Source: Eledone cirrhosa (Eukaryota). Taken from it: a DNA stretch of 64,000 bases. The notes beneath the pieces are model-generated. The model had not been told where the DNA came from. It searched no databases and was given only the letters and a program-made list of their open reading frames with translations. Both the position numbers and the translations under genes were made by a program. Numbering within the stretch: position 1 is the first letter of the stretch; each line of letters starts with the position of its first letter. Below are positions 1-64,000 of this stretch, piece after piece. The DNA is taken from the NCBI GenBank assembly GCA_964016885.1, contig OZ024745.1, positions 43,400,001-43,464,000 on the forward strand, read 5' to 3'.

Positions 1-134
1 ACCCAGCACTCACTGCAAATGAGGTTGGTGTTAGGAAGGGCATCCAGTTGTAGAAATCAAGCCAGAATCAGTTCCCGTCCCACCCTTGCAAGCAGGGAAA
101 AGTGGACGTAAAATGAAATGATGATGAATGATGA
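1..134 (+). mobile_element. 3' part of tRNA/CORE-like SINE (tail type 1), cut by window edge
   Basis: Matches the 3' half of the full copy at 12133-12480 (aggaagggcatccag...cccacccttgcaagcagggaaaag..gacgtaaaatga) and ends in (ATG)n. Confidence 0.85.
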
Positions 135-1142
135 ATTGCAGTTGTCATTTGACAAGTTTAGCAAACTAAATTATGTCTATTTGGTTGTCTTACTTGGAAT
201 GGAAGTGCAAATAAAAAGAAATAAAATTATTAAAAATATAAACGTTACTTAGACAAAGAGATTACAGTTTTCTTTTATAATATATGAGAATGTGTCTTGC
301 TTGGAATGAAAGTACACGTAAAATGCCTAAATTGTAAAGAAATATAATTTTTATTTAGGTAAACTGTGAGGAAATTTTACTTTGACTTTTGTAATATGTG
401 AGAATGTGTAGGTGTGTATTTATAAGTATTTATAAGTATTTATAAGTTTAGAAGGTGTTAGTTATTGGTAGATAAATTGCTCTGAAAGGTTTTGACACTT
501 TAGTAATGCTCTAGTAAAATAATGACCCATTAACACTTAATTTTAAGCATATCCTGGGTGATATTAAATCAAAAGGTGGCTTCTTTAAGAGGCTTAGTAC
601 TAATGGGTTTATTCAGTCTAGGAATGTCTTAAAAAAAATTGACATTAAAAGAACTTAGGTGAATCTAAGAACATTTTTATCAATAGGTATGACTATTTTA
701 GTGTTTTTTAGTTTTTTTAGTTTTGTTGAAACCTGGAAACATATTAATTTTTACAGGTAACAATGCTCTAATAAAATTGAGATGGATTGCAAAAAAAAAA
801 AGAAGTCTAAGCATTTTGAATCTAGTCATTTTTTTTTCAAAACACTGTATTCCTGTATTTTGTAAGAAGCAACTAAAAGGGATGGTGTCAGGAAGGGTAT
901 CTGGCTTTATAACACTGCCTCAAAAGGTCCCATCCAACCCATGCCTTCATGAAAAAGTTGACATAAAAACGACGATGATGATTTACTTCTATATTCTTTT
1001 ATCTAGATGTACATATTTTAACAATATTATGAAAACCAATGTAAATAATGTAATTGAGTGTAGAGTGTGGTATTTTTTTTACATATCTTTGGTAATAAAT
1101 ACTGTAATGGAATGATACTGGTATTATGTGTTTCCTCATCAG

Positions 1143-1206
1143 CAGACCATGGAGGGATTAAGCTCCTATTATGAATCACACTATGTTAGTGCTACTTCCA
1201 ATTACT
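1143..1206 (+). CDS. Candidate short exon (MEGLSSYYESHYVSATSNY), possible alternative ITPR first coding exon
   Basis: Pyrimidine tract + AG (tttcctcatcAG/cAG), accATGG at 1146-1152, open frame, donor GTAAGC at 1207. Phase 1 end is compatible with the exon at 16334. No recognisable homology. Confidence 0.25.
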
Positions 1207-1938
1207 GTAAGCTATTGAAACTCTACAAGTTTAACACCTACCAATAGGATCCTTTCTCTAGCAGTGTGAAACAGTTTGGATGTTATCGGAAAATGTTTAG
1301 TATTTGTATCTACAACAAAGTGATCTCTTCTCTCAGTAATCCACAAAGCACAAATAACATGTAGCTGTGGTCATTCTTATTATGTACAGCAATTATTTTG
1401 TTGTATCATGAGTTAAAGGTGGTCTCCAGTTTGATTCTGATACCAGCCAAAAAGAACATTATGGATCTTGCCACAAATCCTTGGCATCTCTTATGTTAGG
1501 TGTGGGTAGAGTCAAGGAATGTATTTTTATATTTAGTACCTGGAGATTTTTCTCCATACCTGGATTAAACACAACTCTGTTTGCTTCCACAAAAATCAAA
1601 GAATTGTTAGATTTACCTGTTTACTCTTAGTTACCAAGGCAAGGTGGATAATGTAGTACAGTGCCTGTATAACCAGGTTTAAATCTTGTGTTTATTAGTC
1701 CAGCATATAAACTTCCCTGCCACTAAAAATGGATTTTAGCCAAAATGTTCTGAGTATGTGTGTTACATATTAGACTAAGTATTTTATTAACCTGAATATT
1801 TTCAAGATATTAATTATATACAGCTTGTCGGCATTTCACTTTTTTTCAATTTTTGAAGTTTGATATTTATATTTGCACTGACATTGAGAGATAAGTTCTC
1901 CCCCCCCCCTCTCTCTCTCTCCCGCTCTCTCTCTGTAT

Positions 1939-4900
1939 CATCATCATCATCATCATCATCAACGTTTAACGTCCGTGTTCCACGCTTGCATGGGTTTGGA
2001 CGGGGGTAGTCCCACTTGAGGCAAGAGTGATTGTCTTGCTCGCATAGGACTGTCTGGCAGGTTTTCTACAGTTGGATGCCCTTCCTAACACCAACCACAT
2101 TTACAGTGTGGGTCTGGGAGGTTTTTACCGTGTTGCCTACACGGCCACATTACAGCGTGGACTGTGTGTTTTTTTGTCGTGACACCTACACGATCTCATT
2201 TGTTTCGGCCTGGATGACGCGGCACCAACATAACTTTACATAGAACGGGGTGGTGTGGATGGGGTGGGGGTGGTGGCGGGACGGGGTGTAGTTTGTTAGA
2301 GATGCCTACTGGCAAGGCGGGTCTTCTCTGTTACTGAGTACCGCCAAAGGTCACGGTCCAGTGACATTGTCTTGGAGAGGTGTAAGTGTGTGAGGTCGGA
2401 GTTTATCAGCTCATCCCATGTTTTTCTAGGTCTGCCTATTCCGTGGCTACCGTCTATCTTTATTGCCCTGCACTTTGTAATACAGCTATCGACTTTCATG
2501 CGCATCACGTGTCCATACCAACGCAGCCTTCTCTCGAGTAAACAACATCTGATCCCTCTTATCTCTAATTTTTTCCTTAGTTCGTTTATGCTTTGCCGTT
2601 CACGTATATTACTGTTACACATCCAGCGGAGCATGCAAGCTTCGTTCCTCTCTAGTCTGCGTATATCCTCTGCACACAATGCCCAGGTCTCACTACCATG
2701 CAACATTGCTGTTCGTATGCAGGCATCGTACAACCTGCCTTTCATTTTTAGGGAGAACCCTTTAGCAGCTAATAGTGGTATAAGCTCTCTGAACTTTTTC
2801 CAACCAGTTCTGACTCTAGCTACAGTACTTTCAGAGCACCCTCCCCCACTGCTGATTTTATCGCCCAGGTAACGGAAGCTGTCCACTATTTCTATAGAAC
2901 CCTCTGCGCAATTGAAAGAGCTAGTATTTTGTGGGCACTTGCTGCTACTTATTGCACCAGAACACCGGCCACATGTAAAGTCTATGTTCTTAGTTAGCTT
3001 ACCTGTGATCCCACTACATCTTTTATGCACCCATACTTTGCATTTAGGACATAAGATGGAGTTTCTACCTACGCCTTTCCTACATACCGAGCACGACCAT
3101 TTCCCAGAAGGGACCGCCGCCTTGTTTTCTTTCCTACAAACTAGAACTTTGGTCTTAGCCAGGTTAATTTTAAGTCCTTTTGACTCTAGGCCGTGCTTCC
3201 ATGTTTGGAATTTCTTCTCTAGCTCGGCCATTGATTCCGCTATGAGTGTCAGGTCGTCTGCGTATAGGAGTTCCCATGGGCAGCCTGTCTTGAACTCCTC
3301 TGTTATAGCCTGAAGGGCAATAATAAATAGTAGGGGGCTGAGAACAGAGCCCTGATGGACGCCAACTTTTACGCTAAACTCTTCACTATATTCGTTGTTA
3401 ATTCTAACCTTGCTGACTGTTTCTTTATACATGGCTTGTATAGCCCTCACAAGCCATTCGTCAACGCCTAGTTTTCTAAGAGCCCACCAGATAATGGAGC
3501 GGGGGACTCTGTCGAAGGCTTTCTCCAGGTCGACAAAAGCTAAGTAGAGGGGTTTACCTTTAGCTAGGTACTTCTCCTGTAGTTGTCGTACTATGAAAAG
3601 AGCGTCTGTGGTGCTTTTGCCTGACACAAACCCGAACTGCATTTCATCTAGATCAATTCTCTCTCTGATTAGTTGCGCTATTACTTTTTCCGTGACCTTC
3701 ATGACCTGGTCGATTAATTTAATGCCTCTATAGTTACTCCTATCTAGGGCGTCTCCTTTACCCTTATAACAGTTAACGATGATGCTGCTATGCCAGTCCT
3801 TCGGAACAACCCCATTCTGTACGACTTGGTTAACTATGCGGGTGACCATGGTGTGTCCCACCGTGCCAGATGCCTTCAGCATCTCAGCAACTATTTCCGA
3901 AGGCCCAGCCGCCTTACCAGTCTTCATATCCTTGATTGCCTTACTTATTATACTCCCCTCGACTAACACTGCTGGTCCCTCTATCGGGTCGATATGGGGG
4001 AGACTGTCTTTCTCCCATTTATTCTCCTCATTTAGTAGCCTTTCATAGTGACACTTCCAAGCTACCTTCTTATCAGTGTCGGTGATGGCAAGTATGCCAT
4101 CATCGTTAAGTACACACTTCTCCCCGACAATATCACGGTTTTCCTTGACGCATTGCCTGGCAATCCTGAACACCTCACGTTTTTGGTCATCGCGTTGTAG
4201 AACATGCTTGAACTTTCTTTCCTCAGCTTCCCTTCTTGCTAAGTACACTTCTCTCCTAGCTTCCCTCCTGGCCACTTGATAGTCTACTCTACTTCCCCCA
4301 TCCCGCCATACTTTCCAAGCCTGCTTTTTGGCCTTAATTGACCCCTCCACCCTATTGTTCCACCACCATGTTACTCTCCTCCTGCCTACAGGCCTGCTCC
4401 AGCCACAGACTTCGTCTGTCGCCAACAGCAGGTTTGCTTTCAGAAATTTCCACTGTCCCTCTATATTGTCCGATTCTAGATGCTCTTCCTTACTGTCGAA
4501 AGCATCAAGTAATATGCTTTGAAATTTATTTCTGGCTGTGGGGTCCTTTAGTTTCCATATTTTCCTCCTGAGGATAGTCCTCTTCTGCTGTCGGGTACGT
4601 CTCGTCCTGACTGTGAGGTCGCTAATTATCAGTCTATGTTGGGAGGTGCATTCTTCATGGGGGAGGGATTTAGTGTTTACAACAGACACTCTGTCACGTC
4701 TTCTGGTAAGGATATAATCTACCTGGCTTGTGTGTTCCCCGGATCTATAGGTAATCAGGTGATTGTCACGTTTTTTGAAGTTAGTGTTACAGATAGTTAG
4801 GTTATTTGCATCACAGTATTCCAGAATTCTGGAGCCTTCCTCATTTCTAGTACCAAACCCATAGCCTCCATGGATTTCGTCGTAGCCGTCACAATGTTGT

Positions 4901-5463
4901 CCAACATGACCATTTAGGTCGCCTGCAATAATTATATAGTCACTGTCAGATATTTGGGAGGTAGTTAGCAACAGTGTCTCATAGAATCTGTCTTTTATAG
5001 TGCCGGGCAGTCCGGATTGGGGTGCGTACGCAGATATTACTGTCACCGTAGTTCTATTGAGGACAAGTCTTATTTTAATTATTCTGTCGTTCACTCTATT
5101 TACGTCTATTATCTTATCTGCCCACTTTTCTGCTACCATGATTCCTACTCCACCCAGCCCATCGTCGTTTCCCACCCAGAAAAGCTTATAACATCGTTTT
5201 TTACCCTCAATGAATCTAGCAGACCCACCCCTCCACCTGGTCTCTTGAATACAACAAACATCGACCTCCTTACGTTCAAGCATTTCTACAACCTCGTTAG
5301 CGCGACCCTTTAGGGTGCCTACATTTATGGTACCAACTCTGAAGTTTTGGGTTGCGTTTGGAGGGTGGGGGTGGTGGGGGGCGGGAGGAGATAGGGTTAT
5401 GTTAGCCATCCGCGGACGAAACAAAGAGGAGTGCTCGCATTCTCGTCCACGAGGTGAATTTGA
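1939..5463 (-). mobile_element. RTE-clade non-LTR retrotransposon (LINE), intact ORF
   Basis: Single APE+RT ORF, ~350-nt 3' UTR, (TGA)n tail at 1939-1960, candidate TSD ctctgtat at 1931-1938 and 5464-5471. Confidence 0.95.
2296..5424 (-). CDS. RTE LINE ORF: AP-endonuclease + reverse transcriptase with embedded PHD-like Cys/His finger
   Basis: 1042-aa ORF (first ATG at 5409). APE motifs GTINVGTL, IQETRW, SAYAP, GDLNGHVG, QVDYIL, SQHRL. RT motifs QFGF, FVDLEKAFD, GVHQGSVLSP, YADD, YLG. C-x2-C...C-x2-C-x4-H-x2-C...C-x2-C insert. Confidence 0.96.
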   Translation of the reverse strand: MFRPRMANITLSPPAPHHPHPPNATQNFRVGTINVGTLKGRANEVVEMLERKEVDVCCIQETRWRGGSARFIEGKKRCYKLFWVGNDDGLGGVGIMVAEKWADKIIDVNRVNDRIIKIRLVLNRTTVTVISAYAPQSGLPGTIKDRFYETLLLTTSQISDSDYIIIAGDLNGHVGQHCDGYDEIHGGYGFGTRNEEGSRILEYCDANNLTICNTNFKKRDNHLITYRSGEHTSQVDYILTRRRDRVSVVNTKSLPHEECTSQHRLIISDLTVRTRRTRQQKRTILRRKIWKLKDPTARNKFQSILLDAFDSKEEHLESDNIEGQWKFLKANLLLATDEVCGWSRPVGRRRVTWWWNNRVEGSIKAKKQAWKVWRDGGSRVDYQVARREARREVYLARREAEERKFKHVLQRDDQKREVFRIARQCVKENRDIVGEKCVLNDDGILAITDTDKKVAWKCHYERLLNEENKWEKDSLPHIDPIEGPAVLVEGSIISKAIKDMKTGKAAGPSEIVAEMLKASGTVGHTMVTRIVNQVVQNGVVPKDWHSSIIVNCYKGKGDALDRSNYRGIKLIDQVMKVTEKVIAQLIRERIDLDEMQFGFVSGKSTTDALFIVRQLQEKYLAKGKPLYLAFVDLEKAFDRVPRSIIWWALRKLGVDEWLVRAIQAMYKETVSKVRINNEYSEEFSVKVGVHQGSVLSPLLFIIALQAITEEFKTGCPWELLYADDLTLIAESMAELEKKFQTWKHGLESKGLKINLAKTKVLVCRKENKAAVPSGKWSCSVCRKGVGRNSILCPKCKVWVHKRCSGITGKLTKNIDFTCGRCSGAISSSKCPQNTSSFNCAEGSIEIVDSFRYLGDKISSGGGCSESTVARVRTGWKKFRELIPLLAAKGFSLKMKGRLYDACIRTAMLHGSETWALCAEDIRRLERNEACMLRWMCNSNIRERQSINELRKKLEIRGIRCCLLERRLRWYGHVMRMKVDSCITKCRAIKIDGSHGIGRPRKTWDELINSDLTHLHLSKTMSLDRDLWRYSVTEKTRLASRHL

Positions 5464-5714
5464 CTCTGTATGTGTATATATATATATATATCATCATTTA
5501 ATGTCCATTTTCCCTGCTAGCAATGGTTAGATGCACTTAAGTGGAGCCACTGGCCTCTTAGTTGAGCCATAACCCTTTCAGTTACCTTCATGATCTGTTC
5601 CATCCACTCAATGTCCCAGTGGTTATCTTTCTCTCTGGTGTGTCTTCCTTTCCTTTGCAACAGTTTACATATGTGTGGAAAAGAAGTGCGTGTGTGTGTG
5701 TATATATATATATA

Positions 5715-6140
5715 ATCATCATCATCATCACTGTTTTACGTCCGTTCTTCCACGCTAGCATGGGTTAGACGGGTTGTCCTGTTGTGGGCAGTGTCTGGTC
5801 GGCTGACCTTGTCATGCTCATACGGGAACTGCTTCTGGCTTGATTTCTACAGCTGGATGCCGTTCCTAACCAACCTCATTTACAGTGAGTGCTGGGTGCT
5901 TTTTTTGCAGTGGCGCCTACACATCCACTTTACAATGTGAGCTGGGGGCTTTTTTTGCCATGGCGCCTACAATGGAATGATAGGGACTCTAGTCCTATCA
6001 TCTCATTTCTACAGCTGAGTAAACTGGAGAAATGTGAAATAAAGTGTCTTGCTCAAGGACACACCACCCGGTCTGAGAATTGAAATCACAACCTTTCGAT
6101 TGCAAGCCCAATGCTCTAACCACTAAGCCATGCACCTTCA
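5715..6140 (-). mobile_element. Full-length tRNA/CORE-like SINE, tail type 2
   Basis: Minus strand: A box tggcttagtgg, B-box-like segment, ccttgagcaagacactt core, RTE 3'UTR-like body, (TGA)n tail. Confidence 0.85.
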
Positions 6141-6860
6141 CCCTTGCAAGCAGGGAAAAGTGGACATAGGATGATGATGATGATCTTTCCTTTACTATCA
6201 TATGCACCAAGTAGGATTTGCCTGAAGCTGTTGTAAATTGAGTATTCTCTGATGTATCATGCCTTCCTACTCCAGATTGATTTTTGCCTCTGATACATAT
6301 ATATTTATATATATATATATATATATATAGTTGGACACGGCCTGGGCCTATACTGGCCCGAAACCTATCTAAATTTCTCTCTCTCTCTCTCTCTCTTTCT
6401 CTCACTCATAATATTTGGAAAAGAAGTTTGGGTATATTTTATGATGTGAAGATGAGAAGTGTCCCAGATTGTGAAAGAGTGTGGCAGAGGAAGTCATGAC
6501 ATGGAGTAAAGAAAAGTTTACATATATGTATGTGTGTGTATCATCATCATCATCATCATTGTTTATGTGTGAGTATATATATATATATATATATATATAC
6601 ATGCATACATACACACACTACATAGATACTTAATGGGGAGGATGGGGAGAAAGGTGATAAGTATGTCATGTGTGTATGGCAAGTGTGGTGGAGTGGTAAC
6701 AACATTTAGCACGGTGATAAGTGAGAAGTGACCTCCAGTAGCATGGGAAGTAGTGGGATAGAAGTTACTGAGAGAAATAGGGGGTGGGGCAAGGCTTTAT
6801 GCCAAGTGATATAGGGGGATTGTTAGGATTATATGGGATGGTGATGATCCTGGGTGTGTA

Positions 6861-7122
6861 TCATCATCATCATCATTTTACATCCGCTTTTCCCTGCTTG
6901 CAAGGGTGGGACGGGAACTGATTCTGGCTTGATTTCTACAGCTGGATGCCCTTCCTAACACTAACCTTATTTACAGTGAGTGCTGGGTGCTTTTTTGCCG
7001 TGGCACCTCCACGACCACTTTGCAGTGGAATGATAGGGACCCAGTCCTATCATCTCATTTCTACAGCTGAGTAAACTGGAGCAATGTGAAATAAAGTGTC
7101 TTGCTCAAGGAAACAACACATC
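6861..7122 (-). mobile_element. 5'-truncated tRNA/CORE-like SINE, tail type 1
   Basis: Colinear with 12133-12480 from the core to the (TGA)n tail. Confidence 0.85.
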
Positions 7123-8233
7123 ATATATATATATATAAAATGAATAATTATTGTAGCATATACTTGAAGATTATGGTAAATTTAAGGTAGATATAACTAT
7201 CATTTTTGAATTAGAAGCCTTAGCTGTGCTGGAATATGTAAACACATTGAACTATTCCTCAATACACAGAAAAACATAAGAGATTATTCTTATGCCAACA
7301 TTTCAATGGTTATTGTTTCCTCATCAGGGAATAACTACTCCTATAATTCCATGTATGAAAGAATATTTGTATAGCAATACTATAAATGTCATACAGAGTA
7401 TAGAAAATACTCGAAATAATTAGTCTAATTTGCATGGTGCATATGTTTAGTGATTTAACTAAATATATTAAGAATATTTATGCTAGAACACAGCGAAAGA
7501 TTAAGTTAAAATTAAGGTGGAATTTTCACCTGTAGATTTCTTTATGCAGTATCATACGGAACAGGAAATTAAGTTTTACAGCCATTTTGAATTTTTAAAA
7601 CATATTTTCCAACAGCATATGTTCAAAACTCCGCACTATTTATAACCACATAAAACACTGGATCTACTATATACTACAAATGAAAATATTTATGTTATCA
7701 AACTGTTTGATATGTGTAAAGTAATATGATATGAATTGGAAACTGAGATAGCTATCAACTGGAATTAAGCCACATGTTTACATTATTGTGGATATGTTTG
7801 AAGAGTCATCTCCAGTTCACTCTATATCTTAACTCAGCTGTTGTTTATTTAGTCCCAGATCAGCTCTAATCAATCATGTTTATGCTCAAAGGCCATTCCA
7901 ATTTTTTTAATTTTTTTTTTTTAGACCTAGTTTATATAGGACTACATTTCTAATGTGCCCTTCTTTTGTTAGACAGTAAGTTTTGATTTGAGGAGATTTG
8001 ACAGCTATTTCTAGCTTGTTGATTGACTGTAGACGATGTCTCTTCTCCCTATATTTTTCATAAACCTGATCTTTCGTATGTATGGTGGCAAATTTGGAAT
8101 TGTTTCAGCCTTATTAGATCTCACTAAAGAAGCATAGTCTTACTTGTTCTTATAAAATCTTAAATGACTAGAGAAAACCTTTTGAGAAGATTTTCAGTGA
8201 AAAGCATTCCTTGATTTGGCAACTTAAAATAAT

Positions 8234-8418
8234 TGTTTCTACTTTTGGCACAAGGCCAGCAATTACCCAGTACATTACTGGTACTTTATTTTATTGACCC
8301 TGTAAGGATGAAAGGCAAAGTTTACCTCAACGGGATTTGAACTCAGACCTGAAAGGGATGTAACTATGCTAGAAAGCATGGCGTCCAACTCTCTACCGAT
8401 ACTGCCAATTCACTGCCC
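8234..8418 (-). mobile_element. tRNA-derived SINE with Nin/Deu-like domain
   Basis: gagttcaaatccc B box and gcctttcatcctt..gggtc.ataaaataaagtacc domain on the minus strand. 18-bp TSD ttggcaacttaaaataat at 8216-8233 and 8419-8436. Confidence 0.88.
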
Positions 8419-10679
8419 TTGGCAACTTAAAATAATGATAGGTATATCTTTAATTATAAAAAAATCAAAACATTCTGCTCACTACATCATGTTAGTCCCT
8501 ACTTAACTAATTGTATAAACTAACTTGTTTGAAATTAGTCTTTTCAACACATTAAACAGTGTTCATCAAATATATACTTTTCATTTTTTAATTGGTTGCA
8601 TTTCATTGACTTAACCACCCCTCTTAATTCTTAACATCCTGTACCACATGAAACCACATTAGTAAAATATTCTTGAAAAGTGTAAAACAGCATTATGATT
8701 GCATCATGTTAACAAAAAAAGTCTTTACACTAATATTGCAAATTTTCACAACAATCTATCTACTTGTAAAGATACTATAAACATTTGAATTAGCAAAAAA
8801 TAAGTTTTCTGATAATTAGTTATATTATTAAATCCCTTCAATTTTTAAAACTTATTTTCACAATTATTTAAACACTTAGGTAGTGTCTTTCATTAGAAAT
8901 ATGGTAACAAAATGATTAGGGCCATTTTTTCCTTCTGGGCATCATAATATACTTTAACACATCCTGAGGTCCTTTTTGATATAATGTTTTATAGCCTTTC
9001 CTGCTGCCAATTCTTTTAGCAGCCCTTTATGACATGCATTGATATGGTGTACCTATTCTAAACTGGACACACAACAAATATAAGTTCAGTAGCTGCATCA
9101 TCTTAAATCTGTATAGTTTGAATAAGTAGTCACAGTCAGAGTCCAGATGAATCACAGTGACATGTCTTACTCATGCATTCTATATTTGGCATGGTTTCTA
9201 TGGTAGGGTTGTCTTCATATGCTTTACAGCGTGTATTGAGGGTTTTTTTTTCCTGATACCATTACTATCACTTTGCATGGTGTACTGGGTATGTTTTTTT
9301 TTTCATAGCACCAACACTAACATTTTCGCAAATCGATCTCCACTGATATAGAATATGTAACTCTAAATTTGAACTTTCATCCTATGCTCCATCATCATCA
9401 CAATCATCATCATTTAACATATATTCTCCCTGCTAGCAAAAGTTGAATGGGTCATCAGAGATTGAGTCAATACTTTATCAGAGCTAACGTCTTTGATGGG
9501 CTTAGGGCTGCATCTTGCTTACATATGTTCTTGCACTCTCAAATTGTGACTATTGGTGTTGTGAAACTACTATTTATACTGAAGGAATAATCTCATTACA
9601 AAAATATATATAAATTCATTTGTATTGAGTACCTTTATTTCTTATTTGCATTCACACTCACACACATATATAGAAGAAAATTTTTCTCTCATAACCCCAC
9701 CCAACATCAAAACAAAAGTAAATAAATATGACAAACTCAAACCAAACAGGATGCACCACACAAAAAACAATTACTCGGCTACAAAAACACAATTGTTAAA
9801 ACAATAAATCAATGTCTATCACATGCAAAATCTTCCATCGAATACTTAATGTTTAATCATCATAATATATATATGAAAATTTACAAATATATACAAATTG
9901 TCTATTACTTTAACAATTCCTTATAACTGAAAGTTTGAAGAATATATCTCAATTAATTGAACTTTCTCTGCATATATTTTCCAAGCCATTTACTTGGGAT
10001 CTGATAATTTCCTCCTGCTTCTGCGATCTAATTGTATTCTGTGTCTGTCAACAGGAAGTAGACTGCTCACTATACCATAAACAGTTCATTTCTCTAAAAA
10101 CTTTTGTATGGTTTCTGCTGTATTGTTAATTGCTTCAATGAGATGGCCTGATATTTCTACTGTGGTTGTTTCTTACAAATCATTTAATTTATTTCATTTA
10201 AATTTTACTATCATTCATGACATTAATTTCAACCCTTTTTTTTCTGACTGAAAATATGAGTCCAACACAATATTTCTCCACAGTTTCTAAATTCTTGCAG
10301 ACTGGTGAAGTGTAAGCCATTCTGTAGTTATGAAATTAAATCCAACTTAAGAATATGCAATATAATCATTTTGTGTATATATATATTGTGAATTGCTTTA
10401 TGTGTAATTTAAACTACTTTTAATTCAAGATTTCATTTAATTAAGGATTAGATTTGATCAGATTCACAAAGCAAAAGATAATTTCTATTAGATTGCTATG
10501 GTACCAAACACTTTCCAGTTTGTGTGTGGACACTTTCCAGTTTGTGTGTGGACAATTCTACACAATTTGCAATTGGTTTCAAAGTAATGGTATCACAATT
10601 AAAACAGTGTCATTGTTGGTATCACCATAGTACACTGTCCACAGTATTGCCATATAGACATACAGCATCATATAGATGA

Positions 10680-10797
10680 GCATTGGTGCAATGTGAAATA
10701 AAGTGTTGCTCAAGGACACAATGGATCACTTTGTCCAAGAATCAAATTCACAACATCCCGATTGCAAGCCCAATGCACTAAGGCATGTGCCTTCACA
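10680..10797 (-). mobile_element. Degraded head/core of tRNA/CORE-like SINE
   Basis: gcaatgtgaaataaagtgttgctcaaggacaca...gattgcaagcccaatgc matches 6030-6140. Confidence 0.7.
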
Positions 10798-11519
10798 CTA
10801 TAAATATACTGGATCTGTTATTATTGTTGACTCTAAATTACCAAAGCATACATTTGCATTTCCTCCACAGTAACCTAAGCACTGTATTACTGCTATTGCA
10901 CAAACACCACAAATCAATTATTACTATTATTTTCTTATTACTACAATATATATGTCTCTGTCATCAGCGATTTGATGAATTAGTTTAACATAAGTTATGA
11001 TAAAAAATATATATATATTCATTATATTGAAAAAATGGTCCTGTCATTTTTCATATATACAACAAGCTGTCTTGTGACTTCTAAACATATTTGATATAAA
11101 CATCTGCCACGTCTTCAGATTTATGTATTTCTCAAGGGCATTGGTGACATAAAAGTGGATAAATAAAAATGCAAACTGTAACAAAACAACCAGTCACTTT
11201 ATTCGATAGCATGTACTAAATACTCGTATTATATATTGACATAGTTTTATTAAGGAGGATCAGATTCTTAAAAAATCTGATATCACTTACAGAGAAACAA
11301 ATATAGAACAAAGCTAAAGTATTGATGTTAGTGAGGAGATTGCATTGGTATGGTTATGTGATGCGTATGAAGGACAAAATTGATAGAAGCTATGGAGTAG
11401 GATAACCCATTAAGATCTTTGGTGTTATGCAGTAATACAGAAGACACACCTTCTCATGTGCATGGACTCAAGCATACATCTAGTTAGGCACCTCTTAACC
11501 ACTATACCCCCTTCTATAC

Positions 11520-11897
11520 ATCCTGTGCCCTAACACCCACCCACCCACTTCTGTCCACACCACCCTTACACTGTAAAGTTATGTTGGTATCAGAGTAAAA
11601 AAAAGCATCCAGCCCACACTGTAAAGTGGTTATGTGTGTGTCACAACAAAAAGTACCCAGCCCACACTGTAAAGTGGTTATGTGTGTGTCAACAAAAAGT
11701 ACCCAGCCCACACTGTAAAGTGGTTGTGTGTGTGTCACAACAAAAAGCACCCAGCCCACACTGTAAAGTGGTTATGTGTGTGTCACAACAAAAAGCACCC
11801 AGCCCACACTGTAAAGTGGTCGTGTAGGTGTCACAACAAAAACAAACAGCTTACACTATAAAGTGGTTGTGTAGGAGTCACAACAAAAAGAACCCAA
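11520..11897 (+). repeat. Minisatellite, ~48-bp unit x ~7, expanded from the RTE 3' UTR module
   Basis: agcccacactgtaaagtggtt recurs at 11611, 11659, 11705, 11753, 11801, preceded by the C-rich tract found at the start of RTE 3' UTRs. Confidence 0.85.
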
Positions 11898-12132
11898 TTG
11901 TCAAGGTTTGCTCCCTTCTGGGCTCTCTTTGAGGTCTCAAGATTTGTAATCTTTGTGTTTTCATTCCTCGCCTCCCAGAACAAGTCACAAGCCCATTGCC
12001 AGTACTTACTGTGTTGGATGGAGACTGCAATATATTTTCCAAATAGGCCCCTCTGCTTAAGGCCTGAATGTCACTTGCTATTCCGCATAAAGGACAATGC
12101 AGTTTGACTGCCTTTATTGTATCTAGCCATAT

Positions 12133-12480
12133 GGAGGCACATGGCTTAGTGGTTAGAGCATTGGCCTTGCAATCGAAAGGTTGTGAGTTCAATTCTCAGA
12201 CCGGGTGATGTGTTGTTTCCTTGAGCAAGACACTTTATTTCACATTGCTCCAGTTTACTCAGCTGTAGAAATGAGATGATAGGGACTGGGGTCCATATCA
12301 TTCCACTGCAAAGTGGTCGTGTAAGCGCCACGGAAAAAAAGCACCCAGCACTCACTGTAAATGGGGTTGGTGTTAGGAAGGGCATCCAGCTGTAGAAATC
12401 AAGCCAGCATCAGTTCCCATCCCACCCTTGCAAGCAGGGAAAAAGCGGACGTAAAATGAAATGATGATGATGATGATGAT
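12133..12480 (+). mobile_element. Full-length tRNA/CORE-like SINE, tail type 1
   Basis: A box TGGCTTAGTGG, B box GAGTTCAATTC, CORE-like ccttgagcaagacactt, RTE-derived 3' region, (ATG)n tail. Confidence 0.9.
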
Positions 12481-13082
12481 TGCAGTGTGTTGGTGGTCTT
12501 ATTCACACCAATCACCAACTTGGTCCTTTTCTCAGACTCACGAAGACTAGGTTTTTTTAGAGGTAGTTTTTACTTGCTTCATTGTAGCTAGATCACTGGG
12601 TTGTGAGAGTTTCCTGGGAGCTAACAGTGTCATTCATTGCTTCATCTCTCCTAGTAGTTTACCGCTGTTGGTCCAGGTTTGATTATTCATCCAGCAGGAG
12701 CCTGCTTATATCATATCTGGTGACTGTATTGCTATCCATCACCTGCACCCATTCTCTAACAGGACAGCTCTGTCAAGAACTATTGAAATGCTACTGTGTA
12801 AATGTAATATAATTAATAATGACAATAATGTTACAATTAATGTTTAATTCTTGACATACTTTGCTACACAAAACCATATTATCAAGATATTCTTGAAAAC
12901 AACAAAAACAAAAATAAACAGCATGATTACTACATTACATTAAAAATTTAAGTCTTCATTTTTCTGAAAATGTTCACTATGATTTGTCTATTAGTAAAGA
13001 TACTATAGACATTTCAATTACATGATCCATTTTTTTATATTTTCTATTAAATTGTCCCAGACCTCATTTGCTTACCAAGTGG

Positions 13083-13295
13083 GGTGGAACTTATTAAATC
13101 AAACCAAGGAAACAATGTTTCCATAGGCCTTTTCATTGCTGATACTATCTACTGGTCACAACTCTTGGCAGAAAGATCAATGTAAAATAAAGTGTCTTGC
13201 TCAATGACATAACACATCGCCTGGTCCAGGGAATTGAATTTTCAACCTTACAATTGTGAATCCAATTTTCTAACTATTAAGTCACACACCTTCAC
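13083..13295 (-). mobile_element. tRNA/CORE-like SINE with a third 3' region (same type as 29751-29966)
   Basis: Head/core shared with the other SINEs. The 3' part (aggaaacaatgttt...tgct.atactatcta) is shared only with 29751-29966. Confidence 0.7.
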
Positions 13296-13524
13296 AACGG
13301 GATGTTAAGTGTTAATGATGTGTTGCTATTAATACTTTATATTGACTCAAAGCCAAGAATTTATAGCAATTACAATCAAGGAAATAAAATTTAGTATATG
13401 TCTATGTCAGCAATTAGATACTATGCAGTGATATATTGGTACAAAGGAAGTATGTAACACCCATGAACCATTTCAGAGACTTTGGGAACTGTGTGGGAAA
13501 GTTATCATTAGGCTTGCAGCAGAG

Positions 13525-13812
13525 TGTGTTCTACCTGTGAGGAGTTTGGTTGAGGCTCCTCTCCATACATCTTATGTATGCAACATACATTTACTTGCTT
13601 TGACTCTAGCATCTTTACAATCTCAAACAACCTCCCTTTCATCATGTCAGTGTTGAGGGTGGTAGATCTAAGATTTTTGGAGGCTAGTTGGCTTGGTTTT
13701 AACTCTGTCTGAAAGGGGGAACGTTTGCATGGCCTTCCAGTCATATTTGTCTTTTTCAACTTTCTTTTCAAACTGATCTGCCATTTATTCCCCTTCAATA
13801 ATTATAATTAAC
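13525..13812 (-). pseudogene. Degraded 5' region of an RTE LINE (endonuclease N-terminus)
   Basis: LRSTTLNTDMMKGRLFEIVKMLESKQVNVCCIHK aligns with FRVGTINVGTLKGRANEVVEMLERKEVDVCCIQE of the intact ORF, then frameshifts. Confidence 0.75.
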
Positions 13813-14929
13813 TTGTTAGGTAGCTATTATAGCCCTTGACATTTGACACTAAAGCTGTTTGATTCGTCTAGAAGAGACTAGTGGTGGGATTGGCGGGGTA
13901 CATGTGAGGTGAACATGCCAGAGTCAAACAGGGGTAAATTTAAGACAGTTAAGGAGAAAAGCACTAGTAAAGTTATAGATATTTCATATTAGCGACAGAG
14001 AGAGAAAGAGATGTGATGTACATGTATGTGTGTATATGGAGAGAGAGAAAGTGAAAGCAAGAGACAGATAGTGACAAAGTACATGTATATATGTATAGAG
14101 AGAGCAAGATGGAGAGAAGGATCTGATGCAGACATAGGTTTATAAATCAAGTGAAATTATTATTATTTCTCAAGGAAAATAAACAATGTAACTACTGATG
14201 TTATTGTTTATGTAGACAGAGAAATAGAGAGATGGAGAGAGAGAGAGAGGGGGGAAGAGAGAAATAGGTACACTCACATACACACGCACACACACACACG
14301 CAATCTTAAATTGTGAATTGGTGAGTGATTCACTATGAACATGCTTTTTTATGGACATTGTCTTCTTTCAATACCTTTGCCGTTCTTTCTCTCCTGCCAA
14401 ATCTGTTTTCTGCACTGTTATCTTCAATTAGTATGTTCTGTAAGAGAACTCTGGAAAGTGAGAGAGTGCAGGAAATCTAAATTTATCTGAAATAATTAGA
14501 GATACTATATCAAAACCTTATACTGTAGGAACTTGCTATTTTCATCGATAAGCAATTTTATTTAGATTTACCTCTAAAGATGGAGAGATATTTGGCTAGA
14601 CAGAGAAATAGATAGATAGATAGAGAGAAAGCGGGAGAGAGAAATGGAACAATAGTTGCCTGGAGAAAGAGCGGTAGATAGAGATAGAGAGATAATTGCC
14701 TAGACAGAGAAATATATATATATATACAGAGAGGGAGAGAGAGAGTTGCTTATTTATTTATTTTTGGACGGCAGATGGATTAGTATTGAGTCTCTGTGTG
14801 TGAAATGAAGGAACTTTGCATGGCCTTCCAGTCATTTGTGTAGTAGATCTATATGAAGCCTTTTTCAACCTTCTTTCCAAACTGACCAGCCATTTATTCC
14901 CGTCACCTTCAACATACCTTCAATAATTA

Positions 14930-15119
14930 CGAGGGTCGGCTGAAAAGTTCATAAGCTGACCAAGACACTCTAATGGGATAACCAAATGAGGTTTATTTTT
15001 CAACATATTCCCTAGAAAGAAGTTATTAATAGGATGAGTTGAAATTAATGAATGCAAGATTTCACAGCCCTAGCATCACTCCTTCTTAGTCAGCCTATGA
15101 ACTTTTCCCCCGACTCTCG
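14930..15119. mobile_element. Mariner-type MITE
   Basis: TIRs cgagggtcggctgaaaagttcataagctgac / gtcagcctatgaacttttcccccgactctcg, with TA on both sides. Confidence 0.88.
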
Positions 15120-15302
15120 TATAATTAACTCTAGCTTGAAATATTTGCTATCTATATATTTTAAACCATCATTCTACCATGACTGAATTTTTCACTAACC
15201 AGTAGGATGAAACATTTTTACTTTATCAAGTTTTTAGAGAACAGCTATTTTATAACCAATGAGAGTGGTGCATTTGTTGAGATGGTAGATCACTAAATAT
15301 CC

Positions 15303-15660
15303 AACATCATCATGATCGTTTAAGATCCACTTTCCACGCTAACATGGGTTAGACGGGTTGTTCCATTTGAGGCAAGTTGGGTCAGGTGACCATGTCTTAC
15401 TCATATAGAACTGTTTCTGGCTAGATTTCTACAGCTGGATGCCCTTTCTAACGCCAACCACATTTTCAGTGTGCGATGGGTGCTTTTTGTCATGGCCCCT
15501 ACACAACCACTTTACAGTGTGTAATGGGTGCTTTTGTTATGACTCCTACACAACCACTTTACAGTGTGTGCTGAGTGCTTTTTGTCAGGACTCACTCATG
15601 ACCACTTTATAGTATGGGTGGGTGCTTTTTGTCGTGACTCCAACATGATCACTTTACAAT
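15303..15660 (-). mobile_element. Older RTE 3' UTR fragment with ~4 internal 48-bp modules
   Basis: (CAT)n, ttccacgctaacatgggttagacggg, ctggatgccc, and repeated gtgctttttgtcatg...accactttacag. Confidence 0.75.
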
Positions 15661-16333
15661 ATTTAATATTATTCCTCTACATTCTCAGACCAGATAGGTC
15701 TAGGATCAATTTGATATTTCATTTCACCAGGTTTGATAAAATGAGTAGCAATAGAATACTGAAGTGAATTCAATGTACTAAAATTTCAACCCTACAAAAA
15801 TTGAACATTTGCCTAAGAAATAAATTGATATTTTATATTAAATATGTCAATAATATAACAGTACTCAGGGCACTGGACTACTGATTAGAATTTAACACCA
15901 ACCAGTTAACTTTATCTTTCAGTTTAGGAGGGACTGTATAGGCAATGGGCACTGTGTCTCTCTTCACTTAAGTAATTAATTTAAAAATAATTAAATGTTA
16001 TTAATATTGTTGTTAAACAAAGTACAATATTTTGCTTGCAATATAATTCAGCCTTATAAAATCACACACACAAAAAGAGACCCTACCTGTACTCACTTCC
16101 TTCTATCTCTTCTAGCAGCACTATAATGGTCTTTGCTCTTTTGAATTGATTAACTCTTTGTCTTCTCATCCAGCCTGATCTAAAGGTACTTCATACCTCT
16201 CCACTATTAGACTCATAATTTCTTTGTTGCACCTTCAAAGACTCCTTATTGAATATGTTATTCAGCATATAGTTCTAGTCACTGTCACTTTCAACATCTT
16301 TTTAAAAAGGTTATATTAACTTTATATTTGCAG

Positions 16334-16446
16334 ATTGTCTTTTCAAGATCTGTCCCAATAATCGTTATTCTGCTCAAAAACAATTCTGGAAAGCAGCTCG
16401 CCATGGCGTAAATGCTACTGATGCTGTGTTACTGAAAAAACTTCAT
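16334..16446 (+). CDS. ITPR: Internal exon of inositol 1,4,5-trisphosphate receptor (suppressor domain)
   Basis: Acceptor tttatatttgcAG, donor GTAAGT. Translates (D)[37 protein letters not shown], matching the ITPR1 segment [39 protein letters not shown] as I recall it. Phase 1 start, phase 0 end. Absent from the ORF track. Confidence 0.95.
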
Positions 16447-16591
16447 GTAAGTATTAACCTGTAATCTGTGTGTTATAATACTGTGAATGTAGCATTATAC
16501 CACCTTTGTTAACATAAGAATATACATGAGAAAAAACATCAATCTTAATGTGGTTTGTAACAGATTTCTTAGCTATATTAGCTGTAAAGAA

Positions 16592-16770
16592 ATAATTGTT
16601 TCTACTTTTGGCACAAGGCCAGCAAATACCCAGTGCATTACTGGTACTTTATTTTATTAAGGATGAAATGCAAAGTTAACCTCGGCGGGATTCGAACTCA
16701 GAATGGCAAGGGCTGTAACTCTATGCGTCAAAGCATGGTGTCCGACCCTCTACCGATACTGCCAATCCAC
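16592..16770 (-). mobile_element. Nin/Deu-like tRNA SINE
   Basis: Colinear with 28724-28913, with a small internal deletion. Confidence 0.85.
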
Positions 16771-19189
16771 AATGTCTAGTTTAGAATCTTAAGAACCATA
16801 ATAGTACATGGACTGCATAACTGGATTTAAGTTTACTGGGATATTTTCACAGTAGCTTGCAGTCTGATTGACAATGATTGCCTAAAGTGCTATTATTAAA
16901 GTCAAAATTGTGTCATAACTTAATATGATATCTATTGTGTTGAGGTTGGCCTGTTGGGAATATTTACACAATACTATACAGTCTAATTTATTGAGTTTTT
17001 ACACTATTGCGTACATTCTGGGTTTTTACACTATTGCTACAACATTCCATGTAACATCATACATGTCTGGTAAAAACTAGGCTAATACATTTTTTTTTAA
17101 AATGATATATAATATTTTAGTTGTTATATTTATGGTAAGATTTATTGGCTCTGAGGTTATAGTATTTCATTCAGACCACACAATAAAAAATATGTTATGC
17201 TTCTAAGCAAGACACACAATTTTGTTTGCCTCAGTTTGCTTGGCTGACAACTAATTTCAGTCATGCTCCATATTTATGGGATTAGTAGTGAGAAAAGAAT
17301 CCATTTGCAAAACCAATTTTTACATCAATATGCAACTGTCAAACTTATCAAAACCTACTTTAATTTTGCAAACATGGGAAATTGGATACAAACATGAAAT
17401 ATAGATTACTGGTATATCTTATATGAAATTATCTAACATGGAATGTGATAAGAAATATGTATGAATTAAGTAGCTGAGCACATCATTTTGATTTACTTAT
17501 ACCTTCAACATTAAACCAATGAATTTTAGCTGTTTAACTCTTAACGTCCTGAACCACATGAGACTGTATTAGCAAAACATCCTTGAAGAGTACAAAACAG
17601 CACTGTGATTGCATCACATTAAAAATTGAAGACTTTACTGTAGTTTACTGTAATCTGGTCACTACTAAAGATACTATGAATATTTTGAAACTAACAAACC
17701 TGTTTTTAGATATTTTCTACTTAATAATTACATTTATATTTTCTACTTAATAATTAAAAGTTAAGAGTGAATCACATTAAAAATTTTCTTTTTTTTTTAA
17801 TGAGTAAGTTTAAAATTTGCTCCAATGTTTAATTTGAAATTTTAGGAAATTGTCTTCCAGATTATCCCATTTGATACCAAACCACCTGAAACTATTTTAA
17901 AGTGTTTGTATTTATCAAAAACAACTCCCATTATAGTTTTCATGTAAGAACCTTTCTTAAGTAACACCAGCCTAATAATGAAGACGTTAGCTATATTACG
18001 AAATCTTCCAAATTCTTGATTATTTTCAAAATTATATGAAAATCATGAGCAATTTCTTTCATCAAAAATGTAGTATTGGAAAGGTTTTAACTCTGATCTA
18101 CTAACAAGGTGGCGATTATAGTCCTCATGTGTTGCTCCTGGACTCCTCAGAGTCAACGGTCATCCACCCCAGCTATGGGTTAAATAGCCTCACCAACCTG
18201 CAATTAGCCAAGCATCATGAGTACAGCTACACCTCTGAAGACATCACCGAAACCAAACAGAAAACAGTAGAGGTCAACCAGGGAATGGTTCCTCCAACAA
18301 GAGTAAAACACCTTGGTTTGTATTGGATTGGTGTTGCTCCTAACCAAACCAGGTGTTTCAATTTGTCTGCTTAGCTGAGACTGAGAATTCGATGCTATTC
18401 ATGCTGTAATAATCAATATAAAAGAGATTTAAACAAAAATACTTGTATGCAACTACATTTTAAATATGAAACCCCAACATCAAATTTTCTATTTAAAAGA
18501 GAATCATGAATTGTTATCGATATTGCTATTTCAATACAAGAAATAAGCTATAATAATCTTGAACATATTAAATGTTTGAGAATCTTTGGAACACAAACTT
18601 TTAATTAGTTTCCCTTACTTAAATAACAAAGACCAAATTTCTCTTAGCATCATATTAACATGGGCTAATTAATAACTAGCATTTCATTCTGGTGAAGCAT
18701 TGGCTGGATCTAAAGTACTCCTTTTATAAACACAGTAAATGTTATTAGTTGGTGGTTACAGTGTGTCTAGAGTGTGTTTACTATTTCTATACAGCATGGG
18801 ATGAGTGGGTGACAGTGATGGTGTGAGTGGTGATATTGTACACATTGCTTGTGTTGTATATATTAGCATGGTGGATGAGTGGTTGGAAGTGATGGTAACT
18901 GTGGTGTAAGTAATTATATTGTACATATTACTATTAGCACAGTAAATATTTCATTTTAGCAAAATGGTTTATCTTATTTCAACTACTTTGAAGAAAGTCT
19001 TATAAGGAACGAGAATAAATATCTGGTGTCTATTGCTCTAACAATTACACCTATTCATTAGCTTGAAAGGATGAAAGGTAATGTTCATCCCAGCAGGATT
19101 TTAACTCTAGACTGCAGACAGACAGAACAGATACTCAAAAACATTTGACCTCCATTGTGGATTCACTGCCTATGAAATAGACAAATTTA

Positions 19190-19815
19190 AACACCTTTCT
19201 TTTATATACAATATCTTCATGGACAGAAAAAATGGATCATCTGGACTTGTTTAACCATGTATTGGAATTTCATCAATGACCAAATACTATTTTTAACTGT
19301 CCACAGGGATACTGCTTACAAACACATTAGTGCTAAAGGTTTAAGTAAATGGGATAGACCAATTTACATATATAATACATTATTGGATGCTAGTTTGATC
19401 AATTAGTTACTGGTACATTAACAGTATTTTTATTCAGTTCTGTACTATATCTGTCTATTTTCACTCAACACTGTATATATAGACAGATATAAAATATTCA
19501 AACATTCTCTTTATAATACAATATCTTTGTGGACAGAAAAAGAAGAATCAGCCAGATTGTTTTCAATCTTGAGTTGGGACCTCATCAGTGATTGAGTATT
19601 CTCTTTGGCTGTCCATAGAAAGACTGCTTATTAATCCACTATTGTTAAAGAAGGTATTTGATCACTGATGAAATTTCAACACAAGATTGAAACAAGTCCC
19701 TGTTTTTCTATTCAAGCAAATATTTCATGAAACATGGAAAAAAAGAAATTCTTTGATGAAGAGCTTTGCTTGAAATGTCAGTATTCTCATCTGTCCATCA
19801 AGGCATAAAAACTTA
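19190..19815. mobile_element. Degraded Penelope-like repeats with decayed hammerhead motifs
   Basis: Two diverged direct copies (~19190-19340, ~19500-19650), an inverted partial copy (19654-19699) and ttgatgaagagctttgcttgaaatgtcag at ~19753-19781. Confidence 0.55.
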
Positions 19816-19902
19816 TCCACATGTATACATTTCAAAAGATTAGATAAGCTTCTTGTATGATTATGGATGAAATTTTAGCAGAAGTAAAGAAGCTGTTCAT
19901 TC

Positions 19903-19941
<39 letters not shown>

Positions 19942-20172
19942 TCAAAAGGTAAAAATGTAACCAGCGTGAAAGAATTGTATATAAAGAGTGAACAGATGGA
20001 ATAAAAAAAAAACCCAAGGGATTACACAATGCTATTGTGTTGCTAAGTTATTTGGCTACTGGTAAAATAAGACTGCTTAGAAAGTTGAAGATATAGTACC
20101 TTCAGCATTGTATGTATGGATTCATAACTCCTGATGGTGTTGTTGCTATGCCATTGTAGCATATGGCATGTC

Positions 20173-20388
20173 TTAACTCTTTAGCATTTAAACCGGCTAT
20201 ATCCAGCCAGAATTCTCTCACCTCTTTCTGTTCAAACTGGTTGTAACCAGTCACTCATACTGATGTTTAGGTATTGTTCTTAAAATAAATAATAGATTCG
20301 ATATTACGTGAGATAATTGTGTAAGGTAAAGCCTTTACCATGAAAATACAATAGTAAATGTAAAGTAATGTAAATGTTAAAGGGTTAA
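20173..20388. mobile_element. piggyBac-type MITE
   Basis: TTAA ctctttagcattt ... aaatgttaaaggg TTAA. Same family as 36384, 39820 and 49846. Confidence 0.8.
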
Positions 20389-20451
20389 GCTCATTAAACT
20401 TGCCAGTCATGATACCACTTTCAACCCAGCTGCACATGTCAATCATCATCA

Positions 20452-20525
20452 TCATCATCATTTTACGTCTGCTTTTCCCTGCTTGCAAGGGTGGGACGGG
20501 TCTTATTCAGCACAGCATCTCTCCA
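20452..20525 (-). mobile_element. Very short 3' end of the RTE family seen at 30637-30855
   Basis: Reverse complement tggagagatgctgtgctgaataagacccgtcccacccttgcaagcaggg...(TGA)n matches 30777-30855. Confidence 0.85.
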
Positions 20526-21399
20526 GCATCAGTCCTGTTCATGAAAATAATGAACAAGAGGTGACAGTACACACCCTTGGTGTAGCCTGAATCCCACACT
20601 TTGCATAGACTTTACCATAAAATTGTTGCTCTGGTTATTTTAGCCTAAGCCTCCACAAAACTTGATAAGCAGCCTGTCTAAAGAACTGAAGTCATTAACA
20701 GGTAACAGAGAATGTTTCATATTTAAAACATTAAAATAAAACATTGTTTAAATTACATCATCAAGTCAAACCTCTAATGGTTTGACTCCCAGTCAGCCCA
20801 AGCCTTTTTGAGGAGCCTTATTGTGGTAAATTGCAGTTGAAGAATAGCTAGGAGGTGAAACTAAACTGTTTGTGGAGCTGCTGACAGTCTGATAGGAAAA
20901 CATATTTACTACTTATGGAAATAGCTTTTGATCAATGAAGTTGTACAAGAATTGCTCATTACATCTATCTCCATCATTTAAAAAATATTTTAATCAAATT
21001 GCATTCTAACAGAGAAAATGGATGTTAAATTATGATGATGATGGTGGTCATACTGATGATGATGATGATGATGATTCATGTGCAGTTTGGATATAAAAGT
21101 GTGTTACCATGGAGCTTGTGTTCTCTGTAATTTTCACCAAGACCTAGGAAGTTCTTGACATATTTTGCAACAGTTGCTAGACAGATTATGGCTTCATATG
21201 CATCATATCAGTCATTCGGTTCCACAGTCCAAGAATCATTGTTGCCATCATCATCATCATCACCACTATCATCATCCTCCTCCTCATAATCATTTCAACA
21301 TAAGATTTTCTATAAAGTAATATGTCCCCATTGTGGTCATGTACTGAGGAAGCAGTTATACTGACACTCTTTTGGTGTCTGTCTGTCTGTCCAGGTGTA

Positions 21400-21575
21400 A
21401 GTGTGTATGTATACATGTACATATATATATATATATGTGTGTGTATATATGGATTTGTGTATGTATGCTTATGTATGTGTGTATGTATGCTTATGTATGT
21501 GTGTATGTATGCTTATGTATGTGTGTATGTATGCTTATGTATGTGTGTATGTAAATATATGTGTGCGTATGTATG
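21400..21575. repeat. TA/TG microsatellite and 22-bp minisatellite (gtatgtatgcttatgtatgtgt)
   Basis: Direct inspection. Confidence 0.85.
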
Positions 21576-22109
21576 TTTGAAAAAAATACATATTTCTCAT
21601 GCAGAACTTAAGTTATCTGCACAAAAACACACAATATGTGAAGTGTCTGCAGTAGTTGTTGTTACATATGTCTTTCAAAAGCTTGCCTGATAAGTTACCA
21701 ATAAATTCATAAAGCCAGACAAAACATTTGATAATAGTAAATTCATGACAATAGATTGCATAATATGCAGTTTATGTGGGGTCTGCAAATCTATTGGTGG
21801 TATAAAAGACAGTGCTATAACTTTTGCATACTGATGTGTATATATGCAGCTTTGTTTGTAAAGTTTGCCAAAAGACATGTAGAAGTGTGGTGAGTTTAAA
21901 GAGCCACTATCAAAAACACTGTTCTGTTAATAATCAGTAATTGTTACCTTCACATACACGAGTAAGTAGCCACAACATATACTCACATCTCTCTCTCTCT
22001 CTCATCATCATCATTTTACATCTGTTCTTCCATGCTAGCGTGGGTTAGACGGGTTGTCCTGTTGTGGGCAGTGTCTGGTTGGCTGACCTTGTCTTGCTCA
22101 TATATATAT

Positions 22110-22465
22110 ATCATCATCATCATCATCGTTTAACGTCTATCTTCCACGCTAGCATGGGTTTAGACGGGAATTGTCCCACTTGAGGCAAGATTGGTCGTCT
22201 TTCTCGTATAGGACTGTCTGGCTGGATGCCCTTCCTAACACCAACCACGTTTACAGTGTGGACTGGGAGGTTTTTACCATGTTACCTACACGGCCACATT
22301 ACAGTGTGGGCTGTGTGTTTTTTTTGTCGTGATACCTACACAACCTCATTTATTTAGGACTGGATGTTGTGGTACCAACATAACTTTACAGAGAAAGGGG
22401 TGGTGTTGATGGGGGCGGGGTAGTGGGACGGGGGTGTATATTTGATTAAGAGGTTCCTACTGACT
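22110..22465 (-). mobile_element. RTE LINE 3' UTR-only fragment
   Basis: Colinear with 1939-2310 and 38470-38855. Confidence 0.85.
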
Positions 22466-22898
22466 GTATATATATATACAGTAAATATATATGTATATAT
22501 ATATTCTGATTGATACCTTATCGATAACATTTTAAGGAATACAAATCATAGAGTGCTCTACAAAAGTCGGTGGATTATCTGATCAACCAACTTTCCTAAA
22601 TTGAATAATATATATATAAATATCATCATCATCATCGTTTTATAATAATAATAACAATAATAAGGAACAGGAGTGTAGTATCAATATAACATCAATATAT
22701 CAATAACTAAACATTACACACCAATACACTATAACTGTGTTTCTGTGTGAATATATATGTATATGTGATGAGATTATTAATAACAGGAATGGAATATTCC
22801 ATTTATTTTAATGAAATGATCATCAATCAATTAAATGATTTAATTTCTATCCTTGTTAATCATTATTCTTATCTATATATATATATATATATATATAT

Positions 22899-23250
22899 AT
22901 CATCATCATCATCATCACCGTTTTATGTCCGTTCTTCCACGCTAGCATGGGTTAGACAGGTTGTCCTGTTGTGGGCAGTGTCCGGTTGGCTGACCTTGTC
23001 TTGCTCATACGGGAACTGATTCTGGCTTGATTTGTACAGCTGGATGCCCTTCCTAACACCAACCTCATTTACAGTGAGTGCTGGGTGCTTTTTTTCCGTG
23101 GCGCCTACATGTCCACTTTACAGTGCGGGCTGGGTGCTTTTTTGCCATGGCACCTCCACGACCACTTTGCAGTGGAATGATAGGGACCCCAGTCCTATCA
23201 TCTCATTTCTACAGCTGAGTAAACTGGAACAATGTGAAATAAAGTGTCTC
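22899..23250 (-). mobile_element. 5'-truncated tRNA/CORE-like SINE, tail type 2
   Basis: Colinear with 5715-6050. Confidence 0.85.
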
Positions 23251-23572
23251 ACACATATATATGTTTTTATTTTATTTTTGACTTTGTATTTTTTGTTTTT
23301 ATTCATTTATTTATTTATTCTTATTACTTTATGTATGTGTATGTTTTTTGTCCATGCCTGTAGATGCATATACGCTTATGTGATAAAGTATACGTCTACG
23401 TACTTTTTAAGTATATGCGCGTGGTTGAGTGTGTGTATGTTTATATATTTATTGTTTATATATATATATGTATTTTTTTCTCCTCTTCTTCTCCGTCCAT
23501 TTTTTACTCAGCCTCACTTTCATATTTCTTATATTTTGTTTTCAAATCCATATTTAATAAAAACACCATGTT

Positions 23573-23638
23573 TTATTTATTCTGACGACTGAAAACAGAT
23601 ATATCTGCTTTCAAGAAACCACTGGTAAATGAAGTAAT
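23573..23638 (+). ncRNA. Type I hammerhead ribozyme motif (Penelope-like)
   Basis: CUGACGA 23582-23588; stem II ugaaa-a-cagau/aucug-c-uuuca; GAAA 23615-23618; stem III acc/ggu; GUA cleavage triplet ending 23627; stem I uuuauu/aaugaa. The first stem II pair is a C-A mismatch. Confidence 0.7.
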
Positions 23639-24091
23639 TATCTTATGTTGTTTATTACATAACTAATAAGCTATGTAGCCTACATAGATCACTCTTCTTT
23701 CCTGGACCTTTCCGACGGAATTACTTCATTCATACATATATATATATAAAGAGAGAGAGAGTGAGAGAGAGATTTACACACAGCATCATTTCATATTTGC
23801 TTTCCCTGCTAGCAAGAGTTGGATGGGTCTTCACAGATAAAGTCACTACTTAAGTGGATTTACTGACTGCTCAGATGAGCCAGGGAGCTGCATCTTGCTT
23901 CCATATATACTGATACTTGACTGCGTGTATTTTATTGTGCCACAAGCTCTAGGGTGATCATCATGCCTTTGATACAGTTGAAGAGTCCCCTGTCCCCCCT
24001 ACCCTTTATTTGTCAAGGTTTCTATTGCTGGATGCCTTTCCTATCAAAAACCACTTTACAGAGTTTCATTGAATGCGTTTATTGTGTAGAT

Positions 24092-24431
24092 CAGTGATTG
24101 CCAATCAATGGTCTGTGGACCACTGGTGGTCCAAGAGAAAATTTTGGTGGTCCACAGAAGAATGTGGACATTATTTGCAATTTTTATGTTTTATTAATAA
24201 TTGTTTCTACTTTAGGCACAAGGCCAGCAATTACCCAGTACATTACTGGTACTTTATTTTATCGACCCCGTAAGGATGAAAGGCAAAGTTAACCTCGTCG
24301 GGATTTGAACTCAGACTGTAAAGGGACGTAACTATGCTAGAAAGCATGGCGTCCAACCCTCTACCGATACTGCCAATTCACCAATAAAACAAAAATATGG
24401 TCCATGAGGTTCGAAAGGTTGGTGACTGCTT
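24092..24431. mobile_element. hAT (Charlie-like) MITE carrying a nested SINE
   Basis: cagtgattgccaa ... ttggtgactgctt termini; 8-bp TSD gtgtagat/gtgtaggt. Confidence 0.65.
24196..24382 (-). mobile_element. Nin/Deu-like tRNA SINE nested in hAT MITE
   Basis: Colinear with 8234-8418 and 29077-29260. Confidence 0.88.
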
Positions 24432-24844
24432 GTGTAGGTCATGAACACTAGAGATGTTGTCATGTCTTTGACACAATTGAAGAGTCATTTCAACCCTTTG
24501 TTTGGCAAGCTTTCTATGGCTAGATGTCCTTCCTATCACCAACCACTTTTTAGAATGTAATGGGTGCATTTATTGTGTAGATCATTAACACTGGAGAGGC
24601 TATGGTGCATATGTTAGTCTCTGTATATATGTTACCATGTAAATATATGTAAGTACATATAACTGCATGTGTATGTCTCTCTCTCTCTCTCAATCTCACT
24701 ATATATATAATTTATGTGTGTCTATATACATATATACTTATAATGCATGCAGATGAACAGCAGAACTTTTGCTGTCAATCCCTGATGCATGTGTGTGCGT
24801 GCGTGCGCACACACATGCACACATACACACACGCACATGCACAC

Positions 24845-24880
<36 letters not shown>

Positions 24881-25427
24881 TTTCTTTCTCTCTCTGGTAT
24901 TTTTGTAGCATTTGCATGTCTGAACAAGTTAAGTGTGTGACTCTCCATATTTAAGTCTCTATGTACATAAAGTTGCTGTTATGTATGTTGATATATGTGT
25001 TCTGTGTATCTGCAAATATTTACAGACTTAATTTAAAGAGAACTAGAGAAGACCCCCCCCCCTCTCTGTGCATGTTTTTTTTTGTGAGTGAGTGTATGTA
25101 GGAAGCCAAAGAAATAGGTCTGAGAGTATCAGGTTACAGATTGGTCAAAGGGAAATATACCCCACTCTTCTCACTTTATATATCCACCATGAACTTGATA
25201 CTAGTTCTAATGAACAAGACTGTGTAGCTGTCTGTGTCTCCCTTTCGTATTTACTCTATTCTGTGTTTCTGAGGTCTGTGTGCAGTAAATAAAACAGAAT
25301 TCAAGATCATGAGGAGCATAGAAAATATAGGAAATTCAGATGCGGAAAATAACTATAAATACAGTTGGTTTCTATAAATCCTTCCAAACTCTTGATTATT
25401 TTCAAAATGATATTATTTACAGTAACA

Positions 25428-25636
25428 TAATAATAATTATAATAATAATAATTGTTTCTACGTTAGGCACAAGGCCAGCAATTACCCAGTGCATTACTGG
25501 TACTTTATTTTATCGACCCCGTAAGGATGAAAGGCAAAGTTAACCTCGGCGGGATTTGAACTCAGAATGGCAAGGGCCGTAACTCTATACGTCAAAGCAT
25601 GGCGTCCGACCCTCTCCCAATACTGCCAATTCACCT
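25428..25636 (-). mobile_element. Nin/Deu-like tRNA SINE with (TTA)n tail
   Basis: Colinear with 28724-28913. Confidence 0.88.
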
Positions 25637-25637
25637 C

Positions 25638-25990
25638 AATAATAATAATAACATTAATAATGACAACTATAATGACAATAATAAAAAACAAAGGGAAGCA
25701 AAAGGAAAGAAAGAATAGGGAAATATAAAGAAAAAAAGAAAAGAAAAAAGAACGGGGAGGGGATGGCAAGAGCTCTGGTGTTTCAGAAGAGAGGGGAGGG
25801 GTGAAGAGCGAGGGTGATTGGGGCTAGGGGGCCGAAGTGCTGCGCCCCGCTGACAAGATGGCAAAAGAATTCCCGTGGACGATGGCCAGTGACACCTGCT
25901 ACAACAGCCATCCAACCTCATGGGGCTCCCTCCTTGTGAAGACCCCTTGTAGACAGAAAAAAAGTTGCCAGTTGTTGTGCCATCCATACG
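25638..25990 (-). mobile_element. 3' remnant of a CRE-like (restriction-like endonuclease) non-LTR retrotransposon
   Basis: Minus strand translates ...TRREPHEVGWLL*QVSLAIVHGNSFAILSAG..., resembling the RLE-element C-terminal motif (E..WL.QR.SLAI.RGNA..IL). Followed by a pyrimidine-rich UTR and a (TAT)n-like tail. Confidence 0.65.
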
Positions 25991-28723
25991 GGGCCGTTAC
26001 CTGATTTTCTAAGCTGTTTATAACAACCAACTGTATTTACATTTATTTTCTGACCCTTATAACTTCTTAGTGCTTTGAAAGTTTGAACTTTGCATACAAT
26101 GTTGTAGAATTGAAGATTTGTTTCCCTCATTTTGTTTTGGGTAAGCTGCTTACACACAGCTTTCTATTTTACAAAGAAGTGAAACTGTTATCTCCAGGGA
26201 TAACAATTTCATTTCTATTGCCAGAATTTGAGAGTGTGTTGTTGAGCAACTTGATGCTGGTTACTGCTTTTATTTGTCTATATCATCCATACTTTATTCA
26301 ATGTCATTATTTAAATCAATCTTTTATTTTTTTTACTAGAAATCTAGAAATCAATGAAAGGGTTGATAAGCATAGACATGCTTATCAACCCTTTCATTGT
26401 CATATTTCTAATACACTACCTATGTGTTTCATTTAATCTGGAAAAATAACCAAAAATCTAAAGGAATTCAATAAAATAAGTTTTTCATAAATTAAAAAAA
26501 AATTATGATGGAAATTTTTAATATAAAGATAAATATTTTAGAATGAACAGTTTAGTGTCATAAATCCAGGATGATTTCAGATGGTTTGGTTTTATAAGGG
26601 TTAACTCCAGAAAACTTCTGTGTAAACACTATTGGTGACTTTTTTGACATTTTCACTATACATACAGTATTGAGATTTATTGACTGTCATTGCAAAAACC
26701 ACTCAAAATGAGAACTGCAAGTGCATAAGTCATGTCAGAATGTTTCAGTTTAATTCTTGATACAATGATACATTTTTTTTTCATAAGATGCACTCTCTGT
26801 AACAAATGTCGCCTTCAATCATATGTTCATATAAAGGGGTTATTGGAATTCTTGTTCCATTGCAAAGCTTTATTTAAATTCTGTAGTAGCATTAAACCAT
26901 ATCCTTTTTTCAATTGCTTTTTATAAAATATTATTAAAAGGTAATTGCACAGATAAAAATAAGATTAAATTATATATTATTTTCTATTCGATTTGCAACA
27001 AAATTAAGACCTCTTCCAACTTTGATAGTAGAATAATGTAATATTCTTTTCTAACATTGGCACAAGGCCAGCAATTTGGAGAAAGTGGAAAGTCAGTTAT
27101 ATCAATCGCAGTACTTAACTAGTTCTTTAACCATTGTTGAAGGATGAAAAGCAAAGTTCATTTTGGTGGGATTTGAATTCAAAATGTAGAAAGTCATAAC
27201 TAAATGCTGCAAAGCATTTTGTCTAGTGCTTCACTGCTCTATAATATAATAATATTAAATACCATGTGGTTTGTGAATACAAATTGGAGATACAACCAAA
27301 TTCAGCATGGAATATAAGAAGTCTTAATTTACAAGATCAATCAAAGCAAATTTATATAACTCATCATCATCATCGTTTAACGTCCATACCAAGCTGACTT
27401 ACCCTAGATCAGTAGCATCCAAATATTATCCCTATAGTACACTGGTATATAAATATTTTAAAGATTCATTTTATTTTACTTTTTGTATAATGTGCACCAA
27501 AATTTATTTATTTGCTCTAAAGTGCACCATGAGTAAAAGAAAAAAAAAGATAGGAGCCACTGTGCTCAATATTTATTTTATCAACACTTGAAGGGGAAGG
27601 AAGAGAGTCCCCATTTACTCTGATATAGGATGAAAAGCAACTTTAACCCAGATGTAGAAGTGAGGAGACTAATTACTATAAACCACTTCTCCACTTCTGT
27701 TGACTTACTATTTCACTGTATAATTTAATATCAGTAAATACAAGATAAAAGAATTGTTTTAATGGTGACATTTCCAAATAATCTCTTTATATAACACCTT
27801 CAAAATATCTACTGCACTTTTTATTGCTCTTTTGCTGTTTAGTCAGTCAATGAAGGAGCATTGCTTATGACCTTTTTCAGGCCCTCTGAGGCTGGTGTGG
27901 AGAGAGTGAGGAAGTGATCCTCAAACAGGAGTCTTCCCCCACCTAATGCCTGCAATGGACAGGACTCCACCAAACTGCACCCAATAATGAAATGATAGAA
28001 TTAAATAAGTCTACCACTCAAATAGGCCACAGCAAGATTTGAACTTAGAGAGCAAAGCATCACATCCACCACCTTCAACTGGAATTTTTTCCAAATGACT
28101 TTGAAAGGATGAATAGCCAAGTTGACAGCAGTTGTATTTGAACTCAAAGAACAGAGAGCTGGAACAAATGTTGCAAGCCAATTAGTGTGACATAAGAATT
28201 TGAGTAGATAATAACCGTTAGTCTGTTATATCTTAACCACCTCTAAAAACAGATTAAACAGAAGCCAATTGTTGCTAAGTATCGATTATCAGAGCTAAAA
28301 ATAATACCTTATAAATAAACAAAAACATTAAAAAAACACTAATCGAGTACATTTCTTTCATGTTTATTTAAATATTTTATCACATTTCAATTGATTCATG
28401 CACTGATTACTTTCGAGTATCCAATTTACACACACACACATTTTTCAGACACTGCCTATAATTTTCAAATAATTTTGAAAGTAATCAAGAATTCACATGA
28501 ATTTAGTAATACAACTAAACTTTCTCATTATTAAGCTGGTGTTAGGAACATAAGTTAGTAAAGTTTCTTACATGAAGTTATGATAGAAAAGTTTTTAGAT
28601 AAATATAAACACTTTAATCCATTCATCAGCTTATTTCTAATGAAAGACACTGTCTATCAATTTCAAATAATTTTGAAAATAATCAAGAATTTGGAGAGAT
28701 TTAGTAATATAACAAACTTTCTC

Positions 28724-28913
28724 GGTGGATTGGCAGTATCGGTAGAGGGTCAGACGCCATGCTTTGATGCATAGAGTTACGGCCCTTACCATTCTGAGTT
28801 CAAATCCCGCCGAGGTTAACTTTGCCTTTCATCCTTACGGGGTCGATAAAATAAAGTACCAGTAATGCACTGGGTTATTGCTGGCCTTGTGCCTAAAAGT
28901 AGAAACAATTATT
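28724..28913 (+). mobile_element. Nin/Deu-like tRNA SINE
   Basis: tggcagtatcggt A-box region, gagttcaaatccc B box, gcctttcatccttacggggtcgataaaataaagtacc domain. Confidence 0.9.
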
Positions 28914-29076
28914 AAGCAAGTGTTTGAAACAACTTAACGAAAGTTGTTAAATAAAGTTATGATGGAAGGATTTTAGACAAACATACATTTGAAGTTATTA
29001 CCACAGAAACAGGGTGATTCTTGGCAGTTTTATATCAAAAGATTTAAATTATTTTAGCAACTAGTCATCTTAGATA

Positions 29077-29260
29077 AATAATTGTTTCTACTTTAGGCAC
29101 AAGGCCAGCAAATACCCAGTGCATTACTGGTACTTTATTTTATCGACCCCGTAAGGATTAAAGGCAAAGTCAACCTCGGCGGGATTTGAACTCAGATCGT
29201 AAAGGGACGTAACTATGCTGGAAAGCATGACGTCCGACCCTCTACCGATACTGCCAATCC
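29077..29260 (-). mobile_element. Nin/Deu-like tRNA SINE
   Basis: Inverted relative to 28724-28913; TSD-like agataaataat on both sides. Confidence 0.9.
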
Positions 29261-29446
29261 AAGATAAATAATAGCTTTTATTGTATCTGTTTTTCTAAGA
29301 AATGTAGGATTGGTTGAAATACTGTGTAGATAGTGAGTACAGTAAGAATAATGTAATGGGGCAGTGTAAAATGACATGCTACTTATCTTCCACTTCAAAT
29401 GTTATCTATGCAAATTAACTTTCTGACTAAGTGCAGTTATAAATAT

Positions 29447-29524
<78 letters not shown>

Positions 29525-29608
29525 ACATATATATAACTTCATGGGTACATATATTCAATAGCAATACTCTTTAAATGTGACAAACAAGTTTAACCTTTAC
29601 AACAATCC

Positions 29609-29643
<35 letters not shown>

Positions 29644-29717
29644 CAGGAAGGAATCGCTAAGTTGTGATGAAGAACTGTCTCTTCCAGCTTCAAATAAATG
29701 AATAAACTCTACATTTG

Positions 29718-29750
<33 letters not shown>

Positions 29751-29751
<1 letters not shown>

Positions 29752-29966
29752 GATCGATTGACTTTCGTCAAATCAGACCGAGGAAACAATGTTTTTGTCG
29801 GTCTTTCCAGTTGCTAATACTATCTATTAGTCGAAACTCCAAGTAGAAGGAGCAACGTGAAATAAAGTGTCTTGCTCAAGGACATAACACATCGCCCGGT
29901 CCAGGAATCGAACTCACAACCTCAAGATTGTGAATCCAATTCTCTAACCACTCAGCCATACACCTT
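29751..29966 (-). mobile_element. tRNA/CORE-like SINE with third 3' region
   Basis: Minus strand tggctgagtggttagag A box, gagttcgattcc B box, ccttgagcaagacactt core. Ends at a (TA)n tract. Confidence 0.8.
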
Positions 29967-30466
29967 TTTGCGTGCAATTGTTCTCCATGCCACACATAAT
30001 GACGTATTACCTTCGTTTTTTCCGTTCATTGCCAGAGAACGTCTCTATGAACCACCTAATAGAATATTAGTCTACGACTTCTTTTATACCATAAACGTGG
30101 TTTTGTCTTTGCGCGTAATTGTTTTTAACTCCTCCAAATAATGACGTATTATCTTCCTTTTATCCCGTTCTTTGCCAGGGAACGTTTCCACGAACCAAAG
30201 TATCAACTTTCTGTCTTCCTCCGGTTGCAACGTTTTTTGAAATATTTACTTCTGCGTTCACAGATTGCTTTGTTAGTTTCAGAAGATCCCGTTAAGGGTG
30301 AAAGCAGCGATTCTTTGCTTAAACTTTAATCTGTTATTTTAATAAATATATATATATATATATATAAAAGAGTAACCGTACGTTGAAACCGTCCATGAAA
30401 CTGGCTTTCTTAACCACGAACTGGATCACAATAAGCAATTTTCTGCTTCCCTAACTATATATGGAT

Positions 30467-30512
<46 letters not shown>

Positions 30513-30636
30513 CACACATCACACACCACACACAACACACAACACACAACACAACACACAACACACACTCGCTCTCGCTCTCTCTGTAAAAACATTGATG
30601 TAAATCAATTCAAGAACTCAATGTGCATTTTCCACA

Positions 30637-30855
30637 TAGGAGTGAAGAAGTGCCAGGAAATGCCAGTTGAAGGAAGACGTAGTAGAGGTAGACCACGAAA
30701 AACATGGGCGGAGGTGGTGAGAACAGACCTCAGATCATTGAAGCTCACGGTGGAGATGACGAGGGACCGTGACGAGTGGAGAGATGCTGTGCTGAATAAG
30801 ACCCGTCCCACCCTTGCAAGCAGGGAAAAGCGGACGTAAAATGATGATGATGATG
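30637..30855 (+). mobile_element. 3' fragment of a second RTE LINE family (donor of SINE tail 1)
   Basis: VKKCQEMPVEGRRSRGRPRKTWAEVVRTDL...DRDEWRDAV matches the RTE ORF C-terminus; (ATG)n tail. Confidence 0.9.
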
Positions 30856-30871
30856 AGTGATGGAGTATTTT

Positions 30872-31056
30872 TAGAATAAGAAAATACAAAGTTTAGATGG
30901 TAAAGTCCTTTATTGATAAGGCTGGGATAAATATTTTGATGACGGCAGTGGCCACGCTATTCGGCGTAGTAACCAGTGCCATGAGCTCTTCAGATATGTA
31001 TCTCAGCCTTATCAATAAAGGACTTTATCATCTAAACTTTGTACTTCCTTATTCTA
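30872..31056. repeat. Long inverted repeat / foldback MITE-like hairpin
   Basis: 63-bp arms 30872-30934 and 30994-31056 with 5 mismatches; the spacer is also partly self-complementary. Confidence 0.88.
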
Positions 31057-31696
31057 TATATAAGTAGTGTATTATTTGAAGGCTATCACAATGCAAGGTG
31101 GACAATAAATTCTGAAAAATTGAAGGCAATGAAGATGTTTGTGTGCTACCTGGTGGTTTATTTATTGGTCTTTATATTTCGGTATGAAAATAAGAAACTG
31201 GTTCAGAATGTGAATTTTGGTAATTATATACATAAACACACATACACACACATATATACGCTATATACACTGACACACATTTAATATGTACATCCTAATG
31301 CAAATGACAATAATAATTGTTTCTACGTTTGGCACAAGGCCAGCAATTATCCAGTGCATTACTGGTACTTTATTTTACAATATGACAATAATAATAGTCT
31401 ATAATTATAGATAATAGTTGAGTAAATCTGGTAAAGTGAAGGTTAATAATTTCATATAGATTATTGAAGCTGGTTTACATGCTTATCTATCAGATGCTTA
31501 TCTATCAGATACTAATTCCTAACTTAGGCAAAATGCCTAAATGTTAATTATATTAACTACTATTTTACCATCTCTTGAAGGATGAAGAGCAGATTTGTGT
31601 TTTGCAGTATTGGAAATCAGACCTTAATGGGCTATAATTAAATACCAAAAGACATTTCATCTCCCATTCTAGCAAACCAGTTAATCTGCCACTATT

Positions 31697-32190
31697 CATC
31701 TTCATCATCATCATCACCGTTTTATGTCCGTTCTTCCACGCTAGCATGGGTTAAGCGGGTTGTCCTGTTGTGGGCAGTAGCCGGTCGGCTGACCATGCCT
31801 TGCTCATACAGGAACTGATTCTGGCTTGATTTCTACAGCTAGATGCCCTTCCTAACACCAACCTCATTTACAGTGAGTGCTGAATGCTTTTTTTCCGTGG
31901 TGCCTACACGTCCACTTTACAGTATGGGCTGGGTGCTCTTTTGCCATGGCACCTCCACGACCACTTTGCAGTGGGAGGGTGTGGGGGCATATTGTCTATA
32001 TGCTTCAGCTTCGGCTTGTACCCGTGGGGTGTCAGATCTTCTGTATTACTGCGTGATGCCAGAGGTTACAGTCACGTGTCATCGCCTTTGAGAGGTGTAA
32101 TTGGGTAAGGTCGGCTTTTATCACCTCATCCCAGGTCTTCTGCAGTTTCCATTGACGTCTAGTGCTCTGTACCTTTTTATGCAGCTATTG
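31697..32190 (-). mobile_element. 3' fragment of a third RTE LINE family (donor of SINE body and tail 2)
   Basis: 3' UTR matches tail-2 SINEs up to ccactgcaaagtgg, then continues into a degraded ORF end (KTWDEVIKADLTQLHLSK). Confidence 0.85.
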
Positions 32191-32717
32191 TAGGTATTAA
32201 CTAAAATAATTAGTTTCAATTTAATACTGGCTGATGATGGCTATGCACCTGTGAATTTATATTTAAAAGAATATAGATAACAATTCCCCCACCAGACCGT
32301 CTTTTTGTAATTAGTTTAATCTGAAACGCATGGTTGTGCTATAGCATTATAAAAAACATTTTAATACTGCATATATTTAAAAAGCAGTGAATTGACAGAG
32401 TTTTTAGAATGTCAGATAGAATGCTTTACAGTATTTGTTCCAGCTCTCTGTACTCTGAGTTCAAAATCAACCAAGGTCAACTTTTCCTTTCATCTTTTTG
32501 AGGTTGATTACAAATAAGTATCAGTCCAATACTGGAGTTGATTCTTCCTCTATATCTCTTTCTCATTTCCTTTCTATCCCACACTCTCTCTCTCCTTCTC
32601 TGGAAGAAATCAGTTGTATTCACACCTGGAAAGAGGATGCTCTCTGTCAAGTTTGAAAATGTCCAAGGCATACTGTATGTCATTACAGCATCTCCTATAA
32701 CTCTCTCAAGAGTTATG

Positions 32718-32762
32718 AGTGTGCGCGCACACACACAGACACACACACAGACGCACACACAG

Positions 32763-32812
<50 letters not shown>

Positions 32813-32819
32813 ACACACA
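32718..32819. repeat. (CA)n microsatellite
   Basis: Direct inspection. Confidence 0.95.
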
Positions 32820-33589
32820 TAAGTAAATGAATAAAATAGGGGATATAACCTCTTGAGATGAAAAAAGAAATTGTATCCCTGGTTTTATTGTAATAACTTT
32901 GTGTTGTAGTGACCTTTGTATCAAGTAATACATATTTTTGGACAAACATACATATACATCCACACGCTTGCACACGTGCACACACACACACATATGAACA
33001 TGAACACATATATGTTTGAGAGAGCCATTCTGTCAATAAAACACTCCCACTGGTTGTAGTTCTCTTCTGTTATATTGTCAGTCAACCAACGAGTTATTTA
33101 ATTAATTAATTGGTTTGTCAAATTCCTTTCATCACACCCTTTGACCTTATTAATAACATGCTCCTTATGCAACCACTCCGTGTAATTATGCACTCATTCA
33201 GTCCTCTTTGCTAATTTCTCAAAATGTAATACTGCATTTATTGAGTAAACTGCATAATTTAGGTGCTGCTGCTGCATGTGTGCATTGATTGGGAGTGTCT
33301 GTGTGTGTGTGTGTTGTTTGGAGAGTCTGTGTGTGTGTGAGAAAGAATTTTGTTGTTTTTGATGTTTTCATTCTCATTATATGTTCAGACATACATAAAG
33401 CAACAAAAGTATATGTGTACACACATATAAAAGTATATGTGTACACAGACATTTATATATATCATCAGGAAAACCTTACTGATAATTTCAAATGAATGAA
33501 ACAGTTCTAGTCATCTAGAATTCATTTCTACATGTAATATATTTGTACCATCTTTACTAATTTAACTCTGGTTCTCTTTCATTCCTCTC

Positions 33590-33930
33590 CAAAGAGAAGA
33601 AGAGAAGGTGCAAGAATGCTCTCAAAAAATTCCTTCAAAGTTGTCACATTAACCATCATCATTGGTCTGATATGGCCTCTGATCATGTGATCTATTGACA
33701 CACCATTCGCCTGATTGTTTCCTCTATTGAGAATACATGCAGAGGTGATCTTGATGAGAAAAAGAGTTGGAGGATGAAATATGATACAGCAACACAAGAT
33801 TTTCATTGTAGGTGTTGTAGCCAGGTTTGCCCGCATGATATTGGTTTTGTCAGCCACCAGCGAGCCTATAATAGACATGGGCAACCCCACTTTTATAAAT
33901 CTTTCTTAGCAAAGTCAAGCCATGATGATA
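33590..33930 (+). pseudogene. Degraded 3' end of a BovB-like RTE LINE with C-terminal zinc finger
   Basis: Plus frame RRCKNALKKFLQSCHINHHHWSDMASDH..*HTIR...FHCRCCSQVCPHDIGFVSHQRA; ends aagccatgatgat. Confidence 0.7.
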
Positions 33931-34899
33931 TATCATAAATTCTATGTATGTTACAGAATTATATGATCAGTATCACTATAAACCTGCAATCAAGATATTT
34001 TAGTTTGCCTACATGACATATCTTGGAATACCTAGCAGTTGTGAATTTGGTAATTATAATTATAAACAGCTGCTGGATTTATCTGAGTTAATGATAGTGT
34101 TCCCTATTACTGCAAACTATTTGTATATTCGAAATTCTAATAGGTGAGAAACAGAGTTTGCTATTAAATCTTGTTCCTTCTACTTAATTTAACTGCAAAG
34201 AAAAAAAAAAAACGAAAAAAGAAAATTAAATAAATATCAGCCTAACTATCTAGGATAAATTACCTTTATAGATATTTTGTGTGCTAGGAAACACACATGT
34301 ATACTTTCAATATCGTTAGTAGGGTTTCAACATTTCCACAGTTAAAGTATGTTTGGAATCTACTTAAGAAAAAAGGTAAAAGACCAATTTCCATTTTTCC
34401 TTTTATAAAACACTGCAAATAAACTTTGAACTCATAATTTTCACATTTCAAACATAGAAATAAAGATATTTATAACAGAATTAGTTCCTGACAACCAAGA
34501 AACAATATTTATGAAGGTAATTAGCTTAGTTTATTTTTTAGTAATTTTATGTGAAAGTTAAAGGGATGAGATTTAATAGAGAATTTAGTTCCTCACCTAC
34601 CAGAGGTTGGAATATACAAATAGTTTGTAGTAACAGGAAACTCCACAACAACAACAATCGAAACTAACACTGCCACCATTCATCAACCACCACCAATCAT
34701 CATCATCATTATGATCATCACCATCATCATCATCACCACCACCACCGCCACCACCATCACTGTTTAATGCCTATTTTCAATGCATTAATTAGAATGGCTG
34801 TAACATACTGAGGCTAGACTTGTCAGGTAACCATATGTTGCTCATATACTCCATTTGGGGCTTGGCTTTTATAGGTGAATGCCCTTCCTAATGCCAGCC

Positions 34900-35425
34900 A
34901 TTTTATGGCATGTATTGAGAGCTTTTTTTCATGATTCCAGCACTACCACCTTTTAGGGTGGACTGAGTGCTTTTTGTCATGGCACCCACACTACCACCTT
35001 TTAGGGTGGACTGAGTGCTTTTTGTCATGGCACCCCACTACCACCTTACATGGTGGACTGAGTGCTTTTTGTCATGGCACCCCACTACCACCTTACATGG
35101 TGGACTGAGTGCTTTTTGTCATGGCACCCACACTACCACCTTTTAGGGTGGACTGAGTGCTTTTTGTCATGGCACCCACACTACCACCTTTTAGGGTGGA
35201 CTGAGTGCTTTTTGTCATGGCACCCACACTACCACCTTTTAGGGTGGACTGAGTGCTTTTTGTCATGGCACCCCACTACCACCTTACATGGTGGACTGAG
35301 TGCTTTTTGTCATGGCACCCACACTACCACCTTACATGGTGGACTAGATGCTTTTTTTATTGTGGCACCAACACTATCACTTTACAATTGGCTGGGTTCA
35401 TTTTTCTGTGGTATCAGCACTACAT
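34900..35425 (-). repeat. Minisatellite, 47-48-bp unit x ~10, inside an old RTE 3' UTR-like element (from ~34700)
   Basis: cactaccaccttttagggtggactgagtgctttttgtcatggcaccca and the variant ...cttacatggtggact.... Confidence 0.9.
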
Positions 35426-35768
35426 CATAAGGACACTAGGGTGCTCATTGTATCTCTGACTAGGCTGGGGATGCATTAATGGGAGTGGGAGAGTAAGAAT
35501 AAAGAAAATTTCAGCAGCTGCCTAGGGTTCTAATTCCCAAATCCCCAACTACTTGGTATTCCAAAACATGACCTCTGGGCAGCAATAACGTATATTGATT
35601 GCAGATTTGTAGTGATGCTTAACCTAAAATATGTAACAAAAGGTTTTCTAAAATATATAAAGGTAGGGAATGATATTAATTATTACAATAGACATTTTAT
35701 GTCTAAATTTCTGAAATAAATTGTGCTAAAATAATTAATTTAATCTTTCATATCTCTATAGTTCATAC

Positions 35769-35993
35769 CAGTGATTTCCAAACTTATTTTGTCGTGGAAC
35801 CCTTATATGATTTTAAAAAACATCTCAGAACTCATACCCATATTCCATGGACAATTACTGCCTTACTCTAATTTAGATAAGTCACTCAATGAATCAAAAA
35901 TTGTTTTAGAGAAAATTTATTCTATATGAAAAATACACTTTAGTTCATGAAACCCTAGAATTTTTTTCATAAAACCCTGTTTTGGAAACACTG
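35769..35993. mobile_element. hAT-type MITE
   Basis: TIR cagtgatttccaaac / gttttggaaacactg; flanking 8-mers only partly match. Confidence 0.65.
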
Positions 35994-36383
35994 CTCTGTA
36001 CAATATTTTAACAAGTCTCTTCTCTGATCATAATCAATCACCTTATTCTTATATATTCCTAGATTGGATTGAAACTCAGAACATTTATTTCTAGTACAGG
36101 TTTACAACATTTTTCTTTGTAGAGCACAGTGGTTAAAAAGGAAATACAAATAAAATGTAATATAAAACATAGAAAATAAGAGTAATACTATAGAAATGTT
36201 CAGTTATTTTATCAACATATTTCTTGCCATTATATCTAACATTCAAAGATAATAAATTTAGTATTTAAGTCCCTAAGATAAAGAAATTAATGTAAAAATC
36301 CTGTTTCAAATTAAACAATATCAGATTAGAGCCTGTGTGATAAGCTGAAGCATATAGGAATAATATCTACATCAGATAATTGT

Positions 36384-36573
36384 TTAACCCTTTACCAGAG
36401 TTCTCTCACCTCTTTCTGTTCAAACTGACCATAACCGGCTGCTCATAGTTATTTTAAGGTATTGTTCTCAAAATAAATATCAAAATCTTGTAGATTTGAC
36501 ATTATGTGAGATAAAGTGTTTACTATGAAAATATAATAATAAATATAGAGTAATGTAACTGCTAAAGGGTTAA
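36384..36573. mobile_element. piggyBac-type MITE
   Basis: TTAA ccctttta-like start, taaaggg TTAA end; body homologous to 20173-20388. Confidence 0.75.
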
Positions 36574-37762
36574 AGAAAGATTCCAATGACTGGTAGAAGG
36601 TAGAGAGTACCTACACATAATTTATTCAAAAACACATTGTGCCTAGAACATAAGTGAAGAAGTTATTTAAATATGTTTAGAGAAAAAGAAGTAAATAAGT
36701 AACTAGCATATGGTGCTATGTTTAATGTATTTTATTTTGTTCAATATCATCAGATAGTTTACATTGTCATTCCCTTCCTTCTTACTTAACCTAATCATAT
36801 GCACATTCATAATTTGATCTATCTGAGAAGTGCTGATAGTAAAATACCAGTTTTGTTTGAGATAATGTTTATGAATATATTTTATGGACCAATATGTATT
36901 GAAGATTGTGAGAACTTAACCTGAAAGTATTATATTTGAATTATATTAGGGAGACATATTGGTTCTGAGATGAAGGTGTAGCACTATTGATTGCAGCCAT
37001 TCTGTAATACTTTTAAGGAAGGCATATATGTTGTCTTTCTCTAATTCACTTGATTGTACAAAAACAGTCTTCATTCCTACCTCCTGTTTAGAGAGTTCAC
37101 AGTGCAAAAGTGAGACCTGATATAAAAATAATTGCTCCTTCAAATAAACCAACCCACTTATGCAAACAAAGAATGGTAGGTGTGTGTGTGAGGGGGGGGG
37201 GGGGTATTTCGGGAGGTATTATACTTAAGAAAAGCAAACAAAACTTGTCTCAAGTGGGTTTGTATATCCTGGTCTAGGAGTTGTGCAAATGTTTCCAATT
37301 TTGGCTATGCAATAAGATGACAGAGATCATGTTTTGTCAGTAGTGACAAACTGAACAAAGTTTATTGTACAAGAAGCTGAGCATTAAGCTGTCATCGTGT
37401 ATTGTATGAACTCTGTGTCTCTGTATGTATTGATTCTTAACCAACATTTGCTCTATTGCAGTAATATACTTTAAGATTGATGCACTTGTCATTCTGTAAC
37501 ATTCTCTCTATCTGTACCATCTATATTTCTGATTAACATCCATTCAACACATTTGTCTGGTCAATACAAGTGTCTCCTTGATGAAGGAAAAACTGTCAAT
37601 CTGTGGCTAACTAGTCAAATTTGATGTTCTTACAGGCAAGCTACTCAAATAAAAATCAATTTTAAAAACAAATAAATCAAATTAAATATTTCATTTTATC
37701 TGTTTAGACAGAAATATCACATGTACATCATTTAATATTTTAATGTTTGATTCATAAAAATA

Positions 37763-38166
37763 TTAACCCTTTTGATAACAAACCAGGTGAAACCACTCCT
37801 GGTTCTGGGATACTAAACTGTTTATTTTTAAATGTTTATATTTATCTAAAAACCTTCCATCATAATTTTATGCCAGAACCTTTGTTAAATAAGGCTCCAA
37901 ACACCAGCTTAATAATAAAAAATTCTGAGTTTTTCGAATATTAATATTCGATTCATTTGCAATTATGCAAACAGCCTCTTTAAGTCATGTGAGTGGATTG
38001 ACCCCGTCATTCTTTCTTGTATTCAGCCACGTAGAGCAATAAAACTATTTGTTAACTAAAATTAGATATATTATTAACTTCTCCAAATTCTTCATTATTT
38101 TCAAAATTATTTGAAAATCCTAGGCAGTTCTTTTTTTTATGAGAAGTATGATAACAAAAGGATTAA
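37763..38166. mobile_element. piggyBac-type MITE, second family
   Basis: TTAA cccttttgata ... ataacaaaagga TTAA; related fragments near 17860-18090, 26385-26604 and 28440-29045. Confidence 0.6.
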
Positions 38167-38432
38167 TCATACTATTCTCTGAAGAATTATTATTAGTTTA
38201 GTGTAATGAAATTTAGAGTGATAATTAACAAAATAAAAACAGTTTTACTAAGTTTTTACTTATTTATTAATCATTAAAGAAATTTTCAGAACTATACTTC
38301 TAAAAGTGGTTGACTGGGAAATTTAGTTCCAGTTAAAATTTCTGTCTATAACTAAAGGCAAAACCAAAATAGAATTTGATAAATATATACATTATACAGT
38401 TATTAAAAGGTATTGAGTGAATAGCATGGTTG

Positions 38433-38469
<37 letters not shown>

Positions 38470-38502
<33 letters not shown>

Positions 38503-39497
38503 GTTTAACGTCCATCTTCCACGCTTGCATGGGTTTGGACGGGAGTTTTCCCACTTGAGGCAAGAGTGGTTGTCTTGCTCACATAGGACTGTCTGGCATA
38601 TTTTCTATGGCTGGATGCCCTTCCAAACACCAACCACGTTTACAGTGTGGACTGGGAGGTTTTTACCGTGTTACCTACACGGCTACATTACAGCGTGGAC
38701 TGTGTGTTTTTTTGTCGTTATACCTACACAACCTCATTTGTTTCGGACTGGATGTTGTGGTACCAACATAACTTTACATTGAAAGGGGTGGTGTGGATGG
38801 GGTGGGGGTAGTGGGACGGGGGTGTATTTTTGTTAGAGGTGCCTACTGACTGTAGTAGGTTTCACTTTGTACTTAGGTAAGGCGGGTCTTCTGTATTACT
38901 GTGTAGCGCCAAAGATCTCGATCCAGTGACATTGTCTTGGAGAGGTGTAAGTGTGTGAGGTCGGAATTTATCAAGTCATGCCAGGTTTTTCTGGGTCTGC
39001 CTACTCCGTGGCTACCGTCTATTTTTATTGCCCTGCACTTTTTTATACAGCTGTTGTCTTTCTTGCGCATCACGTGACCGTACCAACGTAGTCTTCTCTC
39101 GAGTAAACAACATCTGATCCCTCTTATTTCTAATTTTCCCCTTAGTTCGTTTATGCTTTGCTGTTCTCGTATATTACTATTACATATCCAGCGGAGCATG
39201 CAAGCTTCGTTCCTCTCCAGTCTGCGTATATCCTCTGCACGCAATGTCCAGGTCTTACTGCCATGTAACATTGCTGTTCGTATGCAGGCATCATACAACC
39301 TGCCTTTCATATTTAGAGAGAAGCCTTTAGCGGTTAATAGTGGTATAAGCTCTCTGAACTTTTTCCATCCAGTTCTGACTCTAGCTACTGTACTTTCAGA
39401 GCACCCTCCACCACTGCTGATTTTGTCACCCAAGTAACGGAAGGTGTCCACTATTTCTATAAAACCATCTGTGCAATGGAATGAGCTAGTATTCTGT
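38470..39497 (-). mobile_element. 5'-truncated RTE LINE, diverged relative of 1939-5463
   Basis: 192-aa ORF 38873-39451 is highly similar to the C-terminus of the intact ORF; 3' UTR and (TGA)n tail; flanked by (TA)n on both sides. Confidence 0.93.
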
Positions 39498-39819
39498 ATA
39501 TATATATATAGGCCTTGTAAAAACTTAGTGGCTATTATATTACGCCATCATGGCACTGTCACTAGTTGGTCATAGTCCCAACTAAAGCACATTCTCTTCT
39601 CTTTGGTGTTTTGGGGAGCTCAAGAGAAGGGAGATATGTATGAAGTTATGGGTGTCTGGCAAGTGATGATTTGATAGGGTGATGAGTAAGAGGAAGGATG
39701 TGACTGATAGTATAGTGGAAGAGGGGATATAATGGTGGGGTGTGTGGATGGTGCAGTCAATAACATTGTGGGTGTAGTGATAGAGAAAATAACTAAAATG
39801 TGTTACATTAGAGAATTAT

Positions 39820-40009
39820 TTAACCCTTTAGCATTTACATTAGTCTACTATTATATTTTCATGGTAAATACTTTATCTCACATATGGAATCCACGAGATT
39901 TTGATATGATTTATTATGCCAGTATGAATGGCCAGTTATGGCCGGTTTGAATAGAAAGAGGTGAGAAAATTCTAGCTAGATATGGTTGGTTTAAATGCTA
40001 AAGAGTTAA
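39820..40009. mobile_element. piggyBac-type MITE
   Basis: TTAA ccctttagcattta ... taaatgctaaagag TTAA. Confidence 0.82.
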
Positions 40010-40040
40010 AGATATAGTATTACAGAAAAATATTTAGAAA

Positions 40041-40341
40041 AATAATAATTGTTTCTACTTTTGGCACAAGGCCAGCAATTTTCCCAGTGTATTACTGGTA
40101 CTTTATTTTATCGACCCCACAAGGGTGAAAGGTAAAGTTAACCTCAGCGGGATTTGAACTCAGACCATAAAGATAATAACTGTTTCTACTTTAGGCACAA
40201 GGCCAGCAATTACCCAGTGCATTACTGGTACTTTATTTTATCGACCCCGTAAGGATGAAAGGCAAAGTCAACCTCGGCGGGATTTGAACTCAGATCGTAA
40301 AGGGACGTAACCGACCCTCTACCGATACTGCCAATCCACCA
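40041..40341 (-). mobile_element. Two tandem Nin/Deu-like SINEs (40041-40166 truncated; 40173-40341 with internal deletion)
   Basis: Two successive tgtttctacttt.ggcacaaggccagcaatt...gggatttgaactcaga units. Confidence 0.88.
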
Positions 40342-40612
40342 TAATAATAATGAGACATTTGGTGTAGTATTTTGTTAAATGATCCATCCATTGTACAGAC
40401 ATTGAAGGAGAACAGTGGTTCATGAAAGTTGGTGCAAATTATAGTTCTTCAGATAACCCTTTGTATTATACATGTGTGTAGGTGTCTGTGTGTGTCTATA
40501 TATGTACGATGTGTGTGTCTGTCTGTATATGCATTCATCTACAGTAATAGTTTGTCTGTGTGGGTGTATGTGTAACACCTTTAATCTATCTCTCACTCCC
40601 CCCTCCTCTCTG

Positions 40613-40662
<50 letters not shown>

Positions 40663-40931
40663 TATATGAACGTGTGTGTGTGTCTGTCTGTATATACTTT
40701 CATCTACAGCGATAGTTTATGTATGTGTGTGGGCGTATGTGTGTAGGCGTATGTGTGTAGGTGTCTGTAAGTGGGTGTCTGTGTTACACCCCTTATATAT
40801 ATATATATTATATATATATATGTGTGGGTGTGTGCATGATTGTGTGTGTATCTGTATATGCTTTCATCTACAGCAATAGTTGATATTTGTGTGTAGGTGT
40901 TTGTGTGTAGGCGTATGTGTAACATCTCTAA

Positions 40932-40966
<35 letters not shown>

Positions 40967-41144
40967 TGTGTGTGCCATTGTCTGTCTGTATGTTTTCATT
41001 TACAGCAATATTTTATTATTGTTTGTGGGTGTATATATGTGTGTGTATATAATACACACATATAGTATTATATTTGTAAGTGCATGAAGATATATGTCAA
41101 GGGTGTATGAATATTTGCATGTCTTGCAATAGTAAGAATCTTTA

Positions 41145-42400
<1,256 letters not shown>

Positions 42401-42406
42401 TTTATG

Positions 42407-43011
42407 TCAGGTCACCAGTTGGTGCTACTGGTAACATGTATCCCAGTACAACCTGTCTCATGGTCGGGTCGTTGGCGACTAAACTGGCAACCCCACCAAG
42501 GTTTCTTGGTGAGGAGGGTGACTTTGGACATCCTGCAGGACTAAAAACAAAACCTGTCAAAGGGCAAAGGAGCTCTTAAGAGTCAATGGCCATCCAAAAT
42601 CACCGGGAGAGATGACCCCTTAGCCTTTGTCAAGGCAGAATTCTAGGAGAAGGAAAACTCTGATATAACACCTGCAACCCTGATGGTATCCAATGATGTT
42701 GACTTGTTCTTCTTTTTGGTAAATATCATCTTGGTTAAGAGAGTGGGACTGGCTTTGTGCAGTGCCTTTGCTCACTATAAAAGCTTCACGGCACAGGCAT
42801 TGCTTTATATCTGGAGATCTCTCTGCACTTGTCGTCACATGGTACCATGGGCCCAACACTATGTGTCAATAATTGTCACAAGTGTAGTCTTTGTACCAGA
42901 GTTTTCAAGTCGCTGGCTGGACTAAAAAGTCACTCGTTCAGCGCATCAGTAGGGGTTCTCCTACATGGATATAAAGTAGTGGCCGTACTCGAAAACGAGT
43001 TGGCAGCCACC
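42407..43011 (+). mobile_element. Probable bipartite non-autonomous RTE derivative (5' UTR-like part joined to ORF 3' end)
   Basis: GC-richer island inside a TA array. ctaggagaaggaaaactctga resembles RTE 5' regions; the 3' part encodes [19 protein letters not shown] (zinc-finger-like). A related fragment lies near 18105-18185. Confidence 0.55.
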
Positions 43012-43290
43012 ATATATATATGTATATATATATATATGTATATATATATATGTATATATATATATATGTATATATATATATGTATATATATATATGTGTA
43101 TATATATATATGTATATATATATGTATATATATATATATATGTATATATATATGTATGTATATATATATGTACATATATATGTATGTATATATATATATA
43201 TGTATATGTATATATATGTATATGTATATATATGTATATGTATGTATATGTATATATATGTATATGTATATATATGTATATGTATATATA
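43012..43290. repeat. Compound (TA)n/TG microsatellite
   Basis: Direct inspection. Confidence 0.95.
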
Positions 43291-43436
43291 TTCATTCAGG
43301 TTTGAGGTTCACCACTGTATAGAGCTGGTCTATTCCGTATGGTCAATCGAATGCAATAATATAGAGAGTACTCAACGCAAGGCAGTTCAACCGTCTTTGT
43401 TTTTGTAGTTGGTGGTGCTATTACGGAGTTAAATTT

Positions 43437-43945
43437 TATAATGAAATGACAGGAGGCTGGATTTGTGTAAATCCTTGAAAGGTTTATTATACTATGATCA
43501 TTTCAATGACCGGGTTCCGTATGAATCCGGTGATATCATCCGGTGATATCATCCGGTGATATCATCCGGTGATATCATCTTCTTCTTTCTTCCCCCTTCT
43601 TCTCTCTCCTTCCTTTCTTTCTTTCTTTTACCTTGTGTCATGGGATCGACGTTAACTTATGTTCCCATCCCTTTCTGTTTTCGTTTATCTGACCGGTAGT
43701 AGCATACTATAAACTTTAGCCACGTCACTCCAGGGCGACCGGCTGAGGTTGAAGGAACAGAATAACGGTCGCCCTCGGGTCCCCGATTTTCAGCCCCATG
43801 GATTTTATCTATTACATTCACGTATTATATTTCGAATACCTGATGATATCACCGGATTCATACGGAACCCGGTCATTGAAATGATCATAGTATAATAAAC
43901 CTTTCAAGGATTTACACAAATCCAGCCTCCTGTCATTTCATTATA
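43437..43945. mobile_element. Penelope-like terminal-repeat remnant with 104-bp perfect inverted repeat
   Basis: Arms 43437-43540 and 43842-43945; 13-bp unit x4 at 43525-43576; hammerhead in the right arm. Confidence 0.7.
43836..43893 (+). ncRNA. Minimal (dimer-type) hammerhead ribozyme motif
   Basis: Stem I auac/guau; CUGAUGA 43840-43846; stem II accgg-a-uuc/gaa-c-ccggu; GAAA 43878-43881; palindromic stem III AUGAUCAU; AUA cleavage triplet ending 43889. Confidence 0.68.
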
Positions 43946-43950
43946 TTATA

Positions 43951-44046
43951 TTGACTTTGCCTTTCATCCTTACGGGGTCGATAAAATAAAGTACCAGTAA
44001 TGCACTGGGTAATTGCTGGCCTTGTGCCTAAAGTAGAAACAATTAT
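43951..44046 (+). mobile_element. 5'-truncated Nin/Deu-like SINE
   Basis: gactttgcctttcatccttacggggtcgataaaataaagtacc...gtagaaacaattat. Confidence 0.88.
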
Positions 44047-44902
44047 ATTATATGTATATATATGTATATATATATATGTATATATATATATGTATATGTA
44101 TATATATGTATATATATGTATATATATATATGTATATATATATGTATATGTATATATATATATGTATATATGTATGTATATGTATATATGTATGTGTATA
44201 TGTATATATATATGTATATATGAATATATATATATGTATGTATATGTATATATGTATATATATATGTATATATGTATATATATATGTATATGTATGTAGA
44301 TATATATATGTATGTATATGTATATATGTATATATATATGTATATGTATGTAGATATATATATGTATGTATATGTATGTATATGTATGTATATGTGTATA
44401 TGTATGTATATGTATGTATATGTATATATGTATGTATATGTATATATGTATGTATATGTATATATGTATATATGTATATATATATATATGTATATATGTA
44501 TATATGCATATATGTATGTATATGTATATATGTATCATCATCACCGTTTTACGTCCATTCTTCCACGCTAGCATGGGTTAGACGGGTTGTCCTGTTGTGG
44601 GCAGTGTCTGGTCGGCTGACCATGACTTATGGTATATATATTATATATATATATATATTATATATATACTGACCATGACTTACTATATATATATTATATA
44701 TATATATATATTATATATATACTATATATATACTGACCATGACTTACTATATATATATTATATATATATATATATTATATATATACTATATATATATATA
44801 TATAGTATATATATATAGTATATATATAATATATATATATATAATATATATATATATAGCATATATATATATAATATATATATATATAGTATATATATAT
44901 AG

Positions 44903-44936
<34 letters not shown>

Positions 44937-45095
44937 CTATATATATATATTTATTAAAATATATATACTTTAATCTGTTATTTTAATAAATATTTGCTCT
45001 ACGGTTCTTATATATTATATATTTGATATATATTTATCCTTATCGAGCCCTCTTTGTTTTTAGTCTTGAAATTTATTCTTATTAATATATATATA

Positions 45096-45126
<31 letters not shown>

Positions 45127-45445
45127 GTATATATATAATATATATATAGTATATATATATATATATATAATATATATAGTATATATATAATATATATATA
45201 TATATAATATATATATAGAGTATATATATTATATATATAGAGTATATATAATATATATATAGAGTATATATATATATAATATATATATATATATAGAGTA
45301 TATATATATATATAATATATATATAGAGTATATATAATATATATATAGAGTATATATATATATAATATATATATATATATAGAGTATATATATATATAAT
45401 ATATATATATAATATATATATATATATAGAGTATATATAATATAT

Positions 45446-45488
<43 letters not shown>

Positions 45489-45502
45489 TATATATAGAGA
45501 GT

Positions 45503-45534
<32 letters not shown>

Positions 45535-45555
45535 ATATATATATATAGAGTATAT

Positions 45556-45587
<32 letters not shown>

Positions 45588-45711
45588 ATATATATATATA
45601 TAGAGTATCTATATATAATATATATATATATAATATATATATAGAGTATATATATTATATATAGAGAGTATATATATTATATATATAGAGTATATATAAT
45701 ATATATATAGA

Positions 45712-45757
<46 letters not shown>

Positions 45758-46035
45758 TATATATATATATATAATATATATATATATATAATATATATAT
45801 ATATATAATATATATATATAGAGTATATATATATATAATATATATATATATATATAATATATATATATAGAGTATATATATATATATTAGATATATATAT
45901 ATAATATATATATATATAATATATATCTATAGTATATATATAATATATATATATATATAATATATATATATAGAGTATATATATATATATTAGATATATA
46001 TATAATATATATATATATATAATATATATATATAG

Positions 46036-46066
<31 letters not shown>

Positions 46067-46203
46067 ATATTTATATACATAGTATATATATATATATTAG
46101 ATATATATATAATATATATATATAGAGTATATATATATATATATTAGATATATATATATAATATATATATATAATATATATATATAGTATATATATAATA
46201 TAT

Positions 46204-46254
<51 letters not shown>

Positions 46255-46261
46255 TATATGG

Positions 46262-46305
<44 letters not shown>

Positions 46306-46498
46306 TATATATATAGTATATATATATATATTAGATATATATATAATATATATATATATGGTATATATATAATATATATCTATATATATATATATATATA
46401 ATATTTATATATATAGTATATATATATATATTAGATATATATATAATATATATATATAGAGTATATATATAATATATATATATATATAATATATAGAG

Positions 46499-46529
<31 letters not shown>

Positions 46530-46736
46530 ATATATAGAGTATATATATAATATATATATATATAATATATATATATAGAGTATATATATAATATATATAT
46601 ATAGAGTATATATATAATATATATATAGAGAGTATATATATAATATATATATAGAGAGTATATATATAATATATATATAGAGAGTATATATATAATATAT
46701 ATATAGAGAGTATATATATAATATATATTTAGAGAG

Positions 46737-46767
<31 letters not shown>

Positions 46768-47197
46768 ATATATATATAGAGTATATATATTATATATATA
46801 TATAATATATATATATATAGAGTATATATATAATATATATATATATAGTATATATATAATATATATATGTAGAGTATATATATAATATATATATGTAGAG
46901 TATATATATAATATTTATATATATAGTATATATATATATATATATCTATATATAATATATTTATAGTATATATCTAATATATTTATAGTATATATCTAAT
47001 ATATTTATAGTATATATCTAATATATTTATAGTTTATATCTAATATATTTATAGTATATATATAATATATATATAGTATATATATAATATATATATAGTA
47101 TATATATAATATATATATAGTATATATATAATATATATATAGTATATATATAATATATATATAGTATATATCTAATATATATATAGTATATATCTAA
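44047..47197. repeat. TA-rich compound micro/minisatellite field (includes SINE tail at 44534-44625 and a short unique island at 44950-45085)
   Basis: TATG-type units to 44533, then (TA)n punctuated by AAT, AGAGT and TCTAA. Confidence 0.93.
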
Positions 47198-49009
47198 CCC
47201 TAGATAGGAGTAACTATAGAGGCATTAAATTAATCGACCAGGTCATGAAGGTCACGGAAAAAGTAATAGCGCAACTAATCAGAGAGAGAATTGATCTAGA
47301 TGAAATGCAGTTCGGGTTTGTGTCAGGCAAAAGCACCACAGACGCTCTTTTCATAGTACGACAACTACAGGAGAAGTACCTAGCTAAAGGTAAACCCCTC
47401 TACTTAGCTTTTGTCGACCTGGAGAAAGCCTTCGACAGAGTCCCCCGCTCCATTATCTGGAGGGCTCTTAGAAAACTAGGCGTTGACGAATGGCTTGTGA
47501 GGGCTATGCAAGCCATGTATAAAGAAACAGTCAGCAAGGTTAGAATTAACAACGAATATAGTGAAGAGTTTAGCGTAAAAGTTGGCGTCCATCAGGGCTC
47601 TGTTCTCAGCCCCCTACTATTTATTATTGCCCTTCAGGCTATAACAGAGGAGTTCAAGACAGGCTGCCCATGGGAACTCCTATACGCAGACGACCTGACA
47701 CTCATAGCGGAATCAATGGCCGAGCTAGAGAAGAAATTCCAAACATGGCTGCACGGCCTAGAGTCAAAAGGACTTAAAATTAACCTGGCTAAGACCAAAG
47801 TTCTAGTTTGTAGGAAAGAAAACAAGGCGGCGGTCCCTTCTGGGAAATGGTCGTGCTCGGTATGTAGGAAAGGCGTAGGTAGAAACTCCATCTTATGTCC
47901 TAAATGCAAAGTATGGGTGCATAAAAGATGTAGTGGGATCACAGGTAAGCTAACTAAGAACATAGACTTTACATGTGGCCGGTGTTCTGGTGCAATAAGT
48001 AGCAGCAAGTGCCCACAAAATACTAGCTCTTTCAATTGCGCAGAGGGTTCTATAGAAATAGTGGACAGCTTCCGTTACCTGGGCGATAAAATCAGCAGTG
48101 GGGGAGGGTGCTCTGAAAGTACTGTAGCTAGAGTCAGAACTGGTTGGAAAAAGTTCAGAGAGCTTATACCACTATTAGCTGCTAAAGGGTTCTCCCTAAA
48201 AATGAAAGGCAGGTTGTACGATGCCTGCATACGAACAGCAATGTTGCATGGTAGTGAGACCTGGGCATTGTGTGCAGAGGATATACGCAGACTAGAGAGG
48301 AACGAAGCTTGCATGCTCCGCTGGATGTGTAACAGTAATATACGTGAACGGCAAAGCATAAACGAACTAAGGAAAAAATTAGAGATAAGAGGGATCAGAT
48401 GTTGTTTACTCGAGAGAAGGCTGCGTTGGTATGGACACGTGATGCGCATGAAAGCCGATAGCTGTATTACAAAGTGCAGGGCAATAAAGATAGACGGTAG
48501 CCACGGAATAGGCAGACCTAGAAAAACATGGGATGAGCTGATAAACTCCGACCTCACACACTTACACCTCTCCAAGACAATGTCACTGGACCGTGACCTT
48601 TGGCGGTACTCAGTAACAGAGAAGACCCGCCTTGCCAGTAGGCATCTCTAACAAAATACACCCCTCCCGCCGCCACCCTCACCCCATCCACACCACCCCG
48701 TTCTATGTAAAGTTATGTTGGTGCCGCGCCATCGAGGCCGAAACAAATGAGATCGTGTAGGTGTCACGACAAAAAAACACACAGTCCACGCTGTAATGTG
48801 GCCGTGTAGGCAACACGGTAAAAACCTCCCAGACCCACACTGTAAATGTGGTTGGTGTTAGGAAGGGCATCCAACTGTAGAAAACCTGCCAGACAGTCCT
48901 ATGCGAGCAAGACAATCACTCTTGCCTCAAGTGGGACTACCCCCGTCCAAACCCATGCAAGCGTGGAACACGGACGTTAAACGTTGATGATGATGATGAT
49001 GATGATGAT
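47198..49009 (+). mobile_element. 5'-truncated RTE LINE, near-identical to 1939-3749
   Basis: Homology starts at ccctagatagg; same 3' UTR and (TGA)n tail; candidate TSD atctaa at 47192-47197 and 49008-49013. Confidence 0.96.
47245..48651 (+). pseudogene. Truncated RTE reverse transcriptase ORF (no endonuclease)
   Basis: 468 aa, differing from the intact ORF at 4 residues I can see (W>R, I>M, K>L, V>A). Confidence 0.9.
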
Positions 49010-49457
49010 CTAATATATTTATAGTATATATATAATATATTTATAGTATATATCTAATATATATATATATAGTATATATCTAATATATATATATTTATAG
49101 TATATATCTAATATATATATAGTATATATATTTAATATATATATATTTATAGTATATATTTAATATATATATATTTATAGTATATATTTAATATATATAT
49201 ATTTATAGTATATATTTAATATATATATATTTATAGTATATATTTAATATACATATATTTATAGTATACATTTAATATATATAGTATATATCTATTATAT
49301 ATATATATATAGTATATATATAATATATTTATAGTATATATCTAATATATTTATAGTATATATCTAATATATATATATATATAGTATATATCTAATATAT
49401 TTATAGTATATATCTAATATATTTATAGTATATATCTAATATGTATATATATATATA
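49010..49457. repeat. TA-rich minisatellite (tagtatatatctaatatattta-like)
   Basis: Continues the array interrupted by the LINE at 47198. Confidence 0.93.
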
Positions 49458-49845
49458 TGCATCAGTATATGAAAATGATAAAAATTGTATACACAACACC
49501 ACCCTTCATGAGCTAAGCAGCTTTTTCTAAACCATGATAAAGATCCATTGTTGTAATATTTAGTCCACCATGTCAGGTAGTGGCAGTACCATGATAAAAC
49601 ACACCCGGTACATGCTGTGAAGTAGTTGGTATTAAAAACCATCCCAAAATGGAACATATGAATGAGATGCAGTCATCTGAACTGTCTAGCCGCAGATGCT
49701 AACAACTTGCCTAACCCATGTAAGAATGGAAAATAGATGTAAAACTGATGATAATGATAAATTGATATTTGCCCCGAAAGCTTGGCATAGCTGATTTTCA
49801 TAATGTGATAAATTGAATCATGTTCCATACATTATATTTGTCTGT

Positions 49846-50067
49846 TTATCCCTTTAGCATTTACATTACTGTATATATACTATTGTATTTTTGTGGTAAA
49901 GGCTTTATCTTACATAATCATCTCACATAATGTCGTATCTATACGATTTTGATGTTATTTATTTTGAGAACAATACCTTAACGTCAGTATGAGCGGCCAG
50001 TTACGGCTGGTTTGAACAGAAAGAGGTGAGAAAATTCTGTCCGGATACAGTTGGTTTAAAGGGTTAA
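49846..50067. mobile_element. piggyBac-type MITE
   Basis: ccctttagcattta ... taaaggg TTAA; same body as 39820-40009. Confidence 0.78.
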
Positions 50068-50743
50068 GTTACTATATTTTCACTATTACTTTTATGAACC
50101 AAATATGAATAATCTAAGCATCTGATGAAACTTGTGGTTTCTTGAAAAAAATGTAGCCAAATCTCTCTCAATTTAGAATTGACCCTTAAAAAGGGAGGGA
50201 CATTTTATATAATGTAGTTATAGATATGCAATGCTGAATAGAACGACGAGATGGTCATGGCTGGAATGCTTTTGATCATAAGTCTGCTTAATTTGCAATT
50301 TCAATTAAATAAAATGGAAAATGTGATTAAGACTGTACATGGCAATGTGGAAACAAAAAAAAAAGAAAGAAAAAGAAGGAAAAAGAATTAATCAATGAAA
50401 GAAAGGGAGAGGAGAGGGAAGCGACAGACTCTACACCTCAGTTTGAGTAGTGTTTCAGCGTAATTAAGGCTGAGCTAGGATTAAATTAAATAAAAAAATA
50501 CGAACAATTCTTTCATTTAGTAGTGAGTACTTGCTTGCAAGTTGAGCTTAGCAGAAAAGATATATTAATTATAGCATCAAATATATTAATGCTGTTGTCT
50601 AAAGAATCATATTAAGAACAGAAACCAAACTATTTTAGGCTCTTGTGAAGTACTGTGGGGCAAAGATTTGGAAAAAAAATGAAAGAAAAATCAACAAGAA
50701 ACCCACTATTGTCCAAATTAAACAACAATGAGAGAAAATATAT

Positions 50744-53700
50744 ATAGGGAACATAGCCCTGGGAACATTGTTATACAGTCCTTCTGAACAATGTAAATAG
50801 GGAACATAGCCCTGGGAACATTGTTATACAGTCCTTCTGAACAATGTAAATAGGGAACATAGCCCAAGGAACATTGCTATACAGTCCTTCTGAACAATGT
50901 TAATAGGGAACATAGCCCAAGGAACATTGCTATACAGTCCTTCTGAACAATGTAAATAGGGAACATAGCCCAAGGAACATTGCTATACAGTCCTTCTGAA
51001 CAATATAAATAGGGAACATAGCCCAAGGAACATTGCTATACAGTCCTTCTGAACAATGTAAATAGGGAACATAGCCCTGGGAACATTGTTATACAGTCCT
51101 TCTGAACAATGTAAATAGGGAACATAGCCCAAGGAACATTGCTATACAGTCCTTCTGAACAATGTTAATAGGGAACATAGCCCAAGGAACATTGCTATAC
51201 AGTCCTTCTGAACAATGTAAATAGGGAACATAGCCCAAGGAACATTGCTATACAGTCCTTCTGAACAATGTTAATAGGGAACATAGCCCAAGGAACATTG
51301 CTATACAGTCCTTCTGAACAATGTAAATAGGGAACATAGCCCAAGGAACATTGCTATACAGTCCTTCTGAACAATGTTAATAGGGAACATAGCCCAAGGA
51401 ACATTGTTATACTGTCCTTCTGAACAATGTTAATAGGGAACATAGCCCAAGGAACATTGCTATACAGTCCTTCTGAACAATGTTAATAGGGAACATAGCC
51501 CAAGGAACATTGCTATACAGTCCTTCTGAACAATGTAAATAGGGAACATAGCCCAAGGAACATTGCTATACAGTCCTTCTGAACAATGTTAATAGGGAAC
51601 ATAGCCCAAGGAACATTGTTATACTGTCCTTCTGAACAATGTTAATAGGGAACATAGCCCAAGGAACATTGCTATACAGTCCTTCTGAACAATGTTAATA
51701 GGGAACATAGCCCAAGGAACATTGCTATACAGTCCTTCTGAACAATGTTAATAGGGAACATAGCCCAAGGAACATTGTTATACTGTCCTTCTGAACAATG
51801 TTAATAGGGAACATAGTCCAAGGAACATTGCTATACAGTCCTTCTGAACAATGTTAATAGGGAACATAGCCCAAGGAACATTGCTATACAGTCCTTGTGA
51901 ACAATGTTAATAGGGAACATAGCCCAAGGAACATTGCTATACAGTTCTTCTGAACAATGTTAATAGGGAACATAGCCCAAGGAACATTGCTATACAGTTC
52001 TCCTGAACAATGTTAATAGGGAACATAGCCCAAGGAACATTGCTATACAGTCCTTCTGAACAATATTAATAGGGAACATAGCCCAAGGAACATTGCTATA
52101 CAGTCCTTCTGAACAATGTTAATAGGGAACATAGCCCAAGGAACATTGTTATACTGTCCTTCTGAACAATGTTAATAGGGAACATAGCCCAAGGAACATT
52201 GCTATACAGTCCTTCTGAACAATGTTAATAGGGAACATAGCCCAAGGAACATTGCTATACTGTCCTTCTGAACAATGTTAATAGGGAACATAGCCCAAGG
52301 AACATTGCTATACAGTCCTTCTGAACAATGTTAATAGGGAACATAGCCCAAGGAACATTGTTATACTGTCCTTCTGAACAATGTTAATAGGGAACATAGC
52401 CCAAGGAACATTGTTATACTGTCCTTCTGAACAATGTTAATAGGGAACATAGCCCAAGGAACATTGCTATACTGTCCTTCTGAACAATGTAAATAGGGAA
52501 CATAGCCCAAGGAACATTGTTATACTGTCCTTCTGAACAATGTTAATAGGGAACATAGCCCAAGGAACATTGCTATACAGTCCTTCTGAACAATGTAAAT
52601 AGGGAACATAGCCCAAGGAACATTTTTATACTGTCCTTCTGAACAATGTTAATAGGGAACATAGCCCAAGGAACATTGCTATACAGTCCTTCTGAACAAT
52701 GTAAATAGGGAACATAGCCCAAGGAACATTGCTATACTGTCCTTCTGAACAATGTTAATAGGGAACATAGCCCAAGGAACATTGTTATACAGTCCTTCTG
52801 AACAATGTTAATAGGGAACATAGCCCAAGGAACATTGTTATACAGTCCGTCTGAACAATGTAAATAGGGAACATTGCTATACAGTCCTTCTGAACAATGT
52901 TAATAGGGAACATAGCCCAAGGAACATTGCTATACAGTCCTTCTGAACAATGTTAATAGGGAACATAACCCAAGGAACATTGCTATACTGTCCTTCTGAA
53001 CAATGTAAATAGGGAACATAGCCCAAGGAACATTGTTATACAGTCCTTCTAAACAATGTTAATAGGGAACATAGCCCAAGGAACATTGCTATACTGTCCT
53101 TCTGAACAATGTTAATAGGGAACATAGCCCAAGGAACATTGTTATACTGTCTTTCTGAACAATGTAAATAGGGAACATAGCCCAAGGAACATTGCTATAC
53201 AGTCCTTCTGAACAATGTTAATAGGGAACATAGCCCAAGGAACATTGTTATACAGTCCTTCTGAACAATGTTAATAGGGAACATAGCCCAAGGAACATTG
53301 CTATACTGTCCTTCTGAACAATGTTAATAGGGAACATAGCCCAAGGAACAATGTTATACTGTCCTTCTGAACAATGTAAATAGGGAACATAGCCCAAGGA
53401 ACATTGTTATACAGTCCTTCTGAACAATGTTAATAGGGAACATAGCCCAAGGAACATTGTTATACTGTCCTTCTGAACAATGTTAATAGGGAACATAGCC
53501 CAAGGAACATTGTTATACAGTCCTTCTGAACAATGTTAATAGGGAACATAGCCCAAGGAACATTGTTATACAGTCCTTCTGAACAATGTTAATAGGGAAC
53601 ATAGCCCAAGGAACATTGCTATACTGTCCTTCTGAACAATGTTAATAGGGAACATAGCCCAAGGAACATTGTTATACAGTCCTTCTGAACAATGTTAATA

Positions 53701-56700
53701 GGGAACATAGCCCAAGGAACATTGTTATACAGTCCGTCTGAACAATGTAAATAGGGAACATAGCCCAAGGAACATTGCTATACAGTCCTTCTGAACAATG
53801 TTAATAGGGAACATAGCCCAAGGAACATTGCTATACAGTCCTTCTGAACAATGTTAATAGGGAACATAACCCAAGGAACATTGCTATACTGTCCTTCTGA
53901 ACAATGTAAATAGGGAACATAGCCCAAGGAACATTGTTATACAGTCCTTCTAAACAATGTTAATAGGGAACATAGCCCAAGGAACATTGCTATACAGTCC
54001 TTCTGAACAATGTTAATAGGGAACATAGCCCAAGGAACATTGCTATACAGTCCTTCTGAACAGTGTAAATAGGGAACATAGCCCAAGGAACATTGTTATA
54101 CTGTCCTTCTGAACAATGTAAATAGGGAACATAGCCCAAGGAACATTGTTATACTGTCCTTCTGAACAATGTTAATAGGGAACATAGCCCAAGGAACATT
54201 GCTATACAGTCCTTCTGAACAATGTTAATAGGGAACATAGCCCAAGGAACATTGCTATACAGTCCTTCTGAACAATGTTAATAGGTAACATAGCCCAAGG
54301 AACATTGCTATACATTCCTTCTGAACAATGTTAATAGGGAACATAGCCCAAGGAACATTGTTATACTGTCCTTCTGAACAATGTTAATAGGGAACATAGC
54401 CAAAGGAACATTGCTATACAGTCCTTCTGAACAATGTAAATAGGGAACATAGCCCAAGGAACATTGCTATACTGTCCTTCTGAACAATGTTAATAGGGAA
54501 CATAGCCCAAGGAACATTGTTATACTGTCCTTCTGAACAATGTAAATAGGGAACATAGCCCAAGGAACATTGTTATACAGTCCTTCTGAACAATGTAAAT
54601 AGGGAACATAGCCCAAAGAACATTGTTATACAGTCCTTCTGAACAATGTTAATAGGGAACATAGCCCAAGGAACATTGTTATACAGTCCTTCTGAACAAT
54701 GTTAATAGGGAACATAGCCCAAGGAACATTGTTATACTGTCCTTCTGAACAATGTTAATAGGGAACATAGCCCAAGGAACATTGTTATACTGTCCTTCTG
54801 AACAATGTTAATAGGGAACATAGCCCAAGGAACATTGCTATACTGTCCTTCTGAACAATGTAAATAGGGAACATAGCCCAAGGAACATTGTTATACTGTC
54901 CTTCTGAACAATATTAATAGGGAACATAGCCCAAGGAACATTGCTATACAGTCCTTCTGAACAATGTAAATAGGGAACATAGCCCAAGGAACATTTTTAT
55001 ACTGTCCTTCTGAACAATGTTAATAGGGAACATAGCCCAAGGAACATTGCTATACAGTCCTTCTGAACAATGTAAATAGGGAACATAGCCCAAGGAACAT
55101 TGCTATACTGTCCTTCTGAACAATGTAAATAGGGAACATAGCCCAAGGAACATTGTTATACTGTCCTTCTGAAAAATGTTAATAGGGAACATAGCCCAAG
55201 GAACATTGCTATTCTGTCCTTCTGAACAATGTTAATAGGGAACATAGCCCAAGGAACATTGTTATACTGTCTTTCTGAACAATGTAAATAGGGAACATAG
55301 CCCAAGGAACATTGCTATACAGTCCTTCTGAACAATGTTAATAGGGAACATAGCCCAAGGAACATTGTTATACAGTCCTTCTGAACAATGTTAATAGGGA
55401 ACATAGCCCAAGGAACATTGCTATACTGTCCTTCTGAACAATGTTAATAGGGAACATAGCCCAAGGAACAATGTTATACTGTCCTTCTGAACAATGTAAA
55501 TAGGGAACATAGCCCAAGGAACATTGCTATACAGTCCTTCTGAACAATGTTAATAGGGAACATAGCCCAAGGAACATTGTTATACAGTCCTTCTGAACAA
55601 TGTTAATAGGGAACATAGCCCAAGGAACATTGTTATACTGTCCTTCTGAACAATGTTAATAGGGAACATAGCCCAAGGAACATTGTTATACAGTCCTTCT
55701 GAACAATGTTAATAGGGAACATAGCCCAAGGAACATTGTTATACAGTCCTTCTGAACAATGTTAATAGGGAACATAGCCCAAGGAACATTGCTATACTGT
55801 CCTTCTGAACAATGTTAATAGGGAACATAGCCCAAGGAACATTGTTATACAGTCCTTCTGAACAATGTTAATAGGGAACATAGCCCAAGGAACATTGTTA
55901 TACAGTCCTTCTGAACAATGTAAATAGGGAACATAGCCCAAGGAACATTGTTATACTGTCCTTCTGAACAATGTTAATAGGGAACATAGCCCAAGGAACA
56001 TTGCTATACAGTCCTTCTGAACAATGTTAATAGGGAACATAACCCAAGGAACATTGCTATACTGTCCTTCTGAACAATGTAAATAGGGAACATAGCCCAA
56101 GGAACATTGTTATACAGTCCTTCTAAACAATGTTAATAGGGAACATAGCCCAAGGAACATTGCTATACAGTCCTTCTGAACAATGTTAATAGGGAACATA
56201 GCCCAAGGAACATTGCTATACAGTCCTTCTGAACAGTGTAAATAGGGAACATAGCCCAAGGAACATTGTTATACTGTCCTTCTGAACAATGTAAATAGGG
56301 AACATAGCCCAAGGAACATTGCTATACAGTCCTTCTGAACAATGTTAATAGGGAACATAGCCCAAGGAACATTGTTATACTGTCCTTGTGAACAATGTTA
56401 ATAGGGAACATAGCCCAAGGAACATTGCTATACAGTCCTTCTGAACAATGTTAATAGGGAACATAGCCCAAGGAACATTGCTATACAGTCCTTCTGAACA
56501 ATGTTAATAGGTAACATAGCCCAAGGAACATTGTTATACTGTCCTTCTGAACAATGTTAATAGGGAACATAGCCCAAGGAACATTGTTATACAGTCCTTC
56601 TGAACAATGTAAATAGGGAACATAGCCCAAGGAACATTGCTATACAGTCCTTCTGAACAATGTAAATAGGGAACATAGCCCAAGGAACATTGCTATACTG

Positions 56701-59700
56701 TCCTTCTGAACAATGTAAATAGGGAACATAGCCCAAGGAACATTGTTATACTGTCCTTCTGAAAAATGTTAATAGGGAACATAGCCCAAGGAACATTGCT
56801 ATACTGTCCTTCTGAACAATGTTAATAGGGAACATAGCCCAAGGAACATTGTTATACTGTCTTTCTGAACAATGTAAATAGGGAACATAGCCCAAGGAAC
56901 ATTGCTATACAGTCCTTCTGAACAATGTTAATAGGGAACATAGCCCAAGGAACATTGTTATACAGTCCTTCTGAACAATGTTAATAGGGAACATAGCCCA
57001 AGGAACATTGCTATACTGTCCTTCTGAACAATGTTAATAGGGAACATAGCCCAAGGAACAATGTTATACTGTCCTTCTGAACAATGTAAATAGGGAACAT
57101 AGCCCAAGGAACATTGCTATACAGTCCTTCTGAACAATGTTAATAGGGAACATAGCCCAAGGAGCATTGTTATACAGTCCTTCTGAACAATGTTAATAGG
57201 GAACATAGCCCAAGGAACATTGTTATACTGTCCTTCTGAACAATGTTAATAGGGAACATAGCCCAAGGAACATTGTTATACAGTCCTTCTGAACAATGTT
57301 AATAGGGAACATAGTCCAAGGAACATTGTTATACAGTCTTTCTGAACAATGTTAATAGGGAACATAGCCCAAGGAACATTGCTATACTGTCCTTCTGAAC
57401 AATGTTAATAGGGAACATAGCCCAAGGAACATTGTTATACAGTCCTTCTGAACAATGTTAATAGGGAACATAGCCCAAGGAACATTGTTATACAGTCCGT
57501 CTGAACAATGTAAATAGGGAACATTGCTATACAGTCCTTCTGAACAATGTTAATAGGGAACATAGCCCAAGGAACATTGCTATACAGTCCTTCTGAACAA
57601 TGTTAATAGGGAACATAACCCAAGGAACATTGCTATACTGTCCTTCTGAACAATGTAAATAGGGAACATAGCCCAAGGAACATTGTTATACAGTCCTTCT
57701 AAACAATGTTAATAGGGAACATAGCCCAAGGAACATTGCTATACAGTCCTTCTGAACAATGTTAATAGGGAACATAGCCCAAGGAACATTGCTATACAGT
57801 CCTTCTGAACAGTGTAAATAGGGAACATAGCCCAAGGAACATTGTTATACTGTCCTTCTGAACAATGTAAATAGGGAACATAGCCCAAGGAACATTTTTA
57901 TACTGTCCTTCTGAACAATGTTAATAGGGAACATAGCCCAAGGAACATTGCTATACAGTCCTTCTGAACAATGTAAATAGGGAACATAGCCCAAGGAACA
58001 TTGCTATACTGTCCTTCTGAACAATGTAAATAGGGAACATAGCCCAAGGAACATTGTTATACTGTCCTTCTGAAAAATGTTAATAGGGAACATAGCCCAA
58101 GGAACATTGCTATACTGTCCTTCTGAACAATGTTAATAGGGAACATAGCCCAAGGAACATTGTTATACAGTCCTTCTGAACAATGTTAATAGGGAACATA
58201 GCCCAAGGAACATTGTTATACAGTCCTTCTGAACAATGTTAATAGGGAACATAGCCCAAGGAACATTGTTATACTGTCCTTCTGAACAATGTTAATAGGG
58301 AACATAGCCCAAGGAACATTGCTATACAGTCCTTCTGAACAATGTTAATAGGGAACATAGCCCAAGGAACATTGCTATACAGTCCTTCTGAACAATGTTA
58401 ATAGGGAACATAGCCCAAGGAACATTGCTATACAGTCCTTCTGAACAATGTTAATAGGGAACATAGCCCAAGGAACATTGTTATACTGTCCTTCTGAACA
58501 ATGTTAATAGGGAACATAGCCCAAGGAACATTGCTATACAGTCCTACTGAACAATGTTAATAGGGAACATAGCCCAAGGAACATTGCTATACAGTCCTTC
58601 TGAACAATGTTAATAGGGAACATAGCCCAAGGAACATTGCTATACAGTCCTTGTGAACAATGTTAATAGGGAACATAGCCCAAGGAACATTGCTATACAG
58701 TTCTTCTGAACAATGTTAATAGGGAACATAGCCCAAGGAACATTGCTATACAGTTCTTCTGAACAATGTTAATAGGGAACATAGCCCAAGGAACATTGCT
58801 ATACAGTCCTTCTGAACAATGTTAATAGGGAACATAGCCCAAGGAACATTGCTATACAGTCCTTCTGAACAATGTTAATAGGGAACATAGCCCAAGGAAC
58901 ATTGTTATACTGTCCTTCTGAACAATGTTAATAGGGAACATAGCCCAAGGAACATTGCTATACAGTCCTTCTGAACAATGTTAATAGGGAACATAGCCCA
59001 AGGAACATTGCTATACTGTCCTTCTGAACAATGTTAATAGGGAACATAGCCCAAGGAACATTGCTATACAGTCCTTCTGAACAATGTTAATAGGGAACAT
59101 AGCCCAAGGAACATTGTTATACTGTCCTTCTGAACAATGTTAATAGGGAACATAGCCCAAGGAACATTGTTATACTGTCCTTCTGAACAATGTTAATAGG
59201 GAACATAGCCCAAGGAACATTGCTATACTGTCCTTCTGAACAATGTAAATAGGGAACATAGCCCAAGGAACATTGTTATACTGTCCTTCTGAACAATATT
59301 AATAGGGAACATAGCCCAAGGAACATTGCTATACAGTCCTTCTGAACAATGTAAATAGGGAACATAGCCCAAGGAACATTGCTATACAGTCCTTCTGAAC
59401 AATGTAAATAGGGAACATAGCCCAAGGAACATTTTTATACTGTCCTTCTGAACAATATTAATAGGGAACATAGCCCAAGGAACATTGCTATACAGTCCTT
59501 CTGAACAATGTAAATAGGGAACATAGCCCAAGGAACATTTTTATACTGTCCTTCTGAACAATGTTAATAGGGAACATAGCCCAAGGAACATTGCTATACA
59601 GTCCTTCTGAACAATGTAAATAGGGAACATAGCCCAAGGAACATTGCTATACAGTCCTTCTGAACAATGTAAATAGGGAACATAGCCCAAGGAACATTGC

Positions 59701-62700
59701 TATACTGTCCTTCTGAACAATGTAAATAGGGAACATAGCCCAAGGAACATTGTTATACTGTCCTTCTGAAAAATGTTAATAGGGAACATAGCCCAAGGAA
59801 CATTGCTATACTGTCCTTCTGAACAATGTTAATAGGGAACATAGCCCAAGGAACATTGTTATACTGTCTTTCTGAACAATGTAAATAGGGAACATAGCCC
59901 AAGGAACATTGTTATACAGTCCTTCTGAACAATATAAATAGGGAACATAGCCCAAGGAACATTGCTATACAGTCCTTCTGAACAATGTTAATAGGTAACA
60001 TAGCCCAAGGAACATTGCTATACTGTCCTTCTGAACAATGTAAATATCGAACATAGCCCGAGGAACATTGTTATACTGTCCTTCTGAACAATATAAATAG
60101 GGAACATAGCCCAAGGAACATTGCTATACAGTCCTTCTGAACAATGTTAATAGGGAACATAGCCCAAGGAACATTGTTATACAGTCCTTCTGAACAATGT
60201 TAATAGGGAACATAGCCCAAGGAACATTGCTATACTGTCCTTCTGAACAATGTTAATAGGGAACATAGCCCAAGGAACAATGTTATACTGTCCTTCTGAA
60301 CAATGTAAATAGGGAACATAGCCCAAGGAACATTGCTATACAGTCCTTCTGAACAATGTTAATAGGGAACATAGCCCAAGGAACATTGTTATACAGTCCT
60401 TCTGAACAATGTTAATAGGGAACATAGCCCAAGGAACATTGTTATACTGTCCTTCTGAACAATGTTAATAGGGAACATAGCCCAAGGAACATTGTTATAC
60501 AGTCCTTCTGAACAATGTTAATAGGGAACATAGCCCAAGGAACATTGTTATACAGTCCTTCTGAACAATGTTAATAGGGAACATAGCCCAAGGAACATTG
60601 CTATACTGTCCTTCTGAACAATGTTAATAGGGAACATAGCCCAAGGAACATTGTTATACAGTCCTTCTGAACAATGTTAATAGGGAACATAGCCCAAGGA
60701 ACATTGTTATACAGTCCTTCTGAACAATGTAAATAGGGAACATAGCCCAAGGAACATTGCTATACAGTCCTTCTGAACAATGTTAATAGGGAACATAGCC
60801 CAAGGAACATTGCTATACAGTCCTTCTGAACAATGTTAATAGGGAACATAACCCAAGGAACATTGCTATACTGTCCTTCTGAACAATGTAAATAGGGAAC
60901 ATAGCCCAAGGAACATTGTTATACAGTCCTTCTAAACAATGTTAATAGGGAACATAGCCCAAGGAACATTGCTATACAGTCCTTCTGAACAATGTTAATA
61001 GGGAACATAGCCCAAGGAACATTGCTATACAGTCCTTCTGAACAGTGTAAATAGGGAACATAGCCCAAGGAACATTGTTATACTGTCCTTCTGAACAATG
61101 TAAATAGGGAACATAGCCCAAGGAACATTGCTATACAGTCCTTCTGAACAATGTTAATAGGGAACATAGCCCAAGGAACATTGTTATACTGTCCTTCTGA
61201 ACAATGTTAATAGGGAACATAGCCCAAGGAACATTGCTATACAGTCCTTCTGAACAATGTTAATAGGGAACATAGCCCAAGGAACATTGCTATACAGTCC
61301 TTCTGAACAATGTTAATAGGTAACATAGCCCAAGGAACATTGCTATACATTCCTTCTGAACAATGTTAATAGGGAACATAGCCCAAGGAACATTGTTATA
61401 CTGTCCTTCTGAACAATGTTAATAGGGAACATAGCCAAAGGAACATTGCTATACAGTCCTTCTGAACAATGTAAATAGGGAACATAGCCCAAGGAACATT
61501 GCTATACTGTCCTTCTGAACAATGTTAATAGGGAACATAGCCCAAGGAACATTGTTATACTGTCCTTCTGAACAATGTAAATAGGGAACATAGCCCAAGG
61601 AACATTGTTATACAGTCCTTCTGAACAATGTTAATAGGGAACATAGCCCAAGGAACATTGTTATACAGTCCTTCTGAACAATGTTAATAGGGAACATAGC
61701 CCAAGGAACATTGTTATACAGTCCTTCTGAACAATGTAAATAGGGAACGTAGCCCAAGGAACATTGCTATACAGTCCTTCTGAACAATGTAAATAGGGAA
61801 CATAGCCCAAGGAACATTGCTATACAGTCCTTCTGAACAATGTAAATAGGGAACATAGCCCAAGGAACATTGCTATACAGTCCTTCTGAACAATGTAAAT
61901 AGGGAACATAGCCCAAGGAACATTGTTATACTGTCCTTCTGAACAATGTAAATAGGGAACATAGCCCAAGGAACATTGCTATATAGTCCTTCTGAACAAT
62001 GTAAATAGGGAACATAGCCCAAGGAACATTGTTATACTGTCCTTCTGAACAATGTTAATAGGGAACATAGCCCAAGGAACATTGCTATACAGTCCTTCTG
62101 AACAATGTAAATAGGGAACATAGCCCAAGGAACATTGTTATACAGTCCTTCTGAACAATGTTAATAGGGAACATAGCCCAAGGAACATTGCTATACTGTC
62201 CTTCTGAACAATGTAAATAGGGAACATAGCCCAAGGAACATTGTTATACAGTTCTTCTGAACAATGTTAATAGGGAACATAGCCCAAGGAACATTGTTAT
62301 ACAGTCCTTCTGAACAATGTTAATAGGGAACATAGCCCAAGGAACATTGTTATACAGTCCTTCTGAACAATGTTAATAGGGAACATAGCCCAAGGAACAT
62401 TGTTATACTGTCCTTCTGAACAATGTTAATAGGGAACATAGCCCAAGGAACATTGTTATACTGTCCTTCTGAACAATGTTAATAGGGAACATAGCCCAAG
62501 GAACATTGCTATACAGTCCTTCTGAACAATGTTAATAGGGAACATAGCCCAAGGAACATTGTTACAGTCCTTCTGAACAATGTTAATAGGGAACATAGCC
62601 CAAGGAACATTGTTATACAGTCCTTCTGAACAATGTAAATAGGGAACATAGCCCAAGGAACATTGCTATACAGTCCTTCTGAACAATGTTAATAGGGAAC

Positions 62701-63687
62701 ATAGCCCAAGGAACATTGTTACAGTCCTTCTGAACAATGTTAATAGGGAACATAGCCCAAGGAACATTGTTATACTGTCCTTCTGAACAATGTTAATAGG
62801 GAACATAGCCCAAGGAACATTGCTATACAGTCCTTCTGAACAATGTAAATAGGGAACATAGCCCAAGGAACATTGTTATACAGTCCTTCTGAACAATGTT
62901 AATAGGGAACATAGCCCAAGGAACATTGTTATACAGTCCTTCTGAACAATGTTAATAGGGAACATAGCCCAAGGAACATTGTTATACTGTCCTTCTGAAC
63001 AATGTTAATAGGGAACATAGCCCAAGGAACATTGCTATACTGTCCTTCTGAACAATGTTAATAGGGAACATAGCCCAAGGAACATTGTTATACAGTCCTT
63101 CTGAACAATGTAAATAGGGAACATAGCCCAAGGAACATTGTTATACAGTCCTTCTGAACAATATAAATAGGGAACATAGCCCAAGGAACATTGCTATACA
63201 GTCCTTCTGAACAATGTTAATAAATAGGTAACATAGCCCAAGGAACATTGCTATACTGTCCTTCTGAACAATGTAAATATCGAACATAGCCCGAGGAACA
63301 TTGTTATACTGTCCTTCTGAACAATATAAATAGGGAACATAGCCCAAGGAACATTGTTATACAGTCCTTCTGAACAATATAAATAGGGTACATAGCCCAA
63401 GGAACATTGCTATACTGTCCTTCTGAACAATGTAAATAGGGTACATATCCCAAGGAACATTGTTATACTGTCCTTCTGAACAATGTAAATAGGGAACATA
63501 GCCCAAGGAACATTGTTATACTGTCCTTCTGAACAATGTAAATAGGGTACATAGCCCAAGGAACATTGTTATACAGTCCTTCTGAACAATATAAATAGGG
63601 AACATAGCCCAAGGAACATTGTTATACTGTCCTTCTGAACAATGTAAATAGGGAACATAGCGCAAGGAACATTGTTCTACTGTCCTT
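50744..63687. repeat. Satellite array, 53-bp unit x ~244
   Basis: Consensus gggaacatagcccaaggaacattgYtatacWgtccttctgaacaatgtWaata; period checked at 50868 vs 50921; both array ends lie in the window. Confidence 0.98.
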
Positions 63688-63879
63688 TCAAAACAACACA
63701 GTAGTGCAACAAATTGTCTGTAAGTCTGTAAGTACATGAGCATATATTCATAAAAAACTAAGTAGAAAAAGAAACTAATGCCACTTAACCCATTACTTTG
63801 TTTACTATTGTATTTTTTTCAGAATAGCCTTTATCTCATATAATATTGAATCTATGAGATTTTAATGTTTATATTGAGA

Positions 63880-64000
63880 AGGCATTGGACAACATGCTTA
63901 GCAGCATAGTTATGGTCCTTTACATTCAGAGTTCAAATCCTGCTGAGGTTAGCTTTGCCTTTCATCCTTACCGGGTCGATATAATAAAGTATCAGTTATG
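63880..64000 (+). mobile_element. Degraded Nin/Deu-like SINE, cut by window edge
   Basis: gagttcaaatcctgctgaggttagctttgcctttcatccttaccgggtcgata. Confidence 0.8.

What the first reader, a model, noticed from the sequence alone, without database searches (positions are those of the whole stretch)
43437..43945. Hammerhead paired with its own antisense copy in a perfect 104-bp inverted repeat
Seen: the right arm holds a hammerhead with a perfect palindromic stem III (AUGAUCAU). The left arm is its exact reverse complement but stops inside the CUGAUGA box, so only the + strand carries a full core. CpGs are preserved and the arms are identical, implying youth. The spacer has another 10-bp hairpin (agggcgaccg/cggtcgccct). 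Known: Penelope-like insertions often have an inverted truncated terminal repeat, and their minimal hammerheads cleave as dimers. Inference: in the ITPR pre-mRNA the upstream arm could sequester the ribozyme in a 104-bp duplex, a built-in off switch that editing might loosen. No ORF is present, so it may be a non-autonomous retrozyme-like unit.
Basis: partly seen in the sequence, partly recalled or inferred. Interest (0 to 1): 0.72.

Follow-up and report, generated by a model that had tools for sequence, protein, structure and literature searches.

The report
Two-ended Penelope retrotransposon insertion scar
The mirror-image ribozyme is one cut-short insertion of an abundant, protein-less Penelope-like jumping element in an intron of a calcium-channel (ITPR) gene; across its copies one end nearly always stops about 56 and the other about 205 bases past the ribozyme, likely because the RNA is copied from two fixed start points into the two ends of a DNA cut, so the hairpin is likely a by-product and not a switch.

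Summary
The 104-bp inverted repeat and the type I minimal hammerhead are real, but the left arm runs 148 nt further (43289-43540). Both arms are 5'-truncated copies of a young, ORF-less 2.9-kb Penelope-like family (1,697 candidates in this genome), joined head to head in a 51.6-kb ITPR intron. Copies end at two fixed sites, about +56 and +205 from the ribozyme cut site, in (TA)n. Of inverted family-A insertions, 49 of 50 carry one end of each kind, and the two arms share variants (212 of 215). The best model is two primings on one source RNA. The stop inside CUGAUGA is chance: 35 of 45 insertions hold the whole ribozyme on both arms. The monomer is predicted to misfold even without the arm, and editing would destroy its core before opening the duplex, so an off-switch is not supported. 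Sister families conserve the ribozyme and an upstream hairpin. Hydra-clade elements with intact ORFs share the leader geometry and are the likely enzyme source; no exact partner was found. The inverted layout with a one-sided tail is published, and this scan noted the two-site rule before on other DNA. No RNA data were available.

The parts
43289..43540 (-). Left arm: antisense, 5'-truncated element copy, element coordinates about +205 to -47 relative to H17; its outer end is the distal end site (S2)
43289..43436 (-). 148-nt 'tail' between the two end sites, present on this arm only
43437..43540 (-). Part of the left arm that is exactly complementary to 43842-43945
43525..43579 (.). 13-nt unit x 4.2 at the inversion junction (three extra copies); likely repeated slip-back during copying or later replication slippage
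   Evidence: mechanism inferred
43578..43945 (+). Right arm: sense, 5'-truncated copy, element -311 to +56; its outer end is the proximal end site (S1)
43732..43775 (+). GC-rich 10-bp hairpin, kept in four sister families; 5 of 10 pairs show changes on both sides
43836..43893 (+). Type I minimal hammerhead: 4-bp stem I, long interrupted stem II, palindromic stem III, predicted cut after 43889
   Evidence: 57 of 58 columns identical between families A and B
43012..43291 (.). (TA/TG)n microsatellite at the left junction (target)
43954..44040 (+). Unrelated abundant short repeat, lacking its 5' part, abutting the right end after about 8 AT bases
16334..16446 (+). ITPR exon upstream of the 51.6-kb host intron (16447 to window-equivalent 68012)

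Best explanation
This is one head-to-head, doubly truncated insertion of an ORF-less Penelope-like element whose copies end at two fixed sites, likely made when an enzyme borrowed from a Hydra-clade element cut a TA repeat and primed copying of the same source RNA from both DNA ends, one at +56 and one at +205. Shown: the family, the two end sites, one-of-each pairing, shared variants between arms, variable inner junctions with short overlaps. Inferred: each end site is a reverse-transcription start; both cDNAs run upstream over the hammerhead, stop early and are joined through a few complementary bases, each then templating the other's second strand. Because the hammerhead lies just upstream of +56, such insertions automatically pair it with its antisense copy. 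In the ITPR pre-mRNA it is predicted to stay silent.
For: Two end classes only: 24 ends at 205-206 and 23 at 56-63 among 47 terminal ends, overlapping loci not merged. Pairing: family A 47 of 47 by script; by eye L034 and L088 also mixed and L112 not, so 49 of 50. Families B 9 of 9, C 7 of 8, D 2 of 2; ORF-bearing E and F 8 of 8. Arms of one insertion differ by 1.11% against 2.55 +/- 0.23% for shuffled pairs (lowest of 1000: 1.70%) and agree at 212 of 215 polymorphic calls. In the window neither arm contains the other, so neither is a fold-back copy. PMC11167929 (parts 1-2 of 4 read): a Poseidon enzyme cuts and extends both strands, starts at two internal sites that bound the tail, is predicted dimeric, and needs no hammerhead cleavage in vitro. 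Leaders of E/F align with A/B/D at z 3.4-6.7 in 11 of 12 comparisons; 9 control comparisons give z -1.8 to 0.5.
Against: No biochemical or RNA evidence here. Two exceptions with two distal ends (L112, L268), both with very short inverted pieces. 18 profile hits were left unclassed and one A/D pair split by a TA run was dropped. Queries for B-D included the tail, so one distal end was selected there. Shared variants cannot separate one RNA molecule from two RNAs of one source or from later conversion. No autonomous element with a near-identical leader was found; E/F were chosen after seeing motifs by eye, one comparison was not significant (z 1.5), and the profile search did not recover them. 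About 20 inspected insertions show no long inverted arm. The tail (148 nt) is far longer than the published 30-40 bp.
Confidence: 0.72

Rival explanations
1. One priming only (at +205); the +56 end is made by the endonuclease cutting the element's own AT-rich site while resolving an intermediate, with the inversion arising by template switching or self-priming on an antisense RNA.
For: PMC8557442 (passages) ascribes the tail to endonuclease-mediated resolution; PMC3846280 (passages) proposes self-priming on an antisense template. The +56 site is AT-rich. This would also give one end of each kind.
Against: Inner junctions are mostly not palindromes and the two arms stop at unrelated points. Insertions without an inverted arm end at either site in the same way. 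Either arm can be the long one. PMC11167929 maps both tail boundaries as reverse-transcription starts.
Confidence: 0.2
2. A selected regulatory switch: the upstream arm holds an active ribozyme off in the ITPR pre-mRNA and A-to-I editing releases it.
For: Ribozyme is sense to ITPR; the duplex is predicted at -188 kcal/mol.
Against: Same layout at dozens of unrelated loci; 10 of 41 insertions also have identical arms; monomer active fold is 10 kcal/mol above the best fold and stem III pairing probability is 0.000; editing simulation; PMC4209133 (parts 1-2 of 4 read) found no cleavage by a single minimal hammerhead.
Confidence: 0.03
3. A retrozyme that spreads through self-cleaved, circular RNA monomers.
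For: ORF-less, hammerhead under strong constraint, partial tandems at 2.9-kb spacing. Two copies are almost exactly one unit long (L111, L114).
Against: None of 44 mapped family-A 5' ends lies between -6 and +49 of the cut site; many copies read through one or two intact hammerheads; ends are at +56/+205; the two unit-length copies start at the end sites, not at the cut.
Confidence: 0.04
4. A DNA transposon or MITE with terminal inverted repeats.
For: Perfect inverted arms.
Against: Arm length varies from under 20 nt to over 1 kb, the two termini are different sequences, copies are 5'-truncated and form direct partial tandems; the hammerhead is the most conserved part.
Confidence: 0.01

Closest known systems
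EN+ Penelope-like insertion units with partial tandem pLTRs, an inverted 5'-truncated copy and a one-sided tail (PMC8557442 Fig. 2 legend; PMC3846280)
   Same: Same layout, (TA)n targets, tail on one end only, hammerhead in the pLTR.
   Different: No ORF; tail 148 nt instead of 30-40 bp; here the one-sidedness is counted (49 of 50) and tied to two fixed sites.
Hydra clade of C-terminal EN+ PLEs (PMC8557442 section 11; Hydra-1_Obim in its supplement)
   Same: The ORF-bearing families E (892-894 aa) and F in this genome carry RWK and DKT, E also the CxCX5C linker; their leaders have a hammerhead, a first end site about +56, a second at about +159 (E) or +192 (F), and a short hairpin motif shared with our tail.
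   Different: Our families encode nothing and are only distantly alike to E/F leaders; the hammerhead sequences differ.
Poseidon element PAc of Anolis (PMC11167929)
   Same: Two internal start sites that define the tail, AT-rich target, both strands extended, hammerhead dispensable in vitro.
   Different: Different clade; that paper saw no start-site difference between strands and did not report pairing within single insertions in the parts read.
Minimal hammerheads of metazoan PLEs (PMC4209133)
   Same: Type I, short helix I, large helix II, extra base after position 9, palindromic helix III; opposite-strand pairs 100-700 bp apart are mentioned there.
   Different: Lacks the G10.1-C11.1 pair (A or G against U here); helix II base is mismatched.
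Animal non-LTR retrozymes (bioRxiv 10.64898/2026.07.22.740005, part 1 of 5 read)
   Same: Non-autonomous, type I hammerhead, derived from PLEs.
   Different: Those are short tandem arrays; this unit is 2.9 kb, dispersed, truncated and inverted like a PLE.
L1 twin priming (recalled, not read)
   Same: Two primings on one RNA give an inverted insertion joined by microhomology.
   Different: In L1 the second start is variable and arms barely overlap; here both starts are fixed and the arms overlap widely.

Membership tests
Penelope-like element (non-autonomous) | Partial tandems forming pLTRs, 5' truncation | tested here: met
   2,905-2,908-bp unit with direct repeats in L031-L033; variable 5' ends
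Penelope-like element (non-autonomous) | Inverted 5'-truncated copy and one-sided tail | tested here: met
   tail is 148 nt, longer than published
Penelope-like element (non-autonomous) | Type I hammerhead in the pLTR | tested here: met
   (sequence and predicted structure only)
Penelope-like element (autonomous) | RT plus GIY-YIG ORF | tested here: not met
   longest stop-to-stop frame 99 aa; the 30 best tblastn hits among 235 ORFs from stored loci were all the family's own frames
Hydra clade dependence | Cis-sequences shared with an RWK/DKT/CxCX5C element; (TA)n target | tested here: inconclusive
   weak but significant leader similarity and same two-site geometry; no near-identical partner found; mobilisation in trans untested
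Hammerhead ribozyme | Catalytic core, three helices, NUH site | tested here: met
   no Rfam hit at gathering score; G10.1-C11.1 absent
Hammerhead ribozyme | Self-cleavage | not testable with these tools
   monomer predicted misfolded, dimer within 3-8 kcal/mol of competing folds
Non-LTR retrozyme | Short head-to-tail arrays with a hammerhead in each unit | tested here: not met
   2.9-kb unit, mostly one to two units, truncated or inverted
Non-LTR retrozyme | Circular or cut-site-bounded RNA | not testable with these tools
   no RNA run available
TIR DNA transposon / MITE | Fixed, identical terminal inverted repeats | tested here: not met
   termini differ (+56 against +205) and arm length varies

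The most novel reading that the evidence does not exclude
Penelope-like elements integrate by programmed twin priming: a dimeric enzyme holds one leader RNA and assigns its two fixed start sites to the two ends of a double-strand cut, so the long-known inverted pLTR and one-sided tail are one product; the 148-nt spacing and protein-free leader of this family define a minimal cis-element that would write any upstream RNA into (TA)n from both ends.
Probability: 0.55. Interest if true: 0.6.

Novelty: new member of a known kind. Interest (0 to 1): 0.3.

Why it matters
The locus itself is ordinary: one of well over a thousand candidate copies, likely inert in its intron. The family data matter more. 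How Penelope-like elements form inverted ends and tails is named as an open question in PMC8557442, and a near-absolute one-of-each-site rule with arms from one source gives a direct, testable prediction for the in vitro system of PMC11167929. It also explains why ribozyme-plus-antisense hairpins are common in this genome without any regulatory role.

Tried and rejected
Rfam gathering scan: no hit. Partner hunt: the Neptune-like family of L126-L155 and 30 GIY-YIG loci carry other hammerheads or none detected and show no leader similarity. Sister families B, C, D showed no element-linked ORF in the 90 loci fetched. A motif scan of stored loci printed nothing because the spacing was mis-set. A genome-wide look for a closer autonomous partner through its leader motif is missing, so that question stays open. 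Sequencing runs: no RNA holder listed; run X15 laid nothing, which proves nothing. The unique junction 43550-43624 had almost no cover in four laid runs; these look like a diverged population or species, so neither polymorphism nor assembly accuracy could be judged. A stop signal at the GC hairpin: 9 of 35 5' ends fall in one 20-nt window at its 3' foot, p = 0.003 against uniform but 0.054 against exponential decay; kept as a hint only. My first reading of the left flank as a decayed LINE fragment was wrong; it is the antisense tail. Pfam gave no family above cut-off for the E protein. A target-site duplication cannot be read in microsatellite flanks. One search failed on a parsing error and was rerun. 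bioRxiv supplements were closed; they may list related families.

Full report
Observation. The arms 43437-43540 and 43842-43945 are exact reverse complements over 104 nt. The right arm completes a type I hammerhead: stem I 43836-39/43890-93, CUGAUGA 43840-46, a long interrupted stem II, GAAA 43878-81, palindromic stem III and H17 at 43889. The other strand lacks the first two core bases. Rfam finds nothing at gathering score. ITPR is on the + strand; the element lies in a single intron of 51.6 kb between the exon at 16334-16446 and the next in-frame exon at window-equivalent 68013. The genome is 3.0 Gb. That it is an octopus is my inference from recall, an Argonauta homolog and earlier notes.

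What it belongs to. A search with 43580-43945 gave 1,697 candidates; the 40 scored are 98-100% identical. Candidates are not copy numbers. Full units are 2,905-2,908 bp, arranged as repeat-internal-repeat, with no frame over 99 aa. Numbered from H17, the window's right arm covers -311 to +56 and the left arm, in antisense, about +205 to -47. The 104-bp repeat is simply their overlap. Three extra copies of a 13-nt segment lie at the junction; similar short duplications of about 12-36 nt occur at several other junctions.

Two fixed ends. All 47 terminal ends seen in the first 60 short loci fall at about +56 (23) or +205 (24), nearly all running into (TA)n; overlapping loci were not merged there. 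After removing duplicates, 47 of 47 contiguous inverted family-A insertions have one end of each class. By eye, L034 and L088 follow the rule and L112 breaks it with a piece under 20 nt, giving 49 of 50. Free mixing would give about half. The A queries did not favour either end. Sister ORF-less families found through incidental hits give 9 of 9 (B), 7 of 8 (C) and 2 of 2 (D), with the caveat that their queries included the tail. Eighteen hits were unclassed and one pair split by a TA run was dropped.

One source per insertion. In 41 of 45 insertions with an overlap of 30 nt or more (9,989 bp), arms differ by 1.11%, against 2.55% for arms paired at random, and agree at 212 of 215 calls at 15 polymorphic sites. 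Ten of 41 have identical arms, so the window copy is young but not special. This cannot tell one molecule from two molecules of one source. In the window each arm holds sequence missing from the other, which excludes fold-back copying of one arm from the other.

The stop inside CUGAUGA. Of 45 insertions, 35 hold the whole hammerhead on both arms, 6 have one arm cut within it and 4 lack it on one arm (positions entered by hand). It is a chance truncation. None of 44 mapped A 5' ends lies between -6 and +49, and long copies read through intact hammerheads, so the copied RNA was usually uncut.

The ribozyme. It is the most constrained part: 57 of 58 columns identical between A and B, against 76 of 127 upstream and 117 of 149 in the tail. 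That shows a role for the element, not that it cleaves. The monomer's active fold is -4.9 kcal/mol against -14.9 for a fold that pairs the core with the stem III palindrome; the seven-sequence consensus fold is also the non-catalytic one. An active-type dimer scores -26.4 against -29.8 for two monomers and -33.9 for the best dimer. The arm duplex is -188. With half of the A residues edited it is still -78 to -164, while all five core A residues survive with probability 0.03.

Enzyme source. Neptune-like families did not match. Families E and F have ORFs with RWK and DKT, E intact at 892-894 aa with a CxCX5C linker, the Hydra-clade marks in PMC8557442. Their leaders carry a hammerhead, a first end at about +56, a second at about +159 or +192, and 8 of 8 inverted insertions use one of each. 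Leader similarity to A/B/D is weak but above shuffles in 11 of 12 comparisons and absent in 9 controls; I chose E and F after seeing the motifs. By eye, a similar short hairpin motif stands in the published Hydra-1_Obim leader and at the end of the neighbouring Hydra record. No close partner was found.

Literature seen. PMC8557442: passages, section 11, supplement passages. PMC11167929: parts 1-2 of 4. PMC4209133: parts 1-2 of 4. PMC3846280: passages. bioRxiv 10.64898/2026.07.22.740005: part 1 of 5. PMC6962438: two passages, of no bearing. The inverted copy, one-sided tail and opposite-strand hammerhead pairs are all in print. Five searches listed no paper whose title or abstract start reports one-of-each-site pairing; subscription papers are not covered. 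Earlier unreviewed notes of this scan state the same rule for other families; I reached it before reading them and do not count them as support.

Verdict. A real but ordinary scar of a Penelope-like insertion; new member of a known kind; interest 0.3. Identity as a Penelope-like insertion is near certain; the twin-site mechanism is inferred (about 0.7); the off-switch is unlikely (0.03).

Noticed in passing
window 50744-63687: A 53-bp satellite of about 244 copies at 95% identity fills 13 kb of the ITPR intron.
   Followed up: no
window 2296-5490 (-), 47176-48651 (+), 38873-39547 (-): An intact-looking 1,064-aa endonuclease plus reverse-transcriptase LINE frame (RTE-like by recall) and two truncated copies.
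   Followed up: no
window 23582 (+): Another type I hammerhead-like motif of a different family; relatives occur in several stored loci.
   Followed up: no
stored loci: At least a dozen other hammerhead families with palindromic stem III, many as opposite-strand pairs, lie in the fetched DNA.
   Followed up: partly
L092:6800-6870: A family-A copy that jumps from -56 to about +46, losing the whole hammerhead yet ending at the proximal site in (TA)n.
   Followed up: no
L111:4170-7043, L114:3901-7177: Copies whose 5' end lies at the same end site one unit upstream (+53, +199), with (TA)n on both sides.
   Followed up: partly
family A, element -117 to -98: 9 of 35 5' truncations cluster at the 3' foot of the conserved GC hairpin; suggestive only.
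   Followed up: partly
L081, L095: Distal-site arms that stop at +50 and about +60, next to the proximal site, as if blocked by the other cDNA.
   Followed up: no
runs X5, X7, X11: Contigs of three other coded organisms hold pieces of the leader, with A-like and B-like variants; one 72-nt piece over the hammerhead is identical.
   Followed up: partly
L126-L155: A very large young Neptune-like family (25,261 candidates) with open frames up to about 1,300 aa.
   Followed up: partly
window 43954-44040: The abundant short repeat on the right lacks the 5' part present in most other window copies; order of events unknown.
   Followed up: partly
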